The notes under the pieces: generated by a model
Seen by the model: the letters and a program-made list of their open reading frames with translations, nothing else
What the model was told of the DNA's origin: nothing
Databases searched by the model: none
Position numbers and translations under genes: made by a program
Shown: positions 1-64,000 of the stretch, piece by piece
Layout of the letters: the number at the start of each line of letters is the position of its first letter
Numbering within the stretch: the stretch's first letter is position 1
From: Zootoca vivipara
Lineage: Eukaryota
Assembly: GCF_963506605.1 (NCBI RefSeq)
Contig: NC_083277.1
Coordinates: 47,616,001-47,680,000, forward strand
DNA: 64,000 nt
Direction of reading: 5' to 3'

Positions 1-1588
1 TGCCTGCTAGTGTTGACTTAGTAGAAGACAGCTTCCTATGTTCCTAAATACTTTGATATTAAATAAATAAGGCAAAGGATTAATGCTAATATGCATTGGT
101 TTAGCAGTGGAGCCACTTAAGAAACATATTTGGTTCCTTCACATTACCCAGTCCATGGCTGAACTCAGGGAATACCAGTCCTGCCAGTTTGCAGCAGAAA
201 TCAGCTGTGCACAAGACTTAATAGGTTTGTGATGCCACAAGAACCAGCCATTCTCTCCCTCCAATTTTGGAGTTGTTTTGCAACCCTTTAAAAATGAATC
301 CCCCCCTTTAAAAACCACAAACCAATGTTTAATTAATATACTTCATGCTACACTTTACAAAATAAACAAGTTAAAGGGCCTGCCTGATGATTTGGTGACA
401 GAAGATAGATGACTAAGATCAGCATTCAATAAGATGATAAATACATGTGTTGAGAAGGCAGGAAAAGCTGGTTCGCTCCATAGGAAAAGAAAAGAAAACA
501 TGTTGAATCCTGTACATCTGTACACAAACAAAAACTACCGAGAGGAAACTGATTGGAGCCCACTGAAATATTAAACTAGGCCAGTTTGCCTGTCATAATT
601 TTTTTAAAATTAGCACATCATGTGTGGTTGGGTGCATAGCTTGTGCTGGAATTGGTAAAATGATTAAGATGCATGGCTGCCGACATGATGATACAAATTA
701 AGTACAGAATAAAAGGGCTGAAATAAAGGACAAGTGGTGGAACAACAGACAGTTTGGGAGCTGCATACACACTTGTGACCCATGGTCACAGGATCCCATG
801 CTCCTTTTATTTTCCCAGGTAAAAGCACTTCTAAAGGGGTGGATTTTGAGCCAAGAAGTAGGAGGAGGTACTACTAGCTTCTCTATTCCAAGCCTGCCTG
901 CTGCTTTGACTCCTGTTAGATTTTAAAAGCACATTTATGAGAGCAAATAAAGGGTGGGAAGTAGTTTGGGGCATTTAGAGTAGAGAATTGGATAAAGCCT
1001 TAAACACCCCAACCGTTTCTGCTATGCTGCACTATAAACCACCTACTCACAAAGTTTTTAAAAAAATAAAATAGGAGAATAAGGTTGCTGCAGTTTGACT
1101 ATATGCTTTCTGCCTATGAAATTGTACCACAGAATATGTTAAAAATCTTGGGAGTGATTTACATCAAAACCATCAAAATAAAACAATAGCATTTGGGGTG
1201 GGAAACTTTAATCATTCAGCTCTTACGACATTAATCACAACTAAGTTGTCCAAGACAAGATATCAAATGAAACTAAAATGGGAAGGTACACATATGTCTT
1301 TGCATATGCCACACAGCTGCTGATACAGCTGTTCCAATTACACAAGCCTGGGAAGGTACCTTAAGCTTCTCCACCCTACAATTAAAGCCATTCCTTATGA
1401 CAAAGCTGGCAACAGACACTTTTCCTCTGTGCTTCTTTATGACAAAGTGGTGAAATTGCAGGAAGGGATGTAAGAGAAACGAGAATTTAGATGTAAGTTC
1501 AGATCCACCAGTGCTGATCCAGCATTGTTCACAGGGACTAATTTCTTTGGTGGCTGCTTAAAACATTTTTGTTTAATAAAGTCTATCC

Positions 1589-1910
1589 CAGGGATCCCCA
1601 AACTAAGGGCCATGGGCCAGATGCGGCCCAATCGCCTTCTAAATCTGGCCCACGGACGGTCTGGGAATCAGCATATTTTTACATGAGTAGAATGTGTCCT
1701 TTTATTTAAAATGCATCTCTAGGTTATTTGTGGGGCCTGCCTGGTGTTTTTACATGAGTAGAAAGTGTGCTTTTATTTAAAATGCATCCCTGGGTTATTT
1801 GTGGGGCATAGGAATTCGTTCATTTCCCTCCCAAAAAATATAGCCCGCCTCCCAACAAGGTCTGAGCGACAGTGGACCGGCCCCCTGCTGAAAAAGTTTG
1901 CTGACCCCTG
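1589..1910 (-). mobile_element. Non-autonomous hAT (Charlie group, OposCharlie1/OC1-like) MITE
   Basis: TIRs cagggatccccaaact / agtttgctgacccctg; perfect 8-bp TSD gtctatcc (1581-1588, 1911-1918); internal ~70-bp tandem duplication; related copies at 16309 and 22037. OC1 assignment is from recalled terminal sequence. Confidence 0.9.
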
Positions 1911-2371
1911 GTCTATCCAAGCATGTACATGTCAATGTGTTTTAAAAATTCTTACTGTTAATTTCAGTTATTTTTAATTATTTTAAACAATTTTCATTGA
2001 TATTTTAAATATTTATTGTAAACTGCTTAGAGGTTTTACAACAATCAAGTAGTGTATAAATTTTGATAAATAAAAATATATATAAACCTGTCACAGATCT
2101 CTTGAGTGACTTTCTTGCTTAATGTCTGAATTCCTGACCTGGACATTTGCCCAAAGTGACAAACTACATAAAGTACAGAAAGTTCAAAATACCTACCAGC
2201 ATGTCCAAATAATGTGTGTTTTTTTAAATCCACTTCTGGCAAAAGTTCTTCCAATTTCCTTTCTCCCCACTTGGCACTCATATTCATAGACTGCCAGTTA
2301 ATAAAGAGGTGTGGGCTAGCCAGACAGAGCAAAACAGTAAAAAGGGAAAGGGTTTGTGTTTGTGTACACAG

Positions 2372-2491
2372 GATTGTCAGGATGAACAAGAAGAAATGAG
2401 TTATTCCAACTTAACTGATTTTGCAGAAGCTGCTATCACTGAACCACCTGACCTGTTTCTTTTCAGGTCCCAGCATTCACTTTCTGAGCAA
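2372..2491 (+). CDS. Candidate internal coding exon of an unidentified host gene (DCQDEQEEMSYSNLTDFAEAAITEPPDLFLFRSQHSLSEQ)
   Basis: Acceptor tttgtgtacacag, donor caa|gtgagg, 120 nt, phase 0-0, open frame; no homolog recognised. Confidence 0.35.
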
Positions 2492-2946
2492 GTGAGGAAA
2501 AATAATTTGGGAACCAACCAGCCATAAGGCTCATGAGATTAGAAAGCAGAAGCCAAGAGGTAGAAAGTCAGCAAGTATTGAAGACTCTACAACTGTAGCA
2601 AATCTTACCTGTTCCCTTCTGTTCTGGTGGGTGATGGCAAATGGGCTCCTAGGGAGGAGCACTTCTTCTCTTGCTAGGAGCCACTGCCTTGTTCTTAAAA
2701 CAGAAAATATGATACTTGAATCAGACTGTCTGACCTCAGCAATTATTATTACAAGGAATGCTGTCAATAGAAGGTCAGGAAGCCAGGGATTATGAGATCA
2801 ATTCCATAAGTAGGTCACCAGCTATGCAGAGTTGGGGTTATGGAATTAGGGGTCACACCCACCATGAGTAATAATCCAGGAGGCATTAGCTTTGTTGAGT
2901 CAGCCCTGATGAAAGGTAGAAATGTAGAAACTTGGTAAGAATATGG

Positions 2947-3318
2947 CAGGGGTGGGAAACCTCAGGCTTGGGACAAATGCCGCTCTCCATAGGTCTCCGT
3001 CCATACGCCCTCAAAATGGCCCGGGCCACACCCCTCAATGCCCCTGTTCTCTGCCCTTCTGCAATATTTTACCTTGTTGGAATGTTTCGTTGAACTGTAA
3101 TTATAGTTAAGTTTGTTTGTCTGGACGGACCTCTTGCCACACCCACTACTGGCATGTGGCCCCTGGAATGTTGCCATAGCTGCCAAGTTATCCCTTTTTT
3201 ACAGGGATTTTCCCTTATGCTGAATAGGCTTCCTCGCGAGAAAAGCGAAAACTTGGCAGCTTTGAATGTTGCTTATGTGAGAATGTGGCTCTCAGGCTGA
3301 GAAAGGTCCTCACCCCTA
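2947..3318. mobile_element. Degraded hAT MITE (family shared with 27303-27642 and ~63575 onward)
   Basis: Ends caggggtgggaaacct / aggtcctcacccta-like; shared subterminal motif ggccc(c)tggaa.gttg; no TSD retained. Confidence 0.65.
3175..3264. mobile_element. 90-bp hAT MITE nested in the older MITE
   Basis: TIRs catagctgccaagtt / aacttggcagctttg; perfect 8-bp TSD aatgttgc (3167-3174, 3265-3272). Confidence 0.9.
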
Positions 3319-3413
3319 TGCTTAATGCTTTAGAGGCATTACTGGGTCATTACACATAACTGTGAGTAACAATGGCCTCTTTTATTTTTTATTATAATTA
3401 AGGAATAGCATCT

Positions 3414-5003
3414 TTTGTTGTTGTTGTTGTTGTTTAGTCGTTTAGTCGTGTCCGACTCTTCGTGACCCCATGGACCATAGCACGCCAGGCACTCCTGTCT
3501 TCCACTGCCTCCCGTAGTTTGGTCAAACTCATGTTCGTAGCTTCGAGAACACTGTCCAACCATCTTGTCCTCTGTCGTCCCCTTCTCCTAGTGCCCTCAA
3601 TCTTTCCCAACATCAGGGTCTTTTCCAAGGATTCTTCTCTTCTCATGAGGTGGCCAAAGTATTGGAGCCTCAGCTTCACGATCTGTCCTTCCAGGGAGCA
3701 CTCAGGGCTGATTTCCTTAAGAATGGATAGGTTTGATCTTCTAGCAGTCCATGGGACTCTCAAGAGTCTCCTCCAGCACCATAATTCAAAAGCATCAATT
3801 CTTCGGCGATCAGCCTTCTTTATGGTCCAGCTCTCACTTCCATACATCACTACTGGGAAAACCATAGCTTTAACTATACGGACCTTTGTCGGCAAGGTGA
3901 TGTCTCTGCTTTTTAAGATGCTGTCTAGGTTTGTCATTGCTTTTCTCCCAAGAAGCAGGCGTCTTTTAATTTCGTGACTGCTGTCACCATCTGCAGTGAT
4001 CAAGGAGCCCAAGAAAGTAAAATCTCTCACTGCCTCCATTTCTTCCCCTTCTATTTGCCAGGAGGTGATGGGACCAGTGGCCATGATCTTGGTTTTTTTG
4101 ATGTTGAGCTTCAGACCATATTTTGCGCTCTCCTCTTTCACCCTCATTAAAAGGTTCTTTAATTCCTCCTCACTTTCTGCCATCAAGGTTGTGTCATCTG
4201 CATATCTGAGGTTGTTGATATTTCTTCCGGCAATCTTAATTCCTGCTTGGGATTCATCTAGTCCAGCCTTTCGCATGATGAATTCTGCATATAAGTTAAA
4301 TAAGCAGGGAGACAATATACAACCTTGTCGTACTCCTTTCCCAATTTTGAACCAATCAGTTGTTCCATATCCAGTTCTAACTGTAGCTTCTTGTCCCACA
4401 TAGAGATTTCTCAGGAGACAGATGAGGTGATCAGGCACTCCCATTTCTTTAAGAACTTGCCATAGTTTGCTGTGGTCGACACAGTCAAAGGCTTTTGCGT
4501 AGTCAATGAAGCAGAAGTAGACGTTTTTCTGGAACTCTCTAGCTTTCTCCATAATCCAGTGCATGTTTGCTATTTGGTCTCTGGTTCCTCTGCCCTTTCG
4601 AAATCCAGCTTGCACTTCTGGGAGTTCTCGATCCACATACTGCCTAAGCCTGCCTTGTAGAATTTTAAGCATAACCTTGCTAGCGTGTGAAATGAGGGCA
4701 ATTGTGCGGTAGTTGGAGCATTCTTTGGCACTGCCCTTCTTTGGAATTGGGATGTAGACTGATCTTCTCCAATCCTCTGGCCATTGCTGAGTTTTCCAAA
4801 CTTGCTGGCATATTGGGTGTAGCACCTTAACAGCATCATCTTTTAAAATTTTAAATAGTTCAGCTGGAATATCATCACTTCCACTGGCCTTGTTATTAGC
4901 AGTGCTTTCTAAGGCCCATTTGACTTCACTCTCCAAGATGTCTGGCTCAAGGTCAGCAACCACACTACCTGGGGTGTACGAGACCTCCATATCTTTCTGG
5001 TAT
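3414..5003 (-). mobile_element. 5'-truncated RTE-BovB LINE; RT-domain ORF open from the truncation point to the stop at 3434
   Basis: RT motifs FIDYAKAFD, GVRQGCILSP, YADD; BovB C-terminus VHGVTKSRTRLND; (CAA)n tail; near-identical to 38582-41422. Confidence 0.98.
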
Positions 5004-6086
5004 TTAGGAGGTAGCAATTCTGAGCAAAGAAGGGGTGAGGAAGGAGATGCTTAATTCTTCTCTTGCAAGCATTTTCCCTCTCAAAATTGCTTCCTCCCCC
5101 AAGGTTCCTGATGCACGTTTACACATTTTGAAGGAAAGAATTAAGCACCTTCCGCCTCTGGCACTTCTCCACCCCAAATGTTCCACTTCCCAAACTGCTA
5201 TTCTTTACAAAAAGTGGCTGCTGTTGGGGCTTTAAATGGATGCAGCTTCCAATGTGTACTTTGCCCCCTTCCCCTCCTATACACTCACAGGAAATCTTAT
5301 AGAAAAGAGCCCAACAGGAATCACAAGGGGTGTCTTACGGGGAATGTGAGGTGTGATGTAAAGCTATTTGAGTACAGAGTTCTGCCTCTATAGTAGCTTA
5401 AGTGGGACCCTGCCAAGCATATTTAATGCAAGCCATTTAAAGACAGCCAATCCAATGGGTTTAGTAAACCTCTGAGCATGGATTTATGTTGACTCCTTCC
5501 TTTCACCCCTCCCCTACAAACAAACAATAAATCAAGTTTTAGAACCAGCATCTTTTGAAGAAGTGCAAATCATGTAAACAGGCTGTAGTGAAAACAGTAT
5601 GCTGCCGTTACTTTAATGTGAAAGATTAAGAACCAATTAAGAACTAATGTTTCCGTGCACTTCCACTCTGAATCATATTGACATTACTCAGCATTTTCTC
5701 TCAAAGTTCCCAGTGGATCAAGCAAGTGGAGTGGAAAGGGGTGCACATCCCATCTTGAAGCTGAACACTGCCCAACAGCTTATCAACTTGGAAGAACAGA
5801 ACTTGATGCTATATATGCCAGCATCAGCTTTAAAATTAAGATGTCACATATTTCAGGTGGAATGCAAAGGGTAGTCAGCATTTCAAAGGACATGTTGTTG
5901 CATGTTATAGCTCACTTGCCAGATTTTTTACGAAAGGTAGTGACGCAGAGCAAATCAGTGTCCCAGGTAACAGTAAACTTGTCCTTTCAGTGTCTCTCAA
6001 GCATGCCTCACATATGACCCTCCTTTTCTGGAGCTTTTCCATTTGCATGACACTTGTCACAATTAATAACAACAAGATCACTAATA

Positions 6087-6302
6087 ATTTTATTATTTAT
6101 ACCCCACCCATCTGGTTGGGTTTTCCCAGCCTCTCTGGGTGCCTTACAGCTCACATATAAACAACATAGTAAAATGTCCAACATTAAAAACTTCCCTATA
6201 CAGGACTGCCTTCAGTTGTCTTCTAAAAGTTGTGTAATTCTGTATCTCCTTGACATCTGATGGGAGGGCGTTCCAGAGGGAGGGTGCCATTGCCGTGAAG
6301 GC
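6087..6302 (-). mobile_element. L2 LINE 3' fragment
   Basis: L2 ORF2 C-terminus APSLWNALP..F.R.LK; homologous to 13010-13632. Confidence 0.85.
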
Positions 6303-6394
6303 AGTGTATATAAACTGTATACTATTCTTCACATACTGCAACAGGTATGGGTGTAACCTTTAAACTGCAATGAGAAATACAGCCTTTACATTAG

Positions 6395-6685
6395 CAGAGG
6401 AATACCAAGGCTCCCTTGTGCACTTGGCAAGAAGGTGCATTGGTGCCCCCTGTTATTTGTGACAGCCCATGCCAGTGACAGGATTCTTCCACTGAGGCCC
6501 CCAGAGGAGCCTGCACACCTTGCCCAGCTGCCCAGAGCAGCGGAGGAGCAGCCCAGGGAATGCGCAGGCAGGTGGGCTCATAGCCACTCCAAGCCAGAGT
6601 GGAGACGCATGATTTTGTCGTCCCGCCCCCACTGGCCTGTGCCCTTGGCAGGGGCCAACCTAGCCAACTCCTAGGTACACCCCTG
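6395..6685. mobile_element. GC-rich hAT MITE (degraded)
   Basis: Ends cagaggaatacc / ggtacacccctg; imperfect 8-bp TSD tacattag / tacctcag. Confidence 0.6.
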
Positions 6686-7973
6686 TACCTCAGGGTTAGG
6701 GAACCTATCGCGCTCCCGATGTTGGACTACAATTCCATAATCCTTGACTGTTGGACATTTGCCTGGGGCCAATGGAGTTGTAATTCAACAATTGCTGAAG
6801 AGTAACAGCAAACCACAGAATGGTGCTCCCCCACCAGGGAAGCTCTATTCAGTCACATCCCACCAAAGCCAGCCCGCACAATGAAAGCTAATTCCGAGCT
6901 CTTGCAAAACAAATCTGCTTCCCCAAAAGATCAGACTTCTTGCAATAAGGAAAGTGATGAGAAAATGCACTGGAAAGTGTGGGATAATGCTTGGCAGGAG
7001 GTTGTTTCACCACCCCACAAACAAATAGGATGAATGCTCATTAAATAGATGAAAGTTGTGTAATCTCTCCACAAACAACTCAGTCCGAATGCTCATCAAA
7101 CGGGCAGTCCAGAAGCAAGCTAGAATCCCTTTGAGTTGACTCAAGTCCTGTTGCAGTCTTAAGCCCACTTACCTGAAATACTCATTGAAATTAATTGACT
7201 GAGCTCTCAGTTAACATAGCTATAGAGCTGTAAACTTGGCTTTGTATAGCAATGCTGTGTCTAAATAAGGACTTATGAGATGCATTTTGCTCAGCCTATA
7301 ACCTGGCACTGGGATAGGCTTTAAAATAATAGCTGCACCTTTAATGCCTAGTTCCTCCTTTCAAGTGTGTAGTTTGGTGATACACGTGAATTCATAAAGG
7401 AGCAGGCCTCTGTGAGATGAAGACTAGAATAGGCATTCACTATACAAGCAAATGAACCACAATAGCATGCTTACACAAAAGGTTTTCAGGGTGCTCCTTC
7501 AACCAACAGATATACTTCAAGATCAAAGCAAGCATGGGTGGTAATATTCTTGGTTAAAATGCATGGTCATATTCCTCATGCACACCCTCTGCTTGGAAGC
7601 CTAGAAAGCTATAGGACCATTGATTAACACTTTGGTTTAGAAAGGCATGCAGCTACTTCTCAGTGGCTATTTTCCCTTTCCCTTTGCATTGTTTTGCAAA
7701 GGTTATAACAGAGAAACCCAATACACCTGAGGCAGATCCCCAAATCATGCCCCCTCCCCACCAGGAAAGAGGGTTGATCTACTTCATGAACAATGGGGAA
7801 GAAACATCAACATTGGGATCTGCTGCTCCTAGTAGATCTTGCCACCTGAGGTGGTCACCTCACCTTGCCTCATGCCTTGCCCTGAGAGAAACACATCATT
7901 TTCTGCCTTATACACCCCATTCCCTTTTGCTGTTGTGTTTCTCTGCAACTTTGGGTTCAGCCATACATTGAGT

Positions 7974-8142
7974 CAGTGCTTTTTTTCTGGGGCTGGGGTA
8001 CGCATACCCCCTAAACATTTTGTGAATCTTTGTACTTTTGTCCATTTAATGTATTTATTTTTCCCGATTTGAACTATAAAATGGTAAATTTCTTGCATCA
8101 AAACGAGAGTACCCATAAACATTTTTAAATAAAAAAGCACTT
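7974..8142. mobile_element. hAT MITE
   Basis: TIRs cagtgcttttttt / aaaaaagcactt; perfect 8-bp TSD cattgagt. Confidence 0.9.
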
Positions 8143-8488
8143 CATTGAGTTAATGTAACAGTAAATTACCTCTACCTCAATTATCTGTTGTTCATAAGCA
8201 GGTTTCATCCTAATCACTGCCTCCTCACACTTCATTATCCCTCAATCCATATTTCCTCATATCCCTCCTTTTGGAAGTGTCCCTGGTATGAGAGTATCTG
8301 GACTGAGGAAGGGAAAAGTGTGGGAAGGCAATGATTTGGAGGAGAATGTCATATGGAAATTTAAGAATTAATGGTGGTACAGGAAGCTTGCCATCCACAT
8401 TAAATGACAGTCCTTTAACTCAGGCTACTGACTGCAGCTTTATTGTGTTACAATTTAAAAAGCAGAGCTGACTCCAGTGAGTCACTCT

Positions 8489-8515
8489 TGTGTGTGTGTG
8501 TGTGTGTGTGTGTGT
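8489..8515. repeat. (TG)n microsatellite
   Basis: Direct inspection. Confidence 0.95.
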
Positions 8516-8845
8516 AGTATATTTGAGGCAAATATAAATATAAATATGTATGTATGACTTAGAATGACAAAGGTGATTCCCTTCCCATGGGATGCATGAA
8601 CTGAACAGAACTGGAGGTCAGCAGATACCGCAGCTAATTCTTTCATGACACCTTGCATATCATTTCAAGAGAAAGGGGAGCTTTAAAAACTTGACATTAA
8701 ACAGTAATGTGAGAAGCAGCCCTAAGATAAAGAGACAGAACTGTCTAGCTAGGCTAGTTTCTAATCTCTGTGTCTGGTACAATGTTTACACATATGTCTT
8801 AAAAAAAAATGAAGCAAAATAGTCACCTTTACTTTGATACTCTGG

Positions 8846-8899
8846 ACAAAATAAAAAAAATTCCTTCCAGCAGCACCTTAGAGACCAACTAAGTTTGTC
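8846..8899 (-). mobile_element. 54-bp Penelope-like element fragment
   Basis: Matches 58563-58612 (ccttccag.agcacctt.gagaccaactaagttt); flanked by 9-bp duplication atactctgg. Confidence 0.75.
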
Positions 8900-9193
8900 A
8901 TACTCTGGTTGCTCAACAGCATCAGCCTTTCTGTATTATGTTCAGAAATGTTGAATGCTTTGGCATGAGCAATGATTTTGGACATTGTGCTTCCAAGGGC
9001 AGTCACTTACAGAGCTGTCACCATTCTATATTTGAACAATTACAAGGCTGAGCCATATGGGAATGACGGGACTGTGGCTCAGTGTAGTATGAAATACAGA
9101 ATGCACAAGGTCCGCCTTAGAAGTTTCCCCTGACGTGTGGGATAGGATGGGTGGCATTCCTGCAGATCTGATTACAAGTTAATACTATTTCAG

Positions 9194-9262
9194 CTTCTGG
9201 CGTTCATGTCTGTTGCACTACCATTGGTCTCTGCTAAGTCAGTTGTGGCAGGCGGCCTGTAG
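9194..9262 (+). CDS. Candidate 69-nt exon (FWRSCLLHYHWSLLSQLWQAAC)
   Basis: Acceptor ctatttcag, strong donor tag|gtatgt, phase 2-2 open frame; no homolog recognised. Confidence 0.25.
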   Translation, partial: LLAFMSVALPLVSAKSVVAGGL

Positions 9263-9494
9263 GTATGTATCAGTAACTCTGGAGATTGTCCTAGAAATGA
9301 CCATGAGTTTGTTTATTAATATTTATTAAACTGGAATCCTATCCTTGTTCCAAGAAGCCCTTAGTGGTGTGCATGGAGTAATCACATGGAGTGATCCAGT
9401 GAGAGAGAATATTTGCCAGAGCCACCCACTGAGCTTTGTAACTGAGCAGGGGTTTACTATATCCACCTTTTATGCATCCATATCGAAGAGATTA

Positions 9495-9607
9495 CAGTGG
9501 TACCTCTGCTTACGAACTTAATTCGTGGTAAAGTTCTTAACCCAAGGTACTACTTCCGGGTTAGCGGAGTCTGTAACCCAAAGTGTTTGTAACCCGAGGT
9601 ACCACTG
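9495..9607. mobile_element. Tc1/mariner (Tigger-like) MITE
   Basis: TIRs cagtggtacctc / gaggtaccactg; TA on both sides. Confidence 0.9.
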
Positions 9608-9683
9608 TACACATTTCACCATTCTCTCTGCTGTTCTACCTTTACTTTTTACTTTTTTTTTTTACTCACTGTATTATTATATA

Positions 9684-9929
9684 AAGTGGTCCCTCGACTT
9701 ACGAACTTAATCCGTTCCGAATGTACATTCGTAGGTCAAAAAGTTCGGAAGTCGAAACGCGGTTTCCCATAGGAAAAAAAATTCGGAAAAAATCGTAAGT
9801 CGAAAAAACCGCATTTAAAGCCGCCAACTGTTTCCGTTCGGATGTAGAAAAATTCGTAAACGTGTGGCCATTTGTCCCGTTCATAAGTCGAAACCTACAG
9901 ATGTCGAGTAATTTGTAAGTCAAGGGACC

Positions 9930-9933
<4 letters not shown>
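9684..9933. mobile_element. Tc1/mariner (Tigger-like) MITE, followed by (TG)n(TA)n microsatellite to ~9992
   Basis: TIRs agtggtccctcgacttac / gtaagtcaagggaccactg; repeated aagtcgaa motifs. Confidence 0.85.
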
Positions 9934-9978
<45 letters not shown>

Positions 9979-11256
9979 ATATATATATATATGAATGAAG
10001 CTTACCTATTGATCACAATTTGGATTGTAGGACAGTTTTCCTGGGAAAGCCTAATGCCATTGCACCAGATTCCAAGTGAAGAGGCAGGTTAGGCATGGTG
10101 CAGATGTAAATGCTGCTGCCTGATCTCCAAACCATGGTTAGGTAATCAGGAACACCCTGCAGTGCAAAGCTTGAGGTTTTCCTCCACTCTCCTCTCAGGA
10201 TAGCATCCTCCCCTTTTTGGTTTTGCAGCTAATTACAGTTCTGTTTGAAGTGTACCAGCATTTTTGTTAAACATAGTTGGCACCAAACCTGTTTGCAGGC
10301 ATGGGTGCAAGCAGCTTTGCAAGCCTAGTCTAGTGACACCTTGATGCAGGTGTGACACACCAAAATTGAAGGGAAGGGCCAGGGAAGAAGTGTGTAAACC
10401 CAAATACACTCCTGATTGGGGCAGTTTTATGTTTCCAAAATGTCAGAATGTTCCAGCTGCAAGGGTGAGAAAATGGGAAAGGAATTACTTTCCAGCAATC
10501 TCTGAGGTGGCATTGCAGGAATATTGGATACACTGACTGAGGAAAGGCTTGTTGTTGATGGAGGGCTATGCAAAAATAAGTGCCATCGGGAAAACGCAGG
10601 GAAGTATCACTGACTGGTTTTAGAAGCTTATTTCCTCTTCGCTCAGTACCTTAGAATGGGGCTTATGTGGGTAAAATTGGCCTCAGAATTAATACAATCT
10701 GCTAAAGCACCCTTGAGATGTCCACTAATAATGGGCAGTCTTGACGCTTTCCACTTTAGTACTGGGAGAAAAAATTGGATAAAACATATAAAATTAAGGT
10801 TTCAATCCTGTGTCTGTTTGCCTGGGAGTAAGACCCATTGAATTCAGTGGGACTTGCTTCTGAGATGACAGGCATAGGGCTATACTATAAATGTTCCCCT
10901 GATCTGTTTGGCCACCATGACAGTAAGAAATAGAAACCAAAACATTTACATCAATGCAGTTCTCTTCTTTTGGTAAAGGATGAGGGGTCAGTACTCATGC
11001 ACACATTGGAGACCTCATGCTATTAGTGTGAATGGATGTGTGACATCTTTTATTCATGACCTGTAAGGATGAATCAAGCATAAGACTATCTTTGGTTTGG
11101 ACATGTGTTCTTCTTCAGGGAGTGCTATTCTAAGAGTCACTGTGGAACAGGGAATAGTGGGAATAAACATGGGAGACTCCCCTTTAAAATTCCCGTTCTA
11201 CCCTTAATGTCTCCAAGTGGCTTTGCAAATGCCATTTATCTTTTAGCCTAAACAGT

Positions 11257-11612
11257 GCGGATGGCGCTATGATCTAAACCACAGAGCCTAGGGCTTGCTG
11301 ATCAGAAGGCCGGCAGTTCGAATCCCCGCGACAGGGTGAGCTCCCGTTGCTTGGTTCCAGCTCCTGCCAACCTAGCAGTTTGAAAGCACGTCAAAGTGCA
11401 AGAAGATAAATAGGTACCGCTCCGGCGGGAAGGTAAACGACGCTTCCGTGTGCTGCTCTGGTTTGCCAGAAGTGGCTTTGTCATGCTGGCCACATGACCT
11501 GGAAGCTATACGCCGGCTCCCTCAGCCAATAACGCAAGATGAGCGCCACAACCCCAGAGTCGGTCACGACTGGACCTAATGGTCAGGGGTCCCTTTACCC
11601 TTTACCTTTACC
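11257..11612 (+). mobile_element. Sauria SINE
   Basis: tRNA-like head with B box gttcgaatcc, conserved Sauria body, (ACCTTT)n tail; homologous to 32934. Confidence 0.93.
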
Positions 11613-11822
11613 TCGCAGACTGCTTGTAGACAAGTGTTGCAGTGGCTGAACCATATATATCACAAAGTAAAAGGTGCTGGAGAACAGCCTGCCCTGAGGG
11701 ATTTTTCCTGGCATAGAATTCTCCTCCCGCCAGGAAGAGGTCATGAACTTCTGGACAAGTTTTTCGTTAAAAGCTGAGAGTGTGCTTTGGCCACAAGAGG
11801 GAGCCAGCAACATGTTGTAGTA

Positions 11823-12039
11823 CAGTGCTCCCCAACCTTTTTATCACCGCGGACCAGTCAACGTTTGATAATTTTACTGTGGCCCGCTGAGGGGGGGGGG
11901 CGTTTATTGTTTATATTTTATTTAGATTGTTTTGATTTAATAATTTTAATTTAATTGTATTTAATGATCCTTAGACGGCCCGGTACCAATTGATCCACGG
12001 ACCGCTACCGGTCCGTGGCCCGGGGGTTGAAGACCACTG
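11823..12039. mobile_element. hAT (Charlie-like) MITE
   Basis: TIRs cagtgctccccaacc / ggttgaagaccactg; perfect 8-bp TSD ttgtagta. Confidence 0.9.
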
Positions 12040-13009
12040 TTGTAGTAGACCTTAAATCTTTTTGCTAGTGTTAAGTTTTTGCGACATCTCTAAGGTTTGA
12101 TTTATAAGAGAAGACAGTGCAAAGAAATTAAGAGAAAGCAGAAAAAAAATAAATTGACACCCTATCTTTCCAGACAAATGGATAAATACAAAATATTTAT
12201 TGTGACCAATCTTTTGAATTTTCATCTTGAATTGTGCCCAGAATCCTTCTGCAAGCTGTGAAGTAAGTGGGGCAAATGTGCTTCCAGAAATCCAGCCACA
12301 TCTGAACCAAATGTTTAAAGCACATGGCTTCCGCCAAAGAATCCTGCGCACTGTAGCTTATCTCTCACAGACCCAGCGCCCTTAACAAACTACAATTCCC
12401 AGGATTGGCGGGAGAGTCACATGATTCAGGTCTTTGCATGATCCCATTAGGGACTTCACTAAGGCTTGATTTTGTCAGGTGTGTGCCCAGTGTAGCTATG
12501 ATTTACTGCAGAAAGAAGAATGTAAATCTGCCCTCTGTCTTGAAATTGCCCATTCCACCTTTTCCTCTATCAAAATATACATCATAAACTCTCTGGAGAA
12601 GGAAATTTAGCTTGTGGCCAACTAGGTTAATTTTTTTATTTTTGGGAAAGTAAGAAGTACATTATAATATATCATAAACAGGTTTGAACAGAAGATGCAC
12701 ATATTGAAATTAATAAGTTTACATTCCACTGTTTTTCCTGGCAGGCATTGTAAGAAAAGGCCACATTTGTGCCCAGCACCAATTCTTATTTCCCAAGGCT
12801 ACTGCTTTATTTAACACATACAAAGTGATATAGTGAATGCCTATGAAAAACTGAAGTAACATTGAGTATTATATATAGCCAAAGTAACATAACCTTAACA
12901 TCAGGAAAACTCCAGACAGTAATTACTGATCTTCATATAGTATGTTCTATCTGCAGCATTTCCCCTAATTTCATATCTAGACAATTAGCTTGCTGAGCTG
13001 AGGCTGAGT

Positions 13010-13632
13010 AATAATAATAATAATAATTTATTATTTGTACCCCGCCCACCTGTCAGGATTTCCCCAACCACTCTGGGCGGCTTCCAACAAAGATTAAAAA
13101 TACATTAAAATGTCACACATTAAAAACTTCCCTAAACAGGGCTGCCTTCAGATGTCTTCTAAATGTCAGGTAGTTGTTTATCTCTTTGACATCTGATGGG
13201 AGGGCGTTCCACAGGGCGGGTGCCACTACCAAGAAGACCCTCTGCCTGGTTCCCTGTAGCTTTGCTTCTCGCAGTGAGGGAACTGCCAGAAGGCCCTCGG
13301 CGCTGGAGCTCAGTGCATAGCCCCGGGCAGCGTGCGATCCCAAGGTGGCCATGGTGGCTACCCCTCCGCCCGCGCTGGGCGCCCCGCCCCCCAAGCGCAC
13401 GCCCCCTGCGGGCACCCTGCCCCGCCTCCAAAACGCACGCCAGCCCCACCCCCGCCTGCTCTCCTCCCCCGGTAACAGAGCATGAAGCTACGCCAGTGCC
13501 TCAGTGTCCGGGCAGAATGATGGGGGTGGAGACGCTCCTTCAGGTATACTGGGCAGAGGCTGTTTATGGCTTTAAAGATCAGCACCAACACTTTGAATTG
13601 TGCTCGGAAACGTACTGGGAGCCAATGAGGCA
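13010..13632 (-). mobile_element. L2 LINE 3' fragment with (AAT)n tail, interrupted by a MITE
   Basis: HWLPVRFRAQFKVLVL and APALWNALP..FRRHLK L2 motifs. Confidence 0.92.
13311..13498. mobile_element. GC-rich hAT MITE nested in L2
   Basis: Right end gctacgccagtg; flanking gctcagtg / cctcagtg duplication; left end partly eroded. Confidence 0.7.
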
Positions 13633-14748
13633 AGATTAGAGACCCCAACCTGTTTTGCTGCTAAATCTATAGACTACTCTGCATACTATCTAGCTTCTTA
13701 CTCCATCCAAAATGGAAAGCAGCTCATTCACTCAGGAGCATGGTACGGACTGTACCACTTCAAAAGGGGGGACACGACTGTAACTAGTTTAAATTACTTT
13801 CTTCACCCAACCCACATTTTGAAGGCTTTCCCTGAGGTGATGAGCTACTCCTTTGCCAGACATCAGAGATGAGAGAGATAGGTTGGGTGTAGAATGCATT
13901 TCCTTGCAGGCACAGCTCAGTCCTTTATTGTTAATTGCTATTAGGAAAGAAAGGTACGGTACATTTCAAACCTCTCCAGTGCTGCAGTGTTAAAAGGAAA
14001 TGGTGGACACATTTTATTTTCCCCACAGACAGATTTGAATCTGCTGCAAGCCAAGAGATCTTCAGTCCTCTTTCTGCAGTGCCTGCCTAGTTTGAGAAAT
14101 ACAAAGATTCAGGATGCCAGAAAGAAAGAGAGAGGTTCATATGAAATGGGACCAAATGTAAATTGTAGCTTAAGTGCTGCTGCTGCTGCACCAGTACTGA
14201 GTCAGCAGTGCCCGCTTGGCCCTGTTACAGGCAGGCCAAAAGAGCAGCAGAGTATGCAAACTAGCTTGGCTTGTTTTACTTTGTATGCAGATACTGAGTT
14301 ACATAAGAGAGAGAGAGGGAGAGAGACCTGCCATCAAGAACCTAGATTCCTTCTTAAAATAGCCAAAAATATTGAGGTAACGTCAATGAATCATTTATAT
14401 TTGTTCTGGAAAGGGGCCATCAAATCACCTCATGCAGCTTTCTCCACTGACTCAGTTAATTCCCTGTCTTTTAAAATACCTGACTGTGCCCTTAAAGAAA
14501 ACTGACATCCACTTAACCTCCCTGGAATGCCATGTCAGATAAATTGAGACTGCGCTGAACAATGGATAATGGAATGAGAAACCTGGCAAACGATTGAAAT
14601 TTAAATGAGGGATTTCCCAAGTGCCCTTTAGGTAAAAAAAGAAAAACGCTGCTGCTAGGGACTTTCCTGATGACCGAAAAGGCCAGCTTTTTTGTGTTAC
14701 GGTTGTGCTTGGGCTGACAATGCCTGCAGAGAAGCGGGTGGGTAATGT

Positions 14749-14890
14749 TAAGAATGTAGGAAGCTGCCCAGCACACCGAGGCCAAACATTGGTCCATCTA
14801 GCTCAGTATTGTCCGTGTTGATCGGCAGTGACTGCAGGGTTTCAGCCAGGGGCCTTTCTCTCTTCGCCCTACCTGGAGAGGCCAAGGGCT
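14749..14890 (-). mobile_element. Old SINE remnant with CR1-like 3' tail
   Basis: taagaatgtaggaagctgcc...ggtccatctagctcag motif typical of squamate CR1-tailed SINEs; diverged. Confidence 0.5.
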
Positions 14891-16308
14891 GCAACGGAGT
14901 AGGGCTCTATTCACTGCTTACAATAATAATCAAAGGAAATGCGTGCTGTATTGCGGTGCCAGAGAAGGGAAGCCCGCACTCTTCAGAGAATAACCACTTC
15001 TGCAACCATAATCAGCACTGTACTTCCCTTCGCAGTGAATGTGAAGGGAAATGTGTGTTTTCTCAGAGTCAAAATACTACAGGGTCAAATACCGAGGAAA
15101 ATAATTTACCTCATAGCAAATATAATGCTTTAGTGCCTTGAGGAATGATAGTTTGAGTCACCCACAGCAAATATAACAAGTTCACATTTATTGCCTTATA
15201 ATTAGTGTAATTAATCCTGATTGAAGATGTCACATGAGTATATTTTATGAAGGCAGGAGTGGGTTGATAATGCAGGGATCATACTGCTTATCAGTTGCTT
15301 GCTATCATGGCCTTGGCAAAATTAGGCCCTGAGCTGATTTTCTTTTTTATTATTATTATTCTCCATGAACAAAATCAGCATTACTATTTATGTATTTATT
15401 TCCCCCACCCCTTCACCATAACGTTCTAGGGTGTTGCTATGTTGCTATCATTATCTGAGAGCCACATGCTTCTAAGCTTTATATAATGAGAGAATGAAAC
15501 CTAAAATCTTTGGAGTTGAGCAAAAGCATTCACAATCTGGGTGCTCTTTTTAGCCTTCAAACAACACACTGCATTAGCTCCTTGTCTAGCCCACATATGA
15601 ATGTATGGTATAATCAGGATCTCATGGGCAAGCTAAGCAGTGACGAGGAAGCAAAACAATTAGCCAGGCAATCTACAGAACAGCTTTAAAAAAGTTGTTT
15701 TCACTGACGGACTCATTCAGCTAACAATTCAAAGTTCAATGCAAACTTTTCATGTGCTTATTTTGAAATTATTGATCACTGCTGGGGGGACCTTATGTAC
15801 CAAATGAATGGCAATATAGTGCAAAAAAAAAATCAACACCTTGGACAGGAATTGAATTGGAATTGGAATTGGAAGGATGTGGATCCCAGATATTACACTT
15901 CCAAACAGAAGAAGAGGTATCATGTAGCACACTGGGGGGAGGAATAGCAAAAGTTGAAAAGTGATGTGTTGATGGATGCAACTGAGGGAACCAGGAAGTA
16001 GTGGGGAACATAAATTATGTAAGTTTGGTGTCATTGCTCAAGGTCTTCTATCAGCTTGGTGCTAACAACTCAGAATTGTAGTTTCCCTATCTAAACTAAT
16101 TTAAAATGTACAATTTATCTGGAGTCAGCAAATCCAAAAAAACACCCATCTTTAACTAAACCATAGATGCACATCAGATAAACTAAGCTGCCTTTTTTCT
16201 TGCAGAGGGGGAAAGTATTGGTAAACATTTGACATTTATTGGAGCTTTTAGCACCTTTTTGGATTGATACATTTCCCAGAAATCTGGGGAAGTCGTGACT
16301 GTTTAAGT

Positions 16309-16931
16309 CAGGGGTCAGCAACCTTTCAGCCATGGGCCGGTCCACTGTCTCTCAGACCATGTGGTGGGCCAGACTATATTTGGGGGGGATGAACAGGGCC
16401 GTCTTAAGCCCATCCAGCGCCCTGGCGCTAAGGTCCCTCCAGCGCCCCCCTCCAGAGCCTCTCCAAGGGCGCGGGAGTGCCAAGCTTCGCCACCAGCGCG
16501 CGCACCGCAGGACCAGCAAGAGCTGCTTGGGCGCTGTGCGCGCGCTAGTGGCGAAGTTCGACTGAGCGGAACCCAGCGCTGGGGAAACGAGAAGGAGGCG
16601 CAGCACAGAGTCCTTGGAGAAGGAGAGAGACGTGGCGCAGCCTCTCAGCTCGTGGAGCACAGTCCTGGTCAGATCGCCGGAACCCTGCGCTCACTTCCAG
16701 CGCCCTCCAGCGCCCAGCACCGTGGTTCTCCGCGCCACTAGCCTCTATGGCTAGGACAGGCCTGGGGATGAACAAATTCCTTTGCCCCACAAATAACCCA
16801 GAGATGCATTTTAAATAAAAGCACACATTCTACTCATGTAAAAACATGCTGATTCCTGAACCGTCCGCAGGCTGGATTGAGAAGGCAATTGGGTTGCATC
16901 CGGCCCACGGGCCTTAGGTTGCCTACCCCTG
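16309..16931 (+). mobile_element. OC1-like hAT MITE containing a nested GC-rich MITE
   Basis: TIRs caggggtcagcaacct / aggttgcctacccctg; perfect TSD gtttaagt. Confidence 0.92.
16394..16764 (+). mobile_element. GC-rich hAT MITE (cagggccgtcttaag family), 371 bp
   Basis: Ends cagggccgtcttaag / ctaggacaggcctg; perfect TSD gggatgaa. Confidence 0.9.
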
Positions 16932-18106
16932 GTTTAAGTGGTATAAAATGTATGGTATGGATGTGGCCCTAAAGAGTAGTCCTAGGAAATTATCAGGGCA
17001 GACTCCCCCTGCCATTGGGCTATCCATGCTGCCTTCCCCCTTTCTTAATCATCTAAAATTAAATAGGGCAACAACAGTTAGTCAATTAATCCAACTGATT
17101 CATCAGTTAAATACCTTTGTGTTGTTAAAATGCTGCCGCCGAACCGATTCAATGCTTTGCACCAACATGGAGGTAAAAAATCATGAGGGTCCGCCTCCTT
17201 ATTAGATCTGGTTGAGAGATGCATAACTTGTGGATCTCTAGTGACAGATTTTCCTACTCTACTTGTATTTCTGATATCCAGAGTGTAAAGAATTCTGACA
17301 GGAAGTAAGCACAGCTGGGCTACACTTGATGCAGTGTTACTATTAGCATTGCACATACATCCTATTGTGCAACAGGACATATATTTCTCCCTCCCCCACA
17401 TTTCTTCTTGGTGCTGTTGCATGTGCACTTCATCTCAAGTTGACAGCGAGAGCCTAGAGCTTGTTGACAAAAGCACCCCTAGACAGCTCCCTGCCCCCTT
17501 GGCCTTCTCATTGCTAGTGCTTGTTCATCATAATTCTTGCTAAGGCTCAGGTCCCACACCCCAGCCTCTCCCAAATGTCAACACTGGCATGTTGAGATAG
17601 CCCCCCACCCCGAATATTCCTAGGGGTGCTATTGTGCATGTGTCTCAACTCATGTTAAGACAAGAGAGTCCTCTTGTCTCTTCCTGGCAGTGACATGCAT
17701 GCATCTCAACTCACGCCATGGCAGAGAAATCCAGTACCACCTCTGGCTTGCCACATTTGCTCTCTGCCCTGTGCCCAGCTGGCATACATTCTCAACCCAG
17801 ACCCGGACAGGGGGACCTCCACTCTCTTCCTAATATTGCCTTGCTGAGCTGGAGAGTTCTGGCTAGGCAGGAGTCCCAACTGCTGCCACAAGAAAGGTCA
17901 TACGACAAGGACTCTGAGGTGTGCGTGTGACTCTGACTGAGTAGGTCTGTTTTCCTTTACGTATATTAAATACACATAAAGAGGGGGCGGTGGAAATCTC
18001 TTCCTGGTTTTAAAACACATGTATTGCTGTTTCTCTTAATACTTATACAACTTTAATAATTGTACAGATTAATCGGCTGAAAATAAAGAAAGCATGCTCC
18101 CATTAG

Positions 18107-18268
18107 AATTATTGGTTTTATGAATATATTGCATTAAATTATTGGTTTTATGCATATATTGCATTAAATTATTGGTTTTATGCATATATTGCATATAATG
18201 CCAGTTTAATACTTACTCTGTAAGTCACGTACAGTTCCTTTAATACTTACTCTGTAAGTCACGTACTG
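18107..18268. repeat. Two adjacent short tandem duplications (30-bp unit x3; 28-bp core x2)
   Basis: aattattggttttatg(a/c)atatattgcat x3; tttaatacttactctgtaagtcacgtac x2. Confidence 0.9.
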
Positions 18269-18951
18269 TCTTCTTTAATAGCCCTACTATTGATAGGCAC
18301 ACAGCAATGCTGAAGTGCTTTAGTTCTAGCTCAGGAAGACAGTTACACCATTCTCATGGTGTAATCTAAACTTGGACTTAGAAGGTGAAACATCCACTTA
18401 TCCCTTAGTACCATGATCTGTAAATCAGATTAGATTCAATTTCTCCTGCTAACTCATTTTCAATAAACCCAGAAAGAACAAAGTAGGCAGACTTGTTTCA
18501 TTTTCACTTGAAGCAGGGCTCCCCAGATGTTGTGGGACTCCATCAGCCCCAGCCAGCAATGCTAATGGCCAATGATAGTGGGATTTAGATTCTAACATGT
18601 GGAGGATCACAGCCCCCCCCCACCTGATTTAGAGCATCTCAACACATTGAAAGTTGCATGGCATCCATGCAGATAAAATATCCATGGGTTATCTGTCCAT
18701 ATTGGTGACACAAAGATTCACAAGCCATGCACAAGGGATACTGTCCACATTGAGGGAAGGAGCATATCATCCCTGCACTATATTCCTACTCTTTGCCTAG
18801 TCACTACATCTTCTTTTATTGTGCCCTTAACAAAATTGTGATATTGTCCTTACAGCTCAGTCCTAGAACATGGCCACTGAGAAATAAGTTCCACTGAGTT
18901 CGCAGGGCTGCCACTTACATTTTGTTTTGTGCCTGGATGTACTCCAACCCC

Positions 18952-19290
18952 CAGGGGCAGAGGAAGCCGCTCCAGCACCCAGAGCGGCACCCGGGGACGG
19001 GGCGTTGCCACGCAGCATGCATGTGCGACATCACCACACACAACACATGTGGTGCTGTGCACTGTGCAGCGGTGGCGCCGGCAAACCGCTCCAGCGCAGT
19101 GTGGGGACGGCGCCAGGACCCTCCAGTCACGGTGGCAGCCACAAGCACAGGACCTCGGCACCATCCCTGCATGGCGCTGGAGCGGCGCCGCTTGGCTTGG
19201 GAGTTGCGGGGGGGCGCATGCTGAGTGTCACCCCTCCAGGGTGACACCCAGGGTGGACCACCCCCATCACACACCCTGGCTACGTCACTG
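18952..19290. mobile_element. GC-rich hAT MITE
   Basis: Ends caggggcag / gctacgtcactg; TSD ccaacccc / ccaaccct; gtgtcacccc-type subterminal motifs. Confidence 0.8.
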
Positions 19291-19988
19291 CCAACCCTAC
19301 TCGTCCCTTGTTTGAAATGAGCAAACTACCTCATGCTAGCTTTGTGCAATGAGGCAGAAGGATGAAGACAATTTGCACTGTGCCAAGAAGGTGGAGGATA
19401 ACAAGGAAAGTGCTTTGATTAAGGAGAGTGTCAGGAAAAGATCATGAAAGAGATGAATGTCAATAGATTGGAATGCTGCATGGCACATAGCTGTAGACCC
19501 CTGGTATTATTGTAGTAAATAGCTCTTTGCATATACAGTACAGTATCATCCTCTTGCTGATCACCAAACCAGTTGGAATTGTTTAGCAGATGCTGTTAAT
19601 TTTCTTTCAGTTGTGTAATTTCATATAAGGAAGTACAAAGTGTACCTATGGCATTTAAACAAAAACCTGTCAGCAAGTGACAAAGCTGCAGTAAATATTC
19701 CGCCAGATTATCAACGGTGCTTGTGATGATAGATTTCCTGAGGAGAAACCATCTGATCTTAGGCAAAAAGTGCTATTTTGGTATTCCTCAAAAGGCTCAG
19801 AATAACACAACTAATGTTGTGCCAGCAATAATTCTAATTTTACATAAATTGCTCATGGACCTGAGTTTTCCCACATCAACCCTATGTGAGCAACTGCGTG
19901 GCTCCAGGCTTGCAAGGCCCTTTATGACATCAGAGTAGCTGAGCCAATGGGAAACAGCTAGTAAATCCACTTTCAGGAGTAACACAGG

Positions 19989-20118
19989 AGTATCTGAAGA
20001 AGTGTGCATGCACACGAAAGCTCATACCAAAATATAAACTTAGTTGGTCTTTAAGGTGCTACTGAAGGAATTTTTTTATTTTGCTTCGACTCAGACCAAC
20101 ACGGCTACCTACCTGTAA
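19989..20118 (+). mobile_element. Penelope-like element pLTR fragment
   Basis: Reverse complement of 58525-58657; contains a hammerhead motif. Confidence 0.8.
19990..20027 (+). ncRNA. Minimal type I hammerhead ribozyme motif (Penelope-associated)
   Basis: gtat-CTGAAGA-a-gtgtgcatgcacac-GAA-AGCT-C-atac: stem I gtat/atac, palindromic stem II, palindromic AGCT stem III; predicted cleavage after C20023. Confidence 0.75.
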
Positions 20119-20869
20119 ACAGACCCATATTTTAGTGATGATACATAGGTGTCTAGAAGTATCTTTCATCAACTTCATCTGGCAAGAAGGTTGTGGCCTC
20201 TTTTGACATTTCAGACCTGGCAAAATGATTCATGCTTTTATAACCTCAAAACAGACAAGTGTAATGGACAGAAGTTGCTCAGAAGCTTTACTGAGGACAG
20301 AATGGAGCAACCTGCCTCCTGATGAGGATGGGCTACCAAGAACACGCCATACTAGCAATGCTCCAGCATTTGCACTGGTTTTCTGAGCATGACTCATGGT
20401 CTTTGTTTTGACCTATCGAATGTTAAACAACTTAGGCCGTACAGTACTTATGTACTTCAGGAACAATAATGTCTACTAAATTCTTGGTAATTGCACTCAG
20501 ACTGTGCAACTCCTTTCCCCTGGAGGCAATGATGACCCCATCCTTGACGGCCTTCCTTCACCAAATTAAGACATTCTTCTTCTCCCAGGTCACTGGAGGT
20601 GCTGGTTAAATTAGCTCTGTTCTTAGTGTTGTTGTCAGCTGCTGTTTTATTTAAGCTGTTTTTAAAAGTGTGCTTACCGGTAATTCTTAAAAAGCACATT
20701 TTTAAAAAAATGTATTGTAGTATTGGTATTGTTTAATTGGGCTGGAAAATTATTTGGGACCACTATTGGCATAAAAAGTGATATAGAAGCAATAATATAG
20801 AAATAAATTCTGTCAAAACATTTAATAAGTACCTTTTTGACTCATCTGTTGGGTTTGATTAGCGAGGGA

Positions 20870-21100
20870 ACCTGTTATTATAAAATCTCTTCCCTCTTCG
20901 GGGGGAGGAGATGTTGTGGGCCCACGAGTCCTTCTCGTGCGGGGGGAATGGCTAGCATTCCCCCCAGCCCATTGGTTCCTTCACTGCCGCGACGCTCCCT
21001 TGGCTCACCCAATCAGGACGTTCCCCGGCGGATTAGCTTTGTATTTAAGGGAGCGCGCGGCAGGAAGACGTCCTCTTGGTTCCGGACCCGACCTAGAGTG
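20870..21100 (+). mobile_element. Probable tyrosine-recombinase retrotransposon (DIRS/Ngaro-like) terminal repeat remnant
   Basis: CpG-rich island with three tandem hairpins, then CCAAT boxes and TATA-like tatttaag; no TG..CA ends or TSD. Family is inferred from architecture only. Confidence 0.45.
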
Positions 21101-21109
21101 AGACAGAGA

Positions 21110-21230
21110 TGGGTTTATTTATTTTTATTTATTTACAGTATTGGATTTATATACCGCCCTTTACCCGCAGGTCTCAGGGCAGTTCACAGAATCAAATAAA
21201 ACCAAAATCAAAGTAAAATAAAATAAAATG
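21110..21230 (-). mobile_element. L2-like 3' end
   Basis: (TTTA)n plus tttatataccgcc...ctcagggcagttcaca motif shared with the other L2 tails. Confidence 0.6.
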
Positions 21231-21269
21231 CAAGCAACCACGCCATATGTTTCAAGTACATTCCACACA

Positions 21270-21375
21270 CATGACTTCCCCCAAAGAGTCTTGGGAACTA
21301 TAGTTTGCTAAGGGTGCTAGGAATTGTAGATCTGGGGATAAACTACAGTTCCCAGGATTCTTTGGGGGAAGTCAT
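21270..21375. mobile_element. Palindromic MITE core (related copy at ~12320-12423)
   Basis: catgacttcccccaaaga...tctttgggggaagtcatg inverted repeat. Confidence 0.7.
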
Positions 21376-22159
21376 GGAGTGATTTAGATGTCCGATGTAG
21401 ATCTGCCCTACATGGATAGGTTTAATTAGGCTTTGTTTCTGATGGGGACCAACAGCAGATCTAATCATGACATGCAAAAACGCTTGAGGCCCCGACACGC
21501 TTTTGTTGTTCAGGTATGTGTGTATTCTGTAACATGTCATTGAAGCAATAATGATGCCTTAGTTGTGAATTTATACCGCTGTCCACACATTCTGCTTTAT
21601 TTTTCTGCAACGCTTACAGTAACTGCATTAAGTATTTCTTTCTGGAGGGGCACTCTAGCCCTTTCGGCCAACAAAAGCAGGATCAAAAATAAACTGAAAC
21701 ATTTGTGGTATAAAAAGTTACAGAATTGTAGCAGAAAGTTATGACGGAAACAAAGCAGTGTGCGTGCCCCAAAACTTTTGCAGGCACAGCTAAAAGCAGG
21801 ATTGCATATAATTGTCCCAATACCAGGAATGTGAGGGAAGCGGCTTCTGTGCTTGTTCTTTTGGCACCCCTAGGGTTGGGAAAAAGCAGATGCCCTGAGT
21901 CTCCCTACTCTTTGACACTCATCTGCAACTCTGCCTTACTTGCTGCTTATAGTCTGCCAAAGGATGTCCACATTTGGAATCAGATGACCATACTAAGCAG
22001 TTAGCTAGTGCATTGTCAGTGCTGAAAGCTCTTTGCCCTGGGTAGGCAAACTAAGGCCCGGGGACCGGATCCGGTGCAATCGCCTTCTAAATCTGGCCCA
22101 CGGATGGTCTGGGAATCAGTGTGTTTTTACATGAGTAGAATGTGTCCTTTTATTTAAAA

Positions 22160-23235
22160 CTAGCTGACCCAGCCACGCGTTGCTGTGGGTTTTTTATTTT
22201 TTGGGGGAGTATTGATGTCATTTGTGTTTTGAATGGTAATGGTTGCATAACTTGTTTTTGGTTAGTGTTTTGATGTAATATGCTTTTCCTGATGTATGAA
22301 CTTTGTCCTTGGATTTGTTGTTTTTATTATTTTTGTTTTCTTATGATTGTTTGCTGGGCCTGACTCAGGGTCCTTGTTTCCCAGGAAAGGGGGAGCATGT
22401 GTCAATTCCCCCTGGACTATGTGTCCCCCCCCCCGTTGTTGTGTCTCATCCCTGTGTTTACTCCCATCCTGTAGCGACCCATGAGGCATCCCGTTCCCCC
22501 TCCCCCACCCTATGGCTCCCCCCACCCTACATCAGCCCATGACCTATTCGGGCCCCTCCTACCCCCACCCTCCCACCCAGGGCTCCACTCGGGATAGTAT
22601 TTAAAGTAGAGTAGAGGCCTAGTTTGTAGGCTGTAGAGTTGAGGTCTAGTCTGTAAAGTGGAGCCGAGGCCTAGTCTGTAGGCTGTAAAGTAGAGCTGAG
22701 GCCTAGTCTGTGAAGTAGAGTCGAGGCCTAGTCTGTAGGCTGTAAAGTAGAGGTGAGGCCAGTCTGTAGGCTTTAAAGTAGAGCCGAGGTCTAGTCTGTC
22801 GGCCTTGGCTTGGGCTAGTATTTAAATGCAAGCCAAGGCCTCCGCCCTGTATCACCATTCCTTGGCCCCGGCCTGACTCTGTGTGTTGTCTGGTAATGGC
22901 TGCCTTGGTGGTTTCAGTTGCTCAGTTGATGACGTCGTTATTTGGTGCCACCCTTCAGAGCTTTTGCTGGGGACAGTTCGCGATCTGCCTTTCTATTGGA
23001 TGCTGCTGGAGTCTTCAGAGCTTCTGCTGGTGATGTCTAATTTGGGTGCCACTTTTTTGTGTTTAATCATTATTTTAGGTATGAAAGGTGTGCTTTTTTG
23101 GGGGGAAATTATGCAATATCCCTCACTGATGGGCAAAGTCCTAATTTGCTTTGTCCTAATTTGCTTTGTCCTAATTTGATGCAGTTTGGTTCAGCGGTTA
23201 CGGTGAAAGGTTGTCTCATCTCACGCAGTGGGAAC

Positions 23236-23310
<75 letters not shown>
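22160..23310 (-). mobile_element. Non-autonomous Helitron (1151 bp)
   Basis: Inserted at A|T (aaaa|tgcatc) with no TSD; - strand 3' end ccacagcaacgcgtgg hairpin then ctgggtcagCTAG; 5' end (TC)n(TA)n; internal minisatellite. Confidence 0.88.
22603..22803. repeat. Minisatellite within the Helitron (~7 units of 25-32 bp)
   Basis: Repeated gtagagNNgaggcctagtctgt(aggctgt)aaa. Confidence 0.9.
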
Positions 23311-23311
<1 letters not shown>

Positions 23312-24984
23312 GCATCTCTGGGTTATTTGTGGGGCCTGCCTAGTGTTTTTACGTGAGTAGAATGTGTGCTTTTATTTAAAATGCATCTCTGGGTTATTTG
23401 TGGGGCATAGAAATTCATTCATTCCCCCCCCCCAAAAAAACCAGTCTCCCCCCCCCCCAAGGTCTGAGGGACGGTGGACTGGCCCCCTGCTGAAAAAGTT
23501 TGCTGACCCCTGCATGACTAAGCTCTGTGGAACGGACTTCTGTGTAAGCATGCATTGGATTGGACTACACTGCAAGAAAAAATGCAACAGGCCTGTTGGC
23601 TGTGGCTTGAGAGCCATTCTGATTTAGGCTTACCTAACAATTCTTGCTCCTAATATACCTCATGAGGCTCTGGTTTCTGGAAAAGGCTGTCTGACCCTGA
23701 ACAATAAGTTCTCAGGGTTCTTAGAGGCAAGCTACGTCTGTTTAAAGTGGTATGATACTTGTTTCAATGTATAGTGCAGGTGCCCTTTATGACCTTTTAA
23801 AAGCGCTTTTGTAGACTGGTAGTGGGGGCTTTCTGCATTACTATGTTTCAGTTACTGAGCTGGATTATTTTGTTCTAATGTTCTAATTGCTTATTGTTTT
23901 AAAGATAGCTCTAAATGTTACTATGTTTTTATGTAAACTGTCTTGAACCTGAAAAGGCAGAATACAAATATTATAAATAAATAAGAATATGCATTCTTAA
24001 CCACTGTTTCAGACTGCATTTATGTGAAACTATATCTAGATCGGAGCCTGCGAGTCTAGCCGTTAAATGGAGAAGGGATAAAGCATCTCGGATGACAGCT
24101 TTTAAAATAGGAGAGATCTCTCCAACGTGAAAGCTCGCCCTGCCCTGTCCTCTTCTACCAACACAGTCAGACTAATCAAAGGTATAGCCTGGGTCACATT
24201 TCCTATGTGTTTTTCACTGAGGCTATCCAGCCGACACTCCTGTCATCCTAATAATGATTTCACTTTTACCTAAAAACATATAATTCCAATTTCTTACTTT
24301 TAACACTGCCCACAGAGGAGCACAGTCATTATGGGAAAAACTTTGCATCTGTTTACAAATGTAAGAGAGTTGACAGTGTGGGAAACAATCTTTCACAGAG
24401 ATTAGTTGCAAGGCACTGTTTATTGGAAGAGATAACACAGCCCATAGAAATGGGGGCCTTAAAGAAAACACACTTGTACTTTGCCGTACAGCAGTAGAGC
24501 TGGTGTTTACACCAGTGAGCAAGATTCACTATAATTATAAATATTTACATATCCAGTGTTTACAGGCTTTGTGGGTGTCCGCTTCACTCATCGTTTTACC
24601 ACACTGTGATATTTATGAGCAGAGGTGTAATGAATCGTTCATTTTAGAAGTCATATTTTGGCTGCGTACACACTAACTCATTTGTATCCAAAAATGTAGT
24701 TTTCCTCAGTCTGGAATCATTTGTGCTTGTCCTCAGCATGCTGCTTTCAATCTAGATTCATCCACAAGGGTGAGTGTAGTTACTTGATAACACATTTGAA
24801 AACCTTCCCCTTGATGAGGTTATCCATGCCTTTTGCCTCCTGGCACATGTCACAAGTGAATTAAGAAGGAAGTGGTGATTGTAGTCTTGGTCTATGGCCA
24901 CCCACAATGTCATTGGGCAGGTGTGGACACCTCCCTGCCCCCCATTGCTGGGACCACCTACATCTGTTTTCAGATGAACACACA

Positions 24985-25060
24985 CATAGAATCATCGAGT
25001 TGGAAGGGACACCAAGGGTCATCTAATCCAGCCCCTTGCAATACAGGAATCACAACTAAG
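24985..25060 (-). mobile_element. CR1 LINE extreme 3' end
   Basis: catagaatcat.gagttggaaggga...ggtcatcta.tcca CR1 tail motif. Confidence 0.75.
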
Positions 25061-25197
25061 GGTATCGCAGAATCAATATGCAATGAGCTTTTATTTTCAG
25101 AATGAAACCAGTTTCTCAAGAAGTGCAAAAAATATGCAATAGATTTAGATTGTGTATGGACTACATAGAAAAAAACAAGTGCATGGTCTCCATTGAT

Positions 25198-26190
25198 CAT
25201 AGAATCATAGCATTATAGTTGGAAGGGATCCCAAGGGTCATCTGGTCCAACCCCCTGTAATGTAGGAATCTCAGCTAAAGCATACATGACAGGTGGCCAT
25301 CCAACCTCTGTCCCACTGTCAAACAGCTCTTACTGTCAGAAAATTATTCCAGATGTTTAGTTGGAATCTCCTTTCTTGTAACTTGTATGCCTTGGTTCGG
25401 GCCCTAGCCTCCAGAGCAGGAGAAAACAAGCTTGTTCTTTCCTCCATGTGAAAGCCCTTTAGATATTAGAACATGGCTATCATAGCTCCTCTCAGGGCCG
25501 TCTTAAGCGCTCCTGGCGCCGTGGTGTGACGGATCCCTCCGACGCCCCCCCCGCCCCGTTTCCCAGTGCGGTGGGTGGGCGCAGCGCGGCGCCGTGGCGG
25601 GTGGGCAAGCACAGCGCAGTTGTCAAACCGGCGGACCGGCCGGCCAGCGGGCGGGCGCAGCTCGCGGCGCCCTCCTGGCGGGCCGGCGCCGTGGTGCCCT
25701 GCGCCACCGGTGGTCTACCTAGAGCCAGCCCTGGCTCCTCTCAGTCTCCTCTTTTTGAGGCTAAACAATCCCGACTCCCTCATCTGTTTCTCATAAGGCT
25801 TGGTTTCCAGACTCTTGATCATCTTGAATTGCCCTTTCTAGCATGTCAGCATCCTTCTTAAATTGTAGTGCCCATAACTGGGCACAGTATTCCACGTGTG
25901 GTCTGACTAAGGCAGAATAGAGCTGTACTATTACTTCCCTTGATCTGGACACTATATTCTGTTGCTGCAGCCTAGAGTAGCATTAGCTTTTTTTGCTGCT
26001 ACATCACACTACTAAGATCTCTAGATCCTTTTCACATGTACTACTGGGAAGCCATGCATTTCCCCCTCTTATATTTGTGCAGCTGGTTCTTCCTTGCCCA
26101 AGCGTAGAACCATCTGTCCTATTTGAAATTCATTTTGGTTTGGACCCAGTTCTCCAATCTGTTACAGTCATCCTGATTCTCTCTTCTGTG
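25198..26190 (-). mobile_element. CR1 LINE 3' fragment with a nested MITE
   Basis: (catagaat)n tail; degraded RT C-terminal sequence (cagaccacacgtggaatactgtgcccag on - strand). Confidence 0.85.
25493..25733 (+). mobile_element. GC-rich hAT MITE (cagggccgtcttaag family), 241 bp
   Basis: Ends cagggccgtcttaag / ctagagccagccctg; perfect TSD gctcctct. Confidence 0.92.
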
Positions 26191-27302
26191 TGTATACAGC
26201 CTTTATCATTTTGATCCAGAAATCCATGTGGACCAATCCCTCTGCATGGCTGCATTCGTTGAAATTATTGAGAATGTATTCTGGATGAGGGAGCTATGTG
26301 CATAGGTCCCTGGCTCGGGATGACATATAACAGCAGAAGCTCAAGCAGCCTTTCTGTTTTTCCTCTTTGGCTTCTAAATGGGATTGCATTTGGCGGAAAA
26401 GAGATAATGTCAGCCAAAACATCTAAAGAAGGGTTTGCTTAACTCCCAAAGAATTAGGGCCAATTCTCACCATCTGCTTCTTCTTTTCTTCTGCTTGTGG
26501 TCATCTGAATCACTCACCACAAGCAGAATACACAAGGCTGGGTCACCCACTGGTGTGCTGTGCCTGTTCACATCTGGAAGGTTTGTGGTGGTGAGCAAAA
26601 TGCCTGGTTTTGCTTATGGTGAGTAGTTCAGATGACCTGTTTGCCAAGAGCATAGGTCACCATAAGAAAAGGAAATGATGGAGTAGGCCCAGAGGAACCC
26701 AAAGATCACAGAATCCATAGGAAATCAAAGACCACAGCCTTTCCTGTCAGTGGTGCTTTAAGATTTGGTGGAACTCTTTCTACCATGGGCTACTGATGAG
26801 TGTTGCTGGGTGAACAGAATTTGACCTTGCCCCTAAATTTGGCACTACCTGGCAGACTTATTTTGTTCATGGTCATTGATAAGGTGGAAAGACACACCTC
26901 CAGCTTTGTTTGCAACTCCTACCTCAGGTACCGTAGGAGAGACTACAACAGTGAGCTACTGCCCACTATAACTATCCAGGAGAACTATGTCTAAGATGAA
27001 TTACTAGCTGGCACCATCCTTATGAAAATGTATATGCACCTATTTTGTTCTGCTACCAGATGAATGTTAAAATGCTTTTCGAGGTATTCTGGTTTGATTT
27101 TGGAGTTCTTTCTGTGCCAGATTGGGTAGCAACGTAGCCTTATATCTGCATAATTGACCTCAGCATGCCACACAGATGCACCCAGACTTGCTCTGGTCTG
27201 CTGCAAGTCCTACATCCTGGTATCTCTCTGTTCATCTGATCACTGCTGCCCTGAACTAGTGATGATGAAAAAGCAACCTTGAATTGCTTTTAACAGCCTT
27301 GC

Positions 27303-27642
27303 CAGGGATGAGGAACCTCAGGTTCCGGGGGCCAAATGCAGCCCTCTTCCAGGCCTGTCCGGCCCTCAAAACTGTATGCCACACACACTCTTTCCAGGCC
27401 ACACCCATCCTTGCCCCTGCTTTGCACTCTGGATGTTTTTGACTAGCTGGAAAGTGCCCTTGAACTCTGAGCATGCCTTTTGCTTGCTTGGATGGAGAAC
27501 AGAAAGGGGCCTGTGAGTATGTCTAGAAGCTAGCCTACTGAACCAAGGTAAAATTTCCAATTATAAAATTTGCATGTGGCCTTGGAAGGTTGTCCAGAAG
27601 GGAATGTGACCCTTGGGGTTAAAAAAAAGACTCCCCACCCTG
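27303..27642. mobile_element. Degraded hAT MITE
   Basis: Ends cagggatgaggaacct / agactccccaccctg; related to 2947 and ~63575. Confidence 0.65.
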
Positions 27643-30575
27643 CTATATATCCTCCAAACTGTTTTCCTTCATTGTCCTTTCAGGCAGTTGATGGATGTGA
27701 AGCTCCAGCAACCTCACAGCCTCTGTGTCACCCCCATCTTCTAAAGATGCTATGATTAAGAGACTTGCAGCGTCCTTTATCTGCAACTTCATTCCTGCTG
27801 GTCTGGTAAAATAAACCCATTTCTAGCTTGCCTTTTAAGGTGTATACATTCCAAGGTGGTTTACATAAAATCAATGAAATACCATATGAAAATTCCAAGA
27901 TTTAAAAGAGAAGTAAAGAAAAATAACCACATTAAAAGTATAGCAACAAATCAAAATGTGTGCAAGTTCCAATACTCAGCATACATGGATTGCTCTCCTG
28001 CTGGAACTCTCTTTTCTCTCTTCCACCAGCAAATCCTAAAGTCTAGAGCTATTTCCTCTTCTACTGATCCTGATCTCTTTCTCTCTAGGCCTAGATGTAA
28101 AATGGAGGTTGTCAATGCTTTTGTTTTTCCCAGTGCCTTCACGTTGGTGCCCTCAGCAGCAGCATGCTGTCAAGGCCACAATTCCTGGCACTCGGGGACT
28201 TGGGATCCAGTTACATTTGCTGGTGTCATGCAGCCTCTGCAAGCCACTGTATTACATTGACAATCTAAAAATAAAAGAGTGGGAAAAGCACAAATTCCAA
28301 GAAAGCCAGCTTTTAAAATTGAGGGGGGCGAGTAGGGAGGAAAGAATTGCAGGAGGGATTGTGAAAGACATGCAGCAGCTCCAGAGAGAAAATCTGAATA
28401 CCTTGGATGGTATTTAAATTGAGGCTGTGGCTTTACTGCCTTTTTAGTTTGTACCAGCCATGTGATCTGCCTGAGCTTCTCCAACTAATCTGCATGGGGA
28501 GCTGGGAAAGGCAAATTGAGCTGTCAGTTTTGGGCCCTTCCTCCCATCCTCCTGCTTAGAGTCAACATCAGCTGCACCTTGTTTTCAAATCTGCCTATTC
28601 TCTTGAGCTAGTTTGTTAGATTTCAAAGCAAGTGAGATGCCGTCTTAAGAACCTGTTCCTATTAGTTCTCCATCAAGAGAAAATAGGCTCTCAAGACTGC
28701 TGTTGGTAAGTCTCAGTAGAGCAGTGATTTGTATAGTTTTGGGTTTTCTTTTCTGGGGTTGTGAAAAGCAAAATGTAAATTTTGTCTAGAAACACTACAT
28801 GTCAGGGGTTATTGCTGTGGATAATTAGCTCTGAATTAAACAAGTCTGAAAACTATGTAGCAATGTTTGTGCAACACATTATGTGACCATTGTGCAATGT
28901 ATTAGGTTTTAGTCTCTTTGGGGGTGGAGGGAAATCAGTATATTTAATTTTGGTGGAATGCACATTTTCACCCAGTGTGATCCTTATGCTATCATAACTA
29001 CCAGGATTTGGGTGCGTTATTTATTTGAGCCATTTCTTTTCTCACCGTCCTGCTCCCCTAACCAGGGCTTCAATCAACTTCTTCTGAGAGGCTCAACTGC
29101 TGAGTTGTTCCTCTGGAGGAGGAATCTTTTTCATGCATGATAATTAGATTGGCTTTTACATTTCATGCATCGCTAATAATTAGAGCATAACATTTACATT
29201 TGCAGGAATGTACATGAAGAAGGAAGGGAAAGCTTTCTTCAGCTTTTTATAGCTTTGTTCTTACAACTTACTATGTCAAACATTATAGGTCACCAGTGTC
29301 ACTTGAGATCACTTGATGCAAACCAATTGTCTTTTATCAACAGAATTGAATTTGAACTTATGTGATTAGCCCTGGCATTTATGAAGTTTGTCTGACCATG
29401 TGCAGAGCTCATTCTTTTCATCAGCAGAGACCTTTTCTATGCAAAGTGTGTGCTCTACCACTAAGCTATGGCTCTCCCCATAATGCAGGCAGTTCATAAT
29501 GGAGATTAAAAAGTCTGGTGAATACTCTGGAATCTTCGCAGCCATCTGTCCTCAGAGTGATTTTCTCCCAACTAGTCTAGCATCAGAACTGAAATCTCTT
29601 TGGGGGAGCCTTTCTGCAGAGTGATAGATAAGCCATAGGTGGCAATAACGTGTGTGTGGATAACACATGGATCTGCCACCATTACATTTAGTATGGACCT
29701 CCATGTAAAGCAGCCTTTACATGTTCAGTTCTCATTGCAGAAGGCTCCTCCTCGATAAACCATCACGATCGTTATTGTTGTTGCTTTATATTGGCTGGAA
29801 ATCGTAATCCTGAAATCAGTACTCCAGGTTATTTCTCCATCATTATGGTTTGTGTAGCATGGGAGCGAGGGTATCGATTTTTCACCTGAGTGCATATATC
29901 TTGTGCATGGGATTGACACAGGCATGTTAACAGGGTGGTGGAGTTAGATTAATTTCTTACCTTGATTGCATTGCTAGCATAGCAATGTAAGTAGGTCTGT
30001 GCTAGTATGAAACACCCTGGGCACCTCTCATATTATAAGCAATTCATTCCACTGTTTATACTGGAGCCAGGCACATGTACAGTCTTTGGTAGCCTAAATT
30101 AAGACCCACTTCACAAAGGTAAAAATTGCATTAATTGCCTCTCCCACTTTTGCCCTTGTTCCCACCCACTACTGGCCCTTGGAAAGTTGCCCAGATATTA
30201 AAGTTGTCCTCAGGCTGGAAAATGTTCCCCAACCTTGCTTTAGAGGATTTCCCTAATTTATGAAATAGAAATGTATCAATGGGTATTATGCATGATAGTT
30301 AAATGAAACCTCCACTTTCAGAGATAGTTTATATCTAAGATCCAGATGCAAGGGATTTGTCAAAAGCACCTGCTGGATTCTGTTGAAAGGTAATAGAAAA
30401 AGCAAAAAGCAAAGGTAAAGTAGGATTCTGTTGAAAATGCAATGCTGGACTACATGGATCTTTGTTTTGATGGTCTCAAGATGATAAACGAAAATTAATT
30501 TCAGTGAAGGTTAGTTGTCAGTAAATTAACTGTTCATCTAGGTAGGTGCCAAGGGATGTGAATCACACCCTAGCG

Positions 30576-30712
30576 CAGGCCTACCCAGCATGTTGACCTC
30601 CAGATGTTGTCAGACTCCAACTTCCATCAGCCCCAGCCAGCATAACCAGTGATTCGGGCTGATGGGAGCTGGAGTCCAGCAGCGTCTAGAGTGCCCCAAG
30701 TTGACTATCCTG
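30576..30712. mobile_element. Short palindromic hAT MITE (abundant family; other copies ~6691, 18514, 44922, 46348, 52925, 55353, 58494)
   Basis: ctccagatgttg..gact.caact.ccatc...gatgggag.tg.agtcc inverted-repeat core. Confidence 0.75.
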
Positions 30713-32933
30713 TACTTGGACTATAATCCTAACCATATTCACTGAATGTCCACTGACATCAGCAGGCTGATGAGCCCAGTCTGGCCCAGCACACGTCCCA
30801 CTTAGGCTTGTGAGGCAGTTTTCCTCAAACCATGCCCACCTGACACCATAGAGATAAAACTGGATTTGCTGCACATGGGCTGGTGAGAGGTGACTTCAAG
30901 CCTTCATCTGATGTCAAAATGATGTGAGGTGACTGACAGGTGGATTGTCAAAGTTGGCCCTCAGGGGTGGGAACAGATACGGATATAGCCCACTGAGCAA
31001 AAAAAAAAAGTTCCCCAGTCTTGGTGGAGGAGATAACTCAGGCTCAGGCTCTGCATGGAAACTAAATTACATTAAGTTGCCCGGTATGTAATTTCTCATC
31101 TTATGTTTACTGTTCATTGAGCCCAATAAGTCATTATTGAAGTACTGCATTAAAATCCATCAAGTACCTCTTAAGCCTCTACAGCTACATTTTAAAATTG
31201 ATGAGATCTTTTCTTGCAGCCATTCCAGGAGCTTAAGTGGTTAGAGAAATACTGATTTACAGTGTCAGTACATTAATGGGCAGGCAACCTTATATGTCTG
31301 TATTCTCTTATGACCTGAATAGCCTTGTTTAACCTAAATCTGAAGCCTAGTTACAGCCCTCCGGTAGTCATTTTAGGTGATGTCAACTCCCCAATCTAGT
31401 CCACAGTGGTAGGTTAGGAATTCTTTGGGTGTATCGGCCACTTCATCTAGCTTTGGACATGTGAGAGGAAAAATTACAGGTTAGTTAAGGTATTCAAAAA
31501 GGAAAGAAATGCAGCATAATTGGATCAGGTCATTATGATCAGTCGCACTGAAACCAGCTGAACAGCATTCTGGGAAGTTTGGCTCTGTTGCAAATTCCAG
31601 GAGAAGAAACAGGAGGGGCAGTGAGAGCTGTAAACGTGTTCTGCGCAGAGCTTTGGTTTTGAAATGAAAGAAACATTTTTTAAAGATTTGACTGAGGCAG
31701 CAGATGTTTAGTTGCTACTGCATCTGGGGAAAGCAAAACACAGTTTAGCCTTTTCTCGCTTGAGTCAGCATAATAAATCCAAGTTGCATTGGAAAAAAAC
31801 AGCTACAAAGTTGGTACATTTAAGAGGAATGGTACGTTTAGAGGTGGATCTAGAGTACTGTACTTGTAGTGGCAAGGTATTTGCAGCCACTACAGGTTTT
31901 ATGGAATGTGAGTGTGGTTTTTCTGAGCTGTGGTACGTGCAGGTCTGTCTCACTGTCTTGTCTCCTCCTTACGTGGCAGATTGTCTCCTTTGTGCAGTTA
32001 ATTAGTACTGCAGTGGAAACAAAACATTATGGCTAACCTATATTCCAGGTTTTTAACATTATGTATTGTCCAGGTAGCTTGCAATAAACACTTTAAAAAC
32101 AACAGCAACACTGCCCAACAGTATAACAAGGCACAAACCAACATTACAAATAAGTTTTAAAAATCGCTAAAAGAGTGAGACACAATTTTGCTTGCATACC
32201 AAATGTGTGTGGTCTGGCATGAAGACAAAGTGATGGGAAAAGCTTCACTAGTTGAATGTCTGTGGCTGTTTATGCACTCCTGTGTGCCCCACCACTGGCT
32301 TGTGAAGCAGTATATACATGACTTGACCACAATCTATATCTGTCTTTTATATGTCCTGTTGTTTCTTATGAAATACTGTGTTTTCATGCATTTTCCCCAA
32401 ACCAGCTTCAATCAAAATTTTAAATAAAAAACAACCAAGCTGCATTGTAAGCTAGTAATGTGTGCACAGCCTCTGTCTTAGGCTGTTGTTAAAACCATAC
32501 GAGAAGGTACAAAAAGAAGTCAGTGACCCTGTTTTAAAGGTTTAAGGCTGCATACAATCCTATAGCCACTGAACCTGGGTGCTGGCCTCCTTGAGCTCCG
32601 TGGGACCTACTTACATGTAAACAACCACAGGATTATGCTTAAATGAAATTTAAAAACTCTGCCCATCACTTACTGTGCAAATTAGGTGCAATCATTAGCA
32701 TATCTAATTTTAGAATTGGAAGGTATCCCACCATCGTTCAAGTTCTCAGCCTTATTCTTAAGGCAAGACTCTTTGCACTTCGTAAACTTTTGAGGCACAG
32801 GTATAGACTTTTGCAAGTACTGTAAGTTAAATAAGTACCCCCCTCAAATCAAATATACCAGCATTCTCAACAGCCTCCTACTTCACACAGTCAAGAGGAG
32901 AAGTGTTATATCATCTGCTAATGTCTGTAGTAA

Positions 32934-33276
32934 GGGACGCAGGCGGCACTGTGGGTTAAACCACAGAGCCTAGGGCTTGCCGATCAGAAGGTCGACAGTT
33001 CGAATCCCCGTGATGGAGTGAGCTCCCGTTGCTCGGTCCCAGCTCCTGCCCACCTAGCAGTTCGAAAGCACGTCAAAGTGCAAGTAGATAAATAGGTACT
33101 GCTCTGGCTGGAAGGTAAACGGCATTCCCGTGCACTGCTCTGGTTTGCCAGAAGCGGCTTAGTCATGCTGGCCACATGACCTGGAAGCTGTACGCCGGCT
33201 CCCTCGGCCAATAAAGCGAGATGAGCGCCGCAACCCCAGAGTCATCCGCGACTGGACCTAATGGTTTCTTTACCTT
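32934..33276 (+). mobile_element. Sauria SINE, full-length
   Basis: gggacgc start, B box gttcgaatcc, acctt tail; 14-bp TSD taatgtctgtagta (32919-32932, 33277-33290). Confidence 0.96.
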
Positions 33277-33855
33277 TAATGTCTGTAGTAGATCAAGTCA
33301 CAATGGCAGTTGCACAACTGGCAACCCTACCACAGCCCCAGTTTTTGCACCATCCCACCTCACCCTGCCCCATATTGCTGATTTCATGTTCCCTTCAATT
33401 GTACCTTGTTAATTGCTCATTGCTCTGTGGGTGTAAGGGTAGTGCAATCATGATTATAAATAAATAGGTGACTGCATTCTAGCACTAGGAGCAGGGAGCA
33501 TGTAGTAGCATAAACTTCTGCTTTTGAAAAGATTCATGAAGTCAGTTGCTGGATCTGAACAAAGCATCCTTGATGGTGATTGTCAAGGGAACTATCTCTC
33601 AATTCCCCACCATTGGGTACACAGCTATATGTTCAGTTATTCAACAAAATCCTTTTCTTATTTTTTTTGTACAGACCCAGTAAGGGCTAAACCACTCCTA
33701 AATGTGTCTCAATTTCCAGAAGGACAACTGTGTTAGTGTTGCAGCAAAAACAACAAAAAGAGTCTTGTAGCACCTTGTAGCAAATGTAAACATGTTTTCA
33801 CGAAACGTATAATTTGGGCCGGAGAAAGAGGAGGAAAGGGAATGCAGTAAGGAGA

Positions 33856-34305
33856 GGCCTTGTTTGCATGGCACATTAAACTACTGTATAGTTAAAAACA
33901 AGCAATGGTTTGGTGTGAATGTGTAACATTCTGATGCATGTTCCTGAAAAGTTCTCCCGGTGCTCCCCCCCCCCCCAGCTTTTACTGCTGCTGCACTACC
34001 AGGGAGCAAGCCAGAGTCTGACTTGTCATGTTGACAACCAAACCTGTGCTTGTGGTTTATTTCTCTCTAAACAAACCTTGAGTAATAAGCTAAGAACAAA
34101 CCTTGGTTATTGCTCAAGGTCTTTTGGGGGAGAGAAACAAACCACATGCCTAGGTTTGGAAATCAAGTCAAGCCATGCTTGTTTCTTGGGCAGAAGCAGG
34201 GGAGGGAGCAGAGTGAGAACTTTTCAGCAGCATGCAGAAGCAGGCTGTATGTTCACACGAAACCATGTTTTTACCTGTGGTTTAATGTGCCATGTGAATA
34301 AGGCC
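33856..34305. mobile_element. MITE with ~26-bp TIRs (PIF/Harbinger-like)
   Basis: ggccttgtttgcatggcacattaaac / gtttaatgtgccatgtgaataaggcc; related aaccatggtt-rich element at ~47767-48140. Confidence 0.7.
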
Positions 34306-35261
34306 TTTGCTTATTCCACTCACTTTCCTCTGCTTTCTCAGGTCCAGGTTATGTGTTGCATACAAACATGTTTACATTTGTCTGTCTTCTGTTAATCTAC
34401 CAATGGTTTAGTGTGCTGATTCAACTGGGTCAGAGTTGGGTCAAGAAAGGGCAAGGGTCAAACTAGAAGAGAGGGTGAGAGCTCTGTGATGTGGTCTTCT
34501 GCACATCACAAATAGTTGGGGGTGGGTGGAATATTGGGTATTGTCCTCTGTTCCCTTTCACCAATCTAAATCCATTTCCTTCCTATCCTGAAGATACTGT
34601 TTCCCCTGTAGAGCAGGTAGCACCTTCAGGGACCAATAATGGAAAGGCCTTCACATGGCATCAGAACCAAGACCCAGTTTGGGCTTTGTTTTTTCAATGC
34701 AGGAAATCCAGTCACGGATCTCCTGCCTTGGACCCTGCTGCCGATTTTAACCCTTCTTCCAAACATTGCATAAAGAGATGAGATGATAATGGTCAAAGAA
34801 AAGGCTTTGCAGAAGAAGTAGGTTTTAAAACAAGGAGAAGAAGCTAAGTTCCTGTGACTGCCTAGGGAGAAGCATGGCAGAAGGTGTGAATAAGCCAGCC
34901 AGTGGAGGAGAAATCAGAAAAGGGCTGACACAGAGAGATGAGTAGGAGCAAACTATAGAAAAATAGGAGGAAAGCTTTTATACAGTACTAAAGGTAAAGC
35001 CATGTGATGATGACAGATGTGGGCCTGCCCCTATCACATGTAACGAAGGGTGTGGTAGAGTGTGATTTAAACCAGAAAAGGTGTGTGTGTTTTGCTGAAC
35101 CTCCTCCCACCCCCCTCCATGCAGTCTATTCCCCTTCTGTAAGCTTTCTCAAAGCTGGGCTCCGGAGGTGAGCCTGGTTGAAAGAAAAACAAGGAATGGT
35201 TAGTACTTCCCATAACCTGTGCAGTCCTTTTGCACTTTAAATGGACAGGTGTGTGGCCACC

Positions 35262-35356
35262 TGTCATGGATGCTTTAGTTGAGATTCCTGCATTGCAGGG
35301 GTTGGACTAGATGTCCCTCCAGTCCCTGCTATCTCTACAGTACTATGATTCTATGA
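35262..35356 (+). mobile_element. CR1 3' end
   Basis: ggggttggactagatg...tatgattctatga tail. Confidence 0.75.
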
Positions 35357-35544
35357 AATCACTCTTCACTCTTTCCTGCTTTGTGTGTGAATGGAGCAGA
35401 ACCATATTTGAGTTCATGGACCTACTGCTGTCCTGTGTGCTCAGGTGCACTTTTATCAAAGACCCAAGCAACATTCACACCATACATTTAAAACACTATG
35501 ATTTAAAACACCATACATTTAAAACACTACTTTAAACAGTCATA

Positions 35545-35905
35545 GTAAGAGCCGTTTGACAGTGGAACAGACTCCCAAGAGAGGGGATGGACTATCCTTC
35601 CTAGCAGAGGTTGGATGGCCATCTGGCATGTATGATATAGCTGAGATTCCAGCAGTAAAGGGAGTTGGACTAGGTCAGGGATGTCCAACTCCCAATAGGC
35701 TGCGATCTACTCACAGTATAAAAAAATGGCAGTGATCTACCCATTGTTGTTGGATGGACCAAAGTTATTGGCCTTTTTTAGGAAGCCAGAGTTGTTGAGC
35801 TTTTTTTTTTTGGAAAGGCAAAGTTGAGGGACCAGAGATCTACCAGGAATACCCAGCGATCTACCTGTTGGACATGCCTGGACTAGATGACTGTCTTTGA
35901 GGTTT
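35545..35905 (+). mobile_element. CR1 3' fragment interrupted by a hAT MITE
   Basis: cagtggaacagactcccaagagagg...ggagttggactag motifs. Confidence 0.7.
35676..35880. mobile_element. hAT MITE
   Basis: TIRs cagggatgtccaac / gttggacatgcctg; TSD gactaggt / gactagat; repeated gatctac subterminal motifs. Confidence 0.88.
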
Positions 35906-36097
35906 TTCTCTTCTTCATTTGTTTTTGCCGGTATAAAACTTGCAATGCTTGAGGGTAATGGCAAACAAGACAATTATTTTTAGACACAATGTGAAATGTG
36001 CTCATTGAGCGAATGGCAATTCTGTTATCATTTATCTCCTTCAGAAATAGTGATTAGTCATATACAGACTGCAGGTATCAAAATTTGTTTACACTTG

Positions 36098-36257
36098 AAG
36101 GGGACGACAGAGGATGAGATGGTTGGACAGTGTTCTCGAAGCCACGAACATGAGTTTGACCAAACTGCGGGAGGCAGTGTAAGACAGGAGTGCCTGGTGT
36201 GCTCTGGTCCATGGGGTCACGAAGAGTCGGACACGACTGAACGACTAAACAACAACA
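36098..36257 (+). mobile_element. Short 3' fragment of BovB
   Basis: Matches 41261-41420; (CAA)n tail. Confidence 0.93.
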
Positions 36258-37049
36258 TGCATTTAATGTAAAGTTAGAGGTCATTATATCTGGGGAGAAC
36301 CCCTCCTTCAATTACTGTCCCTTTGCCTCCACATGCATATTATTGATGCATCTTTACTCACAAGTAAGTCCCACAGAATTCAAATAAATGTGTGTAGGAT
36401 TAGAAGCCTAATCTGATCAGCAAACATTTTGTTTGTTTGCTTTTAGCAAATCAATATCCGTTCAGAAAGAAATATTTTGCCTGCACAAAAACCCTTGGAA
36501 ATGAATTATTGTCCATTGGTTATAGCTTCTTGCCACTCCTGCTTTCTTAGAGATGGGAAGAAATGCAAGAACCTGCTGGATCAAGCCAAAGGCTTATCTA
36601 GTCCAGCATCCTGTTCTTGGAGTGGCTGTGGGAAGCAGTTTCCTTTACGCTAAAGTTGCTCCATCACCTTGGTCACTTGCATTGCCCTTGCCTGAACTCT
36701 GCAATAGCCTTTTTGAGGTGAGGTGACTAAAACTGTACACAGAACTCCCAGGTTCTCTTGCATCACAGAGTTATGTAACGGTATTGTGATATCAACAGTT
36801 TTATATTAAATCCCTTTGCTAATCATCCCTTGCATGGAATTTGTCTTTTTCACACTGGGTCAACATCTTCACTGAGCTATTCACTATGATGTTAACTGCA
36901 GCCCTGCAGCCCATATGCACAATTACCTGAGAATAAGCCTCATTCATGGATCAATGCCTTGTCGTGGCGAAGGGGCTTGAATAACTCAGAGAAGCTATGA
37001 GCTATGCCATGCAGGGCCACCCAAGATGGACAGGTCATAGTGGAGAGTT

Positions 37050-40000
37050 TTGACTAAACGTGATCCACCTGGAGAAGGAACTGGCAAGCCACTCCAGTAT
37101 CCCTGCCAAGAAAACTCCATGGACAAAGACAACAGGCATATAAAAGTTATGACGCTGGAAGATGAGCCCCTCAGGTCGGAAGGCGTCCAACATGCTACTG
37201 AGGAAGAGCGGAGGACAAGTACAAGTAGATTCAGAGCTGATGAAGCGGCTGGGCCAAAGCCGAAAGGACGCTCAGTTGCGGATATGCCTGGAAGCGAAAG
37301 GAAAGTCCGATGCTGTAAAGAAAAATATTGCATAGGAACCTGGAATGTAAGAACCATGAGTGGAGGTAAGCTGGATGTGGTCAAAAATGAGATGACAAGA
37401 ATAAATATCGACATCCTGGGCATCAGTGAACTAAAATGGAAGGGAATGGGTGAATTCAGTTCGGATGACTATCATATCTACTACTGTGGGCAAGAATCCT
37501 GTAGCAGAAATGGAGTGGCCCTCATAGTCAACAAAAGAGTGGCAAAAGCTGTAATGGGATGCAATCTCAAAAATGACAGAATGATCTCGATACAAATCCA
37601 AGGCAGACCTTTTAACATCACAGTAATCCAAGTTTATGCACCAACTACCGGTGCTGAAGAAAGTGAAATTGACCAATTCTATGAAGACCTACAACACCTT
37701 CTAGAAATGACACCAAAGAAGGATGTTCTTCTCATTACAGGGGACTGGAATGCTAAAGTAGGGAATCAAGAGATAAAAGGAACAACTGGCAAGTTTGGCC
37801 TTGGAGTTCAAAATGAAGCAGGGCAAAGGCTAATAGAGTTCTGTCAAGAGAACAAGCTGGTCATCACAAACACTCTATTCCAACAACACAAGAGACGACT
37901 CTACACATGGATATCACCAAATGGACAGCATCGAAATCAGATTGATTATATTCTCTGCAGCCAAAGATGGAGAAGCTCTATACAGTCAGCAAAAACAAGA
38001 CCTGGAGCTGACTGTAACTCAGATCATCAGCTTCTTATAGCAAAATTCCAGCTTAAACTGAAGAAAGTAGGAAAAACCACTGGGCCAGTAAGATACAATC
38101 TGAATCAAATCCCTTATGAATACACAGTGGAAGTGAGGAACAGGTTTAAGGATTTAGATTTGGTGGACAGAGTGCCTGAAGAACTATGGATGGAGGCTCG
38201 TAACATTATACAGGAGGCAGCAATGAAAACCATCCCAAGGAAAAGGAAATGCAAGAAAGCAAAATGGCTGTCCAACGAGGCCTTACAAATAGCGGAGGAG
38301 AGGAGGCAAGCAAAATGCAAGGGAGATAGGGAAAGATACAGGAAACTGAATGCAGATTTCCAAAAAACAGCAAGGAGAGACAAGAGGGTCTTCTTAAATG
38401 AGCAATGCAAAGAAATAGAGGAAAACAATAGAATGGGGAAAACCAGAGATCTGTTCAAGAAAATTGGAGATATGAAAGGAACATTTCGTACAAAGATTAC
38501 CATAATCAAGGACAAAAGTGGTAAGGACCTAACAGAAGCAGAAGACATCAAGAAGAGGTGGCAAGAATACACAGAGGAATTATACCAGAAAGATATGGAG
38601 GTCTCGTACACCTCAGGTAGTGTGGTTGCTGACCTTGAGCCAGACATCTTGGAGAGTGAAGTCAAATGGGCCTTAGAAAGCATTGCTAATAACAAGGCCA
38701 GTGGAAGTGATGATATTCCAGCTGAACTGTTTAAAATTTTAAAAGATGATGCTGTTAAGGTGCTACACCCAATATGCCAGCAAGTTTGGAAAACTCAGCA
38801 ATGGCCAGAGGATTGGAGAAGATCAGTCTACATCCCAATTCCAAAGAAGGGCAGTGCCAAAGAATGCTGCAACTACCGCACAATTGCGCTCATTTCACAC
38901 GCTAGCAAGGTTATGCTTAAAATTCTACAAGGCAGGCTTAGGCAGTATGTGGACCGAGAACTCCCAGAAGTGCAAGCTGGATTTCGAAAGGGCAGAGGAA
39001 CCAGAGACCAAATAGCAAACATGCGCTGGATTATGGAGAAAGCTAGAGAGTTCCAGAAAAACGTCTACTTCTGCTTCATTGACTATGCAAAAGCCTTTGA
39101 CTGTGTCGACCACAGCAAACTATGGCAAGTTCTTAAAGAAATGGGAGTGCCTGATCACCTCATCTGTCTCCTGAGAAATCTCTATGTGGGACAAGAAGCT
39201 ACAGTTAGAACTGGATATGGAACAACTGATTGGTTCAAAATTGGGAAAGGAGTACGACAAGGTTGTATATTGTCTCCCTGCTTATTTAACTTATATGCAG
39301 AATTCGAGGGGTTCCGGTTTCCGCCTGCAGGAATGGCGGACCTGTTTTCCATCTCTCTGACCTTTGTAAGGAATTTGGCGGTTGCTAGGGGAGTAAATGG
39401 CAACCCCCTACCCTCTCCGGGGGTTACGGAGAGGGGCCGCTGGCCCGCGATGCCCCCAGACCCACTCCGACTGTTTTTGGAGTGGGGGGAGCTTGGGCTG
39501 AGCACTTACAAGGGCCAGGACTCCCGGACGCTAATCTGCATGGCGGGGATTTCCATGGTTAAAGAAGATAATTAGGCTTAAATCTATGGACATACTTCAG
39601 AAGGAGGGAAAGAAGCGCTGTTTACTGCTGAGAAATTTATGCTGCCGAGTGAGAGGAGTCAAAGATTGTACTGCATCTGGAAGAAGGATTGATGGGGACG
39701 GAGCGATAAGGGGAGTGAGTTTTTATTTTATTTTTTTTCTTCATATTGTTGCCTCGTACCTTCCCGGACGCGATGTCCTGGCTTGTTTGGAGTGAAAGAG
39801 AAGCAAAAGACTGTGTGAGTTGAACCTTATAACTGTTGTTACTGAGCATATTTTTTTAAAGATGTGGAGTTGCCGATGAGAAAAGCCCCCCCCTAGTCGG
39901 ACGGAAGGAGTTCTGAATGCGTTCGGAGGATTTATGAGCTGTGACGCACTTTAAATTGGAGCAGCGACCTGAAGCTAAGTTCAGCTATAGGGCAAGGAGA

Positions 40001-41411
40001 TCCATTAATTTACCAAGAGTCTATGGTTTGATGTTTGGGTCTCCTGCCTGGAAAAGCTGTAAATTCTATAATGATCGTAAATTTTCATGGCCATGAGAGG
40101 AAAGCGAAAGTGATTTGAGCTTTTTAAGATGGCGCTACTTCGAATTGCTTCAACGCAACAGGAGCTCCATTAAGAAGATTTATGGGGAGGCTGGACTGAT
40201 TAACTCACACAGGAGAAAGAACATCTGTGAGACTTTGTTTGATATTTATATCAGCAGCTGGGAAACAATCGTGAAAGTGGAAAACATCTATGTGACTGTA
40301 AGGGGAAGATCTGGATTATTATGAACTTGAAGGACGATTTGAACTTTAGAAAAAAGACGGCAGTGGACAGTTGCGAGGAATTCCCAATTTCTTGAAGCAT
40401 GGGAACCCAAATAAAAAATTCTTTAGATGATTTGGCATAACATTCGGTCTGATTGATATATATATGTGTATAATTTGAAATATTGAATGTGATATAATTG
40501 GTTTTAATTGGAAAATTAATAAAAATATTTTTTTTTAAAAAAAAAATAACTTATATGCAGAATTCATCATGTGAAAGGCTGGACTAGATGAATCCCAAGC
40601 CGGAATTAAGATTGCTGGAAGAATTATCAACAACCTCAGATATGCAGATGACACAACCTTGATGGCAGAAAGTGAGGAGGAATTAAAGAACCTTTTAATG
40701 AGGGTGAAAGAGGAGAGTGCAAAATATGGTCTGAAGCTCAACATCAAAAAAACCAAGATCATGGCCACTGGTCCCATCACCTCCTGGCAAATAGAAGGGG
40801 AAGAAATGGAGGCAGTGAGAGATTTTACTTTCTTGGGCTCCTTGATCACTGCAGATGGTGACAGCAGTCACGAAATTAAAAGATGCCTGCTTCTTGGGAG
40901 AAAAGCAATGACAAACCTAGACAGCATCTTAAAAAGCAGAGACATCACCTTGCCGACAAAGGTCCGTATAGTTAAAGCTATGGTTTTCCCAGTAGTGATG
41001 TATGGAAGTGAGAGTTGGACCATAAAGAAGGCTGATCGCCGAAGAATTGATGCTTTTGAATTATGGTGCTGGAGGAGACTCTTGAGAGTCCCATGGACTG
41101 CAAGAAGATCAAACCTATCCATTCTTAAGGAAATCAGCCCTGAGTGCTCCCTGGAAGGACAGATCGTGAAGCTCAGGCTCCAATACTTTGGCCACCTCAT
41201 GAGAAGAGAAGAATCCTTGGAAAAGACCCTGATGTTGGGAAAGATTGAGGGCACTAGGAGAAGGGGACGACAGAGGACAAGATGGTTGGACAGTGTTCTC
41301 GAAGCTACGAACATGAGTTTGACCAAACTGCGGAAGGCAGTGCAAGACAGGAGTGCCTGGCGTGCTATGGTCCATGGGGTCACGAAGAGTCGGACACGAC
41401 TAAACGACTAA
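37050..41411 (+). pseudogene. BovB endonuclease/reverse transcriptase ORF, disrupted by the 39306-40546 insertion and a CGA>TGA stop at 40572
   Basis: ORFs 37050-39575 and 40659-41411 rejoin in frame at NLYAEF|IM; the - strand copy has CGA at the equivalent codon. Confidence 0.93.
39306..40546 (+). mobile_element. Non-coding poly(A) retroposon, probably L1-dependent
   Basis: 19-bp TSD taacttatatgcagaattc (39287-39305, 40547-40565); AATAAA plus A tail; L1-like 5' end gaggggttccgg...atggcgg; internal ORFs only ~70 aa and not L1-like. Confidence 0.85.
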
Positions 41412-42511
41412 ACAACAACAACAAGCCTCATTGAAGAGCCTCATTGAGTCTAGGCACATAATAAAAAACCTGCTAGATCAGGCCAATAGCTCATTTAGTC
41501 CAGCATCACATAATTACTATGACCCCAAGGTCTTGTTCCTGGGAAGTTACCACCAGTTCAAACTCCATGAACATATACAGGCAACTCCCCACTTAAGGGG
41601 GGTAACATTCCAGGGCCCCCCACATAAATGAAATGTGCGTAAGTGGGCAACACCCTTAGCTTCTCTTTGCAGAAACTGTTATTTAAATTCCCTGATCCTG
41701 ATTTATCTTTTGTTGTTGCAAATGTGTTTGATCCAGAGAGCCAGGCTGCAGGCGGTGTTTTTCTTTATATGTTTTAAGATGACAGGATTGCCAGTATAGT
41801 AGGTTTGTGCATCAGTGGGGTTCATGTGGAGACTGGTGACTATTTTGTTGCTTTCAGTGGTGAGGGGGACATTGAGGAAAGGGGTGCGTTAACTATCAAG
41901 GGTGCTGAGACTGCTTGCTTAGAGACTAGATTTTAAGTAAGAAGACATTAGTGTATGTGATATATGATGCAAGGCTTTGCACCGTGTTTTTTAAGTTTAA
42001 ATCAATAAGCTGTACCATATTTCGGGTGACACCTAAGAATGTTCAGATGAAGGAACACACAATGTTGATTTCCCCATTCAAAAAGAAAGAGAAATGAACT
42101 GTTGTGTTCATCTTTTGGAACAGCTGGTTTTCTGTCAGCATTTGTGGTTTTCATCCTTTGCAATGCTGTTGACACATGGTGTGGGCCAATTTTGTAACGT
42201 TATTCCCGCCCGTGGAAAATGATACTATGCACAGAATGTGACATCATTGCTTTCCGTGCCATTTGAGTGTATTTAGGAGTGATGGTGGCTTTTCACAACC
42301 CCCAGAGTTGCATCAACAGGATTTGCATCACCAGAAAATATTCCACGTTGCCCAGCATCAAAAATGCGCTTCTCTGATCTTTCCACACTGAGTTGTGTGA
42401 CTTAGAAATCATTATAGAAAGCCATATGCTAAGAAGCCACTATTTTCTTGAGTTGACGGCTGAAGATCGCCTAGCAAATGTTACAACTGAATTCTGTAAA
42501 TATGTATGATT

Positions 42512-43025
42512 AAATTTATTAAATGTATATACTGCCACTCACCTCAAGATCACAGGGCAGTTTGCAACAGAAAAACACAACATAAGCAACATAATAACAA
42601 AAAACAAAAAGCACCCTCCTGCAGGACACATTTAAAAAGCCATAGATTGTTCAATCAGCCAAAGGCCTGATTGGAGAGGAATGTTTTTGCCCAGCACCTA
42701 AAGGTATGTAATGCAAGTGGCAGGCAAGCCTCTCTGGGTAGAGCATTCCGCAAATGAGGAGCTACTGCAGAAAAGGCCTGTTCTCGTGTTGTCACCCTCC
42801 GGACCTCTCATGGAGGGAGTACACAAAGAAGGGCCTCAGACGGTGACTGCAGGCTACAGGCTGGATCATATAGGGAGAGGTGGTCCTTGAGCTATTGCAG
42901 TCCTGAGCCATTTAAGGCTTTATAGGTCAAAACCAGCAGTTTGTATTGGGTTCGGAAACTAATTGGCAGCCAGGACAGTTGGGCCAGGATTGGTGTCATA
43001 TGCTCAAACTGTCTTGCCCTGGTGA
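42512..43025 (-). mobile_element. L2 LINE 3' fragment
   Basis: HMTPILAQLSWLPISFRTQYKLLVLTYKALNG L2 motif; 18-bp tandem duplication gaattctatattctgagt at the truncation junction. Confidence 0.88.
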
Positions 43026-43126
43026 ATTCTATATTCTGAGTGCCGAATTCTATATTCTGAGTATTAACTTTTGCCAAGAGCAAGGACTATGATCTATGGA
43101 TGCCCACACATAAGTGCAAGTTGTTA

Positions 43127-43294
43127 CAGGGACGGCCCTAAATATGGCAAGGCTGGGTGGCACAGGGTGCCAGGGTGCAGGGCTGCCAGGGGGGCGCTGC
43201 GCCCACCAGACAGCCGCGCTGGGAAACAGGGCGGGGGGGGGGGTGCCGGAGGGATCTTCACGCCAGGGCGCCAGATATGCTTAAGACGGCCCTG
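43127..43294 (-). mobile_element. GC-rich hAT MITE (cagggccgtcttaag family), 168 bp
   Basis: Ends cagggacggccctaa / cttaagacggccctg; perfect TSD agttgtta. Confidence 0.92.
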
Positions 43295-43741
43295 AGTTGT
43301 TATGCAAGGTTACATTTATAATCTTATATTGGAAGTGAGGCTATGACCTGACAAAACACCACCTATGTGATTCCATTCATTTTATCACTGTCTGAAGATA
43401 CCTTCAAACACACCTAGGAGAACAGTGAATTTTGGGTGAGGGGTATAGGAGAATAGAGGACAGGAGATTCTGGTATAACTTTAATGGATTCCCAGTCTGC
43501 ACTCTGACTTCATAAATATAAACACCACAGTGGGTCACGGGAATTCTAGCAAACAAATATGTAGATAACACAAGATTGAAGTTAGCACATCCTTATACTT
43601 GATGATCCAAAACCTTTTAGCTTCCAAAAGTTTTTGAAATGCAAGAAATTGTTTTGATCAATTGGCCTCCTACTCTAGAAGGGTTTTGTAAAAAAAAAAA
43701 AAAATTCATAAACTGAGAGAGGCTGCACTGAAATCAAACTT

Positions 43742-43905
43742 CCAGAGGATAACTATGTTGGTCTTTGAAAAAAGAACAAAAATTATTGTGGCACCATATA
43801 AAGACTTAACAACTTGACTGTGGTTAAGCTTTCATGGAATTCCATCCACTTCATTGTGCTATAATAAACTTGTTAGTCTTTAAGGCGCTATGAGACTGTT
43901 TTCTT
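43742..43905. mobile_element. Old Penelope-like remnant with inverted halves and a degenerate hammerhead (- strand, ~43824-43853)
   Basis: ggcacc..taaagact opposite gtctttaaggcgct; - strand atgaagtgga..tccatgaaagctta. Confidence 0.55.
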
Positions 43906-44494
43906 TCATCATAAGAAAATTAAATGTTCTTTCAAAATATAAACATACGTTTTTGTTTGAATGTAGGAAGGTGAGTTACCTGGTTCAGCAAAAAACTAAT
44001 GTCTCTTATTTGAGGCAGTGACCTAACACATGCACTCACAAATTTTCTGTGTTTGTTGTGTTACTATGGCCCTATGACAGAACACCAACATAGTTTCAGT
44101 TTGAAACTGATACATACCTTGATGAGGCCAAACATTCTCTTCCACCAGTCCAGACTGAAAACAATTCTGAGAGAGTATGTATGTATGTATTGTTACTGCC
44201 TTCATACTCTGCAATCCATCTGCTTAAATCTGCACAGAATCACCTTATGTCCTCTGCGCATCCACTTACTGCTACATTTTTCAAAATACTATGGAGAATT
44301 TTTCGTTGTGTGGTAGCAGAAGCCCTCTTTGGGTGCTAGTGAGAAGAGCAGAGTTGTGGGGCTGAGCAGTTTAGCCCCTCTCTGTTGGGGCTGCATGACT
44401 CTTCCTGGCCCCTAGCATGACTAAAAGTACACTTCTGCACTGGGGAGCACTGCCACTCTGTGGAGGCTCCAGGTGCAATTGAGGTTCAGGATAC

Positions 44495-45415
44495 AGCCTT
44501 GACCACCACAGTAGATTATTTATGCTGATCACTGGACAGGGGCTATTCAGTCGTGTTGGGTCTGCTAGACATCTCAGCAGCTTTCAGTACCATTGATACT
44601 GGAATCCTTCTGGACAGCTAAGTTGTACTGAGGTTGGATGGCACTGTTTTATGCTGGTTTGGGGCCTCCCCAGAGGGCAGGTTCCACAAGGCGGCAGTCC
44701 TTGGCTTTTGGACTATGGAATCCAGAAAAGTTCCATCTTGTCCTCCATGCTCTTCAGCATCTACATTAAACTGCTGGGAGGTGTCATCCATGTGTTTGAT
44801 GTGTGCATGTTCATGTGGATGACACCAAGCTCTGTTTTTCTTTTCTACTAGATTTCAGTGAGGGAGTGAAGACCCTGAACTGGTGTGTGTAGACTGTGAT
44901 GAGCTGGATGTGGGCTAAGAACATGCATAGGCAAACTCAGCACTCCAGATGTTTTGAGGCTACAACTCCCATCATCCCTGATTATTGGTCCTGTTAGCTA
45001 GGGATGATGGGAGTTGTCGTCCCAAAACATCTGGAAGGCAGAGTTTGCCTATGCCTGGTTAGAAACTAAGACTTAATCCATACTGGACAGGTGCAGGAAA
45101 GTCCACATGAGGATAGGTGGGATGGGGTAGCACTCCCTATGGGGTAGCATCCACTATTCTGGATGGGGTAGCACTCCCTCTGGAAGACACATGGTTTGAG
45201 CCTCCTCATCTCCTTACGTCTGGATTCTCAGACGGCAGCTGTGCCCTGGAGCACTTTTGCACAGCTTTGGCTAGTGTACCAACTGTGGTCTTTCCTGGAG
45301 AAGGCAGATTCATCCACTTCCACACGTTTTGGACACATTCAGGTTGGACTATAATCTGCATGACACTACTATGGAAGAGTGCTGGAAAAACTGCAAGTGA
45401 TGCTTAATGCTGCCA
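44495..45415 (+). mobile_element. Degraded L2 RT fragment with a nested palindromic MITE (44922-45057)
   Basis: Remnants LLDISAAF.TID, VPQG.VLG and DDT motifs. Confidence 0.7.
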
Positions 45416-48400
45416 TCAGGGGGTTATTGAGGATCAGTTCCTTGGGGCCTGTCAAGCTGCATTGGGTCCAAACAGGGGAGGCGTGTCCTATTTTGTCGCT
45501 TGGGGTCAAACAGGAAGTGCTGCCCCACTCTGTTCTGCCGCCTGCTCCGCTGCTGGCAATGACACTGATTTCTGGCGAGATCTCGCTGAAATTTTGTGAG
45601 ATCTCTCAAGCTGCATGAGATCTTGTGTGATTCGGATGAGATATCCCTGGAAATCAGCATCTAAAGTTGTGGCACTTCGGTCTATTGCCTCATGCCGTAG
45701 AATGGCATTGAATGGCTCCCAGTACGAGAAATATGTGGGCACTGTTTTATGATGCTGTAGATAAAGTTATGATTACTGAACAGCTTGAGCTAGATAACAG
45801 TGGTGAGTTACTTGTACTGTACCACTTTCCCTTCCACTGCTGTTAGAAAAATACTTCTCAGCTAGCAGGGTTGCTAGTATTTGACGCAGCCCACATTACG
45901 GTAGCACTTTGTCAACTGACAGATGTCAAGATTAGCAATCTACAGTTATTAGCGGCTTGTTGACCCTTCATATTTACTGTTCCATGCCACTTTTCAGCAA
46001 ATGCCTGGTTTGGCTTTGTTGCAAATTCTTCCCATAGTTCACAGTGCAAAACAAACATCTTAGCACTTTCCTTAATGAACTATACACTTCCTACAAAAAC
46101 AAGTAACCAACATTCTAAACAGAAAGCCGGGATTTAAAAAATGGCTTGCACATGTTTTCCATTTATAAAGAAAACAAATGATTTGTTTTTTATCTTAACC
46201 TTGATAAGCAGTTGATTGCATTGTTCAGGAGAAAAGCATGACACCAACATTGCTGTCCTTTGTTGGTTTCTATGGTGAAACTTGAAGAAAAATGTATTGC
46301 GGAATGAACTTGCATACATAAGCTGTTTTCTGCAGAAGGGTTTATTGCAGGGATGAGGAACCTGTGCCACTTCAGATGATGTTGGACTACAACTCCCATC
46401 ATCTCTGACCGTTGGCCATGCTGGCTGGGACTGACACCTGGAGGCTATAGTTTCCACACCTCTGATTTGCTGCATTCCGTTTATATACTACATGCATACA
46501 AATAGGAGGGTTGCCATTTGTTGTCGCTACTGGTGTTTCTTCATGAAACTTGGATGTGATTCCTCCTCCTCCCATACACATACTAGAGCTCTGGGGTGAT
46601 TGACAAACAGGAGAAAAGAAGTGTGTGCTGTGGTGGGGATAACCGTAGTGAAAATCTCCTCCCTTGGCTTTTCCTTCCACTCTCCGCTTTGGTGCCTGGT
46701 ACAATCTCTTGATGCTGCCAGGTGAATCCTGCTCAGAATCTGCACTTTTGTCCTTATGGATGAGAGTGTATGGGCAGCCATGCCAGGAACAGGACTAGCA
46801 GTAGGCAAGCTTGATCCAGATTGGGATCCAAAGTCAGTAAGTACTGATATCAAGCCAGGCTTTTCATGCCAGAATCTAGATCGTAGGACCAGACAGTGTC
46901 TGAATGGCTTATAAAATAGGTAGAGTGATATCTGAAGTCCAAATTCCTGACTATGGGTGAATGGACAGACCATGGGTTAAAATAGTAACCTATAGACAGA
47001 AAAGAAGCTGAAGGCAGGGCAGGGCACCAATGAGAACTGGAAAAATGTGGTGGGGGTCCAAACAGAAACTGGTAGCAGGATAGGAGTTGGGATGGTGATA
47101 ACAAGGACAGGAAACAATAAAAGGCCACCCCTGCAAGAAACTTGCAGAAACAGTTATCCTATTTACTAATCTTAGTTATACAAGGAAGGACCAACTTGTG
47201 GCCCTTTCTATCTGTGCTGGATACCAGATATAGATATATAACTTTATGAGGTAGTGAGGCTGCTTTATCTGAAGTTGAATCTTAGGTTTGGCATTGAGTT
47301 GAACTTCAACAAGCTCTGGTGTGAGACCACGCCTTCTCCCTGTCCAACCCCATATACTTGGCTATGTTATATAATTACAGTACAAGCCTACCACCAATAT
47401 GTCGTCATCCTGGGAACCAATTTACCATAGATTATATATACATTTTCAGTTTAGTCTGCTTTAATTAGGTGAACATAAATCGCAACCATTTGTGTTTAAA
47501 AATAAGCTCTCTACCATGAGCAATGACTTCCCCACAACTAATTAGAATGCATATTCTGGGTGAAGGTTAATATGCATCTGTTCCACATTACACAAACATA
47601 CTAAAGGTCACAAGAAGTATTAATGTATTGCTGTGGGGGTATTGCCTAATTTCTGTGTGTACTGCAGAACAGCATACCATGCTGATGGAATATTGTGTTA
47701 CTACCTCTCATCACTAACCAACCAAATCAGTTTTCACCTGTGTGAGTTTGGCTCTACCTCTTCTCTGGCCTGGTTTGCATGTAATGCTAAGCTATGGTTT
47801 GTTTAATAAACCATGGATTGTCCCATAGAAATAATTTAAAACAAGCCATGACTTATTTATCCAGAGCTTGGTCGGTTCTGTTCCTAGCTTCATGCTTCTT
47901 GCTTTGGCAAGCATGTGACATAGGATGGCCAAACAAACCATGGTTATGGAAAGGGGTTTGGTTCTCACAAAACACCAAGTCATTGTTAAAACAAACAATG
48001 GTTCATATGCAAATAACAAACCATAGCTTGAGATCATAGTTTCTTCACAGCATGCTAACCATAGTTAAACTACTGGGATTTAGACAGTCAAATAAACTAT
48101 GGTTTAAACTATGTAGTTTAAAAAGCCATAGCTTAGCATTATTTGCAGACTAATTCTCTGATAAGCAGGGATTTTAGGGAAAACTTTTTTGGCAAAAGCA
48201 TTGGAAACTGATGGCATTATAACAGTTGTGTAGAAATATACAAGTAGATAAGGTATTTCCAGGATGCAACATTGGAACACACAAACACTGTGAGATCCAC
48301 AGCAACATAAGGTTGTCACATAATATATCCTCAAATCCCAACCAGTTTTGAGCAAAATCTGTACCCACACAGTCTCTCTTAGGACTGCTTCATGAAAGAT

Positions 48401-49855
48401 ATCCAAAAAGGTAGTTGTGTGTTAACCTGTTGCAGGCAGAAAAAGAAACAACAAAACATCGTATATTAGTCAAGGTGCTACAAAACTCTTCTTTGTAGTC
48501 ACACAAAGCATTTTTTCTACAGTGTACCAATGTAAGAAAAACTACAGCACACCATTTTGTTGAGATGAGCATAGAGTGAATGTGACAATCACATCAGGTA
48601 AGTTAAACAAACACTGGACAGGAGTTTTAAAAACACATATTGTTGGCTTAAGAGGAGAAATGAAAGTAAAAGCTTAGTGATATTAATCAAATATCAAATA
48701 AAAACGTTCTAGCTGATGGTAACCCATCCTGTGTCATATGCCTTTAAGAACAAAGGGAAACAGAACATGGCAGCAGTTAATAGGATTATAAACAGCCCAG
48801 CCTTCCTGGAAGAATTCAGTTACACCAACACTGCATGAGACAAAGTAATTTTTTTTCCCAGCAAGGGAAATAATTTTTTTTTTGGGGGGGGGAGGAATTG
48901 TAATGCATTTTCCGCAATCTCTGGTACCATTCCAGTCCCACAGAAGCCGTGACATATACAGTATGGATAATGCAAAACTAACCCTTTGGGGTTTTTTTTA
49001 TGTTGCCAGAGCTGGAGAACAAAATTAGTTCTAGATAGATATGCCCAGGGCAAAAGAAAAGACCTAGTGACTGAACTAGACTGTGGAGCAGGCAAACTTT
49101 GTATTTAAACAGAAGAGTCAATACTGAGGACTGAAGGTCTGAGAATGCTGCAAGCGAAGCAGGAAGATGGCTGTGGGCCAGATGGAGAGATGAGCTGATG
49201 TGGCAGGCTGGAGCTGCATGGAACAGTCTGGCTCAGCTCCATGAGAACTGTTGCACAATTTGGGAGGCCTTCATCAGGCAACGACTGAAATAACAGTTTT
49301 GATAGTGATAAAAACTTGCATGGAATTCACATGATCTTCGGTAGGCATTGTTTGCCACAGTTGCTTTCAGATTTGTCAAAATGTAAACTGTGCTGCCTGA
49401 TATCAGAGCAGTTAATTGTAATGCCTCTAGAGAGGTGTGGGCAAAATGCTACAAAGGGAGTTGGATTCAAGAACCAAAGGTTTGCCGGTACATTACAATT
49501 CTTTGTTTTGTTTAATATAATAGGCTTTAAAGATACTGCACATATCATGAGCTAGTGCAAACATGACATATTTTAACCAATGTGTAACTTGAACCTAAAT
49601 ATGTTTACTTAGAAGTAAGTAGATTAAATGGAACTATTTGCTATGGGAGTTTGCATAGGACTGCAGCCCTAGCCTGCAATCCTGAACCCACTTCCTTGGG
49701 AACAAGCCCCATTGAACATAATGGGACCTATTTCCATGCAAACACAGATACAATTGGGCTGTAAATGTATAGTTCATTAAGCTTAGTGGTTATGAGATAA
49801 GTAAATATTTAACAGTGCAGTTATAATTATTTTTTGAGAGAATAGCACTCTCTCT

Positions 49856-50015
49856 NNNNNNNNNNNNNNNNNNNNNNNNNNNNNNNNNNNNNNNNNNNNN
49901 NNNNNNNNNNNNNNNNNNNNNNNNNNNNNNNNNNNNNNNNNNNNNNNNNNNNNNNNNNNNNNNNNNNNNNNNNNNNNNNNNNNNNNNNNNNNNNNNNNNN
50001 NNNNNNNNNNNNNNN
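49856..50015. other. Assembly gap (160 N)
   Basis: Run of N next to a (CT)n tract. Confidence 1.
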
Positions 50016-50303
50016 CTTGCAATTCTTGCTATAGCTATCCTCAAAATAACCCTATGATATAGATTATTAATGTTTATCAATCTATCCATTTGCATATTTT
50101 GGGATCCCTCCCCGTTTTTTCAAAGAGCTCATGTTTATTTCCCAGTTCTAAATATGAAGTTACAGCTGCTGGGAAACCATCCTTTGTTAAATTGATTGAT
50201 TGCTAATTGTTCGGGATGATTGGTCATTTCCTCAGTGGGAGCTAAGAGCTAGTTGTTTTTGCTAGAGTGAACAATTTACTTGTACAGGTGAACTTTGAGG
50301 CTA

Positions 50304-50399
50304 CTGTTCTATATGGATAGTCATGGATAGTCAAATGACTATGGATAGTCATGGATAGTCAAATGTTCTATATGGATAGTCATGGATAGTCAAATGACT
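50304..50399. repeat. Nested tandem repeat of atggatagtc(aaatg) units
   Basis: Three copies of atggatagtcatggatagtcaaatg. Confidence 0.9.
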
Positions 50400-50460
50400 T
50401 TGGGAAGAGAGTGAGCCAAGGTAGGCTTCTATTCTGTTCAGTTGGGATCCAAAGTCACAG

Positions 50461-51034
50461 TGTCACGGTCAGGTCGGCGGGTGGTTGAAGCCCTGACTGA
50501 GGACGTCGGGACCAGAGGCAAGATGGTGATGTAGAAGCAGGAACAGGTGCAGGGCTGAGGGTCCAGCAGCAGGCAGTCACAGGGTCAAGGAGCAAGGCAG
50601 AGGTGAAGGTCTGGGAGTCAAGGAGCAAGGCGTTGGCAAGGCAAAGGTCCAAGGGTCGAGGAGCAAGGCATCAGCAGGGCGAACGTCCAAGGGTCGAGGA
50701 TCAAGGCGTTGGCAAGGCGAGGGTCCAAGGAGCAAGGCGTTGGCAAGGCAAGGGTCCAAGGAGCAAGAGGCCAGAGGCAACCAGGCAGGGATAGTGTTGC
50801 TGTGGCAAAGAGCTGAAGGGAAATGCTGATCTTTTATCCCTCCCAGCTCCTGCCACCAGGTGCAGTGAGGTATCAAGTGGCCTCACCTGAGTGACCACTC
50901 CTTGCCTCTCCAGCACAAGCTGAGGTCTTCACCTGAGTGGCCACTCCTTGCTTCTCCAGCACAAGCTGAGGCAGGCCCCAGTCCTGCAAAGCACTACAGG
51001 CCCCAGAGCCTGACTCCTGCCCATACTCCTGACA
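50461..51034 (-). mobile_element. Solo LTR, Gypsy/Ty3-type (574 bp)
   Basis: TGTCA...TGACA ends; 5-bp TSD cacag; TATA-like gataaaa on - strand near 50835; internal tandem repeats. Confidence 0.88.
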
Positions 51035-51076
51035 CACAGAATCTATTCCAGGAGGGTAGGTTACTGTGATTAATAT

Positions 51077-52514
51077 AATAATAATAATAATAATAATAAT
51101 ATGTTATTTATACCCCGCCCTCCCCATTCAAAACTGGACTCAGGGCGGCTAACACCAATAAAATTACAACAAAACATAAAAAGCAATTAATTAAAATACA
51201 GATTAAAATACAATATTAAAATTAAAAATGCAGCCTCATTTTAAGTAGTCCATAAATCCAAGCCATGAGGGAGGAAAACACAGGGGTCAGACTAAGTCCA
51301 GCCCAAAGGCCAGGCAGAACAGCTCTGTCTTGCAGGCCTTGCGGAAAGATGACAAATCCCGCAGGGCCCTGGTCTCCTGTGAAAGAGCGTTCCACCAAGT
51401 TGGGGCCAATACTGAAAAGGCCCTAGTAGAGGCCAGTCTAGCCACCTTATGGCTCAGGGTCTCCAGAGTATTGTTGTTTGTGGACCTTAACGTCCTCCGC
51501 GGAGCATACCAGGAGAGGCGATCCCATAGGTACGAGGGTCCCAAGCCGCATAGGGCTTTAAAGGTCAAAACCAGCACCTTAAACCTGATCCTGTACTCCA
51601 CCGGGAGCCAGTGCAGCTGGTAAAGCACTGGATGAATATGATCCCGCGGCCAGGACCCCGTAAGGAGCCTCGCCGCTGCATTCTGCACCTGCTGGAGTTT
51701 CTGGGTCAGCTTCAAGGGCAGCCCCGCATAGAGTGAGTTACAATAATCAAGCCTGGAGGTGACTGTCGTATGGATCACTGTGGCCAGATCACGACGAGAG
51801 AGGTAAGGGACCAACTGCTTGATACGGCGGAGATGGAAAAATGCCACCTTAGCTGTGGCTGCAACCTGTGCCTCCATGGAGAGAGAGGCGTCAAAGGTTA
51901 CACCCAGACTCTTGACAGAAGGCGCTGGCACTAATTGAGCCCCTGCAAGAGATGGGGGTTGGCTCCCCCAACCCCATGTCGTCCCGACTCAGCCAGAGGA
52001 CCTCTGGCTTCGAAGGATTTAGCTTCAACCGGCTCCCACATAGCCATCCAGCCACAGCTTCCAAGCACTTGGTCAGTGTGTCCGGGGCTGAGGCAGGGCA
52101 GCCGTCCATCCACAGATAAATCTGGGTGTCATCAGCATATTGATGACAACCCAGCCCAAAACTCCGGACAATCTGGGCAAGGGGGCGCATAAAGATATTA
52201 AAAAGCATTGGGCCTTGCGGGACTCCATACACCAAGGAGTGCCGCGGCGACAACTCCCTCCCTAGTGCCATCCTCTGTCCCCGACCTAAGATAAAGGAAT
52301 GCAGCCATTGTTGGACCATGCCCTGAATCCCCACGTCGGCAAGGTGGTGGTCTAAAAGTTCGTGATTGACCATATCGAAGGCTGCTGACAAATCTAAAAG
52401 AATCAGCAGTCCCGACCCACCTCGATCCAGCTGTCTACGGAGATCATCTGTTAAGGCGACCAGAGCCGTCTCGGTCCCATGACCAGTGCGAAAGCCGGAC
52501 TGAAATGGATCTAG
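51077..52514 (-). mobile_element. 5'-truncated L2 LINE (RT domain to 3' end), frameshifted
   Basis: DLSAAFD, GVPQGP, YADDTQ, LKLNPSK, RLDYCN, HWLPV motifs; (AAT)n tail. Confidence 0.95.
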
Positions 52515-55500
52515 ATTAGTCCATTCCCAAGCCGTATCCAGGGCCTAGAAAATAAAAGGCTTTCCTGCATCTCCTTGCAAGCATGTGTTGTCGGAGAACA
52601 AAAGAAGGAAGAGCAAGAATTTATTTACTCCATAGCAATAAGAGTTTCCATACCATCTGCAAATTAGTATATTCAATGGGAAGCTTAAGAGTCCTGTCCT
52701 TTACTAGGGATAAATAGTATTAGAGAAAGCATAGTGATATTTACTTATGGCACAGGCTCCCAGGCACATTTTGTGCTGTCCCCAACATATTTCATTGCCT
52801 TCCACCAACTTCTGAAGTTACATAAGGTACTGTGAGAGCCAAAACATAACCATCCATCAACAATCCTAGATGACATCACTGTAAATCCAGAAACTGTATT
52901 GCCTACACTTAACCTAAGAATGAAATGGGATGGCTTGTGACCCTCCAGTTGTTACTGGACTACAGCTTCCATCATCACTCATCATTGACCACGCTGGTTG
53001 GGACTGATGGGAACTAGATTCCATCAACATCCAGAGGACCACAAGTTATTCATTCCTGTCTTAGTGAAAATAGAAAATTGTGAAATATCTCATCCCCCTG
53101 TGCTTGAATATTAAACATTAATGAAACATTCTACTTGTTGAAGTAGGAATGATTCAATATTATTATCAAATGTGTATATATTTTAGTGAGGATAGTTTAC
53201 AGTTTACAATTATCAAGCATATCTTTGGAATCTTGGTTTTTATTTCATACCAGCTGGCTAGTATATTCCTGATCTACTCATTATACCCTTTCTTCTCTGC
53301 ATTTCTTTCCCATTGGTTGGAGAAAAACCTATGAAACACTAATTACTCTAAAATTGTCCAACATTTGACTTTTGTCTATCTCTTAATTAATATCAATCAA
53401 TTTTTATTGTATATAGCCAAAGCCCTTTACAATGCATTACAGAGAATAAAAGGAAACTGGGGATATTATTTTATCATCTAAAATCATACACGTAACCTGT
53501 GGCAGTTTACAACATAAAAAGAAATTTACAACAATATTTTAAAAGACTAAAACTTAGGTAAACCAGCAATTGATAAAATTTAAAAGAATTCCAGCCTAGT
53601 AATCCCTAAAATTAATTAAAGATCACAATTTAAGGCTAATAAAAATAACCATTAATAATTCAAAGCCAGCCCACATACTAGATAAAGCATATTTGAAACA
53701 AATGGGCTTTCAAAGCCCGTTTAAAAGCCAGGACCACGACTGAAAAGGCATGTCTCTTGCACCCACCAAGCTATCTGGTTTTATTGATGGTCCAATAAAT
53801 GGGGCCTCTGATAACAAACTTGCAACCTGGCCTGGTTCATATGGATGTAAGTAATCCTTCAAATAACCTGGCTCCAACTACAGCCATGTTGAGTGGCCAG
53901 TTAAAGATGCAAAATGTGCCCTACATGCAAAACTGTAGTTCTTCAAGATTTTGGACATGCTTGAGCTCTCTGTTTTTTAATAAGATGTCAGTTTACTGGG
54001 GTTAACTAGTTGTTAGATAAGCTATAGAACACAAGGAATATCTGGAAAAGGCATTGCCCAAGCTATGAAGGGGGAAATTGCATAGCTCCGGTCCAAGCAT
54101 CTGCTTCTAAACAAGTTCAAATTTATTCACCTATTTAGAAAATGTCTTAATCACTCTATATTCAGAAGAATCTCAGGGTTTCTAAGTGTGCAAAGTGGCT
54201 ACAAGGGAAAGGGACCACATGGTGTGGCAGTGGTACTTTTGACCATGATTCATTCTCCCAGGGAGGTTCATCTGGAGCCTACTTGGATATCATTTTGGCA
54301 CCAGGTGAAGACATTTACATTTCCTCAGGCTTTTTCATTCCCTGCACATTCTCTCCCCCCCCCCCCCGCCCTTGAAAAAAGTTCCCCACCCCTGCTCTGC
54401 AGGAATACCTCTCTAGTTTTGTTCTTGTATTGATTCAGAGGGTGAATATTTTCTTATTCTGCCAGGTGTCTAGCAATTAGAAAAGTATCTGATGATTTAG
54501 TGTACATAAATCATTGCTGTCGGTTGCTAGGACACATATTTTATTGTTAGCTTTTGATGTGTTATTAAGTTGCAGTGGTAGTCAACTAAGTTTTACTCAG
54601 AGTAGATCTGTTGAAATTAGTGGACCAGTCATGCTCATTAATTTCAGTGGGTCTACTTTGAGTAAAACCTAGTTGATTACTATCCTTGGTGTTGCTTTAA
54701 TTACGTATTATTGTGGACTGCCATGGCTGCAGTAAAAAGTTGTACAGTACTTGCTAAAAGATCGATTTAAATGTTTTTTTTCTTTTTTAAAAAATACGTG
54801 CTATTTAGATATTTCCTCATAAACCTGCATTTAGAAGGTGAAAAATCTCCATAACATTTTATCACACTTTTTAACATTCCATGTGCTTATTCAAATTAAT
54901 CTGATGTGGATTATTTACCTCCAAAGCTAACAATTAGGATGGATAGGTTAAAGAAAAGGCTAATGCATATTTAACAATGGAATGTGGAGTTCTGAACTGA
55001 CATCCTTGATTGTGCACCTGCAACCAGACAATAGGCAGACTACAAGTATATGATGGTTACACATTACACATAGAGTAATGAACCTGTGTTAAGCTATTTA
55101 TGTATGCTTTGCAGTTGCAGTCCAGGAGGAAGAGTGGAATAGTGTATAGTATGTTTCTGGAAAGTTCAGGTTGAAACCCTATTTTCCCCACAGTCTGTTG
55201 TATGACACTGAAGAAGTCAGCTTAGCGGCCCATCACTGCCTTCAAACCAGCTCCTTACAAATGTTCTGAACATAGAGGAGAGACATGACATTTTGATGGT
55301 AGGCTCTGTGCCCAACCTACATGCATTTGTTTCAATACAACCAGCAACCCTGCAGGGATGTCTAAACTGTAGTTCTCCAGATGCTGAATTACAACTCCCA
55401 TCAGCATGACCAATGGTTAGGGATGATGGGAGCTGGCAGTCTAGCCAACATGTTCATGAGATCTGAAAGAGCCCTCCTGTATTTCTGCAAGGGCATTGGA

Positions 55501-55879
55501 CATATAGGGGGATAACGGGAGATGTCAAGAGAGCTCTATAGCCATAGCCTCTTCTACATGACTGGGAACACTTTGTACTCAGAGCTCCTTCTGGCCGATC
55601 ACACTTATCCTCTTTAGTCTAGGTGAGAATCAGCAGAATCTTGCTACTGAATTGAGTTCGCAGGAGGACAAACGCAGCATGGGGCCACTTTGCTGATTAA
55701 AAACTCAGCTGGTGCGCTAAGTAGTAGTTCTGCATCTATACCCACTTCAGCTCTTTGCCAGTTTTGGTTACGCTGCTCTCTTACATCTTCCATTTTTTAG
55801 CAGATATAAAACTAAGGGGGAGACATAATGCAGAGGTAGGGAGCGGTACGTTCCCTGAATTCAACTAGAAAAGAAGAGC

Positions 55880-56525
55880 GATAGCAAGCTCCGCTCTCTT
55901 ATGCTCCTTGGGATGCTCCGAAGGAGGAATCCTTGCAAACAAGGGACATCTGGAGAGCTTAATCCTAGTCTAGACAAGACCGGGGAGATGCCACGGATCC
56001 AACTCCGGGGGCTGGGGAGAGCACCGTGTATCCGCTGTGCTTATCCCGGCCTGGGAAGCCGCCCCCGCCCCCCCCCGCCTCACAAGGGCATTTGCGATGC
56101 CCATTTGAAAGCACGCGTTTCAAATGGCGGCGGCGAGACAGGCGGACAATCCTAGGGAGGAGGAAAAGGGGCTGGGCCGGGAGAGAGGCTGCTCCAGCCA
56201 TCGAGGACTCGGCACTCCAGGCGCGAGGACTCGAGCTCCGAGAGCTTGGATGGCTTTGGAATAAATGTCTCGGTGTTAGTAAGGCGGCCATTTTAGATGG
56301 GGAGCGGAGTGGGCGGCTGGGAGTGAGGGAAGAGCAGTCGGAGCTGGAGGAGGCGGCGGCGGCGGAGGCGGCGGCGAAGGCACCCGAGAGAGGCGGACAG
56401 GTACCGGACTGGTTTCGCGGCTGGGAGGGCGGGAGTGTCGCAGCCGGAGCCCCGGGAAAGAGCTGAGGTTGTCCAAAGAGATGCGGAAGGCGCCGTCTTG
56501 TCGAGGCGCGTGTGTGTGTGTGAGA

Positions 56526-56563
<38 letters not shown>

Positions 56564-57450
56564 TATAGCGGGGGGCTAGGAAAGCCCGGAGACACTGGGA
56601 AGGGGGCGGCCGCGAAGGAGCTGCTCCAGCAGCCTCCGTTGTGCTCGGCGTCTGGATCCCTGTGCGGACGGAGCCGCCCAGGTTGGACGGCTGTGTCCGC
56701 CCGCGAGTCCCGCCTGTCCCGAGACTGAGACGGGGATGCTGCGCGCTCGCTCGGGTTCGGCGCTGGGCTGCTTCTCCCCATTCCCCGCTGCTCGCATAGG
56801 CGTCGCTTTTCTCCGGCAGTTTAGACGGGGCGCTCAGTTTGCAGCTGCTAAAACTGCCTCCGTAGTCAGCTTTTGACGCTACCCGACTGTCGGGCCCTAC
56901 CCACTTTTAGTTTGTTTGTTTCTCGCTTGCTTTCTCCTTCCTCATTTTTTTTTTTTTGAAAAATTTGGTTCGGGTGAGGAAAGCGTGCTGTCCTGCCCCT
57001 TCAGGGAACGGGTGTGGGGTATGAGGCAAGCAGCGCAGGCTTCTCTTTTGCTGGCGTCCAATAATGTGATGCAGCAGCGGCTCCTTCGCGACGTTGACAA
57101 GGGTAGGAATGGATGCTGCTGCCGTCGCTGCGCAAGTCAGCGAGTCGGTGCTTTTCTTTTGCCGGGTTGATGCTTTCAGGCTGGGTCTTCGGGCTCCTGT
57201 TGTGACTAAAACGCCTGCTGATTCAAAAGTAGCCAGCGCTTCGTCTTTTTCTGCCATGAGTTGAAGTTTGTGTCGATTTGGGCAGTGGGTTAGTTATCCG
57301 GAGCCGGTGTGGTTTGAAATGCGTTTGCCTGCCTCCGTCGTAGCTGCAGCATCCTCTGGAGTCTGGACGGAGCCTTTTGCGTCCTGGATAGTCTCTGAAT
57401 TGCATTGGAAATAATTTGAAACGCGCGATTAGAAACTTTCAGAAATGAGG
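55880..57450. promoter_or_regulatory. CpG island / housekeeping-type promoter
   Basis: Dense CpG and high GC; GC boxes 56059-56079; YY1-like aaatggcggc (56122) and gcggccatttt (56284); TTTGAA palindrome; (GT)n(GA)n tract 56509-56560. Confidence 0.9.
56285..56400 (+). other. Candidate first exon of an unidentified gene (start approximate)
   Basis: YY1-like motif, GGC repeats, donor cag|gtaccg at 56400/56401. Confidence 0.55.
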
Positions 57451-58520
57451 TCATCGCTAGGGAGTGAGGAGAGGTTGCGGAATGGGGATTCCCATATTTT
57501 CCCCGTGTGTGATCTAGATGTGTTCTTGGTTGCTTTAAGAAAGGTGGAAAAGAGGAGGCTATATCACAGCTTACTTGCTTAAGTCTGTGCGGGTAAGTGA
57601 AGGTGAAGACATAAACACCTGGGGAGAACTTCTTTCATCAGTCTTCTGGCTATCTTTGTAGAGGTAGGAGACAAGGAGTCTTTATGCGAGCCTACTTAGA
57701 TTTTCTTTGTCATGAACTGGCATTGATTTGTGTATCTCACATAGTTAAGTAATGCAAATCAAGTCAGTGATAAGCAGGGTTGTCTTGAGTTCCTTTTGTT
57801 GGCGGTGGTTGTTTTGGCTTGGAGTGGGAAAGTACATGATTTCTATTTCTGTAGTCTATTACAGACTATTTCTAATGAGTATTGGCTGAGTCATCAATGT
57901 TTACTTGAAAGTGGCTTTACTTTCCAAGTAAGTGTCCATAGGATTGTAACCTACAGTACTTGGGAAATAGCGTAGACTTGGGAAATTTCCAGTTTTAAAA
58001 CACACAAATGGTGCAATCCTAGGTAAGCAAATATTTTTGAATGTGTTGCATCTATTTTAAGAGAGAACATAGCTTTTCAGAAGATACCTTATCAAATGTT
58101 TTGCGTATTTGTTTGTTTATTTTGTACATAGCTAAATGCCAAAATAGAATTCTTGGCAGTTTACAAGCATATAAAGTGCCAAGTCTAATCTCTGGAATCA
58201 CTGATCAGAGTATCTTAGATAGAAGGGCTTAAAAAAATCTCTTCTAGAAACCTTGGTAGATGTGATGCCAAAGTAGATAGTCCTAGGCTAGGCCATTGGT
58301 TTGCCTGCCTGAAGTTGATACATGCTGTAGTGTCCTTAACTGTGTAGCACATTCCAACGTTGCATGAATTAGCCTGCAATCCTATTTCCACTTACCTGGG
58401 GATAGGCTTCATTGAATTCAGTAGGACTTCTAAGTAGACAAAGTTAGGATTAATTACACTGTTAATCATGTATTCTTCTGTTTTGAAATTGAGTGTGGAA
58501 TCTGTGATCCTCCACAGGTT

Positions 58521-58816
58521 CTAGTTACAGGTAGGTAGCCGTGTTGGTCTGCTGTAGTCGAAACAAAATAAAAAAAATCCTTCCAGTAGCACCTTGGAGA
58601 CCAACTAAGTTTTTCATTGGTATGAGCTTTCATGTGCATGCACACTTCTTTAGATACACTGAAACAGAAGTCACCAGACCCTTATATATAGTGAGAGGGT
58701 AGGAAGGGGTACTACTCAGAAGGGAATGGGTCACCCATTCCCACCACCCTTCTGAGTAATACCCCTCCCCACCCTCTCACTATATATAAGGGTCTGGTGA
58801 CTTCTGTTTTGGTGTA
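58521..58816 (-). mobile_element. Penelope-like element with a fold-back inverted segment, inserted in a hAT MITE
   Basis: TSD cctccacaggtt / cctccagaggtt; hammerhead on - strand with mutated core (CTAAAGA); long inverted repeat 58655-58816. Confidence 0.85.
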
Positions 58817-61548
58817 CCTCCAGAGGTTGTTTGACGCAGCTCCTATCAACCTAGCCAGCATGGTCCTGGGGGGGTCGCCGTCTCCCCAAGTGCGTTTTTC
58901 CAACAGGCCAATGGTCAGGGATGGTTGGAGTTGTAATCCAGCAGCATCTGGAGGGCCATAGGTTAGTCATCCTGGTCCAAAATTAAGATTTAACTTATAG
59001 TTAAGATTTTAATTTCAAGTGGTGTTGGTTATGCTTCTTGAATAATTTATTTTTTGTACATTGCTATTTTGTTTGGAAAGCTGCTGCTATACAGATGTAA
59101 AATGTTTCAGTAACTGGCATGTGATGTTGCTAGATGATTTGTATACCATGCCGAAATTATTTTACTGGAACTATGCAATAAAACCACTTTATATTATTCC
59201 AAAACCTTCTTAAGCATGAGAAGTTATATGCTGTAGTATGATGAATACCTTTTCAGAGTTGAGAATTGGTTAATAACCTCTTTTGACAGTAGCTGATATT
59301 TTCATTACAGAATATTGTTGCTGCCAACCTAACATTGGAGGTTTATTGCAAAAGTTATCTTTGAAGTTTTTGATTATAATGCAAATATATCTCACTGCTC
59401 CTTTGAGAAGTGCAATAACAAATGGATCCCTAAGTTTGTTTGCAGCTATAAGTGACGCTGTGTCCTGCTGCTGTACTTTTGGAGCAGCGTTTTTTTGGAT
59501 TTTTTAAGGCAAAGCCTTGACTGTTCCTTAGATGGAGCAGGAAATATAAATATGATCAAAATCAAATCAAATAAGTCTGGCTTTAACTTGTGAAAAGTTG
59601 TGGATAATTGGCATTTCAGTCACTGTATATTCCATTTTAGGTTACTCTATAGAGTCACTTTGTTAGATGCTGCTGCTGCTGTGTGTTAGGCTTTTCAGTG
59701 CTGCATGAATTATTTTAAGTGTATGACAGTATTGTTGCTTAGTGTGCAACTTGGTGTTCCAGTGCAGTTGTGGTATAACCAAAATTGCTTGAGATCTGGC
59801 AAATCCTAATAAAATTATATCAATAAGTAATGTGTTCTATTCATTGCACATAGTATCACTTTAGAACACTTGGGACATCTTGTATATTTTTAGATTGTGA
59901 ACTGAGTGAGGTTGGTTCACTGAGTTACCAGATGGGTGTGGTACTAACAGTAATTAAATCTGGTTTAGGGTTTTAGACCCAAGGGCTTCAGTGTGGCATT
60001 TTACTTTGTAATTTTTCAAAGGGAAGAGAGTGAGCTAAAATCTTGAAATCAGTCTTGACTTTGCTTAGCTGAATAGTAGTGGTGAAGGGGGAACTAAACA
60101 GAAGAAGGGAGAGGGAGAATTGCATCTTTTTGTTTCTTAATGTTAAGTGGCTTGGGAAGGGCAAGGAGATTGTTCTCTTTACATGCTTAAACTAATTTCG
60201 TAACGAGGTATAGTATAGATATGGTATCAAAGCCTTTATCTTAAGGTGTACTTTCTACTGTTGGCTTAACCACAGCATACCGTAAATCATAGAGCTTTTT
60301 GCTAAAACACAGAAACATTTTTTTGGTGGCTAGAAGATGTATCTATCCTAGGTAATTGTGGATACAAGTAAGTGGACTCACATTTGTGCCAGCAATCCTA
60401 AATACTGCATTTGATTTCTCAGCTGCTGCAATAGCTTTGGTTTTTACCACCATGAAAACATGACAGTGGCATATTTATGGAGCAGTACTGAGGAATATCC
60501 CTTCCCCCAAATATACTTAGTAGCTCATGAGAAATCTGTTACATACTGTATTCTGTGTGATTTGATACTATTTCAATTTCTAGTGGTTATACAATGAGTA
60601 TTTGGGAGGGTACAAAGTTTCCCCAAAGCCATATTCTTAGGAAACACTGTTGGGAAACTTGCTGTAGGTGAGGAAGAGGATGCTCAACTCATGAACTGGA
60701 GAAACTTTGCTCTTTCCTTTACTTCTGTCTTTCATACTGATGTCTTGCAGTAGAATAAGTTATAGTTTCCTCTCCCCACCCAACCAAACTATATATGGGT
60801 CCCACCAGTTGTGGTGAATGACAGCTCCCTTGTTACTGAAATCCTAGGAGAAACACAAAGTTTATTGTGCATCTTTAGTTGCATTTAATTTGGAGGATCA
60901 CAAGTGGTGTCACACTCATCAATATTTGGAAGCACTTGTGGCTCTGTAGAAGTGAATTTTAGCTATGGTATGCCTGAATCAGACAAGAAACACGGGTTTG
61001 TTTTTTTTACATGCATGTTTATTTCCAAAGATCATACAAACAAATGGGTCCTGAAATAGGACTTAATCTTGGAAAATATAAAGAGCAGAGTTGAATGAAG
61101 ATGCAGAGTTGAGTCTTCCTTCTCAACCTTCACAAATTTACAGTGTTAGCTGTAGTTCATATATACGGTATATGTAGCCAAAGGGTTATAAAAAGAAAGC
61201 CAGCTGATGTTGCAGTCTAAGCAGTGGCCATATAGTGGAAAGATTCTCCTTTGGCATCTTCAGTAGTGCTATTTTTACCTATTCCAATAGATCTGTCCTT
61301 GTGATTTTGAGCTAAAGGACAGTAACTGAAACTAAGTTTTATTTGCATTGCAACCAGAAAAAAACAGAGGAGGAAAAGAATATGGCTACTAAATACCTTT
61401 TCATATCTGTAAACGTTGCATAGGGCGATGTAAAGTGATAAATGATTTTTATTTTGTTGTGTTGCTGACATAATTTATGTGTTTCCTTTTTACCTGTTAA
61501 CCATGTTGATTAGTAATAACTTTCTTGAAATCTGTTTTGTTTTAACAG

Positions 61549-61667
61549 CATTGTACTGCAACACTAAAAGAATCCTTGTCCAAGCTATAACACTTGTATA
61601 CTCTGGATTATGATTAATATACAAGATACTTTGCATACATTATCTCAGAAATTTTACAAGAGAGATG
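61549..61667 (+). other. Candidate exon 2 (119 nt, ends in ATG)
   Basis: Strong acceptor ttttgttttaacag; donor atg|gtgggc. Confidence 0.5.
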
Positions 61668-62374
61668 GTGGGCTACCAAGGCCACCCTAGGGCTATCGTG
61701 ACTGAGGTGAACTTTAGGTGGAGCGGGTGGCCTTCCTGGCTTACACTCCCAGCTAGTTTACAATCTCAGTATAATATGGCGGTGAATGAATTTAGGCAGA
61801 CATGCAGGGAGGTGTACATTGGTTGCTCTGTTGGATGAAAATATTGAATTAATTAGAGACTTTTGAAGTATGACTTGATTTTGGAATGTGTTTGCGATGC
61901 ATTTATTTCTGGATTGACTTGTCTTAAATCTTGTCTCTTGCCGCTTTAATACTAGCTAGCTTCTTTTTTTGCCAGCTAGTTCCTTGTATATGTCATTAGT
62001 TTAATTCCTTTTCTTTTTCTTAGTTGTGCAGTGTGGTTATCTAATATCCCTGTGTAATTCATTTCCTTGTAGATGCAATCAACAATGGGACCTACCTTGG
62101 TGCCTTCCAAGAGTGTCTTGTAATTTATATTTGCTAATTAGAAGTTGACCTTCTAGCAGTACCTTAGAATGTGTGCAGTGCACATTAGTGTTCATACATG
62201 TGTGTGGTCCCAGTCATTCCACTTGTTAATATGGATGACAGCTTACAAGTTGGGTGATTATATTTATGGATGGCAGCAATTCATGTGATTTGCAGCTGTT
62301 AGAAAAAATGCTGCATTCATCATACAGATTTTAGCAGTTTGATTTCCTGTTTCACTTGTTACTTTTATCCCTAG

Positions 62375-62418
62375 GACTTGTGTCAAAGATGAGATGTGTT
62401 GTTGGAGAAATCTGTTGT
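62375..62418 (+). other. Candidate 44-nt exon
   Basis: Acceptor cttttatccctag; donor tgt|gtgagt. Confidence 0.35.
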
Positions 62419-63473
62419 GTGAGTTAGCACAAACTTTGTGGAATAAGAAGGAACACTTTTATTTGCTGGCACTGCTTGGGATATTACGAACTGGTTCATT
62501 TATGAACTGGTTCATTTATTATGGAAAACTGTTCAGTTTAGCTTTCGGTAGGTACTGAAAGATTATTTTGATTTCATACTAGCTTTAGGCATGTTCACTT
62601 TATCCAGTGGGTTTTACTAGAGTGTGGTATCTTTTGATGTTTAAAGAGAACAGCTGCATGGATCTTCTGTGTAGGATGCCCTGTGATCACGTGCTCATAT
62701 AGTATATGCTGTACATAGCTCCAAACATTTCATTGTCTAGAGTGCTGTTGCAGGAATGAGTAGTTTAGTTGAGTCAAGTGCTACAGAATGTCTTCTAAAA
62801 ACACCTAACTGATTTCTGGACTGGACTTGGCTCAAGTGCATTTGGGACCCATAGCAGATCCCATATCTTATGGTTTACACTAAATAGAAGGAATAACTTT
62901 AAAAACAGAATGAACATACCAGCATTATCTTTAGATCTTTCCTGTATTTTATTTTAATCTGTGTTGAACCATTTATTTGTTTGAATTAGACACACCTGTT
63001 TTGTAGTCTCTTTCTAGAAGCTTTAATGGTCTGAAACAATTCTTTAGCTTCAAAGATAAATGAGCACATTTGCACACTATGCTGTCTCCCATATGTTCAT
63101 ATAGGCTTTTGCCATATGACTGGGGTAGCCAGAAAACTACAAAGTATAAGCATATGCTGAATGTTTTTTGCTCATTAAGACCTGCTCTAACTGAGGATTG
63201 TGGGAAATATGATGATCCAACAGCTAAGTAAAAGCTTTTAAGTGTTGATGGCTTGCTTATATCAATGGATTTTCCCACTTACAAGGCTTCACTGAATTTA
63301 TTAAAGAAGCTTTTGTTGCAGTAATAAATGACCACCAGACATTGTGCTTCTTCTAAGTAGCAAGAAGAAGACTAGTTGCATGGCTGGACAGGGACTAGGG
63401 ACTTTATAATTGAGGTTGTACTGCATGTAGCTCTCTGTCCTATTGACCTTGTTTTGATGTTTTTATTTCCTAG

Positions 63474-63510
63474 TACCAGCAACCACATTCTTCAGCAAGC
63501 TCCACTCATG
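63474..63510 (+). other. Candidate 37-nt exon
   Basis: Acceptor tttttatttcctag; donor atg|gtatgc. Confidence 0.4.
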
Positions 63511-63574
63511 GTATGCAGCAACATGGGATAGTACAGTAGATAGAGCTAGGCTTGTGATGTGTTACTTTTAGTCC

Positions 63575-64000
63575 CTGTGTGTGGAACCTCAGTCCTGGGG
63601 GCACAAATGTGGCTCTCTGGTCCTCTATCTGGTCATAGGGACTCTACTCTCCCTGGCAACAACCTCTTTCCCCAGGTCACACCCTTCTTGAACAGGTTGG
63701 AATATGCTATTGAACTGTGATAGTGCCTCTTCCTTGCCTGGATGGAGAAGGGGAGGGGGTGGTGTGTTGGAACATCTGGTTTTTGTGTAACCTACTGTAA
63801 AAATCACAAGGTGCATCTGTTGCCCCACCTACTTTTGCCTCTGGTTCCATCCATTTTTACCTCTGGCCACGCCTGCTACTGGCATGCACCTCCGGGGAAA
63901 AAACCCCAAGGATTATTTTTCTTTACTGATACAGTAATACCTTCGTGAATGTCCACCTCGTCTAGCGTCCATTCCGGTGAACATCCGTGGCAAACCTGGA
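63575..64000. mobile_element. Degraded hAT MITE with a probable Tigger-like element starting near 63932, truncated by the window end
   Basis: Homologous to the 27303 family; ta-cagtaatacct terminal motif. Confidence 0.55.

Follow-up and report, generated by a model that had tools for sequence, protein, structure and literature searches.

In the parts of PMC5786205, PMC5753468 and PMC6740152 considered here, the parasites on record for L1 are SINEs, SVA-like composites and HAL1s that keep ORF1, and the ORF-less LINE derivatives come from other clades. The relevant part of PMC5786205 restricts reports of bipartite LINEs devoid of ORFs to RTE, Ingi, Vingi and R2, HAL1 retaining ORF1; for SIDEs, which are called rare, the corresponding part of PMC6740152 adds CR1 and names insects and a trypanosome. 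The 1.24-kb element described here resembles SIDEs (RIME, NARTc, Bov-A, RTESINE, R2 SIDE and Persaeus), as they are presented in portions of PMC5786205, PMC7245038 and PMC6740152, in being protein-free, in having LINE-type ends, in its presumed dependence on Pol II and in its probable mobilisation in trans. Like the element, Persaeus has a middle without clear origin, but it measures 271-317 bp among the rows listed versus 1.24 kb. Unlike SIDEs, the element bears an L1 signature and has lost alignment to a partner LINE. HAL1, according to extracts of PMC5786205 and PMC5753468, is also a non-autonomous derivative of the L1 clade, but it retains ORF1 whereas the element has neither ORF1 nor any common ORF. 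SVA and LAVA (PMC5753468, in part) are long non-coding retroposons mobilised by L1 proteins, as the element probably is; unlike in them, no trace of a hexamer, VNTR, Alu or ERV component was seen in the element, and its head is of L1 type. The tRNA SINEs of squamates (Squam1-3, Sauria) are also non-autonomous squamate retroposons, but the element has no tRNA head and is far longer.

A further resemblance concerns the 5′ UTR of lizard clade-1 L1s, which has the same GACTTCCGGT...ATGGCG start and whose first ~120 nt are conserved according to the main text of PMC5381506. An RNA fold is not described in section 9 of that paper, and in the element the spacer is longer and no ORFs follow; figure 8 and the supplements of the same paper may bear on this 5′ comparison. 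By likeness only, the element works as an ORF-less bipartite LINE with an L1 helper, no partner having been found in 80 L1 loci. A description of the 1.24-kb family or of a fold in the 5′ end of lizard L1s was not found in the portions of the literature covered; subscription papers, Dfam and Repbase lay outside this scope, and the family may well have an automatically generated entry in a repeat library.

In the window, i.e. the whole 64-kb stretch of DNA that was analysed, the element is an insert of 1,241 nt (39306-40546). As claimed in the preliminary description, it is flanked by perfect 19-bp target site duplications (TSDs) at a TTT/AA-like site, with T's just upstream. It has the announced G-rich start (GAGGGG, then TTCCGG at 39312), the ATGGCG of the expected atggcgg (at 39333), and an AATAAA (at 40518) followed by T9, then A10 (Table 1). 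The insert splits the EN+RT frame of a LINE that we take to be BovB, Pfam itself giving EN and RT; an in-frame stop lies directly past the insertion. This host LINE is itself multicopy. Among full-length copies with TSD, the leader of the element is GG in 27/103 and GGG in 15/103, a variability that may reflect wobble of the start site together with a cap-derived G. Older lineages start with GACTTCCG and carry GG(A/G)AG(T/C)C where the window copy has GGGAACC. The body contains a GTGAGT at 39715 and a YY1-like AAGATGGCGC near 40126 (core motif as cited in the consulted part of PMC5381506).

Table 1. Features of the 1.24-kb element and of its insertion site (positions in the window).
Feature	Position	Strand	Remarks
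Host LINE, BovB-type (RTE), endonuclease and first part of RT	37041..39305	+	Pfam EN + RT; BovB label presumed
TSD, 5′ copy, 19 bp	39287..39305	+	100% match to the other repeat; preceded by T's
G-rich leader, from TSD to TTCCGG	39306..39311	+	Differs among copies
L1-type start TTCCGGT ... ATGGCG	39312..39340	+	Cf. lizard clade-1 consensus (PMC5381506, in part); spacer longer in the element
Predicted nested RNA domain	39311..39569	+	60 pairs, 16 two-sided; recurs in a distant lineage
Hairpin 2, conserved GGGAGUA loop	39377..39408	+	Helix 7: 99.4% paired, 1/9 pairs two-sided
Hairpin 3, GGGGUUA loop	39411..39435	+	Helix 8: 2/5 pairs two-sided
Short hairpin, nearly invariant	39434..39446	+	Helix 9; absent from the preliminary description; used as family core motif
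Long arm ending in hairpin 4 of the preliminary description	39447..39503	+	Helices 10-13: 94.7-100% paired, 0 two-sided
Non-coding body	39570..40390	+	No origin assignable
L1-like 3′ end	40391..40527	+	GGGAACC in the window copy; GGAAAATTAATAAA terminal
T9 + A10 tail	40528..40546	+	
TSD, 3′ copy, 19 bp	40547..40565	+	
Host LINE, remainder with (AAC)n tail	40566..41425	+	

The element had been said to lack any ORF1- or ORF2-like frame, and indeed its longest ATG frame has 80 aa and searches with L1 proteins (tblastn and hmmsearch) were negative. No ORF is common to the window-type and distant lineages, whose longest ATG frames range from 51 to 152 aa on either strand, and ORF1p, the hallmark of HAL1, is not encoded by the family copies examined. 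Furthermore, indels ignore the frame, 84/367 being multiples of three. A decayed C-terminus of ORF2 was also considered for the body and rejected: soft scoring hinted at it in a result post-selected from 60 loci, stricter scoring gave z values of 1.0-1.7, and protein HMMs and profiles gave no support either.

The family has about a thousand copies in the genome. The first 30 nt have 570 exact matches in the genome, the 5′ core motif 1,048 and the 3′ 34-mer 1,015, versus 0 for reversed controls. A genome-wide search of the kind initially proposed yielded 1,444 candidates, the best 40 of which are full-length with 99-100% identity; each of the 30 copies fetched has its own distinct TSD, and two copies are identical across 1,235 nt. 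More distant relatives, traced via loose ends of RNA reads (56 matches, 30 fetched), fall into seven groups that are 15-37% apart; two of these are also young, with 15 copies at a mean distance of 1.4% and six at 1.3%. Moreover, a search with a further copy, L212 (671 candidates, best 40 scored), led to lineages that are 45-50% from the window copy, are still 1.22-1.29 kb long and have 14-18-bp TSDs in 11/13 correctly oriented copies. One lineage reaches 1.45 kb owing to an internal duplication. Hence, lineages that diverge by up to ~50% remain 1.2–1.45 kb and non-coding. The family thus consists of several parallel subfamilies that have long propagated on their own account; it is old, the window copy is very young, and continuing activity is the best reading. 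The element had been called younger than BovB, which holds for the window copy but not for the family: a BovB is nested in an older member (L217), which indicates that BovB and the 1.24-kb family overlap in time. Family members are also found nested inside L1s.

We consider it probable that this element is a protein-free retroposon, likely with an internal promoter of L1 type and copied in trans by L1 enzymes, and probably derived from L1 ends. Pol II would start at TTCCGG and produce a capped RNA polyadenylated past AATAAA. The first 260 nt of this RNA would fold into a nested multiloop domain, and the RNA would recruit the ORF2p of L1s in trans. The L1 enzyme would then presumably carry out target-primed reverse transcription at YT|RAAA sites, which would give TSDs mostly of 16-19 bp, the A tail and the extra 5′ G's. 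The lineage itself has long propagated independently, as parallel subfamilies.

Concerning the head, the preliminary description had proposed four consecutive hairpins. All eight arms exist at their positions, but they belong to one nested domain of ~260 nt and not to a series. In the window copy, the predicted fold of the 5′ 253 nt has a z of -2.35, 2/200 shuffles being equally good. RNAalifold on 19 members predicts a single nested domain with 60 pairs, of which 16 have two-sided changes. Its outer helices link the start to ~39550 and a long-range helix (39361-39370 / 39505-39514), in which 7/9 pairs have two-sided changes, closes the multiloop. In this alignment, 96.1% of cells are paired (41-60% in slid controls) and 64 cells are two-sided versus 24 in shuffles, none of 500 shuffles being as high, although these ignore relatedness; one of the five measures, that of further pair types, is not above shuffles (447 of 500). 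The model fits 20 further copies with 87.9% of pairing, the outer helix being weaker (70.5%), and 14 of these copies, from a lineage ~45-50% distant, fold de novo into the same architecture. The first 260 nt are therefore predicted, with support from covariation, to form a nested multiloop RNA domain, and the consensus folds weakly outside the head. The covariation found in this domain does not extend to two of the hairpins first described. Hairpin 1 lacks support as a conserved structure, as it is 80.6% paired in 19 members with no two-sided change and its bases pair at long range in the consensus. The 3′ hairpin has both arms in place but comprises four pairs with no two-sided change in 16 members, and the 3′ 231 nt of the window copy fold worse than shuffles (z +2.14).

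The head may be a 5′-UTR RNA module of L1 that was retained for ORF2p capture or for RNA survival, a suggestion about which we are somewhat doubtful. We advance more tentatively still the wider proposal that a protein-free parasite of the L1 clade persisted in squamates to ~50% divergence at constant length, its head being an undescribed RNA domain common to the 5′ UTRs of lizard clade-1 L1s that would enable ORF2p capture in trans, as a Pol II counterpart of the SRP-binding domain of Alu. A competing view, which concerns the capture step only, is that the head acts at the level of DNA or transcription (promoter architecture, pausing or escape from silencing) and not by capture of an L1 protein. 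The head of the window copy is GC-rich with 13 CpG, and L1 5′ UTRs are internal promoters according to the part of PMC5381506 considered, both in line with such a role. However, the two-sided changes favour an RNA fold, as do the one-sided changes, which are G-U on the + strand and so point to the sense RNA; these observations do not separate a role in nascent RNA from a role in the RNP. Overall, we regard action at the level of DNA or transcription as rather unlikely.

Several observations bear on the likeness of the element to L1 ends. Among TSD-bounded L1 candidates, 17/18, full-length and from different families, start with CTTCC (L086 was left out of the 18 candidates because of a false TSD), and the 5′ consensus of lizard clade-1 L1s is GACTTCCGGTGN8ATGGCG (PMC5381506, in the part covered). 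Within the first 275 nt of L1, 13/17 5′ ends have the topology of the element, i.e. two hairpins and a long arm enclosed by a long-range helix, versus 5/340 shuffles; this descriptor was written post hoc, the p-values are overstated since the L1s are related, and only 3/19 single-sequence folds of the element satisfy it. The pairing profile of the element scores better on forward L1 heads than on reversed ones in 16/17 cases and than on reverse-complemented ones in 15/17. A plain alignment of the 17 L1 heads gave no consensus pair, and the covariance model of the head (R1) had no match in the 5′ UTRs of the L1 loci. The loop of hairpin 3 recurs, on a different stem, in L1 5′ ends of the L071 type, which show covarying pairs themselves. 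Alignment of the 5′ end to the L071 clade lies in the twilight zone (z 2.4-3.9 versus block shuffles, an unrelated family reaching 2.5). At the 3′ end, GGAAGTC occurs in 16/38 L1 3′ UTRs (shuffle mean 0.66) and a matching motif is located 120-149 nt from the end in older lineages of the element. In addition, the last 43 nt of the element are 91% identical to a 3′ end of the L071 clade (E 5e-8), a match that is AT-rich.

The start motif, the domain topology and the 3′ motifs thus appear to resemble the UTRs of lizard clade-1 L1s, and descent from L1 via loss of both ORFs is our best reading. We infer this descent, since the 80 L1 loci sampled yielded no parent: outside the last ~45 nt, searches by nhmmer, blastn, tblastn, hmmsearch and model R1 matched none of 60-80 loci significantly (60 taken from the first 100 of 1,672 RT sites and 20 others belonging to one clade). 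This missing parent, together with the middle 700 nt, to which no origin could be assigned, would also fit an element that is mobilised by L1 without deriving from it, with a head taken from a Pol II transcript of the host or from an unknown structured ncRNA, as in SVA-like composites, and L1-like ends that are convergent or acquired. Nevertheless, the start motif, the order of hairpins, the hairpin-3 loop and the 3′ motif all occur at L1 positions, Rfam gave no match and the reads contain no spliced junctions, which makes such a non-L1 origin clearly unlikely.

Whatever its origin, the element shares its target sites with the L1s of the same genome. TSDs were found in 118/130 distinct copies, a sample picked by similarity and motif, and 77 of these are 16-19 bp; for L1, 29/37 TSDs are 15-18 bp. 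With an identical nick rule for both, the insertion site is YT|RAAA, as for L1, and base frequencies agree within ~0.13 from positions -2 to +4 with those of 37 L1 sites. For instance, T is found at 0.56 versus 0.54 in L1 at position -2 and at 0.72 versus 0.62 at -1, A/G at 0.53/0.37 versus 0.54/0.38 at 0, and A at 0.66 versus 0.78 at +1. Moreover, intact L1s are abundant, since dozens of open ORF2 of ~1,259 aa occur among 75 matches, and the genome has 1,672 sites with RT motifs. We infer with good confidence that L1 mobilises the family, since TSD lengths and target frequencies match those of local L1s and not those of BovB. The initial view of a non-autonomous, non-coding element with L1-like ends, mobilised in trans, agrees with every test run, the enzyme itself being presumed from these sites.

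Mobilisation by the co-active BovB/RTE machinery would have the merit that this clade, the best known for bipartite derivatives, makes such elements (PMC5786205, in the portion covered) and that BovB is young and abundant in the genome, with reciprocal nesting (window copy and L217). However, the element has an A tail and not (AAC)n, its TSDs and target are L1-like whereas the seven credible BovB TSDs (from 22 ends, the spurious one of L156 being excluded) are 10-15 bp, and blastn on the masked locus gave no similarity to BovB; such a helper is very improbable. Slightly less credible still is a SINE transcribed by Pol III whose head would be atypical. The element is non-coding, with a structured GC-rich head and an A tail, as expected of a SINE. 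Typical SINEs are nevertheless far shorter than 1.24 kb, and T runs of four or more, which end Pol III transcripts, occur from 39345 onward in the window copy. The absence of tRNA A/B boxes noted at the outset was confirmed, the tRNA search being negative and the box A/B regex unmatched, and no tRNA, 5S or 7SL head with Pol III boxes was found in the element. A search of Rfam gave no match (best E 0.25), nor did it reveal the fold of a known ribozyme in the 5′ part.

The completeness of the copies was assessed on the first 100 3′ ends listed on one contig (C1). Forty-nine of them pair with the 5′ 30-mer (48 at 1,163-1,185 nt and one at 3,248 nt), 34 carry the core motif and four more are near full-length by alignment; hence 87 extend into the 5′ domain, the remaining 13 being truncated. 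The 3,248-nt case (L037) was considered as an ancestral long form and rejected, as this family member carries a nested LINE of 2 kb that belongs to another kind. None of the 37 unpaired 3′ ends fetched from C1 is joined to L1 ORF2. Conversely, the 17 core-motif matches of C1 that lack the 3′ marker all belong to the family and end within 1.45 kb, none leading into ORF1. Despite the 13 truncated ends, a 3′ UTR of a 5′-truncated L1 is thus ruled out for this sample by the fixed common 5′ end and by L1 3′ UTRs of just 184-762 nt where sampled versus 1.24 kb, and dispersal as a family likewise rules out a single-copy element or single processed pseudogene, so that we give these readings practically no credence.

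Transcription was surveyed in ~6% of each of three RNA runs from one study. The family is represented in these reads: the stretch, including the BovB flanks, recruits ~2,000-2,700 of them per run, mostly at 90-99% identity. In run X13, one orientation dominates across the first 900 nt, library strandedness not being established. The best-supported 5′ loose ends of reads are upstream flanks of single loci, which indicates read-through transcription; in this sample, no peak of transcription starts was seen on the element and no splice joint at 39715. Drive by Pol II is presumed.

A long-lived ORF-less lineage of L1 type would fill a gap in the catalogue of L1 parasites. The family can be viewed as a natural deletion experiment in which the retained parts (the start motif, the 3′ motif, the 260-nt fold with its covariation and the overall size of ~1.24 kb) would mark the cis elements needed for L1 copying. 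L1 favours its own RNA, a cis preference, and the family makes it testable how a non-coding RNA overcomes it. It may also point to a conserved RNA fold in the 5′ UTRs of lizard L1s. Furthermore, young copies could serve as markers in populations; the marker of the youngest subfamily has 98 exact matches in the genome, versus 0 for its reversed control.

Different L1 families have in common a predicted 5′ architecture. It was obtained by folding the initial 275 nt of each of 17 full-length L1s (among L071-L127) and comprises: (i) a long-range helix, (ii) two adjacent hairpins and (iii) a long arm. Sequence identity among these 5′ ends is small and their folding z-scores range from -1.3 to -6.6. 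At the other end, the motif GGAAGTC is kept in 16 of the 38 L1 3′ UTRs from the same range, UTRs that are otherwise unlike one another. Furthermore, the 5′ UTRs of three L1 loci (L071, L088 and L033) contain GTGAGT and, at least some 500 nt downstream of it, a pyrimidine tract with AG. The 5′ UTR of this L1 clade may thereby harbor an intron.

Variant copies of the 1.24-kb element were also found. In the L153 lineage, about 190 nt are internally duplicated, repeating the YY1-like motif, and this duplication is fixed in a young 1.45-kb subfamily. In the copy at L004, the A tail is directly followed by about 30 extra nt, a second A tail and then the TSD; this arrangement looks like a short 3′ transduction. 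A diverged family member is the source of about 480 reads from X13, one of three RNA read runs, at window 39757-39791. These reads suggest that one family copy is highly expressed.

Nesting is frequent at L001, L003, L011, L026, L217 and L218, where the element lies in BovB or L1, or BovB in an older family member. Moreover, L037 carries a nested, 5′-truncated 2-kb LINE (L037:721-2790), a putative RTE-X-like element, whose RT frame is open over 654 aa with a Cys/His cluster at its C-terminal end and whose tail is (TAAG)n. In the host BovB, an in-frame stop directly follows the element insertion (window 40569-40574); most reads have C at window 40572.

Two additional RT-bearing fragments in the window
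Feature	Window coordinates
RT-bearing fragment	3434-5050 (-)
RT-bearing fragment	51891-52544 (-)
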